Of a DNA stretch of 45,359 nucleotides, positions 1 through 45,359 are shown in pieces. The notes beneath the pieces were generated by a model. The model was not told the origin of the DNA, did not search any database, and saw only the letters and a list, made by a program, of their open reading frames with translations. The stretch spans positions 1 through 45,359 of the forward strand of contig JAWOCD010000100.1 in NCBI GenBank assembly GCA_046483985.1. The letters are read 5' to 3'. Positions within the stretch are counted from its first letter, which is position 1, and the number at the start of each line of letters is the position of its first letter. This DNA comes from Promethearchaeia archaeon (GTDB taxonomy: Archaea; Asgardarchaeota; Lokiarchaeia; Sigyniarchaeales; SOKP01). Both the position numbers and the translations under genes were made by a program.

Positions 1-294
1 AAGGCAGAAAAAATAGGTAAAAGAGTAATAAGAATTGACGAGTCTTATACCACACGGACTTGTGCAAAATGTGGAAGAAAAGCGAAACGCGATTTGTCCG
101 AGCGTGATATTAGTTGTGAATGTGGTCATAAGATGGATAGAGACTTAAATTCCGCTGTTAATATTATGGTAAAGTTTCTCACATCTGATGACCTATCGCA
201 TCAACCCTCTTTGAAGGAGGAATCCTTTCTAAAGCAATGGAACGGATTTTCTACGACACACAGCCCTAAGATATGCCCACCAGCTAACGCTTAG
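1..294 (+). CDS. tnpB: TnpB family RNA-guided endonuclease, C-terminal part (5' end outside window)
   Basis: Frame 1 is open from base 1: KAEKIGKRVIRIDESYTTRTCAKCG...CECGHKMDRDLNSAVNI. This has the YT(S/T)xxCxxCG zinc ribbon and the RuvC-III DRDxNxAxNI motif, and an IS200/IS605 right end follows. Confidence 0.93.
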   Translation, partial: KAEKIGKRVIRIDESYTTRTCAKCGRKAKRDLSERDISCECGHKMDRDLNSAVNIMVKFLTSDDLSHQPSLKEESFLKQWNGFSTTHSPKICPPANA

Positions 295-338
295 TGGACT
301 CGTAGGAATTCCCGTCCTTTAGGGCGGGGAGACTTCAA
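261..338 (+). mobile_element. IS200/IS605 right end / 3' part of TnpB omegaRNA scaffold
   Basis: GAAT (306-309), then hairpin CCCGTCC-TTTA-GGGCGGG (311-328), then terminal TCAA (335-338). An upstream stem-loop CCCAC..GTGG overlaps the tnpB stop. Confidence 0.9.
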
Positions 339-497
339 TTAGCCCTTTTTGAGAAAGAATATAGAAAAAGATGAGTCGATTGATGAGACGGTAGTATTTA
401 ATTTATTTCGAGCTAGCTCAAGAGCAGTAATCCTTTTTGCTAATTTAATAATGTGCTGCTGGATTTCTCCCAAAAATTGCTTCTCTATTCCTCTCAT
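339..497 (-). CDS. Possible small protein (52 aa, MRGIEKQFLGEIQQHIIKLAKRITALELARNKL...KKG)
   Basis: ATG at 497 and stop at 339-341, directly abutting the TCAA of the IS right end. Looks amphipathic-helical; no recognisable family. Confidence 0.25.
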   Translation of the reverse strand: MRGIEKQFLGEIQQHIIKLAKRITALELARNKLNTTVSSIDSSFSIFFLKKG

Positions 498-567
498 TGG
501 ATCAAAAAAGGTCAGATTTCATGAGTTAAAAAAAAGGAAAAAGAAAATCAATGCCAATCAATTTTCC

Positions 568-1305
568 CTAGTCTAAGACAGTCAGATCTGCACCGCATGT
601 TCCGCATTTTCCGAACTTTTTCATTTCCATAGAAATTGCCGCGCCGCATTCAGGACAAGTAAGATTGTCTAAATTTTCTAAAGCTTCATCCTTTTCCATC
701 CCTAATCGTGACCGGGCGTCCGTAGATAAGACGGTGCTGGGCGTAGAATAGGAAGATGAGGATTCCCAATCTAATTCATCCATCTCAATAGTATCCTTTA
801 CTTCGGTTACTATTGCAGTGGGGATAATTCCCGCATTTCCAAGCTCAAAGAAGTCCTCTTCCTTTATTTTAAACTTTTCCGTCCCGCATTCCTCGCATCG
901 GAGTTCAAAATATAATTTCTCTTTTTTATAATCCTGGAAATCCATGTGGTAGAATTCACCACATTTACAGATTAAATCGGCACCATATTTTCGAACTACT
1001 TTTTTGTTTTCCGAAAAGTACGCTCCGCCGAGCCCATCTTCAATCTGGACAAACTTACCGGCAGCGATCATGTACTTTCTTTGAAAATCCTTAATCCATT
1101 TCTCGTCAAGTAAATACATATTTCCCATCTTGAGGAACTCTTTGATGCTGTATTTTTCCTCAAGGTTTTCCATACAATCGCTGCAGAGGTATTTCGCGAT
1201 TACATCTTTTTTCGAGACTTTTAGCCCAACCATTTTAGCGTAATCATCGCATTTTGGGCACTTCTGGGTATTTCCCAATTCCTTAACGCCTCTAACCATT
1301 TTCAC
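568..1305 (-). CDS. Multi-zinc-ribbon hypothetical protein
   Basis: Three Cys-pair sets: CPKC..CSDC, CKC..CEEC and CPEC..CGTC. The first two modules resemble each other. Confidence 0.8.
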   Translation of the reverse strand: MKMVRGVKELGNTQKCPKCDDYAKMVGLKVSKKDVIAKYLCSDCMENLEEKYSIKEFLKMGNMYLLDEKWIKDFQRKYMIAAGKFVQIEDGLGGAYFSENKKVVRKYGADLICKCGEFYHMDFQDYKKEKLYFELRCEECGTEKFKIKEEDFFELGNAGIIPTAIVTEVKDTIEMDELDWESSSSYSTPSTVLSTDARSRLGMEKDEALENLDNLTCPECGAAISMEMKKFGKCGTCGADLTVLD

Positions 1306-1441
1306 ATCTCACTCTTTCTTTTCTTTCTATAATTATAATTAAATGTTTTCTGTATTTAATGCTTATTAAAATGAAAAATAATCATTTATGAAATTTCAAA
1401 TAAAGTTTCCAGATAAAAATAGGGATTAAAAAGAAATTAAA

Positions 1442-1945
1442 ATGAAAACCTCTTCTATTGAATATGAGACCTTCTTTAAAGTGAAGATTATGAGTAAACA
1501 GATGCCGAAGGATGTCTTGAAAAAAGAAATCAGAACCTTTTTAGAAATGAGAAAGGTGCTGGTCTTATGCACCTGCAGTGAAAATGTGCCAAGAGCTACT
1601 CCCTTGGATTTCTACATCAATAAACGAGACAAGGAAGATTTCACTATTTATTTGTGCCCGACGCCGGGAAGAAAGGTGGAAAATATAAAAAAGAATCCCA
1701 TCATCAGTATTGGAATATATACTCCGATGGATACCGGCAAAATTCAGGGAATGCAAATTACCGCATCGGAGACGGAACGATTACGCCTTTTAAGGGAGGA
1801 GGATGAGGGATTTGATGACGCACAAAAGATCGTGCGGGGCAAGAGAAAGCAGATTTTAAAGATTCTTCCCGACCGTATCGAATTGTTGGATTATGATTTT
1901 ATCCAACAAGGGTATTCGCGCCATCAGACCTTAGACTTAACTTGA
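1442..1945 (+). CDS. Pyridoxamine 5'-phosphate oxidase-like FMN-binding split-barrel protein
   Basis: VLVLCT..NVPRATPL and GRKVENIKKNPIISIGI motifs. The start could be the later ATG at 1490. Confidence 0.8.
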   Translation: MKTSSIEYETFFKVKIMSKQMPKDVLKKEIRTFLEMRKVLVLCTCSENVPRATPLDFYINKRDKEDFTIYLCPTPGRKVENIKKNPIISIGIYTPMDTGKIQGMQITASETERLRLLREEDEGFDDAQKIVRGKRKQILKILPDRIELLDYDFIQQGYSRHQTLDLT

Positions 1946-2018
1946 AAATTATATTCTTCATCCAAAAACAAAAATAACCTGAATCAACAGAATAAAGGTT
2001 CAATGAGCAGTTGATATA

Positions 2019-2237
2019 TTAAATTACCACACCCTAAAGGGCGATGGATTCGTAAATCATTGAAGATTGCTGATATACCATCAGTCTGCCATCTTCTCCA
2101 AACGCCAGCTCCGTAATCCCTACGGTTGGGGATGATCTTGGTTATGGTCCGTCAATGAAATTATAGTAGCGCTCCTTTATAAATATATGTGCGATTCATC
2201 ACCGCCCTTAAGGACGATCCTTTATCGCACTTTAGTA
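2019..2237 (-). mobile_element. Non-autonomous IS200/IS605 miniature element with omegaRNA-like scaffold (copy A, 219 bp)
   Basis: Minus strand order: TTAC target (2241-2238), 14 nt, AAAG, left hairpin ATCGTCC-TTAA-GGGCGGT, TATA-like TATATTTATAAAGG, stem CCGTAG-GGA-TTACGG, GAAT, right hairpin CCATCGCCC-TTTA-GGGTGTGG, TTAA. Homologous to 6513-6719. Confidence 0.88.
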
Positions 2238-2368
2238 GTAAATTACCAGATCTTATTCTATCCTTTACCATTATTTTAATCACTCAATAGGAAGAAAAGA
2301 TTATAGGAAATCTTTAATTTTTAATTATATTCATTGAGAAAATAATTAATTACTAAGAGCTAAAAGTA

Positions 2369-5323
2369 ATGACTTCCGAGGATTCATTAACGTCCCTAAA
2401 GAATTGTAAGAATGATAAGGAATTAAAAACGGCTTTTAAGAAAATTGCCTCAAAAGATCCCGATAAGTATTTTCCGACCGAAGAACTGAGAGAATTGGGC
2501 TATGCGAGGAAAAAATGCAAATGCGGAACTTATTTTTGGACCGTTTTGGAGGATAGAGAGTTCTGTGGAGATCCAGCTTGTTCTGGAGGTTTCGATGTTG
2601 TAGAAAATAATCCTACGCCCGTAAAGTTATCCTATGTGGGAGTATGGAAGAAGATTGTAGAAGTGTTGGAACCACGAGGTTATAAACCAATAAAGCGTTA
2701 TCCTTGCGTTGCACGTTGGAATCCGACGTCAGAATTTACTATTGCATCCATTTCGGCTTTCCAGCCTTATGTCATTACGGGTGAGGTGGATCCCCCAGCA
2801 AAAAAATTACTTATCCCTCAATTCTGCCTCCGCTTTAACGATATTGAAAATGTGGGCATTACAGGCTCTCACAATACTGGGTTCATAATGATTGGCCAAC
2901 ATACCTTTGTCTCTCCCGAAGAATGGGATCAAGGACAATTATTTATCGATATGCATGATTTCATCCACAAAGGAGTTGGTCTCGCAAAGGAAGAAATCAC
3001 CATTCATGAAGATAGTTGGGCGGGCGGTGGTTCATTTGGCTGCTCTTTAGAATTCTTCAGCAGAGGGGTGGAACTTTTCAACCAAGTATATACGATGTTC
3101 GAGCAGACTCCAGAAGGTCCCAGAGAACTCAAACTCAAAGTCCTTGATATGGGCTTGGGACAAGAGCGGGTTGCGTGGTTTTCCCAAGGAACTCCAAATA
3201 TGTATGAGGCAATTTTTCCTGAAGTATTGAAGAAGCTCCGGAAAAGAACCAAAATCGATTTAGACTTAGACCTATATAATCGTTTCTCAAAATACTCTGC
3301 TTATTTAAATATTGATGAGGTGGATGACTTATCTGAAGCGTGGAGGCGGGTGGCTGATGAACTCGATATGGAGGTAAAAAAACTGCGAGAAACCATACTT
3401 CCAATGACTGCGCTATATTCAATTGCAGAGCATGCAAGGACGCTCTTATTTGCGATTAATGATGGCAAATTACCCTCGAATGTCGGTGGAGGATATAATT
3501 TACGTGTAATATTTCGACGAGCCATTAGTTTTATTGACGAATTTGACTGGGATATAAACATTTCAGAGGTCTGCCGATGGCATGCAGAGGAACTACATGA
3601 AATGTTCCCAGAGGTCTCACAACATTTGGATGAGATTGAAGAGATCCTCGAGGTTGAGAAGGAAAAATTCTACACCACGAAACGAAAGGCAAGAAAAATC
3701 TTGAAAAAGTTGCTCAATAAAGGAGAGGAAATTACTATTAATACCTTAATTGAGTTATACGATTCCAACGGGATAAGTCCTGATATGGTAAAAAAAGCAG
3801 CACAGCGATATAATAAGGACGTAAAAATCCCCGATAATTTCTATAAGCGGGTGGTAGAAAAGCATGAACAATCTGAACAAGTATACGCAACTGAGAAGGC
3901 AACGGAATTAGATTTAGAAGGTGTTCCGGAAACCGAGTCCCTATATTATTACGATTATCGGAAAACATCCAATAAAGCAAATGTAGTAAAAATATTGGAT
4001 CATAAAGTCATCTTAGACAGATCAGTGGCTTATCCAACCTCGGGCGGACAATTACATGATATTGGGACGATAAATGGCCAAGAATTCGAAAAAGTGTTTA
4101 AACAAGGGAATCATATTATTCATATGATGAGCGAAGATCCCCAATTCCAAGAGGGGGATGAGGTAAAGGTTCAAGTGGACAGAGATTGGAGATTTCAGCT
4201 TTCTCAACATCATACAGCGACTCATATAGTGAACGCCGCAGCTCGCAAGGTTTTGGGAAGCCATATTAATCAAGCCGGTGCCAAAAAATCCTACAAAAGT
4301 TCTCATTTGGATATCACCCACTACGAACAGCTTTCTAAGGACCAACTTGATAGAATAGAAAGAGAGGCGAATGCTATTGTTAATAAGGAGATAGATATAA
4401 ATCTCGATTTTATCCCTCGATCAGAAGCCGAAAAACGGTACGGGATGAGAATATACCAAGGAGGGGCTGTACCCGGTAAGAAAATAAGGATTGTAGAAAT
4501 ACCTGGGATAGAAGTGGAAGCATGTGGGGGGACACATTTGAATAATACGGGGGAAGCAAAGGAGATCAAAATGCTGAAATCGCAGAAGATCCAAGACGGG
4601 ATTGTTCGGCTGAAGTTTGTAGCGGGTCGTGCAACGGAACGAATTGAAGAAAAGCACCAGCAGATCATCGAGGATCTTAAAGGATTACTAAACGTGGAAG
4701 AAGATAAGTTAGTCCCTCGCATAAAGGAATTATTTGAAAAATGGAAAAATGTAAATAAAGCCCTGAAATCGGGAGAAGTGAATAAAGAAGATCTTAGGTT
4801 ATCCTCTTCGGTAACTTTTGAAGGAGAAATCTTGGAAGAGATTTCCGACTTTTTAAATTTAAAGAAAGAACGTATCCCAAAAAAGGTACAAAAATTGTAT
4901 GATGAATGGACCTATGGAAAAGAGAAATTGGACAAGATGCAGAACCTTTTAAGCGAATCTCATCTAGAGCAATTAATTGAAGAAGCTTTCCCGTATAAAG
5001 ATTTTAAATTTGTATTGGAAGATTTTGAATGTCTCGATCAAGAAGATCTAAAAAATTTAAATATAAATGTTCTAGAGCAATCCGATAAATTGATTACCTT
5101 ATTACTTAACAAATTGAAGAATGGAATCATGGTAATGGGAATGGTTGCGGAAAAACCCTTGGAAAACTCTGATTTTCATATGGGCACTTTTGTTAAGGAT
5201 TTAGTGACCCGATTCGATGGAAAGGGAGGCGGCAATAAAGATTACGGGCAAGGGTTTATTAATAATCGAGATATAAAAATCAATGTTATCAAATCCTTCG
5301 TTAAAGAAAAGCTCGATTTATGA
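2369..5323 (+). CDS. alaS: Alanine--tRNA ligase (archaeal type)
   Basis: N-terminal CKCG..FWT..CGD zinc motif, QFCLRFNDIENVGITGSH, DMGLGQER, editing HHTATH and CGGTH, C-terminal DHHA1 GKGGG. Confidence 0.97.
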   Translation: MTSEDSLTSLKNCKNDKELKTAFKKIASKDPDKYFPTEELRELGYARKKCKCGTYFWTVLEDREFCGDPACSGGFDVVENNPTPVKLSYVGVWKKIVEVLEPRGYKPIKRYPCVARWNPTSEFTIASISAFQPYVITGEVDPPAKKLLIPQFCLRFNDIENVGITGSHNTGFIMIGQHTFVSPEEWDQGQLFIDMHDFIHKGVGLAKEEITIHEDSWAGGGSFGCSLEFFSRGVELFNQVYTMFEQTPEGPRELKLKVLDMGLGQERVAWFSQGTPNMYEAIFPEVLKKLRKRTKIDLDLDLYNRFSKYSAYLNIDEVDDLSEAWRRVADELDMEVKKLRETILPMTALYSIAEHARTLLFAINDGKLPSNVGGGYNLRVIFRRAISFIDEFDWDINISEVCRWHAEELHEMFPEVSQHLDEIEEILEVEKEKFYTTKRKARKILKKLLNKGEEITINTLIELYDSNGISPDMVKKAAQRYNKDVKIPDNFYKRVVEKHEQSEQVYATEKATELDLEGVPETESLYYYDYRKTSNKANVVKILDHKVILDRSVAYPTSGGQLHDIGTINGQEFEKVFKQGNHIIHMMSEDPQFQEGDEVKVQVDRDWRFQLSQHHTATHIVNAAARKVLGSHINQAGAKKSYKSSHLDITHYEQLSKDQLDRIEREANAIVNKEIDINLDFIPRSEAEKRYGMRIYQGGAVPGKKIRIVEIPGIEVEACGGTHLNNTGEAKEIKMLKSQKIQDGIVRLKFVAGRATERIEEKHQQIIEDLKGLLNVEEDKLVPRIKELFEKWKNVNKALKSGEVNKEDLRLSSSVTFEGEILEEISDFLNLKKERIPKKVQKLYDEWTYGKEKLDKMQNLLSESHLEQLIEEAFPYKDFKFVLEDFECLDQEDLKNLNINVLEQSDKLITLLLNKLKNGIMVMGMVAEKPLENSDFHMGTFVKDLVTRFDGKGGGNKDYGQGFINNRDIKINVIKSFVKEKLDL

Positions 5324-5334
5324 TTCCCAGATTT

Positions 5335-5380
5335 AACGATCTGCGAAAGAAGTCCCCATCCCTTTAGGGTGGGGATGAAA
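5335..5380 (+). mobile_element. IS200/IS605-type left end hairpin
   Basis: TGCGAAAGAAG-TCCCCATCCC-TTTA-GGGTGGGGA-TGAAA has the same layout as the left ends at 6521-6555 and 2229-2195 (TGC..AAG, hairpin, ATGA). The exact left boundary is uncertain. Confidence 0.75.
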
Positions 5381-5503
5381 GACTTAGACCTATATAATCG
5401 TTTCTCAAAATACTCTGCTTATTTAAATATTGATGAGGTAGATGACTTATCTGAAGCGTGGAGGCGGGTGGCTGATGAACTCGATATGGAGGTAAAAAAA
5501 CTG
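5380..5503 (+). repeat. Direct duplication of alaS-internal segment 3262-3385
   Basis: 124 bp ungapped with one mismatch (G3322 vs A5440), read directly from the sequence. Confidence 0.97.
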
Positions 5504-5579
5504 AGATAAAACAAAATAGCACTAAAGCAAACTAATTAATAGAAAGAAAATTATTACTATCTAATTTGTAAATGATTGA

Positions 5580-6005
5580 TTGAAAATGACTAGACCCAAA
5601 ACCCCACTTTTGACAGTGGATGCACTTATCGTATATAAATCCGCTAAACTTATTTTAATAAAACGGAAGAATCCCCCCTTTAAAGGAGAATACGCATTGC
5701 CGGGAGGCTTTGTAGATATTGGAGAAACGGTCGAAGAGGCTTGCATTCGAGAGGCTATAGAGGAAACAAATATAGATGTGAAGATCACTAAGCTGGTGGG
5801 AGTTTATTCAGATCCAAATAGAGACCCCCGAAGCCATACAGTATCAATAGCATTTCTATGTACCCCTCAAACGCATAACGAACAACCTAAAGCTCAAGAC
5901 GATGCCGCAGATCTGGATTTAATTGCCTTTAAACAAATACCGAATTTAGAATTAGCATTTGACCATATGAGAATAATTCAGGATGCTGGACTACTCCAGT
6001 CCTGA
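5580..6005 (+). CDS. NUDIX hydrolase (ADP-ribose pyrophosphatase-like)
   Basis: Nudix box ALPGGFVDIGETVEEACIREAIEETNI, plus YSDPNRDPR and LAFDH motifs. Confidence 0.93.
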   Translation: MKMTRPKTPLLTVDALIVYKSAKLILIKRKNPPFKGEYALPGGFVDIGETVEEACIREAIEETNIDVKITKLVGVYSDPNRDPRSHTVSIAFLCTPQTHNEQPKAQDDAADLDLIAFKQIPNLELAFDHMRIIQDAGLLQS

Positions 6006-6074
6006 GATATGCCCACCAGCGAACGCTAAGTGGGCTCTTAGTAATCCCCCCCCTTTAGGTAGGGGGGGCTTCAA
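5997..6074 (+). mobile_element. Orphan IS200/IS605 right end homologous to the tnpB-associated right end at 261-338
   Basis: Ungapped 78-nt alignment to 261-338, 64/78 identical by hand count. Both stem-loops and the terminal TCAA (6071-6074) are retained. Confidence 0.9.
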
Positions 6075-6370
6075 TGCAACATTTTAAGCTCAAAATAATC
6101 GATGATCTCCTTTATTTCCTTCGCAATAGAATTAAGAATGTTAAGATATTCTGTAAGAATTAATTCGCTATGAATATTTTCAATTTTTTCTAATTTTTGA
6201 GTAATCTTCATCTTTAATGATCGGATTATCTCTCTTGCAAATGGACACTCTGCTGCTTTTGAGAGCCGTCGTAAAACCTCTAACTTACTCCGCAAATACA
6301 TCTTCACGTTAAAATTATTTATTTCGAAGATCTCAACACAATTCCATAGGATATAATGATTTCGACTCAT
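6071..6370 (-). CDS. Hypothetical helical protein
   Basis: 99-aa ORF with no recognisable motif. Its TGA stop coincides with the TCA of the IS right end. The start may be the internal Met (MYLRSK). Confidence 0.55.
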   Translation of the reverse strand: MSRNHYILWNCVEIFEINNFNVKMYLRSKLEVLRRLSKAAECPFAREIIRSLKMKITQKLEKIENIHSELILTEYLNILNSIAKEIKEIIDYFELKMLH

Positions 6371-6512
6371 AATAACTGCAATTTAAATTTTCATTTTTCA
6401 AATTCTCAACTTATAAAAAAAATGTGAATATCATTATTAAAGACTTTTAGAGACCAATTTTTGACAAAAGAAGGGAGGAATGAGAAAACAAATGTTCGAA
6501 ACTTGACTTTAC

Positions 6513-6719
6513 CCATAGAGTGCAAGAAAGCACCGTCCTTTAGGGCAGTGATGATTCACACACATATATATAAAGGAGCGATGGATGATAGCCAAATTCA
6601 TCATATAACCGCAGGGACTGTGGGGCTGGCGTTTGAAGAGGATTTAAGACCGATGTTATCTATGTCGGCGATTCTGGATGAGTTCCGAATCCATCGCCCT
6701 TTAGGACGTGGTAGTTCAA
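6513..6719 (+). mobile_element. Non-autonomous IS200/IS605 miniature element with omegaRNA-like scaffold (copy B, 207 bp)
   Basis: TTAC (6509-6512), 14 nt, AAAG (6527-6530), hairpin CACCGTCC-TTTA-GGGCAGTG, TATATATAAA (6565-6574), stem CCGCAG-GGA-CTGTGG, GAAT (6687-6690), hairpin, TCAA (6716-6719). Confidence 0.9.
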
Positions 6720-6745
6720 TATCCGATACAGAGGAAAACCCCATT

Positions 6746-7510
6746 TTAGTGCTTAAAATATTTAGAAAAACATTCGCAACAGGGAATTCCGAAACCTATC
6801 TGTAACTCAGAGTTACTACTCTTTTCAGAGGAAAGTGCATTTAAGAATTGTTCCTTAATTGTCCGTATTTCGGGTTGAAGGCTAAAATAAAATCTTTTCA
6901 GATAATTTTCATGATTTTTTGCGTTGCAAATTGGACATCTGGTAAATTGGTTAAGGAAATTCTTAAGTCGCTCATCATACGTGGGGGCTACCAAAATAAA
7001 TTTCCGAATATTGGAAATTAACTCTAATCTGGCAATTAACGATTTAAAGACTTTCTCTCTCATATCTTGGGACTTGGAAACCTCAAAGAAGTCATAGATA
7101 TGAGATTTTTCCATAAAATCCTCAATTTCTTCAATTGATACTTCATAAGGAAGATCTGCTTTTGTACCCAATAGAATAAAGGGGATATTTGGATTTTCTT
7201 TCCTTATTATTTTCACCCACCAAGGAAGCTTAAGAAACGATTCTCTATCGGTAAAAGAGAAAGTAAGTATCGCGGCTGTTGCACCCCTACTATAAGTTGA
7301 ATGAAGGCTGAGATGGGGTTTAGTTGCTTTCAATTCCCATATAATAAGCTTGAAGTATTGTTTTTCATTTATCAAGCATTCTACCTTTCTTAAATTAACA
7401 CCCAAAGGACTTTTCTCTGGGTCTGGGGGTTTTCCCCCATTTAAGAAAATACTTTTACCCGAATTAGGTGCGCCGGTGAGAACTACTTTTAGAAGATATT
7501 CTTGAGAAAT
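6746..7510 (-). CDS. Degenerate Rab/Ras-like small GTPase with C-terminal Cys-rich (zinc-binding) domain; extends upstream of the ORF-track call
   Basis: The frame stays open from 7405 to 7516 and encodes ISQEYLLKVVLTGAPNSGKS (P-loop). G4 is GTKAD and the C-terminus has CPIC...CCECF. ATT at 7510 aligns with the paralogue's ATG and follows a GGTGA motif. Confidence 0.82.
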   Translation of the reverse strand: MSQEYLLKVVLTGAPNSGKSIFLNGGKPPDPEKSPLGVNLRKVECLINEKQYFKLIIWELKATKPHLSLHSTYSRGATAAILTFSFTDRESFLKLPWWVKIIRKENPNIPFILLGTKADLPYEVSIEEIEDFMEKSHIYDFFEVSKSQDMREKVFKSLIARLELISNIRKFILVAPTYDERLKNFLNQFTRCPICNAKNHENYLKRFYFSLQPEIRTIKEQFLNALSSEKSSNSELQIGFGIPCCECFSKYFKH

Positions 7511-7624
7511 TTTTACTCACCACAATAGAATAAAATTAGAATTAAAGACCTATGTAATTATCCTCTAATAGAATATATATTTCTTTTTATTTCGAATTTA
7601 TGATAAGAATTTAAAGCGATATTT

Positions 7625-8413
7625 TCAATCAGAAAAAAACTTTTTAAAACATTTGCAGCAAGGAATCCCAATTTCTATAATATTTTGATACTGCGATTTT
7701 CTTTCCATTATTTCTAGTATTTTCTCCTTAAGGATTTTGGTCTCTGGATCCTTCGAAAAATAAAACTTCTTTAAATAATCTTTATGATTCCTTTTTCCGC
7801 AGATAATGCAATTTTGGAAGGTTTCTGCGAACTCCTTAAATTTATCATCTTGCTCAGGTAAAATTAACTCAATTTCATCGAAATTTAACTTGGGGTGTAA
7901 TGTTTGAATTAAAACCCTGTAGATTTCTTTTTTAACAACTTTTAAATGGGGATCCTTGATGGAAGTAAAGAATATATCGCGAAAGTTGTGCTCTTCTAAT
8001 AAATCAAAAATCTCCTCCTCGGTGACGACTTTTTCTAGATCATTTTTGGTGCCTAATAGAATGAGGGGTACATTTCCTACGCTTTCTCTGATAATTTGGA
8101 CCCAATCCTCAACCTGTTTGAAGGAGTTATGATCATTTACATCAAAACAAATGATAGCCCCACATGCACCTTTACAGAAGGTATCATACATAAATTTAAG
8201 CCGTTCGGTAGCTTTTAAATCCCAGATGGTAAACTTATAAGAATCAGTGACTTCTCGATTCTTTTTTTTTAACAGAACTTCGTTTCTTTTGAAGGCCAAC
8301 CCGATATGTTCAAAAGTATTGTCTTGTAAGGGAGAGTCTTCAAACAGAAATGTGGTCTTACCTGATAGAGCTGCTCCACATAAAATCAATTTCAGCTCGA
8401 ATTGTTTAGACAT
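7625..8413 (-). CDS. Rab/Ras-like small GTPase with C-terminal Cys-rich (zinc-binding) domain
   Basis: G1 GAALSGKTT, G3 region IWDLKATERL, GAIICFDV, G4 GTKND, C-terminal CIICGKRNH...IPCCKCF. Confidence 0.88.
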   Translation of the reverse strand: MSKQFELKLILCGAALSGKTTFLFEDSPLQDNTFEHIGLAFKRNEVLLKKKNREVTDSYKFTIWDLKATERLKFMYDTFCKGACGAIICFDVNDHNSFKQVEDWVQIIRESVGNVPLILLGTKNDLEKVVTEEEIFDLLEEHNFRDIFFTSIKDPHLKVVKKEIYRVLIQTLHPKLNFDEIELILPEQDDKFKEFAETFQNCIICGKRNHKDYLKKFYFSKDPETKILKEKILEIMERKSQYQNIIEIGIPCCKCFKKFFSD

Positions 8414-8598
8414 TACAGACCTCTAAATATTTAATTTAGTAAGGGCTATAGTTTATAAATATAATTGATAATATAAAACCATTTATATTATGAATTAAAG
8501 CCAATTTTACTATATCTATTATTTATAGTAATCTTGGATCCGATCATTATCACTCTACGGCTTCTTGTCTATTAGAAGTTTATTAAATGAACATAATC

Positions 8599-9693
8599 TT
8601 AAATTCCACTTACTTTTGTAAGGAATTTGGGGGTATCACAATTCAGATTCTTAATTCGAGCAATTTCCAGAGTTAATAATTGGATTCCCAGAATAGTTAA
8701 AGTGGGTTGCAAATCCTTATAAGTGTTGGGAACTCGGAGTCCAAAATCTATATTCTCAGGAAACTCGTCCGAACTATAAAAACCCAGAATAGTTGCTTTC
8801 TTTTCCTTTATCCTTCTTAAAAGATTGAGAATATTTTTCTTTCGCTTATCTTCTTTTTGGGGTATTATTGCAATAACCCAAGCTTTGGAATCTGCTAAAG
8901 TAATGGGACCATGGGGGAATTCTGCGGTCGAATACGCTTGTCCAAAAATTCGAGCTCCTTCCTTCAACTTAAGCGACGCTTCCATAGCTGCCGCGTAATC
9001 TTGACCCCCTCCTAATATAAAACAAAACTCTGCAAATTTAAAATAATTTGAACAGTCTTTGATCTTTGAATGGAGGTCGGGAAGAATTGTCTCAATTTTT
9101 ACGGGGATTGAATTTAATTCATTCCAAAATTCTTTATATTCGGATTCAGGAATTAAGTTTTTAAAACTAGCCGCTTCAATAGCCAGCATCGCTAAATGAA
9201 CCAGTTGCGAGACATACGTTTTTGTGGCTAAGACACTTTTTTCTTCCCCGGCATCTAAGTCCATGGTAAAGTCACAGATTTTTGCCAATTCGGAGTCTGG
9301 ATTATTCGTGACGCCTATGGTAAGACATCCCTTTCTTTTTCCAATTTTAATGGACTCGATGGTATCTTTTGTTTCACCGCTTTGGGAGAGTCCTATCACG
9401 CAATCTTTTTTGTTTAGGATGGGTTCAATCAAATACTGAAATTCCATTGAATACTCGGTAAAAGTTGGAATTCGCAGTAATTTATTGAACAAATAGGAGA
9501 TTGCAAACCCCGCGTGATAGGACGTTCCAGCTCCAATTAAGTAAATATGCCGTATGTCCCGATTCACAATTTCCTGGCCGATCTTTTGGATGAATTTTTT
9601 TGTCTTTAAAACACGTTTTAAGGTTGCGGGGATTTCGTAGATCTCCTTTTCTGTAATTTTTCCTAATTTCTCGCTATTCTTATCAGTCATCAT
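8599..9693 (-). CDS. Double-SIS-domain phosphosugar isomerase/deaminase (GlmS isomerase domain without glutaminase domain; GlmD-like)
   Basis: GAGTSYHA, SQSGETKDT, GEEKSVLATKTY, EASLKLKE, EFPHGP and C-tail DTPKFLTKV. No N-terminal Cys glutaminase domain. Confidence 0.88.
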   Translation of the reverse strand: MMTDKNSEKLGKITEKEIYEIPATLKRVLKTKKFIQKIGQEIVNRDIRHIYLIGAGTSYHAGFAISYLFNKLLRIPTFTEYSMEFQYLIEPILNKKDCVIGLSQSGETKDTIESIKIGKRKGCLTIGVTNNPDSELAKICDFTMDLDAGEEKSVLATKTYVSQLVHLAMLAIEAASFKNLIPESEYKEFWNELNSIPVKIETILPDLHSKIKDCSNYFKFAEFCFILGGGQDYAAAMEASLKLKEGARIFGQAYSTAEFPHGPITLADSKAWVIAIIPQKEDKRKKNILNLLRRIKEKKATILGFYSSDEFPENIDFGLRVPNTYKDLQPTLTILGIQLLTLEIARIKNLNCDTPKFLTKVSGI

Positions 9694-9777
9694 TATTTCA
9701 ATAATTTAATATAATATATCGTATATATTTCCAATTTAAAAAAATATTTTTATCGTAAAGGCTTTTTATAAATATAG

Positions 9778-10959
9778 ATGTCTAAAGAGATAATAGAACT
9801 TGAAAAGAAATTTCATTCTAAACTTTTTCCGAAGAAGGACTTTGTAATTAAAAAAGGAAAGGGAGCTATACTTTACGATGATGAGGGTAATGAATATATT
9901 GATTGCGTTGCCGGTCATGCGGTCGTAAATATTGGTCATAGTCACCCAAAATATATTGAACGGGTGAAGAACCAAGTAGAAAACTTGGTTATGGTGCCTC
10001 CTGGGTATCCTGTAGAAGAACGTGCGAAATTGTTAGAAAAGTTGGCTGAAATTACACCAAACAACCTTGAGCAAACATTCTTATCAAATAGCGGAACAGA
10101 ATCCGTAGAAGCTGCGATAAAATTAGTATTAGCAAATTATAGGGATGTAGAGAAACCAGAGTTCATAACGTTCAAGAAAGGTTTTCACGGAAGGACACTC
10201 GGATCTTTGGCTTTGACCCATAATATGAGGTACAGAAAACCATTTTTACGGTGGTTAACTCCTAATGTAAAGTTTGCCTCGTTCGGAGACATCGATTCTG
10301 TAAAAGAACTTGTTAATGAGAATACGGTGGCAATCGTAACCGAATTAGTCCAAGGAGAAGGAGGGGTATTTCCTGCCCCAAAAGAGTTTCCAAAGGCTCT
10401 CCGTGAAGTTTGTGATCAGAACGATTTACTGCTCGTAGATGATGAGGTACAGACGGGTTTTGGGAGGACTGGAAAGATGTTTGCGTTTGAACATTATGGG
10501 ATTGTGCCGGATATTGTGTGTATGGCGAAGGCAATCGCTGGTGGCTTGCCAATGGGTGCAACTATTGCATCCGAGGAACTTTACAATAACTATAAAATAG
10601 GAGAGCATAATACAACTTTTGGTGGAAATCCGATTGTCTGTGCGGCGGCTAATGCGGTAATTGAAATAATTCAAGAGGAAAACTTGGTTGAGAATTCAGC
10701 GAAGCAAGGCAAGAAGATTTTGGATGCCCTTGCCGCCCTTGCAGAAGAAAGAAGGATGATTAGAGAATATAGGGGTTTAGGACTGATGATTGGAATTGAT
10801 TACCGGAAACGAGTTAAAGGGATGATAAACGAAGCATTCGAGAAAAAGGTATTACTTTTAAATTCGGGTCTTACCACTATACGATTATTACCTCCCCTCG
10901 TTATAAATGATGACCAAATTGCAAAGCTCCTAAAAGTAATCAAGGAAATTACACCTTAA
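9778..10959 (+). CDS. Class III PLP aminotransferase (ArgD/LysJ-like)
   Basis: NSGTESVEAA, FHGRT, DEVQTGFGRTG, MAKAIAGG (PLP lysine), TTFGGNP. Confidence 0.92.
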   Translation: MSKEIIELEKKFHSKLFPKKDFVIKKGKGAILYDDEGNEYIDCVAGHAVVNIGHSHPKYIERVKNQVENLVMVPPGYPVEERAKLLEKLAEITPNNLEQTFLSNSGTESVEAAIKLVLANYRDVEKPEFITFKKGFHGRTLGSLALTHNMRYRKPFLRWLTPNVKFASFGDIDSVKELVNENTVAIVTELVQGEGGVFPAPKEFPKALREVCDQNDLLLVDDEVQTGFGRTGKMFAFEHYGIVPDIVCMAKAIAGGLPMGATIASEELYNNYKIGEHNTTFGGNPIVCAAANAVIEIIQEENLVENSAKQGKKILDALAALAEERRMIREYRGLGLMIGIDYRKRVKGMINEAFEKKVLLLNSGLTTIRLLPPLVINDDQIAKLLKVIKEITP

Positions 10960-10999
10960 ACTTTTTTAAATCTGTTTTAAGTAACTATTATATAATTAA

Positions 11000-11866
11000 T
11001 TGAGAATAATGACGATTGAAAAAAAATTTGTGGAGAAACTGTATGATGTGGTCTATAAATTATCCGGTATAGCAAAAACCCAATCATATAGATTTCAAAA
11101 GTTATGGGATCAATATTTGAAACCTATTAATGATAAACCTTACCTTGTTCGCCAAATTCCCCTAGAAGAAGAAAAGTTTTTGAATAACATTGATTATAGA
11201 ATTAAGACTCTTAAAACGGTACAAAATGCAATGGCAGACGGGTTTCATTCTATAAAATCATTATTGGAGACTCTCTATAATTCTTATTTTGATTCCGAAC
11301 TCTTTAAAAAGGATTTTTCCGAAGAGGACCAAGTGGTTCTTAAATATCTCGTTGCAAAAAAGGTGCTGGGAGATCTTGTTCAATACAACCAGATGGATCG
11401 AAAATCTGTTCCTCTAAAATATAATATAATGGCAAGAAATTATCTTTTAATCAAACTGAAGGGGCAAAGTGATAAGAAAATCCTGGAGAGTCTCGAAAAA
11501 TTGCGGTTTGAAATTTCGCTGGAGGAAGTCAGAGCAGCTATGGAAGATATCAAATCAGACGGAATTATCTCAATTCAAGAAAAGAAGGGTGAAAAAAGGT
11601 ATAAATTGGAAAAAGAACTTAAATTAACCCCCGAAGGAAAAAAGAAATATAATAGTACACTTAGCCAACTAATCGATTGGCCTACCCAATTTTGGCGAAG
11701 TTTTTATAATATTCGGGAGTTGAATCTTACCCCCAAAAAAAGAACTCCGCTCAGAAGCTTTTTGGAAAAAATTTTACAAAAGACGGCGACTCAAGGATTC
11801 GCTAGTGCACACTATGTGTTTAAAAACTTGGTCAAATATTACAAAGAAATTAAGGAAAGAGCATAA
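11000..11866 (+). CDS. Hypothetical protein (possible winged-helix region)
   Basis: 288-aa ORF with normal coding composition. The start may be ATG 11009. No firm family assignment. Confidence 0.75.
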   Translation: MRIMTIEKKFVEKLYDVVYKLSGIAKTQSYRFQKLWDQYLKPINDKPYLVRQIPLEEEKFLNNIDYRIKTLKTVQNAMADGFHSIKSLLETLYNSYFDSELFKKDFSEEDQVVLKYLVAKKVLGDLVQYNQMDRKSVPLKYNIMARNYLLIKLKGQSDKKILESLEKLRFEISLEEVRAAMEDIKSDGIISIQEKKGEKRYKLEKELKLTPEGKKKYNSTLSQLIDWPTQFWRSFYNIRELNLTPKKRTPLRSFLEKILQKTATQGFASAHYVFKNLVKYYKEIKERA

Positions 11867-12017
11867 TAGAGATTTTTCTTTTTATTCGACTAATTAACAT
11901 TTTTCGGTTGTAGAAGGGTAGTTCTAAAAATTACTAAAGTTCTTATTATACTATTCCTCCATAACAAGATTGTTATATTTTATGTTTAAAACACATCTTC
12001 ATACTATCTTTCAAATT

Positions 12018-12062
12018 AGTAATACTTATTAATAATACTTATTTTAAATCTAGTAATATTTT
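12018..12062. promoter_or_regulatory. Putative operator: tandem 13-bp repeat upstream of the metal ABC operon
   Basis: AGTAATACTTATT (12018-12030), AATAATACTTATT (12031-12043) and AGTAATATTTT (12052-12062) lie just before the ATG at 12078. Confidence 0.35.
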
Positions 12063-12077
12063 AATGGTGTACGAAGA

Positions 12078-13214
12078 ATGGTAAATAAAAAAATTTTGAT
12101 AGCAAGTATCGCCTCGTGTATTCTTATCGGTACGGTGGCTGGTATTGCGATATATAATACTTTTATGAACTCATATCCAAGGACAATCACAGATTCATTG
12201 GGAAGAGAAGTGGATATCCCCGCGGTAGAAGATATTGAAAAACTCGTGGCTGTCCAACCGGGAGCCCTCCGGTTAGTAGTCTATTTAGAGGCGGAGGATA
12301 AGGTCTGTGGAGTAGAGGAGATTGAGAGACAAGAAAGCGCGAGACCTTATACCTATGCAGTTCCGGAATTGTCTGAGTTACCTTGCATAGGTCCGCAATT
12401 TGGAGGGGATCCTGAACTTATTGTGGAGCAAGATCCCGATGTGATTTTTGCAACTTATCAAACTGTTGAGCAAACTGATGAGCTTCAGGAACTCACAAAT
12501 ATTCCCGTTATTGGGCTAGAGTATGGTGATTTAGACGATAATAAAGGTGTATTCTATGACACTTTAAGTATAATGGCAGAAGTTTTGGGCGAGGAAGAAC
12601 GTGCAGATGAGTTAACCCAGTACATTGACGATTTAATCGAAGATCTCGATAACCGAACTAAAGATATAGATGATGCCAATAAAGATTGGGTTTATGTGGG
12701 TGGAATAGGGTATAGAGGGGCTCATGGCCTTGATTCTACGGAAGTCCGATATTCACCTCTAAGATTTATTAACGGCAAAAACACCGCAGAAAATGTATCT
12801 ACTCCCGATGGACATGCGTTTATCGATTATGAACAACTAATTCAGTGGGAAAATGAGACTGAGGTTTTAGATTACATACTCGTCGATGGAGGGGGATATG
12901 ATATGTGTATGCAAGATTTACAGAATGATACGATCGGGGGGGAATTAGACTGTGTTACTGCAAACCCTCCTCGTGTTATAATGACCTTACCCTACAATTG
13001 GTATACCACGAATTTTGCGACCGTTTTTGCCGATGCATACTTTTTGGGAGAAACATTCTTTCCCAACCACTTTAGCGATTTGAATTATACAAACGGTCAA
13101 ATATACGATAATATCTACAAGAGATTCGTTGGAGCAGAAGTGTACGAAGATATGAGTGATTTCTATTATGGTGGATTCCATAATATTTCTCAAACTAATT
13201 TAACTGAATATTAA
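12078..13214 (+). CDS. Iron-chelate/cobalamin-type ABC transporter substrate-binding protein
   Basis: N-terminal hydrophobic anchor, RTITDSLGREVDIP, DPELIVEQDPDVIF (periplasmic binding protein type 2/TroA-like). Confidence 0.92.
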   Translation: MVNKKILIASIASCILIGTVAGIAIYNTFMNSYPRTITDSLGREVDIPAVEDIEKLVAVQPGALRLVVYLEAEDKVCGVEEIERQESARPYTYAVPELSELPCIGPQFGGDPELIVEQDPDVIFATYQTVEQTDELQELTNIPVIGLEYGDLDDNKGVFYDTLSIMAEVLGEEERADELTQYIDDLIEDLDNRTKDIDDANKDWVYVGGIGYRGAHGLDSTEVRYSPLRFINGKNTAENVSTPDGHAFIDYEQLIQWENETEVLDYILVDGGGYDMCMQDLQNDTIGGELDCVTANPPRVIMTLPYNWYTTNFATVFADAYFLGETFFPNHFSDLNYTNGQIYDNIYKRFVGAEVYEDMSDFYYGGFHNISQTNLTEY

Positions 13215-13227
13215 AAGGTCAACGAGT

Positions 13228-14325
13228 ATGGAACAGAAAACAGAAAGATTAAGGAAAAAAGAGGATATAGAAGAAGAATACGAGACCCATGCAAGCAAGA
13301 AGATTAATTTTATTATTTTGACAATTTTTCTAATTTTTAGCGCCATTGTGGTTGGTTTAAGTTTGGGACCCGTGGATATCTCATTTTTCGAAGTGATCCA
13401 GACGTTATTTGGATTTGCCTACAATAAAGCTCACGGACAAATAATTTGGAAGATAAGGATGCCCAGAGTGTTATCGGGGTTGTTTGCCGGCATTGCATTG
13501 AGTTTAGCGGGATGTGTGATGCAATGCATCTTACGGAATCCCTTAGGATCGCCTTTTACCTTGGGAATCTCTCAAGCCGCAGTCTTTGGGGTAGCCTTTG
13601 CGGTTATTATACTCGGAGCGGGAAGTGTACATAGCGCTGCATCAGATGCGGTTCTACTTAATAATCCGTTTATTGTTACGATATCGGCATTTGTAGCTTG
13701 TTTATTATGTACCACTATGATTCTCCTTTTAATCAAATTTAAAAATGCAAGACCAGAAACGCTCATCCTCATGGGTGTTATCCTCGGTTCTCTTTTTAAT
13801 GCCTTAACCATTGGCCTAGAATATTTTGCTGATGAGATCCAATTAGCCTCTATTGTTTTTTGGACATTCGGGGATTTAAGTAGGTCAACTTGGAGTGATT
13901 TTTTTCTTATCATTGCTATTGTGATTCCGGCATTATTATTTTTTATCGGAAATGCATGGAATTATAATGTTTTAAACGCGGGAGATGAAACGGCTGAAAG
14001 TTTGGGCGTAAATACCGAGAGAATAAGAATTTTGGGAATGATTGTTGCATGTTTGACAATTGCAGTTATTGTCTCTTTTTTCGGGATCATCTCTTTTGTG
14101 GGATTGATTGTCCCTCATATCGTTAGAAAAATTATAGGCGGTGATGAAAAGTTTTTAATTCCGGCATCTGCATTATTTGGAGGATTTTTTCTCTTAATTG
14201 CGGACACTCTCGCAAGAACGATTATTTCGCCAATTGTTCTCCCTGTAGGCGTGCTTACTTCGTTTCTTGGAGCGCCGATGTTTTTATATCTATTAATTAA
14301 AAAAGAAGAGAGGGGATTTTGGTAG
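13228..14325 (+). CDS. FecCD/BtuC-family ABC permease
   Basis: IRMPRV, MQCILRNPLGSPFTLGIS, AESLGVN, SFVGLIVPH, LPVGVLTSFLGAP. Confidence 0.95.
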   Translation: MEQKTERLRKKEDIEEEYETHASKKINFIILTIFLIFSAIVVGLSLGPVDISFFEVIQTLFGFAYNKAHGQIIWKIRMPRVLSGLFAGIALSLAGCVMQCILRNPLGSPFTLGISQAAVFGVAFAVIILGAGSVHSAASDAVLLNNPFIVTISAFVACLLCTTMILLLIKFKNARPETLILMGVILGSLFNALTIGLEYFADEIQLASIVFWTFGDLSRSTWSDFFLIIAIVIPALLFFIGNAWNYNVLNAGDETAESLGVNTERIRILGMIVACLTIAVIVSFFGIISFVGLIVPHIVRKIIGGDEKFLIPASALFGGFFLLIADTLARTIISPIVLPVGVLTSFLGAPMFLYLLIKKEERGFW

Positions 14326-15228
14326 ATGATTAAAGTGAAAAATTTAAAATTCGCCTATGAGGAGAATCCAGTATTAAATGATATAAATTTTCAGATTCCA
14401 AGAGGAGAATTTATTGGAGTAGTGGGACCAAATGGCTCTGGAAAAAGCACATTATTAAAGAACATTATTGGGATATTAGAGCCTCAGGAAGGGGAAATTA
14501 TTTTAAATGGAAAAGGGTTAGGCGATTGTTCTGGTCGTGAAATTGCAAAAAAGATTGGTTATGTTCCTCAAAACAACAACCGTATCTTTCCCACTACGGT
14601 ATTCGATACTGTACTGATGGGCAGAAAGCCCTATATTAATTGGATGGAAACTACACATGATAAAAAAATAGTAGCTGAAGCATTAGAATTATTAAATTTA
14701 GGGGAATTTGCTTTACGGCATATTAACGAATTAAGTGGAGGCGAAAGGCAAAAGGTCTTTATTGCACGGGCTTTAGTTCAGCAACCCGAATATTTTATTC
14801 TTGATGAGCCTACAAATAATCTTGATCTAAGACATAAATTAGAAGTTCTAAACATTCTTGAGCAATTTACGGAAATGAATGCCTCTGTAATTGTGGCAAT
14901 CCATGATTTGAATCTTGCCTTGCAATTTTGTAAAAGAATTATTATCTTGAAAAAAGGTAGGATCTTTGCAGATGGAGATAAAAATGTACTCTCCCGAGAG
15001 ACTATTGAAGAAGTTTATGGAGTATCCGTGAATTTTATAGAACGTGCGGATAATTGTGTGATAATCCCTGAATCATCTCTCCATGCTAATAAAATGAATC
15101 TATCTAATCAATTGATCCTCGAAAATCAAAAAAGGGGTCAAACTATGGAGTCTAAGGATTCTAATTCATATGATGGTGATACACAAACCATTTTAAATTA
15201 CTCAGAAATCCAAAATAAAGAAAAATGA
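14326..15228 (+). CDS. FecE/BtuD-family ABC ATP-binding protein
   Basis: GPNGSGKST, LSGGERQKV, LDEPT, IHDLNLA. Confidence 0.95.
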   Translation: MIKVKNLKFAYEENPVLNDINFQIPRGEFIGVVGPNGSGKSTLLKNIIGILEPQEGEIILNGKGLGDCSGREIAKKIGYVPQNNNRIFPTTVFDTVLMGRKPYINWMETTHDKKIVAEALELLNLGEFALRHINELSGGERQKVFIARALVQQPEYFILDEPTNNLDLRHKLEVLNILEQFTEMNASVIVAIHDLNLALQFCKRIIILKKGRIFADGDKNVLSRETIEEVYGVSVNFIERADNCVIIPESSLHANKMNLSNQLILENQKRGQTMESKDSNSYDGDTQTILNYSEIQNKEK

Positions 15229-15274
15229 ATGAAAAATTGATAAAAATTAGAACCAACAATAAAGTGATGAAATT

Positions 15275-16381
15275 ATGATGAAGATGAAATCAATAGGAAC
15301 TGTAAAAAGTAAGTTTTCTGAACCAGTCGATCCCTTTAAGATGAAAAAGCATAAAAGCACCATTATCATCCACGATGAGTTCGAGGAAGGCTTATTCAAG
15401 ATTGAGAATTCTGAATATTTGCAAATTCTATTCTTTTTTCATGAAAGCGAAGAAAAAGAGGACCTTAAAGGACCCACATATAGCGGAGAGGTTCGAGGGG
15501 TGTTTGCATCAAGAAGCCCCCACCGTCCTAATCTTATCGGGTTGACAACCGTGAAATTGTTAAAACGGGAAGAAAATAAACTTATTGTGAAAGGCCTCGA
15601 TGCAATTGATGGAACCCCCGTTATAGATATTAAGCCTTTTGCATTATCGATGGACACAGAAGAAAAAGAACGATTAAAACTTAAGCACGAATTGAAAAAC
15701 CCTCGTCGCAAAATTCTGAAACTTATCCGAGCCCATGATCACAAAACACTATTAAAAGAAGCGGGCGTTCTTCACGGTCATTATTGTCCGGGCTTAGCAC
15801 TTGGAGTAATGGTCGGGGCTCATATGATAAGAGAAATAGGGTGGCGACCTGAGGGTTTAGAACACCTCATCGTCATTACGGAAACGAATAATTGTGCTTT
15901 AGATGGTATTCAATATGTTACTGGCTGTACGTTTGGAAACAACGGGCTTATTTTTCGAGACTTGGGTAAGACTGCATTCACAATTGCTAGCAGAAAAGGA
16001 GAAGGGATTCGCTTATGCGTTAAGAAAAACTTTCAAGAGATGCTCCAAGAGAATTATCCCGAATATTATCAGACCTTCGAGAAAGTAATTATCAATCGGG
16101 AAGGAAATGAGGAGATATTAGCACGATTCAAGAGACTGGGAAGAGATATATCATTTTCCTTGATTCAATACGATGTAACTGACTTGTTTAATATTGAACA
16201 AGTTCAAATAGACATTCCCGAATATGCCCCCATCCATGGAAGTGAAGTTTGCTCAAAATGCGGGGAAAGGACAATGGTTTCCCGGATAGTTAAGGAAGAT
16301 GGTAATTTTTACTGCTTACAATGTTCCAATGCTAATTACAAGGAACTTTCTGGTCACGGAATTGAAAATATTAATAATTAA
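15275..16381 (+). CDS. TsaA/TrmO-like tRNA methyltransferase domain fused to FmdE domain with C-terminal zinc finger
   Basis: N half has GVFASRSPHRPNLIGLT and GLDAIDGTPVIDIKP. C half has HGHYCPG, CALDGIQYVTGCTFGN and CSKCGE...CLQC. Confidence 0.9.
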   Translation: MMKMKSIGTVKSKFSEPVDPFKMKKHKSTIIIHDEFEEGLFKIENSEYLQILFFFHESEEKEDLKGPTYSGEVRGVFASRSPHRPNLIGLTTVKLLKREENKLIVKGLDAIDGTPVIDIKPFALSMDTEEKERLKLKHELKNPRRKILKLIRAHDHKTLLKEAGVLHGHYCPGLALGVMVGAHMIREIGWRPEGLEHLIVITETNNCALDGIQYVTGCTFGNNGLIFRDLGKTAFTIASRKGEGIRLCVKKNFQEMLQENYPEYYQTFEKVIINREGNEEILARFKRLGRDISFSLIQYDVTDLFNIEQVQIDIPEYAPIHGSEVCSKCGERTMVSRIVKEDGNFYCLQCSNANYKELSGHGIENINN

Positions 16382-16507
16382 GAATAAAGAAAAAACTAAA
16401 TATCAAGCCGAGATGTATTGTTAGGAATAAAAAAATACTGGGACGGTAATCTATTAGATTCATAAAACTCTAGATAAAGATCGTAAAATCAAAAAAGTTC
16501 AGTTATT

Positions 16508-17407
16508 TTATTTGAGGTCCTTTGTCTTTCTTATGGGAATATCAAAGTCTTCTAATAAAGGCACAAGGTGGCTTTTATCATCACTCGTGGTTCCCGACCA
16601 ATCAATGCCAAAAAAATCCACCTTTTCTTTATTATGGGCAATCATCTGATCGATCAAGTCTCTGTTTAAATCTTCGAGATAATACTTAGGACAAATAAAG
16701 GAAAAGGCAATATCATCTTTCTTAATACGCTTTTTGAATTGGGGCGCATAATGAGTTCCTCCGAACCCGATTCCCACTTTAATTGAATTTTCCTGGAAAT
16801 CGGAATATTTCAAAATTGCTTCAATAATTGCATCGGCCACCACACGTCCCGCCCCTTCAATCGTCCATTGAGCCTCCGAACTCCCCAATTCCATAAAGAT
16901 TAAGGGCTTCTTTAGTTCAGTAGGACCATGATGGGTGACCTCTAAATCAACTGAAAATTTTTTGAATTTACTTTTTCTTGAACGCTGGATTAATGCTAAA
17001 TAGCCTGCCTTTGAGAGCAAGGCACTTGTGAATGAAATTCGCTTTCCTTTCCCCCCATATTCTGCCTCCTCCGTCCAATTACCAGTAGTATGCGCTAAGA
17101 ATGCTGGCTTACCGCTTTTCGAACGATGTCTGCTGGCAAATATGAGAATATCGGGATCGATATCACTTTTTTCCAATTCTAAGTTGTCTAAAAGGATCAA
17201 AGGAGTATCAGTTAATCCCAACTGAACCTTGGTTTCTTCCAAGAACTCAGTATCTTGCTCTATTATATTCTCTAACTCATATATTGGATAATTATGCCAT
17301 GCTTTTTCTGTTTCTGTAAATTGATAATCCTCGCTATTAAGCAAGTTTTTACGAATATTTATGGAGGCGATATCTTCCTTTGATGTAATTATCAAAAATG
17401 TTGTCAT
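16508..17407 (-). CDS. dtdA: D-aminoacyl-tRNA deacylase (archaeal DTD2/GEK1 type)
   Basis: DIASINI, FASRHRS, HTTGN, EVTHHGPT, FMELGS, GFGGTHYAP. Confidence 0.93.
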   Translation of the reverse strand: MTTFLIITSKEDIASINIRKNLLNSEDYQFTETEKAWHNYPIYELENIIEQDTEFLEETKVQLGLTDTPLILLDNLELEKSDIDPDILIFASRHRSKSGKPAFLAHTTGNWTEEAEYGGKGKRISFTSALLSKAGYLALIQRSRKSKFKKFSVDLEVTHHGPTELKKPLIFMELGSSEAQWTIEGAGRVVADAIIEAILKYSDFQENSIKVGIGFGGTHYAPQFKKRIKKDDIAFSFICPKYYLEDLNRDLIDQMIAHNKEKVDFFGIDWSGTTSDDKSHLVPLLEDFDIPIRKTKDLK

Positions 17408-17419
17408 TTTATTTGAACC

Positions 17420-18391
17420 TTAAATTCTTTTTTGCATTGGCCAGAAAAATTCACAAATATGGGCATCACGGGACTTTAAATAGAAATAAATGGTGTCACC
17501 CACAACCCACATAATTTTTGCCTCTTCAAATCCTTGCCGTTTTAAATCCCAAAGACACCACTCCAATAAGACACTCCCAAGTCCCTTTCCTCGTGCGTTT
17601 TTTGCAACTCCAGCAGGACCAAAACTCTTAGGGAAATGAATGGAATGGGAAGCCCACCCTATTATTTCTCTCCGTTCATTTTTCGCTACAAAAGTGGTGA
17701 TGGGGTCATTTCGAAAACTTAACCGTATTTCTTGGGGCCAAAAACTGAGCTGATAACGTTTCGGCATAAACTTGATGGGAGCGACTTTATCCTCCTCTTC
17801 TTTTGTGGCTCGAGCGATTTGAAATTCATTAATCTTGGAAGCAGGTTTTTCCTCACTAATAGGACTTAAATCCACACATAGATTGACCCGTTCTCCCTTT
17901 TTTTTAAACCCGTGCTTTTTCAAAAAGAAGAATGCTTCCGTATGACGCGGGTCGAGTCCAGGATGCCAATAATCAGGCATAGAAGCCATAACTTCCATTT
18001 TCATCTTAAAACAATGATGTTCCGAATTTTTGATCCGTGCGGTTAATTTTTTTAAGATAAATGACCCTAAGCCCTTATATCTCCAGTCTTCAGCTATGAC
18101 GAAAAATTTTAGTACGGCAACTTTTCGAAATCGCTTTAAAACAAAGGGTTCCCGAAATACAATCAAAAAAAATCCGATTACCTTACGATCCTTATCCAAG
18201 ACGACTGTAGAAAACTCTTTTTCAAATAAATCGCTCTCTAAAGTGGCTTTTCTGAAAGTTTGCAACGATTTACTTAAAAATCGTACACTTTTCTCGCACA
18301 TTTCATATACCTTCCTGATGTTTGTGTCCGTGAGTTGTTCAAACTGTAGGTTACTGAATTGGTCGTTTTTCATTCTCTGCTCCCTTACCAC
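17420..18391 (-). CDS. Tandem GNAT acetyltransferase
   Basis: Two acetyl-CoA motif A segments (WRYKGLGS; FGPAGV..ARGKGLGSVLL) and FLKKHGF. Confidence 0.88.
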   Translation of the reverse strand: MVREQRMKNDQFSNLQFEQLTDTNIRKVYEMCEKSVRFLSKSLQTFRKATLESDLFEKEFSTVVLDKDRKVIGFFLIVFREPFVLKRFRKVAVLKFFVIAEDWRYKGLGSFILKKLTARIKNSEHHCFKMKMEVMASMPDYWHPGLDPRHTEAFFFLKKHGFKKKGERVNLCVDLSPISEEKPASKINEFQIARATKEEEDKVAPIKFMPKRYQLSFWPQEIRLSFRNDPITTFVAKNERREIIGWASHSIHFPKSFGPAGVAKNARGKGLGSVLLEWCLWDLKRQGFEEAKIMWVVGDTIYFYLKSRDAHICEFFWPMQKRI

Positions 18392-18620
18392 TCTTTTTTA
18401 GTTTTCTTTTGTTGAAATTTCTACTATTGGGACTTATGGAGTATTGAAAAATCTTTTCTGACTATTTTCTAAAATTAATCAGACTTAATAAACCATATAT
18501 TTTCAGAATTCTGAATAATTTTACCCTATAGTCCTCTTCTAGAGACGATCCAAATATATACTCTTACTAATTAAAAGATTTTTTATAATCCAATAACAAA
18601 ATAAGAAGAATAAATGAAAA

Positions 18621-19253
18621 TTATTGACCAGCTAATTTTTTAATATGTTTTACGCCTTCTACTGCATCCTTAGCAAAATCATCTGCCCCTAACTTTTCAG
18701 CTAATTCTCTGTTTAACGGGGCTCCTCCGACGATAATCTTTACTTGATCCCGTAGTCCTGCCTCTTTTAAGGCATTATGGACTTTTTCGATCTGTTCGAC
18801 CGTCATCGTCAGAAGCGAACTGAGTGCAACGATGCTGGCTTCCGTTTCTCTCACTTTCTCAACGATCTCTTCCGTTGAGACATCCATCCCGAGATCGTAT
18901 ATTTCGAATCCAGAGCTTAACAACAGAGAACCTAAGATATTTTTCCCGATATCATGATTGTCTCCTTTTACGGTGCCCATGATGATCTTTGTTTTCTCTT
19001 TAGAAGAATCAGCCGCCGCAAGCTCGGGTTTTAGGACGGCAAAGGCTTCTTTCATTGTTTCCCCTGCTAAGACAAGTTCTGTAAGATAATACTCCTTTTC
19101 CTCATATCTTCTCCCTACTTCGTCCATTCCTTCTGTTAATGCATTCAAAACCTCAAACGGGTCCTTTCCCTCATCAAGAGCCTCTTTCACAGCATCCTCG
19201 ATATCGTCTACTTCTAGTTCAATAACGAGCTCGGTTAGTTTTTCAAAATCCAT
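18621..19253 (-). CDS. Methyltransferase corrinoid (B12-binding) protein, MtbC/MttC-like
   Basis: Cap domain (GMDEVGRRYE..YLTELVLAG), DNHDIGKN (DxHxxG), LSSLLT, IIVGGAP. Confidence 0.93.
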   Translation of the reverse strand: MDFEKLTELVIELEVDDIEDAVKEALDEGKDPFEVLNALTEGMDEVGRRYEEKEYYLTELVLAGETMKEAFAVLKPELAAADSSKEKTKIIMGTVKGDNHDIGKNILGSLLLSSGFEIYDLGMDVSTEEIVEKVRETEASIVALSSLLTMTVEQIEKVHNALKEAGLRDQVKIIVGGAPLNRELAEKLGADDFAKDAVEGVKHIKKLAGQ

Positions 19254-19450
19254 TTTTTATTGATACCTCTACCAAATTTTCTTAATAATAATATCTAAAG
19301 TTGTTATTAATATTTAATAATTATATTTTAACATTTTTAATTCTCTATTATAGGAGGATTATCCTACATTTTAAATCTATCCCTCTTTCTTTTTTAGGTA
19401 TTTCTGAAGATACAATCATTTAAATATGATTATATAATATTAATTAACAA

Positions 19451-19602
19451 GAGTGAATTCTAAGTATACATTAGAAAAGAATCTCCAAATTATTAAAATA
19501 TCCCAAATTACTTAATTTCCTAATTATACTTCACCTTTTATTCTTATAGGTCGCACATCTCGTGCGAACAAACCTCTGGACGATTCTTTTCTGAATTCGC
19601 TC
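19451..19602 (+). ncRNA. Candidate structured non-coding RNA of unknown family
   Basis: Long-range 5'/3' pairing of 25 bp and an internal hairpin TCGCAC-ATCTC-GTGCGA. A TATA-like TTATATAA lies upstream and a pyrimidine tract downstream. Confidence 0.5.
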
Positions 19603-19831
19603 CCTTTCTTTTTCTTCTCCTATTTCTTTTTCAATCCATAACAAATTTACTTGAAAGGATTTGAAATCTAGAATCTATAAGTTAGAAATAATTGGTGATT
19701 CATTAAATGAATTAATGAAAAAGTCAACGAATATTACGAAAGATTTTAGAACTTTAACAAAAAATAAAAATACTCATAAGATGTTTTGAATAGTGATAGT
19801 CGAATTTTGAATTAAAAATGATAGGAGAAAA

Positions 19832-20566
19832 ATGAAAAATAATTTAGAAGAAGATGAAGATTTAGCCGATTTAAATGTACTGTTACGGGAGGATGTCCTT
19901 GTTCTTGGGGATCATCTTATTAAAGATTATGAAATCGGCGATTATGTCGTTCGTGCAGTTGATGATGTTTCCTTTGAAATTGAAGAAGGAGAATTTATTG
20001 GAATCATCGGTCCGTCTGGTGCTGGTAAAACCACGTTTCTCAATCTCATCGGTGGGTTGGATTTTCCAACAAAAGGGAAATTATATCTTTTTGGAGTCAA
20101 AATCACGGATATGGATGCAGAGTCCTTGGCAACATGGAGAGCCATTCATTCGGGATTTGTGTTCCAGAATTATAATCTTATATCCACCCTAACAGCGGTG
20201 GAAAATATCATATTTCCCATGAAAATTATCGGAGAGTCGCTTGATAAATCTAGAGAAAGAGCAGTGACACTCTTGGAGAAAATGAACCTCACAGAACGGT
20301 ATGAACATCTTCCCTTTCAACTATCCGCGGGTGAACAGCAACGCGTGGCAATTGCCCGCGCATTAGCAAATGATCCCCCTCTTCTCATCGCAGACGAACC
20401 TACGGCAAATCTGGACAAAGAAACCAGCAACTTTATCGAAACCATATTCAAGGATTTAAAAAAGCATAAAAAAACAATCGTGGTTGCCACACATGACGAA
20501 TACTTGATCGAATTGGCGGACAGAATATTTACTTTTGAAGATGGGAAAATAATAGATATTAACTAA
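19832..20566 (+). CDS. ABC ATP-binding protein, LolD/MacB-SalX type
   Basis: GPSGAGKTT, FVFQNYNL, LSAGEQQRVAIARAL, ADEPTANLD, ATHD. Confidence 0.93.
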   Translation: MKNNLEEDEDLADLNVLLREDVLVLGDHLIKDYEIGDYVVRAVDDVSFEIEEGEFIGIIGPSGAGKTTFLNLIGGLDFPTKGKLYLFGVKITDMDAESLATWRAIHSGFVFQNYNLISTLTAVENIIFPMKIIGESLDKSRERAVTLLEKMNLTERYEHLPFQLSAGEQQRVAIARALANDPPLLIADEPTANLDKETSNFIETIFKDLKKHKKTIVVATHDEYLIELADRIFTFEDGKIIDIN

Positions 20567-20582
20567 ACACACATGGGTTAAA

Positions 20583-22520
20583 ATGTCGTTAGATTTTGCA
20601 TTGAAGGATTTATTCCGAAGGAAAAAACAGATGTATCCTCTCTTATTTGCAATTATCCTAATTATAGCCCTCTCGCAATTTATTATATATTTCAGTAACT
20701 CTTTGGGCTTGAATCTTATTTTCAAGAATGGATATTTACAGCAGAGAACTTTTTCGAACAAATATTTCTTTACGGGCGCCACCAATTTAATTTACTCCCA
20801 ATATAATACTTTGATCTTGGTTATGATTTTGATTTTGGCTGTGGTAATGATCATTATCATTACAACAAAGGTAATCAGGTCAAAAAAACGGGATATTGCC
20901 GTTATGAAATCCTTGGGAACCTTGCCCGAGCGACTTTATGGGTTTTATTTATTGGAAGTCTACATTATGTTTATTATTGGCTTCGTTTTAGGCTTGATAC
21001 TGGGAATTGGGTCCTACTTAATATTTTCGGCATTGCTTTCCTCTTTTGGATACTCGTTCTCATTTCAACTGGATTTTATTTACACTCCATTGCTCTTTAT
21101 TATCTGTATTATAGGTATTTTTTTGAGTTCTGGGTATAAATTACGGAAATTAGGTACAAGCAATATTATTCAAACATTTTCAAAAGATATTCCGCACGAT
21201 TACGATGCTTCTCTCAAAAGTACAATCATTCCCCGCTGGTTAAAAAAATTGGGCTATAATATTAAAATAGCCGTGGTAAATACATCAAGAAAACGAGGAG
21301 AGTACAGAAGATATTTAGTATTATTTACACTCTTAATGATAATGGTCTTTTCATTGACCTTAGGTTCTTTTGTAATAACCAACTCTTCACAAGAATGGGT
21401 TTCGAATTCTCAAGATGAGAATATAATTGCGGTCGGGCACGAAGATGTGTTAGAAAAGTATGAAAAGATGTACGAGATGTATTCAGCCCCTTCGGTTTTT
21501 GTAAATGAAAGTGACATCGACTTCCTCAAGGAAGAATATTTATTCAATTTAAGTAAAATGGATGGAATTGAAAATTCTGAGGCGGTGTCTCAAGTTGATC
21601 CCCGCTTAATTTCCTTTTGCAAGATGAAGGAAATACAAGGCATAAATTATGTGACTAATGATACATCGGGGGGGTATGAGCTTGTTGGGGAAAATCGAAA
21701 AGGTAACTTTCCTATGATGGGAGTTATCCCAGAAAAGATTATCCAAGACTTTAGCGTTGATGGCCATTTCTTTACAGAAGAAGATGCTTTTGAGAATATG
21801 ACGATTGGGGATGGCTTGGCTTATAACTATTTTGAAAATCCCTTTAAGCAACGTCTTAGTCTTCCCAATTTAAATCTCGAATTTCATATTTCTGGAATTG
21901 TTTTTGATACTTTTTATTCCGGATATGCAGGCTATATCGATTTAGCTGAATTTCAAGAAGCGAATAACGTGGAAAGTGAACAAGGAAACATTTTTCTGAT
22001 TAAAACTTCCCAAACTCCCACGGAAGAGTTTAGAGGAATACTAACTGAATATATTGATTCCAATCTTGATGACGGGTTCACATTTTTGGAATTGGATGAA
22101 TCTTTTTCCCAAAATCAACTCTATTTATTAAATCTACTAATATATCCAATTATCTTGATTACTTTTTTAGGAGTAATTGCAGTTTTTTCCCTTTACAATT
22201 ATCAGAAAGCAAGTTTAGTGCAGAAGGTGGAGGATTTTCAGATTATGAGATCTATTGGTGCAAAAAAACGCTCCCTAAAGAGAATTTTATACCTAGAGGC
22301 AATATTTATAATTCTTCCTGCCATTTTTCTTTCTTTATCCTTTGGAATGATCTTTAATGCGCTCTTTTTAATCGAACAGCCGACTTTACCGCCTCTCTCT
22401 ATACCATTTGTGCTCGCGGGTTTGATTGGCTTGGTGTTTCTGATTATTAATTATTTAAGCCTTCATCCCTTGCTAAAAAAAATAGATGAATTTAATATCA
22501 CCGATTTTACAATGTTTTAG
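20583..22520 (+). CDS. FtsX/MacB-like ABC permease
   Basis: Two permease motifs (RDIAVMKSLG; DFQIMRSIGA), multiple TM segments and a large extracytoplasmic loop. Confidence 0.88.
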   Translation: MSLDFALKDLFRRKKQMYPLLFAIILIIALSQFIIYFSNSLGLNLIFKNGYLQQRTFSNKYFFTGATNLIYSQYNTLILVMILILAVVMIIIITTKVIRSKKRDIAVMKSLGTLPERLYGFYLLEVYIMFIIGFVLGLILGIGSYLIFSALLSSFGYSFSFQLDFIYTPLLFIICIIGIFLSSGYKLRKLGTSNIIQTFSKDIPHDYDASLKSTIIPRWLKKLGYNIKIAVVNTSRKRGEYRRYLVLFTLLMIMVFSLTLGSFVITNSSQEWVSNSQDENIIAVGHEDVLEKYEKMYEMYSAPSVFVNESDIDFLKEEYLFNLSKMDGIENSEAVSQVDPRLISFCKMKEIQGINYVTNDTSGGYELVGENRKGNFPMMGVIPEKIIQDFSVDGHFFTEEDAFENMTIGDGLAYNYFENPFKQRLSLPNLNLEFHISGIVFDTFYSGYAGYIDLAEFQEANNVESEQGNIFLIKTSQTPTEEFRGILTEYIDSNLDDGFTFLELDESFSQNQLYLLNLLIYPIILITFLGVIAVFSLYNYQKASLVQKVEDFQIMRSIGAKKRSLKRILYLEAIFIILPAIFLSLSFGMIFNALFLIEQPTLPPLSIPFVLAGLIGLVFLIINYLSLHPLLKKIDEFNITDFTMF

Positions 22521-22601
22521 GAAATATTTAAAAAATTATAAAATAAATCGTGTCAATAATATAATATATAAAGAAAAACAAGTAATTAGAGTGATTCAAA
22601 G

Positions 22602-23918
22602 ATGGCTTCTAAGCAAGAATTAAAAGCACGTATAGAAGAGTTAGAAGAAAAAGTTAATGACTATCTTGACCAGATTGATGAACGCGAAGCTACTATTATG
22701 CGGTTGGAAAAAATGCTCTCCGAGGAGGACTCCGGGGAAGAGGGAGAAAAAGATTCTAAACATGCTTACGAATTAGATGAAAAGGATAAAAAAATTAGAG
22801 AACTTAAAGATAAATTAGGTTATTTAAGAAAAGAAAAGATTACCTTACAGCAAGAACTTGAAGATAAGGAGAAAGAATCTCAGAAATCCAATAAGAAGAG
22901 CGTTGGAGATAGTTCATCCTCTTCCCTTGATGGTTTAGTCAGTGAATTACAAACTAAGATCAATAAACAACGTTTAATGATTACAAAATTAAAACAAAAA
23001 GGTGGAGAAGGCGGAGAACAGGATCTTCAAGAAGAAATAAAGGAAAAAGATGAAAAAATAAAAGAATTAGAAAGCATGGTAAAAGAATTAGAGGAAAAAG
23101 CTTCTTCATCAGAACCTGAGACATCGGAAAACTCCGTTACGGCTAAATTAACTACCGAACTTCAGAGGAAATTAAATAAGAAAAAAATGCAGATACGGAA
23201 GATGAAGGATAAGATGGACGAGCTTAAAGAGAAAATAAAGTCTGGAGTTCAAGGGGAAACCGAAGAAAAAGAAGAAACTGGTGGGCCAGATAAATCTCAA
23301 TTAAAAGAATTAAAAAAGCAATTGAAAAAGAAGAATAACAAAATAGATGACCTAAAAAACAAAATCTCTAGCTTAAAAAAGAAGAAAAAGGAAAAACCCA
23401 AAAAAGGAAAACCTAAAAAAGAAGAACCTACTGGTCCTATGGCTGCTTTAAGAGAGGAGCTACAGAATCAATTGAATAAAGCTAAAATACAAATTAAACA
23501 CTTGAAATCGGAACTGAAAAAATATAAAAAGGGAAAATCACCCAAAGAGACGGGAAAGTCTCAAGATGAGGTGGAGGAGGAATTAGAGATGCAAAAAGAA
23601 CTGGTTGTTTCATTACAGCAAGAGATGGATGAGATTAAAGAAAAATTGGAATCGAAAAATTCTGAACTTTCAAAGATTAAATCCAAGGCAACAAAAATGG
23701 AAATCAAATGTGAAGATTTAGAAAACCAAGTTCAATTAAAGGAGCAAAAAATTCAAGAGCTTGAAAATCAAATTAATACCCTCAAACAACAAAAAGCTGA
23801 AGCATCAGCTCAACCACCCCCTGAAACAAGCTTGAGATTAAAAGAGTTGAAAGGAATGGTAGATGAATTAGAAAAACAGAATATCCAACAAAGACTTGAA
23901 ATCTCCCAATTGCGTTAA
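22602..23918 (+). CDS. Long coiled-coil protein with internal repeats
   Basis: K/E/L/Q-rich heptads broken by S/G/P linkers, with three copies of LxxELQxxxNKxxxxIxxLK. Confidence 0.8.
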   Translation: MASKQELKARIEELEEKVNDYLDQIDEREATIMRLEKMLSEEDSGEEGEKDSKHAYELDEKDKKIRELKDKLGYLRKEKITLQQELEDKEKESQKSNKKSVGDSSSSSLDGLVSELQTKINKQRLMITKLKQKGGEGGEQDLQEEIKEKDEKIKELESMVKELEEKASSSEPETSENSVTAKLTTELQRKLNKKKMQIRKMKDKMDELKEKIKSGVQGETEEKEETGGPDKSQLKELKKQLKKKNNKIDDLKNKISSLKKKKKEKPKKGKPKKEEPTGPMAALREELQNQLNKAKIQIKHLKSELKKYKKGKSPKETGKSQDEVEEELEMQKELVVSLQQEMDEIKEKLESKNSELSKIKSKATKMEIKCEDLENQVQLKEQKIQELENQINTLKQQKAEASAQPPPETSLRLKELKGMVDELEKQNIQQRLEISQLR

Positions 23919-23951
23919 TTTTTTTTTAAATTAAAACCTACTTCATACATA

Positions 23952-24932
23952 ATGGAAATCATTATTTTAGGTTCTTCGGGGGCTATTCCCGTCAAAAATC
24001 GTAATCTATCTTCTTTTCTGATTAAATATCGTTCCAACCGTTTATTATTCGATTGTGGAGAGGATATCCAACGTCAATTTATAAAAGCGGGAATAAAATT
24101 TAATAAGCCTTTAGAGATATTTATCTCTCATTTTCATGGAGATCATATAATTGGACTCCCTGGCTTATTATTCCGATTTGCGCTCATAGCTCGAACTGCT
24201 CCAATAAGAATCTTTGGTCGCCGGAATCTATTTTCGTATTTAGTATGTCATAAGAAAATTCTGGGATTAAGAGCCCCATATCCGCTTAAGGTGGTGGAAA
24301 TAGATCCGGAAAATGACCAATTAATTATTTTTGAAGGGCTCGAAACCGAAGAGCCTAAGGAGATTAGATCCATTCAAGATAATATCATTTTAGACAAAAA
24401 ACGATACGTTGTGAAGTATGCTCTTATGAATCATTCCGTTCCCACCTTTGGATTTTCTTTTATAGAGCAGTCACGCTATGGAAAATTTTATCCCGAAAAA
24501 GCGAGGGAATTGGGTATTCCAGAAGGCCCGCTTTGGGGTATTATGCAAGAGGGAAAACCAATAACATTTAAAGGAAAAGAGATTGATCCCGAAGAGGAGG
24601 GAATCGTAGGTCCCAAACGGCCTGGACGAAAAATCACATATTCAGCCGATACCGCCCCATGTCAACCATTGATAGATCTGGGGAAGGATTCTGATTTACT
24701 TGTTCATGAGGCAACCTATGGAAAGGAACATGCCGAAGTGGCCCATGAAAAACTCCATTCTACTTCGAGTGATGCGGCACGCGATGCAAAAAAGATGAAT
24801 GCAAAAAAATTACTTCTTACCCACATATCATCCCGTTATCAAAAAAACGCGGACCATCTATTACAAGAGGCAAGAGAAATATTTTCAAGTACTTATCTTG
24901 CGAAAGACCTGATGAAAATTAAAATCAAATAA
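23952..24932 (+). CDS. rnz: Ribonuclease Z
   Basis: LFDCGE, SHFHGDH (HxHxDH), flexible arm LGIPEGPLWG, YSADT, HEATY, LTHISSRY. Confidence 0.95.
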   Translation: MEIIILGSSGAIPVKNRNLSSFLIKYRSNRLLFDCGEDIQRQFIKAGIKFNKPLEIFISHFHGDHIIGLPGLLFRFALIARTAPIRIFGRRNLFSYLVCHKKILGLRAPYPLKVVEIDPENDQLIIFEGLETEEPKEIRSIQDNIILDKKRYVVKYALMNHSVPTFGFSFIEQSRYGKFYPEKARELGIPEGPLWGIMQEGKPITFKGKEIDPEEEGIVGPKRPGRKITYSADTAPCQPLIDLGKDSDLLVHEATYGKEHAEVAHEKLHSTSSDAARDAKKMNAKKLLLTHISSRYQKNADHLLQEAREIFSSTYLAKDLMKIKIK

Positions 24933-24937
24933 GAATT

Positions 24938-26203
24938 CTATTCCGAGTTTTTTTCCTCTTCGGAAAAGTATTCAGAATCTAAATTAGGATATAACTTATT
25001 TTTTCTGCCGTCTTTCCGTTTGACTACTAATCCAAGCTCAATTAATTTGTCAATATGGTATTGTATCGTCTTTCTATTTCTTTCAAGCTTTTTGGTAATT
25101 TTTTTATTCCAAATTCCTGGCCTATTTTCGATATTTTTAAGAACTTTAAGCGTTAGATCACTTTTTTCTAAAATCAAATCAATATTTGATAATGGATTTT
25201 CGCGATAATAGGGAAAGTACACAACGTAATTACCAACTGCCTTTTTCCCAATTACCTCGTAATTTTCTAAAATTTCTAAATGCCACACTAAATTTCCGGG
25301 TGCCAACCCTGTTTCTCTTAACAGTTCATTATAATGTATTCCGGGTTTTTTCAATATTAAATCGATTATCTTGCTCCGATTTTTATTCTTTAGCACTTCT
25401 TCAAGAGAAAGTTGGTGTTTTCCCTTCTCTGGAGATGTTAACTTTTTCTTTAATTGTTTTATATAATCACTTTTCGAAAGAACAAGTCCTCCTAAAGATA
25501 AAAATGCTAAACCCATAATTATAGAGAAAATTATTAAAATCCAACTACCTCTTGCATCATCCTCTTTTTTAATTGTCTCTACAACGGTTACATAATAATT
25601 TTTCTTACTTTCAAAATCTGATATTTGTCCTTCTAAATAAGAAGTATCTTCCTCTTCCGAAGTTACTTTTTTAGTTGAGAGAAATTCCCATGAGTCTTTT
25701 TCCTCATTAAACATTACTAATGAATAATTGGAATCCTTTTTTAAATCATATTCCTCTTCTAGTAAATATCGAATCGAAAAGTAATCAAGGGATGAGTTTG
25801 CGTTAAATTGACTTAGAAAATTGTAACGGTAAACATTAATATAATCCTTATTACTGCTCTCATTAGGTATTTCGGGTAAGGAAAAATCTTCAAGTTCAGT
25901 TTTTGAACTGATATTAATTTGAAAACGTTCGCTATTATTGATATTTAAAGAGATTTCTCTATTGTAAATTTGCTCTTGGAAACTTACCGATAAGTTTGCT
26001 GAGATATTTGTCTTAATTTTAAATCTGATATTATTTGGGAACTCATATTGCAATCTTTGCATTGTTTCATTTGGAGGGATGGTAATATTATGATTAAAAT
26101 CATCGATTTCCGTCCCTTGACTATTGAGTGGTGCAGCAGTATTCAGAACGAACAAATTAAAGAACAGTAGTAATAATACACAATTTGTTTTATTCAAGAC
26201 CAA
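24938..26203 (-). CDS. Membrane-anchored transcriptional regulator (signal peptide, extracellular domain, TM helix, double winged-HTH)
   Basis: Hydrophobic N-terminus, TM WILIIFSIIMGLAFLSLGGLVL, NRSKIIDLILKKPGIHYNELLRETGL..LVWHLEIL, and a second HTH TIQYHIDKLIELGLV. Confidence 0.85.
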   Translation of the reverse strand: MVLNKTNCVLLLLFFNLFVLNTAAPLNSQGTEIDDFNHNITIPPNETMQRLQYEFPNNIRFKIKTNISANLSVSFQEQIYNREISLNINNSERFQINISSKTELEDFSLPEIPNESSNKDYINVYRYNFLSQFNANSSLDYFSIRYLLEEEYDLKKDSNYSLVMFNEEKDSWEFLSTKKVTSEEEDTSYLEGQISDFESKKNYYVTVVETIKKEDDARGSWILIIFSIIMGLAFLSLGGLVLSKSDYIKQLKKKLTSPEKGKHQLSLEEVLKNKNRSKIIDLILKKPGIHYNELLRETGLAPGNLVWHLEILENYEVIGKKAVGNYVVYFPYYRENPLSNIDLILEKSDLTLKVLKNIENRPGIWNKKITKKLERNRKTIQYHIDKLIELGLVVKRKDGRKNKLYPNLDSEYFSEEEKNSE

Positions 26204-26270
26204 TTTCTCAACTCGGTTTTTGTATAAATTAAAAAAAAAGAATTAATTCTTTTTAGGTTGTTGTATTGTA

Positions 26271-26819
26271 TTAGGCAGGAACTTCAAATGTTGTATTTAC
26301 GGGATTTAATGTTTTGTCTAAGACGGGCTCATCAAAAGTAGGGGGGGTAACCTTTATTTTAATGGTAATGATTAACTCAAAAGTGCCTGTTTCTTCATTT
26401 AATTCATTAGGGCCCAACGTTGTTTTTATTTCCTTTTGTCCAGTCCCTTCTAATTCACGGGGTTCAATGCTGAATGTACGATTTTTCCCGCTAGGGGTAA
26501 TTAATTCAAGTGAAATCTCAATTTCAGCAACAGCTTGTCCCGAAGATTCTTTATCCTCTGCGTTGACGTCATTACCATTTGCTATGAATTGCTCATAAAG
26601 ATTTAAGTCTCTTTCTTTTGCCGAGGTTTCCAAATCCTCTACATTATATTCAACATCAGACGCTTGAGTCGTAATAGAAGATGAAGTAGGCTCGGTAGAA
26701 GTCAAGGAAAAACTGATGTTTACGTCTGCCCCAGAAGCCATAATGAAAAGAGGGATTATTCCTGCAACTAAAAGAGTTCCTACAACAAACAAACCGACGA
26801 TTTTTTTTTTAGATGTCAT
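26271..26819 (-). CDS. Secreted/membrane-anchored hypothetical protein
   Basis: MTSKKK plus a hydrophobic signal anchor, then a Thr/Ser/Glu-rich beta-type body. Confidence 0.8.
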   Translation of the reverse strand: MTSKKKIVGLFVVGTLLVAGIIPLFIMASGADVNISFSLTSTEPTSSSITTQASDVEYNVEDLETSAKERDLNLYEQFIANGNDVNAEDKESSGQAVAEIEISLELITPSGKNRTFSIEPRELEGTGQKEIKTTLGPNELNEETGTFELIITIKIKVTPPTFDEPVLDKTLNPVNTTFEVPA

Positions 26820-27099
26820 GTTGTTTAACTCCTTTTTTTATTAAACTAATAAATTAAAGTAAATTTATTATTTAAAGCGTTGAGGTATAATTTTTTCCCT
26901 ATTCTTGAACAAAAACTTTTCCAAAAATTTGTAAAAGAAAAAACCTTTTGTTATTTCTAAAAATTTGGATATAAATTTTACATATTTCACATTATATTTT
27001 TGCTGCACCTTCACATTGGATTATAAGATCAAAAGAACGTAGATGACTATATCAAAAATTAAGATAAGGAGAAAGAGACAACCTTCATATATTCTTTGA

Positions 27100-27792
27100 A
27101 GTTCAAACTTAAGCAGAAAATTTTCCTTGCGTTTTTATTCATGTATATTCTCTATCAATCTATGCTATGATCCAATTGATGCAAGCACATGTGTTCTATC
27201 ATGCAATTTTCGTGTTAGATATGGGAGAAGATATCGTTACTTTTATGTTTCTAATTTTCTTCATAGGAGGATTGATTTTGGTCCCTGCATGGCTCAAATA
27301 TACCACAAAAAAAAAAACGGGTGATAATCGGAAAAGCTGGATTATCGTGGCATGTTTGATGGCGATGTTTTCTGCAGTATCAACATTTATGTTTACATTG
27401 CTGGGGTGATGGTCATTCTATTTTTGTATGGTTTGCGATTTGGAGGTTCTGGATGCTCATAACACCAATTTACAGCGATGTAATTGATGAATCCGTTGTT
27501 CTGTGGGAAAAACGAAAGGAGGCAACATACGGAGGTCTTCGGCAGTTTTTTATCAATTTAGCCCGAGTCATTCAAGTCATGACCCTTCCTTGCTATAGTT
27601 GATGAATTGATGGGCTTTGTGGAAGGGGCAGAAGATCAAGGTCCTTTAGCGATTTAAGGGATTAAGATCCATTTTGGTCTTCTACCGGCAATTTATCTTG
27701 CCATTGGAATCTTTATCTTTTGGAGACTCTACGATATTACCCCAGAGAAAATAAAACTACATAAGAAAAAATTAGCGGAATTATGATTATAA
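27100..27792 (+). pseudogene. Degraded MFS/GPH (MelB-like) sugar transporter, C-terminal half
   Basis: Fragments across frames: FFIGGLILVPAW, TPIYSDVIDESVV..RKEATYGG, GIKIHFGLLPAI..YDITPEK. In-frame stops (e.g. TAA 27655-27657) and frameshifts are present. Boundaries are approximate. Confidence 0.8.
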
Positions 27793-27894
27793 TTCCAAAA
27801 ACTTTTTTACTTTCTATTTTCACTTTTTACTCAATGATAAATAAATGGATAATTAAAAATAGAATTTGAACAAATTATCAATTTTTCAAATAGA

Positions 27895-28245
27895 TTAATC
27901 TTCGAGAGATTCTAATTTTGCTTTTAATGCCCCAATTTTTTCATAAAGTTTACTTTTTTTCTTTACATATGGCTCTTGTTCGATTAATTTATTGAAAAAC
28001 CTTTGGTCTAATTCTTTTACTTCTTGTTGTAGATTTGAAATCTTTTCTTCAATTTCCCTTTTCTTTTCAAGTTTTTCTTTATGAGATAATTTTTTAGGTT
28101 TTTCTTCCTCCTTCTCTTGTTCTTCTTTTCCTTCTTCACTCCATCCACATTTAGGACACTCTTGAGCTGAACTTGATAAAATCCAACCACATTCGGGACA
28201 TTTATTAATTTCACTCATTGGCTTTGTTTCTTCACTCTCGACCAT
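27895..28245 (-). CDS. Zinc-ribbon plus coiled-coil protein (probably the 3' part of a frameshifted gene with 28232-28462)
   Basis: CPECG...CPKCG followed by a charged helical tail. Confidence 0.7.
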   Translation of the reverse strand: MVESEETKPMSEINKCPECGWILSSSAQECPKCGWSEEGKEEQEKEEEKPKKLSHKEKLEKKREIEEKISNLQQEVKELDQRFFNKLIEQEPYVKKKSKLYEKIGALKAKLESLED

Positions 28246-28462
28246 TTCCTTTTCTATTTTCTAATTCTGAAAAATCACGCTGAGAATTTTGCAATTTTTT
28301 CTGAGTTCTTTCAATGATGAGATCCGGATCCTCTCTCATCATCCTCTTGAGGATTACTAAAATAATTAATGCTATGAGGATTAATGAAATTACCCATATT
28401 ATAACCGTTATCATTTTCTTAGATATTATTTTCTGAATTTGAGAATTTATATAATTTTTCAA
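28232..28462 (-). CDS. Small single-TM protein (probably the 5' part of a frameshifted gene)
   Basis: Hydrophobic VIIWVISLILIALIILVIL followed by KR; overlaps the downstream ORF by 14 nt. Confidence 0.6.
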   Translation of the reverse strand: MKNYINSQIQKIISKKMITVIIWVISLILIALIILVILKRMMREDPDLIIERTQKKLQNSQRDFSELENRKGNGRE

Positions 28463-28661
28463 TAATATTTCTTTGTTTGATATTAATAAATCTTTTTTTT
28501 CTGGCTAATTTCCCCATAAATCTTATAAAAATAAACTCAATTCAAAAAAATTAACAAAATTTTGATAAATTATTGACTACCAATGTAAGAATAAAGCCAA
28601 TTACAAAATGGACTACTCCAGACCTTAAAATAAAAAAGAAAAAAATAAAGTTCTTCCCGAG

Positions 28662-28871
28662 TTATCGACCGCCAGCAATGTGCGGCAAGATGACAATTTT
28701 ATCTTCCGAAGAAATCTCTGTTTCAGGACTTGCTTTCTTTCCATTAACGAGAATACCGAAGTATTTATCTTCTAGATTTAGTTCTTTTAAAAGATCCTTG
28801 ACTGTCATCGGTTTTTCTGGCGTATAACTCTCATAAATCCCAGTTTCTAATAATTCTGAAACTTGTTTCAT
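28662..28871 (-). CDS. MoaD/ThiS/SAMP-like ubiquitin-fold protein
   Basis: TVKDLLKEL, ILVNGK, DKIVILPHIAGG followed by one extra Arg. Confidence 0.88.
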   Translation of the reverse strand: MKQVSELLETGIYESYTPEKPMTVKDLLKELNLEDKYFGILVNGKKASPETEISSEDKIVILPHIAGGR

Positions 28872-29160
28872 TTTTTTTGAGACCTTTTAAATTTAAAATA
28901 AATTTTATTTACTTACTAAATAGAATTTAATTTTACTATTTATAATTATTGCTATTAATTTGGATAAGTCTGAACATTATGAAATCTCCTTTTCTTTTAA
29001 AAGGGGAAACTAATTTGACCCCCTACATTGAAAGGTAAAATGATAAAGTGAAAATTTGTCATTAATTATTTTTAAAAAATAATTAAATTATTATGTTTTT
29101 ATCAATTTATCTAGATAATCCATAATCTCTATGGGTTGATTCAATATTCTTAATAACAAG

Positions 29161-30786
29161 TTGGAAAAATTAAGTGATAACGCAGAAGTATTGCAAAACA
29201 TTCGAACCTCACTCGAGAAGGTTCAAGAGATTAAAGATGCTCAGCTCAGAGAAGAAAGTTTAAACAAATTAGTATCAGCTTCGATAAAAATTGCCGAAAA
29301 TGATGATGACTTGTTTGAGGCGGGTGAATTTATATATGCTGTTGCGGAATTAGTAGAGGTAGTTAACCCTAGCAAGGCAAATGAGTTATATAAATATAAT
29401 ATTGAATTACTGGACAAATTAATCGCAAATTATAGAAAACAAGGAAAACTGCATGAAATCGCAGGGCTTTATTTGCGGGCTGCAGATGTTTTTGAAGAAA
29501 AATTAAATGATATTGATCAAAGAAACGAATATTTAAAATCATGTATTCGTTCATTAAAACGGCAAAGTAAAATTTTAATTAATTTTAATGGAGTAAGGAA
29601 ACTTACTCAAAATTATGAAAATATTGCAGAATTATATGTAAAAATTGGAGATTATTGGAACGCGATTCAATTTTTTGAAAAAGTTATAAATAGTTCTAAA
29701 GAATTGCAATACTTTGATTTATTATCATATTCTTATCAGCAAATAGCTGAATGTTATAAAAACTTGGAAGAGATTCAGAAATATAAAAATGTTCTATACG
29801 ATGGAATTGAGTACTTTTCCGAATGGCTCCAAAAATATGAAGAAAAAAACGGCAATTTAACAATAGCCCAAATTGCCCAAATATTAAAAAAACTATATGC
29901 ACTCTTAGATGATAACGAACAATATAAGAAATATTCCCGGAAAGAGGCAGGGGCTTACATAAATCTTGCTGAAAATCTACCAAAGGATGACGAAAATTAT
30001 CATAAAATTGCTCGCTACTATCGGGGTGCAGCATTATGTTACCGGGAGATAGATATAAAACTTATTGAGTCTGCCTCATGTTTCGTATTGGCAGGTAATT
30101 ATTCTGAGAAAATTAATGAATATTATGATGCCGCAACTAATTATTTTGACGCTGCAGTGTTGTTTCAAGAATTAGACAATTCCGATAGGGCATACAAACA
30201 TTTCGTGAAAGCGGCAGACAATTATTGGAAAATAGAGGATTTTGGTCGCTCTACTGAATGTTATTTAAATGCATATGATATTGCAGCGGAAGGCAACTTA
30301 AAGTTTGACAGATTCGGGCTCTTTAATCAGATTGTTAAAGGTCTGAATAAAATTGCAAAAGAAGGCTTAAAAAACGATTTGTTTTTCACCGCTGCATCCC
30401 TTATCTTGGAAAGTATCAAATTTTACGAACAACTCGATACAGCAAAAGATTTTATGTTGGCTGAATTAGTCAGAAATGTATATAAATACTATTATCGAGC
30501 GGCAAACAAAAAGAACATAGGATATTCACATATTGTTCAATCGTACATAATGGCTTCAATCTCCTGTATACTTATTGGAAAAATGGATAAAGCTCTTCAA
30601 ATTTTATCTGAAATCGACGGAGTTGGAAAGACCGTCAATGATTATAAAGAAATTGTAAGGATTATTATTGAGCGGGTTTCAAAGGGCAGAGAGGTTAACC
30701 TTGAGGTGTTCCCTTACCATTTAATGAGACTTATAGAAAATTCCGATGAACTTTTATATCTCTTAGACTTATTTAATAGAACTTAG
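29161..30786 (+). CDS. Alpha-solenoid TPR/alpha-SNAP-like repeat protein
   Basis: Repeated AxxYxxAAxx(F/Y) helices (IAGLYLRAADVF, IARYYRGAALCY, AATNYFDAAVLF, STECYLNAYD). Confidence 0.75.
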   Translation: MEKLSDNAEVLQNIRTSLEKVQEIKDAQLREESLNKLVSASIKIAENDDDLFEAGEFIYAVAELVEVVNPSKANELYKYNIELLDKLIANYRKQGKLHEIAGLYLRAADVFEEKLNDIDQRNEYLKSCIRSLKRQSKILINFNGVRKLTQNYENIAELYVKIGDYWNAIQFFEKVINSSKELQYFDLLSYSYQQIAECYKNLEEIQKYKNVLYDGIEYFSEWLQKYEEKNGNLTIAQIAQILKKLYALLDDNEQYKKYSRKEAGAYINLAENLPKDDENYHKIARYYRGAALCYREIDIKLIESASCFVLAGNYSEKINEYYDAATNYFDAAVLFQELDNSDRAYKHFVKAADNYWKIEDFGRSTECYLNAYDIAAEGNLKFDRFGLFNQIVKGLNKIAKEGLKNDLFFTAASLILESIKFYEQLDTAKDFMLAELVRNVYKYYYRAANKKNIGYSHIVQSYIMASISCILIGKMDKALQILSEIDGVGKTVNDYKEIVRIIIERVSKGREVNLEVFPYHLMRLIENSDELLYLLDLFNRT

Positions 30787-30867
30787 TCATAATTCATTGA
30801 ATATTGGAAACCAAAAGATAGAAAAGAAAAAAACAGATAGAAGTAAATATTTTAAGATCTTTTTTGA

Positions 30868-32688
30868 TTATTCCTCTGGCTCTCCGTGCTCTTCCACATA
30901 TTTAGGATCGTGAATTTGTAATGTGCGCCTTTGAACTTTCCCAATAATATTCTTGGGAATTTCACTAATTATATCAACATAAGAGGGTCGCTTATAATGG
31001 GTCATATTTTCCTCTGCCCAAGATTTAATTGCTTCTGGGGTTAACTGTGAGCCTTCCGTGGTTTCTACCCAAGCTTTCACAGCTTCTCCAAACTGTTCAT
31101 GTGGTATACCAGCTACAGCAGCTTCGGTAATTTCTGGATGCATCATAAGCAATTCTTCGACTTCTTTTGGATAGACAGAGTATCCCTTATATTTAATTAA
31201 TTGTTTCTTCCGATCTCTAAGTTCTACGGTACCATCTTCGTTCATAAAACCAATATCGCCAGTCAGTAACCATAATTTTCCGTTATATTCTCTAATTGTT
31301 CTCTCAGTTGCCTCTGGTTTATCTAAATATTTCAACATCACTTGGGGCCCATGAACACATAGTTCTCCTGTGTGTTCTTCGCCAAACTTAGTATCATCGG
31401 GGTCTCCCATACAAATTGGACCTTTACTGAAGTCATCTGTTGGCCAGATACCCCACTCTGTTGCCGGAAAAGGCATACCAATCACGCCGATTGGGCTTTC
31501 TCCGTGTAGATTACCAGAACTCACTACAGGACTTGCTTCGCTTAACCCGTAACCTTCGACGAGTGTTCCACCGGTATTTTCGACGAATGCGTCATGAACG
31601 GGTTTATGTAAAGGTCCCGCTCCAGAAACACATAGATTCAGTTTACCCATAACACCAGGATATTCATCAATATCCTCAAATTCAGCTAATCTCTTGAATA
31701 AAATTTCAGCTCCGGGATAGACTAAACCTTTCTCACAAGGCAATTTTTCGATAGTTTCACACAATTCTTCTTGAGATGGTGGTTTTGGGAAAAGCATCAT
31801 CCATCCTCCACGCATTGAAGTATTCATGACTACTGTATGGGCGAAACTATGGAATAGCGGTAAAACACCGACGCACCCGATACCAGGATTATCTTCTTTT
31901 CCCATTAGCCATAGCTTGCACTGTTGGCTATTAGCAACTACATTCATATGGGTTAATGCCGCTGCTTTCGGTAAACCCGTAGTTCCCCCCGTCATAATAT
32001 AAGTTGCTGGATGAGTTTTTACATCAATATCCACTTCTGGAACATTATGGGGGGTATCTAATAGGTCCATAAATTCAACTGCTCCCGGGATTTCGACTTT
32101 TCCTTTCGGGATCATCCCTAATAACTTACCTAAAAATCGCTTAAAACCTAAACCCTCGGCTAAATCGGCTAAATTCGTATAGATTACTTGTTCGATTGAA
32201 GATTTACCTAAAATATCACCTAAATATGGCAGAGTGAACTTTGCGGCTTTTTTTTTGTCAAACACTGCATCTAAAGCAATAAGTACTTTTGGTTTAGTAA
32301 TATCCAATTGATGGAGAATCTCCAGCGGTTTATATGTTGGATTAATTCCAGTTGCAATTGCTCCGATTCGAGTGATTGCATAATAGGCAATTACATACTG
32401 AAAACAATTGCCCGAGAGTATACCTACCACATCGCCTTTTTCAACACCCATATTAGCAAGTCCAGTGGCAAAAGATTTCACATGGTCTTGAAACTCATTA
32501 TAGGTCATCCACGTATCTAAGAACCACATGCAGTTCATATCTCCATATTTTTCTACTGTTTCATCTAACATATCATTTACTGTTCTTTCTTCCACTTCGA
32601 TATTCTTTGGAACAATATCAGGCCACCATTTCTGGAACCAGCGCTTATTTTCATCCACTTGATAGTTATCATCTTTTTTTATAGGCAT
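30868..32688 (-). CDS. Long-chain fatty-acid--CoA ligase (AMP-binding enzyme)
   Basis: MTGGTTGLPKA, EGYGLSEASP, WLLTGDIG, DRKKQLIKYKG, PKNIIGKV. Confidence 0.93.
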   Translation of the reverse strand: MPIKKDDNYQVDENKRWFQKWWPDIVPKNIEVEERTVNDMLDETVEKYGDMNCMWFLDTWMTYNEFQDHVKSFATGLANMGVEKGDVVGILSGNCFQYVIAYYAITRIGAIATGINPTYKPLEILHQLDITKPKVLIALDAVFDKKKAAKFTLPYLGDILGKSSIEQVIYTNLADLAEGLGFKRFLGKLLGMIPKGKVEIPGAVEFMDLLDTPHNVPEVDIDVKTHPATYIMTGGTTGLPKAAALTHMNVVANSQQCKLWLMGKEDNPGIGCVGVLPLFHSFAHTVVMNTSMRGGWMMLFPKPPSQEELCETIEKLPCEKGLVYPGAEILFKRLAEFEDIDEYPGVMGKLNLCVSGAGPLHKPVHDAFVENTGGTLVEGYGLSEASPVVSSGNLHGESPIGVIGMPFPATEWGIWPTDDFSKGPICMGDPDDTKFGEEHTGELCVHGPQVMLKYLDKPEATERTIREYNGKLWLLTGDIGFMNEDGTVELRDRKKQLIKYKGYSVYPKEVEELLMMHPEITEAAVAGIPHEQFGEAVKAWVETTEGSQLTPEAIKSWAEENMTHYKRPSYVDIISEIPKNIIGKVQRRTLQIHDPKYVEEHGEPEE

Positions 32689-32800
32689 TTAAATAATCAC
32701 TTATTTTTCACTTTAAATTAGTTTATCTAATAAATTTTTTATTTCCTAACTTATTAATATTTTTAATTTTTGAAGAAAAGACCGACCTATATTAAAGAGA

Positions 32801-33052
32801 ATGAAAAAATCGGCTAAGGTTCTAATTATTTTTGACTTGGACTATACAATCTTGGACAATAGTGAAGGGATCGGCGATCATATCCATGACAGGGAATTAG
32901 CAGAATTGATTGGTGGAATATTTTTTGGGGTGATGACTGGCTATTGCACAAAAGAACAACTCATAAAAGGCCAAAGAGGTAAAATTATTATTATAGACGA
33001 TCTCTCTTCTTTAACAACGCAATTTATCCAACAGTTGGTGTCACATGTATAA
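32801..33052 (+). pseudogene. Internally deleted HAD-family phosphatase
   Basis: HAD motif I (IIFDLDYTILD) is joined almost directly to motif IV (IGDHIHD...GVMTG). The cap and motifs II-III are missing. Confidence 0.75.
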
Positions 33053-33145
33053 TTAGACGATTTATAAAATAAATGAGATTTAACTCGCTCAAAACATCTT
33101 GATAAAAAATTAAAGAAATAAAAAGAGAAAATTATTGTTTTTAAA

Positions 33146-34594
33146 TTATCGTTCGCGATATTCTTTCATATATTCTTCGGGGGTCCATTTCTTATCCATG
33201 AATTTACCGATTCCCGAACTATCTCGAGGTCCTACCAGAACGTATGCGTCTGCTTCCTCCTCTAATGCTCCACTTAATCGAGCTGCCATACCGGGAATAA
33301 TTAGAATGCGGTGGTTTACTTTATCAAAGACATCATATTCTTTTACTGTATCTGCAATGGACGTTGCGCTAAATTGACCTCCTGCAACGGCACTTTCGAT
33401 TCCAATACCTTCACTGTCTGAAACAAGTAACCAAGCATCAAGATTTGCACCTTCAATATCAATTTCTACAGGAATCTTGGTTAACCGATAGTTTGAGGTA
33501 ACAAAAATCGGAGAATCTTCATCTGGTTCTCCAATCTCATATAACCCTTCATCAACGGTTGGATAAACTCGTGGATCGGCAAAAATACTTTGACGTAATG
33601 TCATCATTGCCAATTGTGCCCAAATTTCTTCCCTCTTTTTTCCTGTGTGTAAGACAATTAATGAAGTATCAATTGATATCATCAATCCCGCCATGATAGC
33701 TTCTTGAAATTGATGTTTCCACAGTTCATCATCCTCTGCAACCTCTGTTTGACTCCAATAAGCTGCTGGAACACCCATAATTGGCCAACCGGCATTTTTA
33801 TCTTCTTCTTCAATACCAGCATGACGTAACTGGATAATTTTCCCATAGGTATCAGCAATTGCTCCGGATCCGAAATATGTGCCTGGATCAAGAACTATCT
33901 TCTCAGACCCTAACTTTTGCAAGGTTGTACTTAAAGACATAAGCTCATCCAAATCGCTAGAAACTGCGGTGATTGGGAGATCGTTTTTAATGGCAAAAGA
34001 TCCTACCTCTTCCCACGTATCATCCGTTACAGCATAAAGTAAAGGTTTCTTATCTTTAATTTCATTAGCTGCTGCAATAAGGACTTCTGGATCTAAGCAG
34101 CATAACATTATCGGTAAATCGGTAATTTCAGCAACCTTTTTGGCTGCTGCCTTAAAGGATTCTGCATCCTCAGAAACACATCTGAGGGCAACTCCTTGAA
34201 TCTCTAAGGTTTCTCCCATCCGTTCAACGGTTAATTCGTTTAGGTATTCTAATGTATCCTCTATGTCTGGCTCCTCGTCAGATACCTCCATAAAAAATGC
34301 TGTTTGATTCCAATATGTGAGCTGGTGGCGCATCATTACTTCTTCGCCCCCAATTGTACATTGATTGTCTCCAATGCCTATTGTTACCGCTCTTTGAGGC
34401 GGTCTTATCAATTTAATTAATTCTTCTCGATTCTCCTTTTGTTTTGGATCTTCCATCAAGTGAGTACAATCTTCTATATCTGTTTTTTTCTCTAACAAGT
34501 CTGTGGCAAAAGCCATACAAGTATCGTACCCACAATCGCCACAATTGCTTTTATCAAGATATTCATATACATCAAGTGGACTTGCTCTTCCCAT
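33146..34594 (-). CDS. cdhE: Acetyl-CoA decarbonylase/synthase gamma subunit (corrinoid Fe-S protein large subunit, AcsC)
   Basis: NCGDCGYDTCMAFA...CTHL Fe-S motif, GGEEVMMRH, LRQSIFADPR, PIFVTSNY, LIIPGMAARLSG, VGPRDSSGI. Confidence 0.93.
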   Translation of the reverse strand: MGRASPLDVYEYLDKSNCGDCGYDTCMAFATDLLEKKTDIEDCTHLMEDPKQKENREELIKLIRPPQRAVTIGIGDNQCTIGGEEVMMRHQLTYWNQTAFFMEVSDEEPDIEDTLEYLNELTVERMGETLEIQGVALRCVSEDAESFKAAAKKVAEITDLPIMLCCLDPEVLIAAANEIKDKKPLLYAVTDDTWEEVGSFAIKNDLPITAVSSDLDELMSLSTTLQKLGSEKIVLDPGTYFGSGAIADTYGKIIQLRHAGIEEEDKNAGWPIMGVPAAYWSQTEVAEDDELWKHQFQEAIMAGLMISIDTSLIVLHTGKKREEIWAQLAMMTLRQSIFADPRVYPTVDEGLYEIGEPDEDSPIFVTSNYRLTKIPVEIDIEGANLDAWLLVSDSEGIGIESAVAGGQFSATSIADTVKEYDVFDKVNHRILIIPGMAARLSGALEEEADAYVLVGPRDSSGIGKFMDKKWTPEEYMKEYRER

Positions 34595-34890
34595 TTTTCA
34601 TAAAACTCCTTTTAACTAATTTTAATTTTAGTTGTATCGTTAATAAACTAAGTTTATGTGAAGGTTAATAATAGAAATTTAAAAAATTTAATTTTTTTTA
34701 GGAAATATTTAATTGAATGAAAAACGAAAAAAAACTTAAAATTTTAATTTTTTTTTTTTTTAAATCTAATGCAATTAGTTGAATTTTTTGTTTTCTATTC
34801 CTTTAGGACTTGAAAGTCTTAATGTTTGACTGATATTCTTTAGTTGGCTATAAACAAAAATTTATAAAAAAAATTTAACCGAATTTGTAA

Positions 34891-35349
34891 TTAATCCATT
34901 AATAACATTAAAGCTTCCCCGTCTGTTACCACTTCATCATCTTGATTAAAGACTTCAGTGTCACATTTTATAAATTTCATTTTTCCTTCCTTTTTGGTGT
35001 ATTTTTCTTTAACCGTTGCAACTGAAGTGAGGGTATCCCCCATATAAACGGGCTTTCTAAAGTTTGTCGTTTGACTTACATATAAAACTCCTGGACCAAA
35101 TAATTTTGTTCCCAACGTTGTAGAAATTAAGGCAGAACTGAACACGCCGTGCACTACATTATCTCCAAATTGGGTGCTTTTGGCAAATTCTTTATTTACA
35201 TGAAGCGGATTGAAATCTCCGGAGATTCCGGCCATTAATGTCACATCTGTTTGCGTAACTGTTTTTGTAAAATTTCCAGAATCTCCTACTTCATAGTCTT
35301 CATATTTTACATTTTCAAGTTGCGGTTTCTTTTTACTCATTTTTTTCAC
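34891..35349 (-). CDS. MaoC-family (R)-specific enoyl-CoA hydratase
   Basis: SGDFNPLHVN..FA..TQFG..VVHG hydratase motif; FRKPVYMGDTL. Confidence 0.92.
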   Translation of the reverse strand: MKKMSKKKPQLENVKYEDYEVGDSGNFTKTVTQTDVTLMAGISGDFNPLHVNKEFAKSTQFGDNVVHGVFSSALISTTLGTKLFGPGVLYVSQTTNFRKPVYMGDTLTSVATVKEKYTKKEGKMKFIKCDTEVFNQDDEVVTDGEALMLLMD

Positions 35350-35660
35350 TTACTATTAAACCATTTTATCTATTAATTGTTATTTATATAACAATGTTAT
35401 CTAAAATTTAAGTTGTAGCACTAAGAATCATCTTGGAAATTGAAAGGTAGTTAATCACTTAAAACGAAAAGAAAAAAGAAAAGTATGAAGTTTATTGACA
35501 TTGGGTGAAAATTTAGGGGGCTATATCATTTTTAGACATTCAAAGATCAGATATTTAAAGGTTGTTACAATTTAGGAACAAACGATATTTAAATAATAGA
35601 TTACATATATAAATCATAATTGAGAAATAAAATTATTATTTCACAATCTAAATCCAATAC

Positions 35661-36233
35661 GTGAAAAATATGCCTAGAAATCATAACGATAAGGAGAAAT
35701 ACCGGGAAAAGGTTTTAATCTTAGGGGACGCGGCTGTGGGTAAGACCACCCTGACAAAACGCTTTCTAAGCGGAGTTTTCGAGGAAGATTATAAATTAAC
35801 CATTGGGATGGATTTTTATGTTAAAAAAGTTGAGGTAGATGACGAAATCATTAAGCTACAGATTTGGGACTTTGCTGGAGAGGACAAGTTTAGATTCATT
35901 TTGCCAAACGTGTTATTTGGAGCAAAGGGTGCAATTTTTATGTATGATATTACCCGGATTGGCACATTTAACCATTTAAATGATTGGCTTTCTGTATTTC
36001 AAAAAGCCAACCAGAAACATAATCAAGAAGTTCCAGTAATTTTAGTGGGCGGAAAATTAGACTTAGAAGACTTAAGAACGGTTCCAAAGGAAAAGGGTGC
36101 CTTTTTTGCCCAAAAGAACGACTTTCAAGGATTTTTAGAATGCTCTTCCAAAACCGGTTATAATGTAGAGAAGGTATTTAAAAATTTGGCCCGAGTCGTC
36201 ATTGAGCAAACGAATGTCATTAATGAGTTTTAG
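35661..36233 (+). CDS. Rab-like small GTPase
   Basis: G1 GDAAVGKTT, G2 TIGMDF, G3 WDFAG, G4 GGKLD, G5 CSSKTG. No C-terminal prenylation Cys. The start may be ATG 35670. Confidence 0.93.
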   Translation: MKNMPRNHNDKEKYREKVLILGDAAVGKTTLTKRFLSGVFEEDYKLTIGMDFYVKKVEVDDEIIKLQIWDFAGEDKFRFILPNVLFGAKGAIFMYDITRIGTFNHLNDWLSVFQKANQKHNQEVPVILVGGKLDLEDLRTVPKEKGAFFAQKNDFQGFLECSSKTGYNVEKVFKNLARVVIEQTNVINEF

Positions 36234-36246
36234 GAAAAGGCATTAA

Positions 36247-36280
36247 TTGAACTACTCACGCCTGAAGATGTGAGATTCGT
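36247..36280 (-). mobile_element. IS200/IS605 right-end remnant
   Basis: Minus strand GAAT-CTCACATC-TTCA-GGCGTGAG-TAGT-TCAA has the same architecture as 6687-6719. Confidence 0.8.
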
Positions 36281-36508
36281 ACTTCCTAATTCGTAATACC
36301 CACGCTAGACAATACAATAAAGATTATATGACTTAATATTAGTTTGATACGTTCTTAACCATTAAATGTAACCCATATAACAAGAATAACCGTGAAATGT
36401 GACTGACACAGTCAGAAAAAATCTGGACATATCGGGACAACTTGACAAATCCTCAATGGATCGCTGACTGACGATCGCGGTAAACGCCCCATGGCGCGCA
36501 CCAACGAC

Positions 36509-36930
36509 TTATGCATATGCAGCCCGCGGTTGCGCGTTGGAAATATTGTGGGTGGCGTTAAGATCGGCGTCAAGCCGATACGGTATTGTATGATTCTTAC
36601 ATGTAAATGCTTTTCCATCGCGATTTCCCCTCCTTCCGCATTTTGATCAGCGTTTTAAGGTCCCCGCGGCGGGCACCGTCACGAAAGTGTAACCCTCGAT
36701 CGCTTGCCGTTAAAACCACATCACCTCCCATCTGGCCAAAAATTTGTCGACTTTTTGCTTGGCAGAGTGTCGTGAAAAGCGCAAATCCTCGAATTTAATG
36801 GTTGTTACGTTCCAGCTCTTTGCGATGGCGATGAGATTGTGCGAGGTCAAGTTCACAATGGTCTTATTGAGATTTCGCATCCTCACATACTGCTGGGTGC
36901 GGTTATAGGCGAAGTTTTCGCTATAACATC
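36509..36930 (-). pseudogene. tnpB: TnpB/Cas12f-like RuvC nuclease pseudogene (3' fragment)
   Basis: Minus strand reads ..LTSHNLIAIAKSWNVTTIKFEDLRF (RuvC-II). After a frameshift it reads FVTVPAAGTLKR*SKCG..FTCK..LDADLNATHNI (zinc ribbon with Cys-to-TGA at 36647-36649; RuvC-III). Visibly GC-richer than the flanks. Confidence 0.85.
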
Positions 36931-37021
36931 TTGGATTTCCTTTGCTGAATAATTAAGAAAGAAAAAGAAAATAATAAAAAAAAGACAAGGTTAAAAATTT
37001 TTTAGTAATTTTCGATATTCC

Positions 37022-37588
37022 TTAGTAGTAATCCATTCCACTCGTCAATTGTGCAAAACAACCGTAGAACGCGCCGTTGAGATAAGCGTTAAGGACAAGA
37101 AAACCGATCATAAGAATATCTCCCATTTCGCTGGTCCCAGTTATAAGACTTATCAGCATACCAAGATCTCCTAATGCACCAAACGCCGTGGATAACTCTT
37201 GTCCTATGAAATATGCAGCGATTAATGCTCCCGCCGAAATGAACATTGTTACTAACCAAGCGCCAAATGCTTGTGCTTTCGTTTCGGCCATGTTCCCACC
37301 GACTAAAGCGGCGATAAGGGGGCTTGCAATATACCCGATTAAAGTCAATAGCAAGGCAATTTGTAATTCTCCTCCACCGAGAAATGACCCTAATAACAAA
37401 AGATGTGAAAGACCGGGAAACATCAAAATAGGCATAAACAACACTATTAAAATACTCAGAGGATCACTAGTAAATCCGTCAAAAAACGTATTGATTGTAC
37501 CGCCGATTGCTGAAGCGAGTAACGCGAACACGAAATTTAAAGCAACAAACAAGATCAACGAGTATCCTAAACTCTTTCCAAAACCCAT
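37022..37588 (-). CDS. Hypothetical multi-pass membrane protein
   Basis: About five hydrophobic Gly/Ala-rich segments. Confidence 0.8.
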   Translation of the reverse strand: MGFGKSLGYSLILFVALNFVFALLASAIGGTINTFFDGFTSDPLSILIVLFMPILMFPGLSHLLLLGSFLGGGELQIALLLTLIGYIASPLIAALVGGNMAETKAQAFGAWLVTMFISAGALIAAYFIGQELSTAFGALGDLGMLISLITGTSEMGDILMIGFLVLNAYLNGAFYGCFAQLTSGMDYY

Positions 37589-37899
37589 AATAAATCACGA
37601 TATTTAATTTTAAATTTTTTGTTAATAATAGATTGATTCAATTTACTATATAAATATTTATTAATATCTTTAAAAAAATCTTTACTAATCAAATGTTGAA
37701 ATATCTTCTGATTTTGCATTTACTTTGCAACCCATTAGTTCTGAATTCATCAAAATTTTCAAAAATCAAACATATTCAGATGAATTCAACACTTTTTAAC
37801 CCAAAACTAAATTATTATATAGATAATTGAATAAAAATTATTTAGAAGTTTAAACGTATTCTAAATGTAAGATTTTGTAAATACATAAGTGATTAAATT

Positions 37900-39210
37900 A
37901 TGAGCCAATATGAAGAATCTGAGTTTTTAGAATGTCGCTATTGTGAGCACCAATGTAAATATCGGGGAATTGCAGAGAAAAACATGAAAGCGGACGAGGA
38001 ATATACGAAAGAATTCTTTAATCTCTTTAGAGAGGGAGATTTAGACGCTGTAGCGGACCATGTTGCCAAAGCTGCAATGGGAATTATGGAAACGGACGAT
38101 CCAGAGAGCCTACTATCTCTGGGGATATGTTTATACGTTATCGGAGCCAATATTCTCGACATTCCAGATGTGCTACGACGTAGGTTAGGACGGATGGCGA
38201 AATCTAAAATTAGGACCTCAATCAAAGATCAACTCGGGATAACGCCAAAGAAAAAACCAAAAGTTACAGAAGCAAAACCAGGAGCCGAAGTTCAAGTCCC
38301 TACTGAAGTGGTAGAAACTGGCGCTGCCGAGGAGGTCGAGACAGAGGAATTAGAGACTATGCCGAGAGTGGAAGAGCCAGTAGCAGTGACAACCCCAGCA
38401 TCCTTTGTAGAACAATGGATTCGAAGTGACGAGGAATTCCTCTATTATGTGGACGAGATCGTTCAGCGTTCTGATAATCTTTTGGCGGTAAAATACGATT
38501 TGGAAACAGAGGGATTTCTCCGTGGACTCTTAATAAAAATCCTCTATGCTGCGAAAGACGCCAAAGGTAATCGAATCCTCAAATTAGGCATAAAATCACG
38601 GGTGGATGTTCCCTATCATTTGAACGTCATAATGGGAAAAGTCAAGCGTAATATAATTGCAAGATCACTTCCAGGTGATTTAAAAAGTGAACAAAAAATG
38701 TACAAACAGCTGAAATCTGCCACAGAGCAAGAGGAAGAACCGAAGGGAATGAAGGATAGATTAAGTTTAATGCTCAATCGAGATAAATTTTTGAAGAATA
38801 CGATTAAAAAGACCTTAATCTTAGATAGTCCCGTGGGAGATGCCAAAGATATCTTAGTACCAATCTCAATTCAAAAGCTTGGGGAGGAAGGCTGTGATTT
38901 GGTGGTTCGCACCTTTTTGGACGAATCGAAGATGACACCGACCGAACTGTTTATCAATGTTATGGATGGAATTGCAGAAAATATGGATTATCTTCTCGAA
39001 GTTCCGGAAAAAGAACGTGCAAAATCGCCCATGGAAAAAGAAGATTGGTTCGAAATCAAAGTTAAGCCTAAAATGGGCTCCTTTAGTTCAAAGTTTATTG
39101 AGCGGGTCGCTTTACCCGAAATTCCTACATGTCCACACTGTGGAAGACCTTTACCAAAATCCCAGACTGTTGATTACAGAAGATGTCCCTTCTGCTATGA
39201 GAAACTATGA
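37900..39210 (+). CDS. Hypothetical protein with N-terminal Cys cluster and C-terminal zinc ribbon
   Basis: CRYCEHQC at the N-terminus, an acidic linker, and CPHCG...CPFC at the C-terminus. Confidence 0.8.
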   Translation: MSQYEESEFLECRYCEHQCKYRGIAEKNMKADEEYTKEFFNLFREGDLDAVADHVAKAAMGIMETDDPESLLSLGICLYVIGANILDIPDVLRRRLGRMAKSKIRTSIKDQLGITPKKKPKVTEAKPGAEVQVPTEVVETGAAEEVETEELETMPRVEEPVAVTTPASFVEQWIRSDEEFLYYVDEIVQRSDNLLAVKYDLETEGFLRGLLIKILYAAKDAKGNRILKLGIKSRVDVPYHLNVIMGKVKRNIIARSLPGDLKSEQKMYKQLKSATEQEEEPKGMKDRLSLMLNRDKFLKNTIKKTLILDSPVGDAKDILVPISIQKLGEEGCDLVVRTFLDESKMTPTELFINVMDGIAENMDYLLEVPEKERAKSPMEKEDWFEIKVKPKMGSFSSKFIERVALPEIPTCPHCGRPLPKSQTVDYRRCPFCYEKL

Positions 39211-39367
39211 TTATATTTATCCTCTATTGAAAATTAAAACAACATTTTTCTTTTCTTTCTTATTTAATTTTTTTATAATTTTCTTACGAACAGTATAATT
39301 TATTTTTTAAGCGTGATTTAGAAAAAGTAAATATCTGTACTTATTTTCTTAATATGGTGGAGAGAGT

Positions 39368-40396
39368 TTGAACTACTTTCGTGCGGGAAAATTAAACCAT
39401 GACTTTTTAGAATCGATGATAAAGCGATTTGTGGCAGATCTATCCATTCAAGATGAAAGAATCATTAACGGTTCGATGATTGGGGAAGATGCAGCAGTGA
39501 TAGACGATGGAGATAAATATTTAGTGGCAAAAACAGACCCAATCACGTTTGCCACCGATGAAATTGGGTATTATGTGGTAAATGTGAATGTAAATGATGT
39601 GGTATGCACGGGAGCCATCCCAAAATGGTTTCAAACTACAATTTTACTTCCCGAAAAGAAAACAGATGATTCGCTCGTGGAAAAAGTTTTTCGCTCTGTC
39701 TATAATGCTTGTAAAACCTTTGATATAAGCATTATTGGGGGACATACAGAGGTTTCCACAGGTCTACCGAGACCCGTTTTGGTTGGTCATCTCTTGGGAG
39801 AAGTGGAAAAGGAAGATTTAGTACTTACATCGGGCGCAGAACCTGGGAATAGTCTTATTTTAACAAGAGGCGTGTTTATTGAAGGTACTTCTATAATCGC
39901 TCGGGAACGGAGTAACACTTTAGTTGAGCATAACTTTTCAAAGGAGTTTATAGAAAAATGCAAAAATTTCTTATATGATCCAGGAATCAGTGTATATGAG
40001 GAAGCTCTGCTAGCTAATAAACATTTCAATATAAACTCAATGCATGATCCCACCGAAGGGGGCTTATATTGCGGCATTGCCGAAATGGCTATGGCTTCAA
40101 ATTGCGGGGTCTTGATTGATGAGTCACGGATCAATATTTTCGAAGAATCAAAAGCTCTCAGCGAAATATTTGATTTAAATCCGATGAATACCATTACTTC
40201 GGGAGCTTTGTTAATCGCTATAGAGGAAGAAAGCTCTTCTGCATTGGTTAATTTATTAAGAGAGCGGGATATACCCGCTTCCAGAATTGGGAAATTTACT
40301 GAAAAGCAGCAAGGACTACGTCTAAAAAAGGCTAATGAGATTACCCAATTACAATATACGGAAATTGATGAGATCACGAAAATATTTCAAGAATAA
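39368..40396 (+). CDS. AIR synthase-related (PurM/HypE-like) protein
   Basis: GKL, GEDAAVI, KTDPIT, VNVNDV, GGHTE, MHDPTEGGL. Confidence 0.9.
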   Translation: MNYFRAGKLNHDFLESMIKRFVADLSIQDERIINGSMIGEDAAVIDDGDKYLVAKTDPITFATDEIGYYVVNVNVNDVVCTGAIPKWFQTTILLPEKKTDDSLVEKVFRSVYNACKTFDISIIGGHTEVSTGLPRPVLVGHLLGEVEKEDLVLTSGAEPGNSLILTRGVFIEGTSIIARERSNTLVEHNFSKEFIEKCKNFLYDPGISVYEEALLANKHFNINSMHDPTEGGLYCGIAEMAMASNCGVLIDESRINIFEESKALSEIFDLNPMNTITSGALLIAIEEESSSALVNLLRERDIPASRIGKFTEKQQGLRLKKANEITQLQYTEIDEITKIFQE

Positions 40397-40689
40397 TCAT
40401 CTTTCACCTTTTTTATTATTTACTAATTCTCTAGAACTAATTAGTTAGGCGAATTAAAAATCTGAATCATAAAGAAAAGGAGATTATACTTTTTAGGTGA
40501 TAAGTGAATAATCCAATTAAAAGTTTTATCTTCTCTTTCTTCGCTTAAAAGACTAATCCTTTTAGCAATATCAATGCAATATTTTGTTTCTCCCTAAAAT
40601 GATTCATATTCTACTGGTAGAGTACTTAATAAATCGATAAATTACTATACTCCATTCTCTTTAATAGATGGGATAATTATATATATAAT

Positions 40690-42018
40690 ATGACTGTACC
40701 TAAGAAGTTAGACGAAAAAGTACCCGTAAAGTTTAGTTTGCATAACAATAGAGAGGTAAAAAATAAATCAAAAGCGATAAGGTGTCCTCACCCTTATAAA
40801 CTCGTGAAAGACGGACTTAATAAAATAAAGGCCGGAAAGAACCAGAGGTATAAGTGTAAATTGTGCGGCTCACGCCTTGGAAATAAAGCCACCATCAAAA
40901 AGATTAAAACATATGAGACAGGCTGTATGGAAGTCATTTACGACCTTTTTTTTATGAAGTCTCCTGTCTCGTCCGTTGCAGAAAAGTACGGAATGCCCCA
41001 ACCCAAGGTTAGTACTTTCAAAAAACGAGTAATTCGACAATCATATGCACAAAACAGAAAAGCCTTAGACCATCCGCACCGGACGCTTCCAGATGGTGCT
41101 CTGTTTGCAGATGAGACCTTTTTTGGCTCCGAAGAGAACCATAATATGGAAGTTGAGTTTGTCTCCGAGGATTCGGAGGTTTTGGCTGTCGGACCCGCAG
41201 AACAAGAAGGTCTATTCCGCTACGTGAGCGATGTCTTTTACAGTATTGACGAGGATATCCGTTCTAAGTTAAAAGTGTTTGTAAGTGATGGAGAAAAAGC
41301 ATACCAACAATTGATGAGGGGACTGGGCAAGGATGTAATTCATGTCCAACAACTCCATGATCCCAATAAGCTCGGGACTGTGTTAATTAATAGGTATGAG
41401 AAATTAGGTGCTCATACCCTCCAATATCAAATAAAGACACATTGGAAAATCGTTTCTAAAGGAAAACATACCTTAAAGGTCAATTGGTCAATAAATCTTC
41501 TCAGAGGGCAGATGTACTCGGAGAGAGGGCGCCCAACGGGGCAGGAGATAAAACGCGCATGGAGCGCTTATCACGGTCGCCAATGGCGACAGAAATATAA
41601 AAAATATAAAGAACATAAGTCGGGAAAACAAGGAACTGCAGAACTGTTCGTCAATCCCGAAACAAATAAAGTTTCGCTTGGTGCGGGCTCACATGTATGG
41701 ATGAGCAAAATGTTAGCACCCGTATTGAAATTGTTTAAGGGAAAATGTATAAGTTCTAATGTGGTAGAGAGCGTTCATTCCCGAATAAAGCGTCATCGCC
41801 GTCTTAGAAAACAACAAGACCCAGTTTATCAGCATCAAGAATTTGTATTTCATGCCTACCTCCAGGAGCACGGACATCTTCCTCTGGTATTGCTTCATGG
41901 AAAATACTTGTGGAAATATTTAACGAAAGAAAGGAAGCGGGAATGGATCTCATACAAGCTACGCTCTAATGAGCAAAATATGGTCCAGTCCTCGCTGTTG
42001 GCGTTTGCACTTTCTTGA
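40690..42018 (+). mobile_element. DDE transposase (IS1/IS6/IS1595-like architecture)
   Basis: N-terminal CP..K.G....QRYKCKLCG zinc ribbon, HTH, FADETF (D1), VSDGEKAY (D2), SSNVVESVHSRIK (E). No terminal inverted repeats identified. Confidence 0.8.
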
Positions 42019-42190
42019 AAATATTTTTATAAAGTGAAAGGTATAATCACCATAAATTGGATAAAGTTTTTTTTCATGATTTTTTTCAAGACCTCATTAC
42101 AAAGAAGCTCTAAAATATTACGACATAATCTATAGAATCGTGAGGAAAGAAAAAAGGGGAATTGCAGCATTAAAACCCAAGAAAAAATTC

Positions 42191-43681
42191 CTAAAAATCA
42201 GATTTCCGTCTTTGTTTTCTGGTTCCTTTAAATTGATTAAGTGCCGAAATGATTTTTGCTTTTTCTCCAGATTTTTCCAATTCTTTTAAATGTTGTTTCT
42301 TAATAAATCGAAAGTCGTCTAAAATTTTCCCTCCTTCTTCAATTAAATTATTTTGTTCCTCAGGATCTTTTTGAAGGTTAAATAAGTATTCTTTTTCTCT
42401 TTCTTCGTCAAAAATATATTTCCATTTACCTTTCTTAATTCCTAATAAAATATATCCTTCTTCTCGGTTTCTTCTCATATATCCAGCTTTTTGATAACAT
42501 TCCGAAATAATTAATCTTTCTTGCGTTTTATTATCCTTTTCTTTCATTAACGTCCGTAAATCTCTTCCTTGAAAATCGTCTGGAGGTGAGATCCCAAAGA
42601 AATTTAAAATAGTTGGGGCTATGTCAAGCAATTGAACTTTATCCTTGATCACTTTTGGTTTTAAGTCTTTTCCAGGCTCTAAGATAAAGAGCGGGACATG
42701 TAATAATTCTTCATACACGGACCCTTGATGGCCCAGAGTTTTATGCTCATAGAACGATTCTCCATGATCTGCAGTGATAATTATTAGCGACTGATCTTTG
42801 TATTTCTTTTCGATAAAATACAGTAATTTTGCTAAGTGATCATCCACAAAATTGATTTGTGCATCGTATAAAACTTGAAGATTTTTAAGAATGTCACGAG
42901 TTATTTTATATTTTTTAAAATTTTCACATATTTCTTCAAAATAGATTTCTCGCTCTTGAGGGGAAAAATTTTGGTCTCTGAATTTTAATACGTTCTCAGA
43001 AGGAGGATTATAAGGGCTATGAACATCCATAAAATGAATCCAAGAAAATAGGGAATCCCTATTATCAACTTGATTAAGGTATTTAATTGTTCTATTAACT
43101 AAATACGGAGCATTATAAGCCATAGGCGTGAAGGGAAGAAACAGATCCGTAATAAAAGGAAAATTCCTTCTTAACCAATTTTTAATCTTATTAAAGCCTT
43201 TTAAATTATATAAAATTTTTTTAAATAAAGCGTTTACATTAAATATTTTTCTTAATTTAGTTATGAAATTCCCTTGTTCTCCGGAGTCAACTGCGTCTTC
43301 CTCTCTATTGAATCTTAATCCATCAAGAAAGGTTTCATATCCACGGTCATAATTAAAGAAACGTCCCAAATTTGGATTACTATGAATTGCAAAAGTATCA
43401 ATATCATATTCATTAAGAATTTGCGGGAAAGGTATTTTTTCATGGGGTAAAGGAATATATCCTCCATTAGATAAGGGAAATTGTGAAGTAAATATGGCGG
43501 AGAAAGAAGATGGTGAGGCAGGCCCATTTGCAAATGCGTTCTCAAATCTAATCCCTTTTTTAAGAATCTTTTCCATTTTAGGAGTTGTATTTTTATCATA
43601 TCCGTAGGATTTCAAATGATCCGGCCTAAGTGCGTCAATAGTGATAAGAAATACAAGCTTCCTTTCGCTTTCTTCGTACAT
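42191..43681 (-). CDS. Sulfatase-like alkaline phosphatase superfamily protein
   Basis: LITIDALRPDHL, WIHFMDVHSPY, ITADHGE, HVPL, DIAPTIL, LFNLQKDPEE. Confidence 0.9.
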   Translation of the reverse strand: MYEESERKLVFLITIDALRPDHLKSYGYDKNTTPKMEKILKKGIRFENAFANGPASPSSFSAIFTSQFPLSNGGYIPLPHEKIPFPQILNEYDIDTFAIHSNPNLGRFFNYDRGYETFLDGLRFNREEDAVDSGEQGNFITKLRKIFNVNALFKKILYNLKGFNKIKNWLRRNFPFITDLFLPFTPMAYNAPYLVNRTIKYLNQVDNRDSLFSWIHFMDVHSPYNPPSENVLKFRDQNFSPQEREIYFEEICENFKKYKITRDILKNLQVLYDAQINFVDDHLAKLLYFIEKKYKDQSLIIITADHGESFYEHKTLGHQGSVYEELLHVPLFILEPGKDLKPKVIKDKVQLLDIAPTILNFFGISPPDDFQGRDLRTLMKEKDNKTQERLIISECYQKAGYMRRNREEGYILLGIKKGKWKYIFDEEREKEYLFNLQKDPEEQNNLIEEGGKILDDFRFIKKQHLKELEKSGEKAKIISALNQFKGTRKQRRKSDF

Positions 43682-43930
43682 ATTTTTTCTTATTAAGCTG
43701 TTTTCTATTCTTAATAAATAAAACGAAATTATTAAATTTTTTAAAAAATAAATGATCTCAATTAATTAAAAGTTCAATAATTATGCTCAGTTCCCAATGT
43801 TTGTTTGACAACCTTCATTAAGGGATTAAAGCAAATCGAAAAATATTTATAAAATCTAATAATTAAAAATCCAAATAGTTCAATTATTATTTATGATTCA
43901 CTCATTCTAATTCTCTAACTAAGATAAAAT

Positions 43931-45271
43931 ATGATTAGAATTTTTTTAACTTCTCGATCTTTTGGCTCCTCTGGTCGCGGAGGAGCGGCAAAAAGTATGA
44001 CAAATATTATCGAAGGGCTTTCAAAATTGGACATTTTTTCAATTAAAATACTTACATTTAGCAAATATAATCCAGATTTTAAAAATGTGGGCTATTTGAA
44101 AGTAAATAGATTTGTTTACCACCTAAAAAAAATCTGTTCTGACATAGGACTTCCCTTTGGAATTCAATCGTTTCTTTTAATCCCACAGATCTTAAGAAAA
44201 ATAAAGCAATTTAATCCACATCTTATTATTACTCAAACTCCCATTGCTTATCCAACAATAATCGCAAGCATAATAAAGAAAATTCCCATAATTTATATTA
44301 TTCGAGATTTACGTACCTTTTGCCCGAAGTATACTGATATCTATGAATACAGACAAGCATGTACGTATTTCCAGCCTAAAAAAAAATGTAAGCAATGTAT
44401 TCTCCGTTGGAAACACCTTAGAGTCTTGATAGGTGATAAAGCAAAAGGATATGAAACCTCATGTAAGTCTTTATTGAAAAATATAGTTTATTATTTGAGA
44501 ATCCCCCTTGTAAAACTAAATTTTAAATTGGCAACCAAAACTTCACGGAATTTACTTGCTTCTCGATTGGTGAGACAATTTTTCCAAGCATCAATAGAAA
44601 ACAATAATTTCCTTTCGAGGGAGGATTTCCAACGAAAATTTAAGATTGCCTGTATAACGCCCATTAAAAAACAGGGAAAATTGGATATTAGCTTGGTTGA
44701 CCAAAACAGGGCCCACAAAATGGATAAACGAAAACTCGATAAGATATTAAAAACCAAAAAGGACACATTTCTGCTATATATTATCTCAAATCAGAAGAAT
44801 GAATTAATCAAGGGGACTCATTTTATTTTTTCACTTAGCAAGGTCTTGCCCCCCTCTTGGAAACTGATTATTGTAGGAAAAGAATTTGACAGATTTCAAG
44901 ACAGGCCCAGAGTTATTAATTTCGGTCACATCCCTCTTTTTATTTTGTATAAAATTTATCAGAAAGCAGATATAACCTTAGTGCCTTCCTTTTTCAATGA
45001 AACTTTCGGAAGAATTATTATCGAAAGCATAATCAATACAACTCCTGTAATAACCTCGCCTCAGTGTGGTGCTAGCTATTTCTTTGAGGATAAAAAATAT
45101 TTGAAAATTGAAAATCTCAGATTAAGTAAGTGGATTTCGGCAATTAGCGGTTTTATAGATTCCCCACCGAAAATTACCCAAACAGATGTGAATGAAGTGT
45201 TAAATAAGTTTTCAAGTTCGAAAAGCACAGAGGATTTTATAAGGGTTATAAAAGGTAGTTATACCTTTTAG
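43931..45271 (+). CDS. Glycosyltransferase family 4 (GT-B)
   Basis: GRGGAAKS N-terminal motif; ADITLVPS..ETFGRIIIES...TPVITS (ExFG-x4-E). Confidence 0.88.
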   Translation: MIRIFLTSRSFGSSGRGGAAKSMTNIIEGLSKLDIFSIKILTFSKYNPDFKNVGYLKVNRFVYHLKKICSDIGLPFGIQSFLLIPQILRKIKQFNPHLIITQTPIAYPTIIASIIKKIPIIYIIRDLRTFCPKYTDIYEYRQACTYFQPKKKCKQCILRWKHLRVLIGDKAKGYETSCKSLLKNIVYYLRIPLVKLNFKLATKTSRNLLASRLVRQFFQASIENNNFLSREDFQRKFKIACITPIKKQGKLDISLVDQNRAHKMDKRKLDKILKTKKDTFLLYIISNQKNELIKGTHFIFSLSKVLPPSWKLIIVGKEFDRFQDRPRVINFGHIPLFILYKIYQKADITLVPSFFNETFGRIIIESIINTTPVITSPQCGASYFFEDKKYLKIENLRLSKWISAISGFIDSPPKITQTDVNEVLNKFSSSKSTEDFIRVIKGSYTF

Positions 45272-45359
45272 GTGTTGGAATTGTTTTTCAAATTAAAACT
45301 TTTTGGCTATTTTTGGAAAGCAAAACCAATACTTCTTAATCTCTTTATCTAAAATCGAG

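Follow-up and report, generated by a model that had tools for sequence, protein, structure and literature searches.

A truncated IS200/IS605 left end fused to a copied alaS fragment in an Asgard archaeal genome: most likely a one-off repair scar of insertion-sequence decay

The window, the whole stretch of 45,359 nucleotides analysed here, is contig C16 of a 4.06-Mb Promethearchaeota (Asgard) MAG that comprises 128 contigs and is 97% complete. It contains an alanyl-tRNA synthetase gene, alaS, followed on the same strand by a NUDIX hydrolase gene, the two being separated by a spacer of 262 nt that comprises (i) 8 nt directly past alaS, (ii) 48 nt from the left end (LE) of an insertion sequence (IS), (iii) a copy of an internal alaS segment, 124-134 nt long, and (iv) about 72-82 nt of unique DNA. 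The features of the locus, all on the forward strand, are as follows.

1-340, + strand: an active IS copy that the contig start truncates, represented by the 3' end of tnpB and an intact right end (RE) (Pfam Cas12f1-like TNB domain; 99.7% identical to the IS reference).
2369-5323, + strand: alaS, archaeal-type alanyl-tRNA synthetase of 984 aa, intact (ORF list; Pfam tRNA-synt_2c and tRNA_SAD; PDB 3wqy, E 4e-155).
3262-3385, + strand: source segment within alaS (codons 299-339), where conservation is poor; similarity to the copy persists, more weakly, to 3395.
5332-5379, + strand: truncated LE, positions 1-48 of about 1868, of a multicopy IS200/IS605 element (98-100% identical to at least 30 LE copies that enter tnpA).
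5375-5509, + strand: ORF of 44 codons; the LE supplies the ATG, 42 codons follow the AlaRS frame, and the TAA stop (5507-5509) lies in flanking DNA (translation).
5380-5503, + strand: copy of alaS 3262-3385 with one mismatch, in place of IS positions 49-1868 (repeat search, BLAST).
5504-5585, + strand: unique sequence, presumed native alaS-NUDIX spacer (no other copy in the genome, no IS similarity).
5586-6005, + strand: NUDIX hydrolase gene, resident neighbour of alaS (Pfam NUDIX; preceded by alaS in related genera too).
5997-6075, + strand: RE', the remnant of an old and diverged right end from this IS family (82-83% identity to each active RE).

Scans of the window against Rfam at gathering thresholds and for tRNA genes returned no matches.

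The alaS-NUDIX pair is a native arrangement. The closest relatives of the window NUDIX gene come from Promethearchaeota/Promethearchaeia (Asgard) MAGs, and in at least four other genera of the family, as well as in the closest named Promethearchaeota relatives, NUDIX directly follows alaS after a spacer of about 0-65 nt; the NUDIX gene is therefore resident, and the LE and the alaS copy are additions to a native spacer. More distant relatives display a metallophosphoesterase gene or insertions between the two genes, and none of the 40 relatives searched carries an alaS copy there. Insertions of 0.3-2.9 kb occupy the spacer in some relatives (G014, C261:2270-6046; L059, L060, L070), one of them including an RE-like segment on the minus strand (G014, C261:3068-3146), and the spacer appears, from these sequences, to be a recurrent landing site. 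In addition, the pair is flanked in the window by inverted copies of an element of about 220 nt, about 80% identical to each other (2016-2242, minus strand; 6508-6722, plus strand), and an RE-like hairpin lies at 6533-6558.

The hairpin downstream of alaS, which the first-pass annotation had rightly attributed to an IS, is by identity and position the left end of an IS200/IS605 element of about 1.87 kb, not a tnpB-side or guide-RNA hairpin. The stump begins 8 nt past the alaS stop codon with the conserved boundary motif TTTAAC (5332-5337), a motif that precedes nearly all LE copies, and is composed of TTTAACGATCTGCGAAAGAAGT, the hairpin, and ATGAA. The hairpin itself (5354-5374) is imperfect, with a stem formed by 5354-5362 and 5367-5374, one unpaired T and a DNA folding energy of -9.7 kcal/mol. 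The 48-nt LE occurs at least 30 times in the MAG at 96-100% identity, and the window copy is 98% identical to IS positions 1-48. The other LE copies run on as TTTCGTATATTATAC, into a TATA-like tract and a Y1 tnpA gene (PF01797, Y1_Tnp, E 5e-31), followed by tnpB (PF12323, HTH_OrfB_IS605; PF01385, OrfB_IS605; PF07282, TNB). At its other end the element closes with a related hairpin and then AGACTTCAAT; window positions 1-340 are an example of this end.

The 1868-nt IS reference was pieced together from contig C97 and window positions 1-340, joined through a 227-nt overlap of 99.6% identity. No full-length IS was found inside a single contig, and pairing of LE and RE sequences at distances up to 3 kb gave only mini-elements and one case on contig C24; most IS copies break contigs in the MAG. 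Compared with this reference, the match in the alaS-NUDIX spacer ends at IS position 48 and the sequence from 5380 to 5996 shows no similarity to the IS. Both the interior and a matching right end are absent, and the window stump is thus a remnant, not an intact or mobilisable element. The same 48-nt LE is found at 94-96% identity on several contigs of G039, a genome from another family of the same order (for example C550:2581-2629), and this identity across families suggests recent horizontal spread of the IS among Asgard lineages.

A right-end sequence of the same IS family, RE', does lie downstream, overlapping the 3' end of the NUDIX gene. Identity among the active REs is 97-99%, whereas RE' has no closer relative in the genome than its 82-83% match to all of them; against the young LE, this divergence identifies RE' as an older, separate remnant and not as the partner of the LE. 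The NUDIX stop codon (6003-6005) sits within RE' exactly at the place of the tnpB stop in intact right ends (CAGTCCTGA versus CAGCCCTAA), and the last NUDIX codons may be IS-derived. It could be argued that the LE (5332-5379) and RE' (5997-6075), which share the same orientation and stand in the correct order, are the two ends of a non-autonomous IS200/IS605 derivative moved by TnpA in trans, with the alaS fragment and the NUDIX gene as cargo, and an LE, host gene and RE do follow one another in this way a second time, at C24:64302-66107. Such a composite element is nonetheless very improbable, because the ends differ in age (98-100% identity to active copies for the LE, 82-83% for RE', the hairpin of which is altered), the NUDIX gene is the native neighbour of alaS in other genera, and the 745-nt unit from LE to RE' is single-copy.

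Directly after LE position 48, the window displays 124 nt (5380-5503) copied from alaS (3262-3385), the source lying 2118 nt upstream on the same strand. The alignment confirms the single change reported earlier, a G at 3322 in alaS and an A at 5440 in the copy. Repeat search and BLAST stretch the match to 3395/5513 at 97% identity; the last 10 positions contain three mismatches (copy/alaS, 5504 A/C, 5507 T/G and 5511 A/C), similarity then stops, and the A/G difference at 5440 is the only one in the exact core. By tblastn, alaS is single-copy in the genome and its sole other match is 5381-5506, which translates with 100% identity to AlaRS residues 299-340; the repeat, judged on this comparison, is far beyond chance. 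All three codon changes listed in the first-pass annotation, GTG>GTA, CGA>AGA and GAA>TAA, occur as stated, but the last two lie beyond the exact copy and are consequently flanking sequence, not mutations of the copy, so the argument from synonymous change rests on one substitution. Judged by divergence, the copy is young, its one mismatch in 124 nt being comparable to that of the LE stump (one in 48).

The left junction shows 0 nt of microhomology: the LE reads GATGAA up to the breakpoint and TTTCG beyond it, and alaS reads CGATTT before the copied segment, which opens with AGACTT. At the right junction, 7 of the 10 positions after 5503 match alaS 3386-3395, a possible microhomology. The hexamer AGACTT also comes after the RE hairpin; taken as microhomology, it leaves the LE-specific ATGAA between the hairpin and AGACTT unaccounted for, and its presence in both the RE tail and the start of the copy is unexplained and may be due to chance.

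The structure of these junctions bears on a technical origin of the arrangement, in which the true site would be a full IS or an empty spacer and the 124-nt piece would have been wrongly joined in by the assembly or the library. The genome is a MAG of 128 contigs in which most IS copies interrupt the assembly, and three public metagenome runs, which contain only about 2 of 34 sampled words and in which coverage of the LE continues into the normal IS interior, yielded no contig across 5380-5596 or across the junctions; one freshwater-sediment run covers 5597-5813 and 6033-6200 without differences. Such a chimera is nevertheless unlikely. The junctions have no shared sequence, so a de Bruijn graph would make these joins only with reads containing them; two independent chimeric joints 124 nt apart would be needed; and the copy has one base changed relative to alaS and gives way on its right flank to unique DNA that leads to NUDIX. 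The mismatches had earlier been taken to argue against a duplication made by the assembly, which is reasonable, although no proof.

The fusion of the LE with the copy creates the 44-codon ORF, and its translation agrees with the one first quoted, from the ATG at 5375, in the AlaRS frame, to the TAA at 5507-5509. The segment is probably transcribed, since no oligo-T terminator is found between alaS and NUDIX. It has therefore to be considered whether the arrangement yields a functional product, a micro-protein of 44 aa derived from AlaRS or a decoy RNA in sense orientation, transcribed together with alaS and NUDIX, that would act on AlaRS or tRNA-Ala handling; a co-transcribed peptide or RNA derived from AlaRS had been put forward on first inspection. 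The ORF is in frame and possesses both an ATG and a stop, the region 5324-5585 is free of T-run terminators, and a purine-rich GGGTGGGG lies directly upstream of the ATG. Set against this, every LE copy carries the ATG and the G-run, both base-paired in a GC stem of 9-10 bp that has the start codon at its foot; agreement of the frames would arise by chance in one case out of three; selection cannot be read from a single substitution; residues 299-340, the part copied, belong to the interior of a large domain and are poorly conserved; and there is no second example among the 32 truncated LE copies of the genome and nothing comparable in the 40 relatives. A functional by-product is thus quite unlikely, the earlier proposal of a co-transcribed peptide or RNA finds no support, and there is no evidence for gene status of the 44-codon ORF.

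The genome contains 32 truncated LE copies with breakpoints between IS positions 28 and 136, many in the hairpin or just past it. The 200 nt that follow each breakpoint were run by BLAST against the whole genome, and the first 60 nt were screened for local exact matches (12 nt or longer, up to 6 kb away), with 200 random controls for comparison. By both the flank BLAST and the local-match search, copied host DNA after a truncated LE is present in the window copy only, and at none of the other 31. The search for further IS hairpins followed by copies of neighbouring-gene sequence, proposed in the first-pass annotation, therefore has the outcome that had been associated there with a one-off neutral event, as far as the genome search goes.

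Many stumps at or just past the hairpin, together with an array in which the RE hairpin and a 28-nt unit are repeated, mark the LE and RE hairpins as recurrent breakpoints. This array follows a tnpB 3' end and consists of at least three such units, head to tail, with a period of 54 nt; it lies at contig ends (C127, minus strand, last ~250 nt; C125:1-110) and closes with an LE-like GATGAA tail. Besides, gene-less mini-elements of 102-157 nt, each comprising an LE stump and an RE stump, occur at C9:8171-8277, C9:21790-21903, C107:50352-50514 and C74:25387-25425, the last with the LE 5' arm fused to the RE 3' arm inside the hairpin; in composition, these look like PATE/MITE-like IS derivatives. 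The C24 case (L055) comprises LE positions 1-300, including the start of tnpA, a single-copy gene of 411 aa with weak JAB/MPN and MIT matches, and a 40-nt RE, a second instance of IS ends around a host-like gene.

Self-comparison of the genome disclosed 13 two-copy pairs on the same contig. In two of them, C41:56450-56640 versus 56988-57178 (191 nt) and C45:4465-4547 versus 6683-6765 (83 nt), a gene-interior segment is copied into downstream intergenic DNA; these copies are 97-98% identical, hence young, have no IS end nearby, and indicate a low background rate of local copying from a template. End stumps are thus common and small local copies occur at a low rate, the combination of an LE stump with an alaS copy being a single case. 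As both processes operate independently in the genome, three unrelated events can be envisaged: an older, IS-independent alaS copy in the spacer, next the arrival of the IS, and finally a simple deletion running from IS position 49 into the copy. This succession differs from a single complex repair only in the order of events, and is improbable, being less parsimonious in that it requires three recent events within about 250 nt.

Taken together, the arrangement is probably a neutral structural scar left by the decay of one IS200/IS605 copy. The copy abuts the truncated LE and replaces the IS interior, an anatomy that fits the templated capture during repair at an IS end proposed at the outset, and, as expected of templated filler, a direct copy of nearby sequence takes the place of deleted IS DNA at the breakpoint. 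From this anatomy, we infer how the repair proceeded and in which order the events took place. A member of the active IS family (LE, tnpA, tnpB, RE) would have inserted by TTTAA(C), 8-13 nt past the alaS stop, in the short native spacer, so that the presumed precursor is a full IS at the alaS-NUDIX site. A break or stalled synthesis just beyond the LE hairpin, followed by illegitimate repair, would have retained only LE positions 1-48; about 124 nt of filler would then have been copied from alaS, 2.1 kb upstream, and the strand rejoined to the native spacer, possibly via the imperfect match GA-AAA-CA, with loss of IS positions 49-1868. The likeliest setting would be abortive gap repair or synthesis-dependent strand annealing with one template switch, and the trigger may, for example, have been excision of the transposon by TnpA with subsequent cleavage of the empty site by TnpB, a role drawn from the general biology of IS200/IS605 elements. 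The same product could have been reached by an alternative route, a tandem duplication of 2118 bp (3262-5379) followed by deletion.

Two observations weaken specific claims about the pathway: the left junction lacks the microhomology usually seen with template switching, and a search of the genome for Ku homologues found none, leaving a blunt end-joining route without an obvious enzyme. The 44-codon ORF would be a by-product of this repair, its ATG being present in every LE and its frame match a 1-in-3 accident. A more elaborate proposal sees the scar as a natural footprint of failed RNA-guided transposon homing. It combines TnpA excision, a TnpB cut at the empty site, repair synthesis on an IS-bearing chromosome copy that broke off just beyond the LE hairpin, re-priming on alaS and rejoining of the flank, with a derived ORF or RNA, co-transcribed with its neighbours alaS and NUDIX, having gained a role; in this combination it is very improbable.

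The locus is therefore most likely to hold a one-off repair scar and not a new peptide or RNA gene, an ordinary by-product of IS decay. For annotation, the hairpin is to be read as the LE stump of an active IS200/IS605 family, alaS as intact, and the 44-codon ORF is not to be called a gene. More broadly, an Asgard MAG with dozens of young IS605 copies, end stumps, LE and RE mini-elements and an RE-hairpin array provides material for the study of TnpA/TnpB element decay in archaea, and, should population data show full-IS and empty-site alleles at the locus, the scar could serve as a natural record of abortive homing repair.

Several known systems share part of this architecture. The hairpin of an IS200/IS605-family element followed by sequence that matches a host gene recalls the TnpB omega-RNA with its guide and the RNA-guided repressors of the TldR type. 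This assignment was rejected since (i) the hairpin is that of the LE, not the RE, and the sequence upstream is the alaS 3' end and the LE, with no omega-RNA scaffold or tnpB 3' end and without similarity to IS positions 1529-1868; (ii) the sole TTTAA in 3200-3450 lies at 3304, not beside 3262; and (iii) the match spans 124 nt, as against 16-20 nt for a guide. Among 51 genomic guides, none matches alaS, the best score being 12/16 to alaS 3200-3450 and 13/16 to the spacer region 5300-5600.

A diversity-generating retroelement likewise displays two near-identical direct repeats of about 125 nt, one in a gene and one non-coding downstream, here with an A downstream opposite a G. It was dismissed in view of the lack of a reverse transcriptase (PF00078 gave no matches in the 97%-complete genome, whereas control genomes matched), of mismatches that are not adenine-specific (one in the core, and a T/G mismatch beyond it), and of the position of the supposed variable repeat, which would fall in the middle of an essential synthetase. 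The rolling-circle capture attributed to HUH elements (IS91/ISCR, Helitrons) also places the end of an HUH-transposase element beside a captured fragment of a host gene; the present fragment differs in coming from 2.1 kb upstream and not from the contiguous flank, and in being a single case. To our knowledge, the TnpA of IS200/IS605 does not transpose by rolling-circle read-through.

Closer to the window are the solo-end remnants and mini-derivatives of IS200/IS605 elements, also termed palindrome-associated transposable elements, with which the stump shares the left-end sequence, boundary motif and imperfect subterminal hairpin of the active tnpA-tnpB copies. It differs from them in retaining 48 nt of the LE only, without a matching RE, and in the copied host coding sequence that comes after, of which the other 31 stumps are free. 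Filler DNA and templated insertions are known at internal-deletion junctions, from the abortive gap repair of P, Ac/Ds and Mu and from template switching by MMBIR/FoSTeS. The present case departs from these transposon fillers in its archaeal host, in the single-strand 'peel and paste' nature of the IS, in the length of the patch (124 nt), in a left junction without microhomology and in a triggering break that is presumed; by analogy, however, it would belong with them, in that the interior of the element is lost, a terminus is kept and the junction is filled by a short direct copy made in cis.

Follow-up and report, generated by a model that had tools for sequence, protein, structure and literature searches.

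A 207-nt element that has no gene of its own and is bounded by ends of the IS200/IS605 type raises the question of whether it is still at work in the genome of its Loki-type Asgard host or is the remains of a transposon. The element lies at positions 6513-6719 (+) of the window, i.e., the whole stretch of 45,359 nucleotides that was analysed. A previous sequence-only reading had taken it for a self-contained guide-RNA cassette, with a promoter and an omega-RNA scaffold between IS608-type ends, in which each insertion could make a new guide for a TnpB supplied in trans. The element was followed up in its genome assembly, a draft of 4.06 Mb in 128 contigs (35% G+C, 97% complete, 4.8% contamination) whose contigs are broken by repeats, and in 151 genomes of the same order, all from other genera. 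Archaeal SSU rRNA was looked for in the assembly and not found. The scaffold was searched for with a covariance model (R1; 110 positions, 32 pairs) built from 30 copies.

Ends and internal parts of the element

The borders of the element, hereafter copy A, were set by an alignment of 18 full-length copies, in which similarity begins directly after TTTAC and ends directly after TTCAA and the flanks are unrelated. In copy A the TTTAC motif occupies 6508-6512 (+); it includes the IS608-type left cleavage site TTAC (6509-6512) and would be the putative TAM for a TnpB. A 14-nt spacer (6513-6526) separates TTAC from the left end proper (6527-6550), which consists of the guide tetramer AAAG (6527-6530) and the left subterminal hairpin (6531-6550; 8 bp, a TTTA loop and one C.A mismatch unique to copy A). 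Around this hairpin an outer stem is formed by 6520-6525 with 6556-6561, two pairs of which are broken in copy A. The outer stem covaries, being GTGCGA/TCGCAC in the copies of this genome and GCAAAA/TTTTGC in the intact elements L045, L047 and L048 of relatives, and the right hairpin is enclosed likewise, by TGAATTA/TAGTTCA. The right end (6687-6719) comprises GAAT (6687-6690), the right hairpin (6691-6711), TAGT and the cleavage site TCAA (6716-6719). The end tetramers of IS608 are CL TTAC / GL AAAG and CR TCAA / GR GAAT (PMC5934647), and all of them are present in copy A. Both ends thus carry subterminal imperfect palindromes, and inverted terminal repeats are absent. The IS608-type ends had been described correctly by the sequence-only reading, coordinates included, and its statement that the element is protein-free was also borne out, with no Pfam match and no conserved frame.

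Between the ends, a TATA-like box (TATATATAAA; family consensus TTTATAAA) at 6565-6574 is kept in 17 of the 18 copies. Next comes the point, at 6579/6580, where copy A alone has lost 18 nt (gap at alignment columns 70-87), and then stem P1 (6580-6602; GATGGA / TTCATC), which is specific to the subfamily, with 90.7% of cells paired and no covariation. The omega-RNA-type scaffold extends over 6606-6719 (R1, 107 bits) and represents what is left of the final ~40 codons of tnpB together with the right end. Its stems are P2 (6609-6623; CCGCAG-GGA-CTGTGG), P3 (6638-6643/6671-6676), P4 (6650-6654/6664-6668), P5 (6679-6685/6712-6718) and P6, the right hairpin itself (6691-6711), with a bulged T and one C.A mismatch. 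The box had been placed 30-40 nt before the first stem, and the measured distance to P2 is 35 nt. By analogy with characterised TnpB systems (PMC8612924), the flanking bases 6720-6735 (+) would be the guide, were a read-through transcript loaded into a TnpB.

The TATA-like box is likewise found behind left ends that lead into remnants of tnpB, e.g., C71:19615-19651, and for this reason it is probably a promoter of the parent: as judged from sequence, a candidate archaeal promoter inherited with the parent's left end. Scans for sigma-70 promoters are inapplicable to archaea. It was also considered whether the codons ATG-AAT-CGC-ACA-TAT-ATT-TAT-AAA after the left hairpin are an old tnpB start (MNRTYIYK), so that the box would be mere codons. 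As a conserved frame this was rejected because most other left ends read ...ACA-TAG...; as the ancestry of the box region such a start is possible.

Copies of the element in the genome

A BLAST search of the whole genome revealed 18 full-length copies of 207-225 nt, a length insufficient for a transposase gene, plus many partial ones, and R1 located 46 scaffold-bearing sites. Copy A scores 107 bits in the window (E 6e-20), and the observation is far beyond chance. The window holds a second full-length copy, copy B (219 nt, 2019-2237, - strand; 116.6 bits), which is preceded by TTTAC at 2238-2242 and whose right terminus has mutated to TTTAA. Across the 18 full copies, TTTAC stands at the 5' side of 13 and one-base variants of it at the other 5, and no target duplication was seen. 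Pairwise identity among these copies is 68-92%, so that every pair differs by at least 8%; the copy nearest to copy A is 88% identical to it. With no pair more alike than 92%, the copies give no indication of having moved recently.

Several rearranged or shortened relatives of the element were also observed. At least two copies of a chimera are located at contig ends (G000 C97:58750-59188 and C13:38100-38456), in which the first ~195 nt of the mini-element are joined, within the right hairpin, to an inverted IS608-like left end and the first 43 tnpA codons. Elsewhere in the window, at 36247-36308 (-), a sister subfamily has left a lone right end, in which a hairpin is followed by TAGTTCAA (R1, 23.6 bits, E 0.0045); ~250 nt upstream of it, a piece of a tnpB zinc ribbon that is richer in G+C is interrupted by a stop (36542-36697, -).

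Folding of the scaffold

The helices were defined by hand and then tested, because RNAalifold, when applied to the whole element, gave an incomplete structure. In the 18 full copies the eight helices were paired in 88.6% of cells, as compared with 35-42% when the partners were slid, and many copies could accordingly still fold. A similar value (88.8%) was obtained for the 30 scaffold copies of this genome. The frequent G.U pairs fit the + strand only.

Compensatory changes were distributed differently in the relatives and in the resident copies. In 20 sites from relatives, in an alignment fitted to R1, 92.8% of cells were paired, versus 25-48% with slid partners, and in the same fitted alignment 16 of the 32 pairs had a compensatory change, versus 8.6 +/- 1.5 after shuffling, with 0 of 500 shuffles reaching as high. 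Among the copies of this genome, 9 pairs showed a double change against a shuffled mean of 8.9, and the compensatory changes separate subfamilies. Such changes probably arose in the source elements and not in the resident copies.

Relationship to tnpB

Read in frame, the 3' 114 nt of the element give T(A/V)GT(A/T)GLAFGEDVRP...RIHRPLGRGSS, a typical C-terminal tail of TnpB. A sister subfamily (e.g., C74:15399-15590, C41:81749-82013 and C31:1-191) retains ~25 further tnpB codons, back to the DRDVNAS nuclease motif; BLAST extension upstream of these copies never reached an intact tnpB. R1 found matches in 40 of the 151 genomes of the order. In relatives, the match lies at the end of intact ORFs of 404-439 aa, with the stop codon inside the match, and these ORFs carry the Pfam domains HTH_OrfB_IS605, OrfB_IS605 and the TNB zinc ribbon. 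The relatives' cognate TnpB resembles the solved ISDra2 TnpB over residues 2-374 (E 1e-66). A left end of like design (TTTAC, AAAG and hairpin) is present upstream of several of the intact ORFs.

Judged by homology only, the scaffold has the position expected of an omega RNA, given that the R1 matches end at the right end of the intact TnpB elements of relatives. The 3' block of the element is thus, on sequence homology, the omega-RNA region of its parent. Since the scaffold matches the 3' ends of intact tnpB genes in relatives and the left ends are alike, the element appears to be an internal-deletion derivative of a tnpB-only IS200/IS605 element. The anatomy proposed by the sequence-only reading, including an omega-RNA-type scaffold at the right end, gains support from these matches to the 3' ends of intact TnpB genes and from the compensatory changes found there. 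In Rfam, no family matched the window at the gathering threshold, and none matched positions 1-7500 at E <= 1. Apparently intact tnpB-only elements were noted in related Asgard genomes (L038:336-1592, L043, L044, L045, L047, L048, L054 and L061), with a flank of the TTTAC type.

Partner genes and decay of the copies

An intact cognate tnpB was not found in the 97%-complete draft, neither with R1 nor in a search with the cognate TnpB of a relative; only C-terminal tails and fragments were present. The sequence-only reading had suggested looking for a tnpB with a matching 3' end and had itself named the lack of one in the genome as evidence against its proposal, which for this draft is what was found. 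Since contig C31 has its start within the 3' end of a tnpB of the cognate type, an intact gene may exist in unassembled sequence. The tnpB remnants of the genome belong to two groups, an abundant tnpA-tnpB family and the fragments C18, C24 and C71. The sole near-full TnpB (C97:57-1211) belongs to the former and thus to another family, with 32% identity to the relative's cognate TnpB. The abundant family, whose 3' end lies at window 1-339, was rejected as a supplier in trans, as R1 scores its scaffold at 10.8 bits (E 1.7). The family of C18, C24 and C71 has the last 34 nt of the right end in common with the mini-element, and these 34 nt of copy A are 94% identical to the right ends just 3' of the remnants C18:104495-104717 and C24:23624-23894. 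As the cognate gene these remnants were likewise rejected: their upstream scaffold differs (GGGTGG/CCACCC stem) and gives no R1 match at E <= 0.01. The three longest tnpA copies (C67, C66 and C97) are all broken by frameshifts or stops.

Many contigs of the assembly end in the abundant tnpA-tnpB (IS608-like) element, and the contig studied here starts in the 3' end of its tnpB (window 1-339, +), with a right end of GAAT, hairpin, AGAC and TTCAA at about 315-339. A left end of the family occurs at ~5335-5380 (+), and a solo right-end piece at 5997-6075 (+), just past a NUDIX gene, is 82% identical to 261-339.

Gene-less copies without an intact cognate gene are also found in relatives: in the drafts of four copy-rich genomes (G088, G006, G130 and G054) such a gene was not detected. 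An intact cognate gene (447 aa) is present in G127; there, the scaffold of the intact cognate-clade TnpBs is more divergent (38-40 bits) than that of the gene-less copies.

The resident copies decay neutrally. Private substitutions are equally dense in paired and unpaired columns (0.46 versus 0.38 per column), and 10 of the 35 private changes in paired positions kept the pair, which is the neutral expectation (28%); the counts behind this singleton test are modest (62 events). Copy A has decayed in further respects. The 18 nt that it lacks just past the TATA-like box are present in the other 17 copies, and the deletion would have removed the stretch where transcription would start. Moreover, 3 of its 38 scaffold pairs are broken, there is one mismatch in each end hairpin, and when folded alone copy A does not adopt the family fold (z = -0.81).

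Discussion

Based on the results of this study, copy A is very probably an old and decayed non-autonomous derivative of an IS200/IS605 element, i.e., a PATE, which carries the omega-RNA end of its parent and whose partners are apparently gone. Such a PATE would have arisen by internal deletion of a tnpB-only (IS1341-type) element. What it retained would be the left end, hairpin and TATA-like box included, some dozens of further bases, the final ~40 codons of tnpB, now non-coding, and the right end. Transcription of the parent through and beyond its right end would provide TnpB with a guide matching the flank, and TnpB would then cut the TTTAC site again once excision had left it empty. The partners would since have been lost here, as it appears, leaving the copies, copy A included, to drift. 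Promoter activity, a transcript and past mobilisation by TnpA are what we infer for such an element.

A working self-promoted cassette, in which the omega RNA of each insertion takes its guide from the 3' flank and acts with a TnpB supplied in trans, would account for a scaffold that derives from an omega RNA and is largely able to fold in the various copies, and for a TATA-like box upstream of it. Standalone omega RNAs acting in trans are documented elsewhere, and contig C31, beginning within a cognate-type tnpB tail, leaves room for a suitable gene. However, the draft genome offers no intact cognate tnpB, and for the near-full TnpB of C97 (32% identity) the scaffold reaches only 10.8 bits with R1 (E 1.7). 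Private mutations fall without regard to pairing, copy A is missing 18 nt at the would-be transcription start in addition to having broken pairs, and the copy-rich relatives also lack an intact cognate gene in their drafts. We consider a working cassette decidedly improbable. What stands of the proposal that a promoter and a scaffold have been kept is the TATA-like box as a shared feature of the left ends and the homology of the scaffold; the live cassette is unsupported, given the missing cognate tnpB in the draft, the neutral decay, and the deletion and misfolding of copy A. A wider version of the idea, that in Loki-type archaea the family serves, or served until recently, as a trans-guide system, with the cognate TnpB present in some genomes (the 447-aa protein of G127; L038) and here perhaps unassembled, is unlikely, though less so. 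If it were true, the cognate TnpB would bring about the retention of gene-less copies or would draw additional guides from them.

The surroundings of the element suggest another function, exaptation as a regulatory element whose outward promoter or stable hairpins act on neighbouring genes. Two tandem genes for small GTPases of the Ras/Roc family, which accord with an Asgard host, adjoin the element (6746-8413, -). The right end of copy A is located 26 nt beyond the stop of the nearer GTPase gene (6746-7405, -) and points into it, and copy B has a similar orientation, towards and into the 3' end of the ORF 1442-1945; for copy A, the effect could be antisense transcripts that enter the GTPase gene from its 3' end, or the hairpins could be terminator-like. 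On the other hand, the resident copies show no sign of selection, their position relative to genes varies, and nothing further speaks in favour of regulation, which is accordingly even less probable than a working cassette. Least credible of all, to the point of being negligible, is that the 114-codon frame running through the element (6461-6805, +) encodes a small protein. The frame is open, which is a legacy of the tnpB tail frame, but the 114-aa ORF has no Pfam match, starts outside the element in unrelated flank, and is broken among copies by 1- and 4-nt indels; because a 4-nt loop indel between copies breaks the frame, the element is taken as non-coding. Nothing suggests a live function at the copy A locus. 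A separate repeat was noted upstream of it: the window contains a 134-nt direct repeat of 97% identity (5380-5513 versus 3262-3395), the upstream copy of which (3262-3395) lies inside the alanyl-tRNA synthetase gene (2369-5323), so that a fragment of this gene has been duplicated just downstream.

To recognise copy A and its relatives as decayed PATEs is useful for annotation. The label of IS200/IS605 remnant with a TnpB guide-RNA scaffold can be given to the ~46 intergenic structured repeats found here and to their counterparts elsewhere in the order (at least 40 of the 151 genomes searched), which avoids misreading them as novel small RNAs or small genes. In addition, R1 locates intact elements with an ISDra2-like TnpB in Asgard relatives; their scaffold is thereby defined, their target motif is likely TTTAC, and they would be the place to test whether gene-less guide cassettes are used in trans in archaea.

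Comparison with known systems

The element shares with IS608 of Helicobacter pylori identical cleavage and guide tetramers (TTAC/AAAG and TCAA/GAAT), and with ISDra2 of Deinococcus radiodurans a scaffold that overlaps the tnpB tail and the right end. It differs in that, to judge from relatives, the parent was apparently tnpB-only (IS1341-type), the target motif seems to span 5 nt (TTTAC), and the scaffold matches no Rfam family.

Gene-less PATEs and standalone omega RNAs, and hence the idea of a guide cassette itself, are already in print. According to Meers et al. (2023, PMC10055086), it is common for PATEs to encode an omega RNA, whose use would depend on a TnpB supplied in trans, and activity in trans was demonstrated for standalone omega RNAs (Altae-Tran et al., summarised in PMC10691335). 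These elements resemble the present family in being protein-less IS200/IS605 derivatives with an omega-RNA scaffold that would need TnpB from another element; in their genomes compatible effectors coexist with them and the RNAs are expressed, whereas here a compatible TnpB was not found and the copies look neutral.

A close likeness is also seen with the PATEs of Haloquadratum walsbyi, e.g., HqIRS71, which were named in 2011 and one of which has a C-terminal coding remnant (Dyall-Smith et al. 2011, PMC3119063). A search of the literature found no paper on such gene-less elements in Asgard archaea. Both groups are gene-less elements of the IS605 type with subterminal palindromes and without inverted terminal repeats or target duplication, and both comprise many diverged copies that originated by deletion of the core. 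The elements described here differ in their Asgard (Loki-type) host and in belonging to an unrelated sequence family, and the block that they have retained matches an RNA structure which shows covariation and lies at the 3' end of intact tnpB genes.
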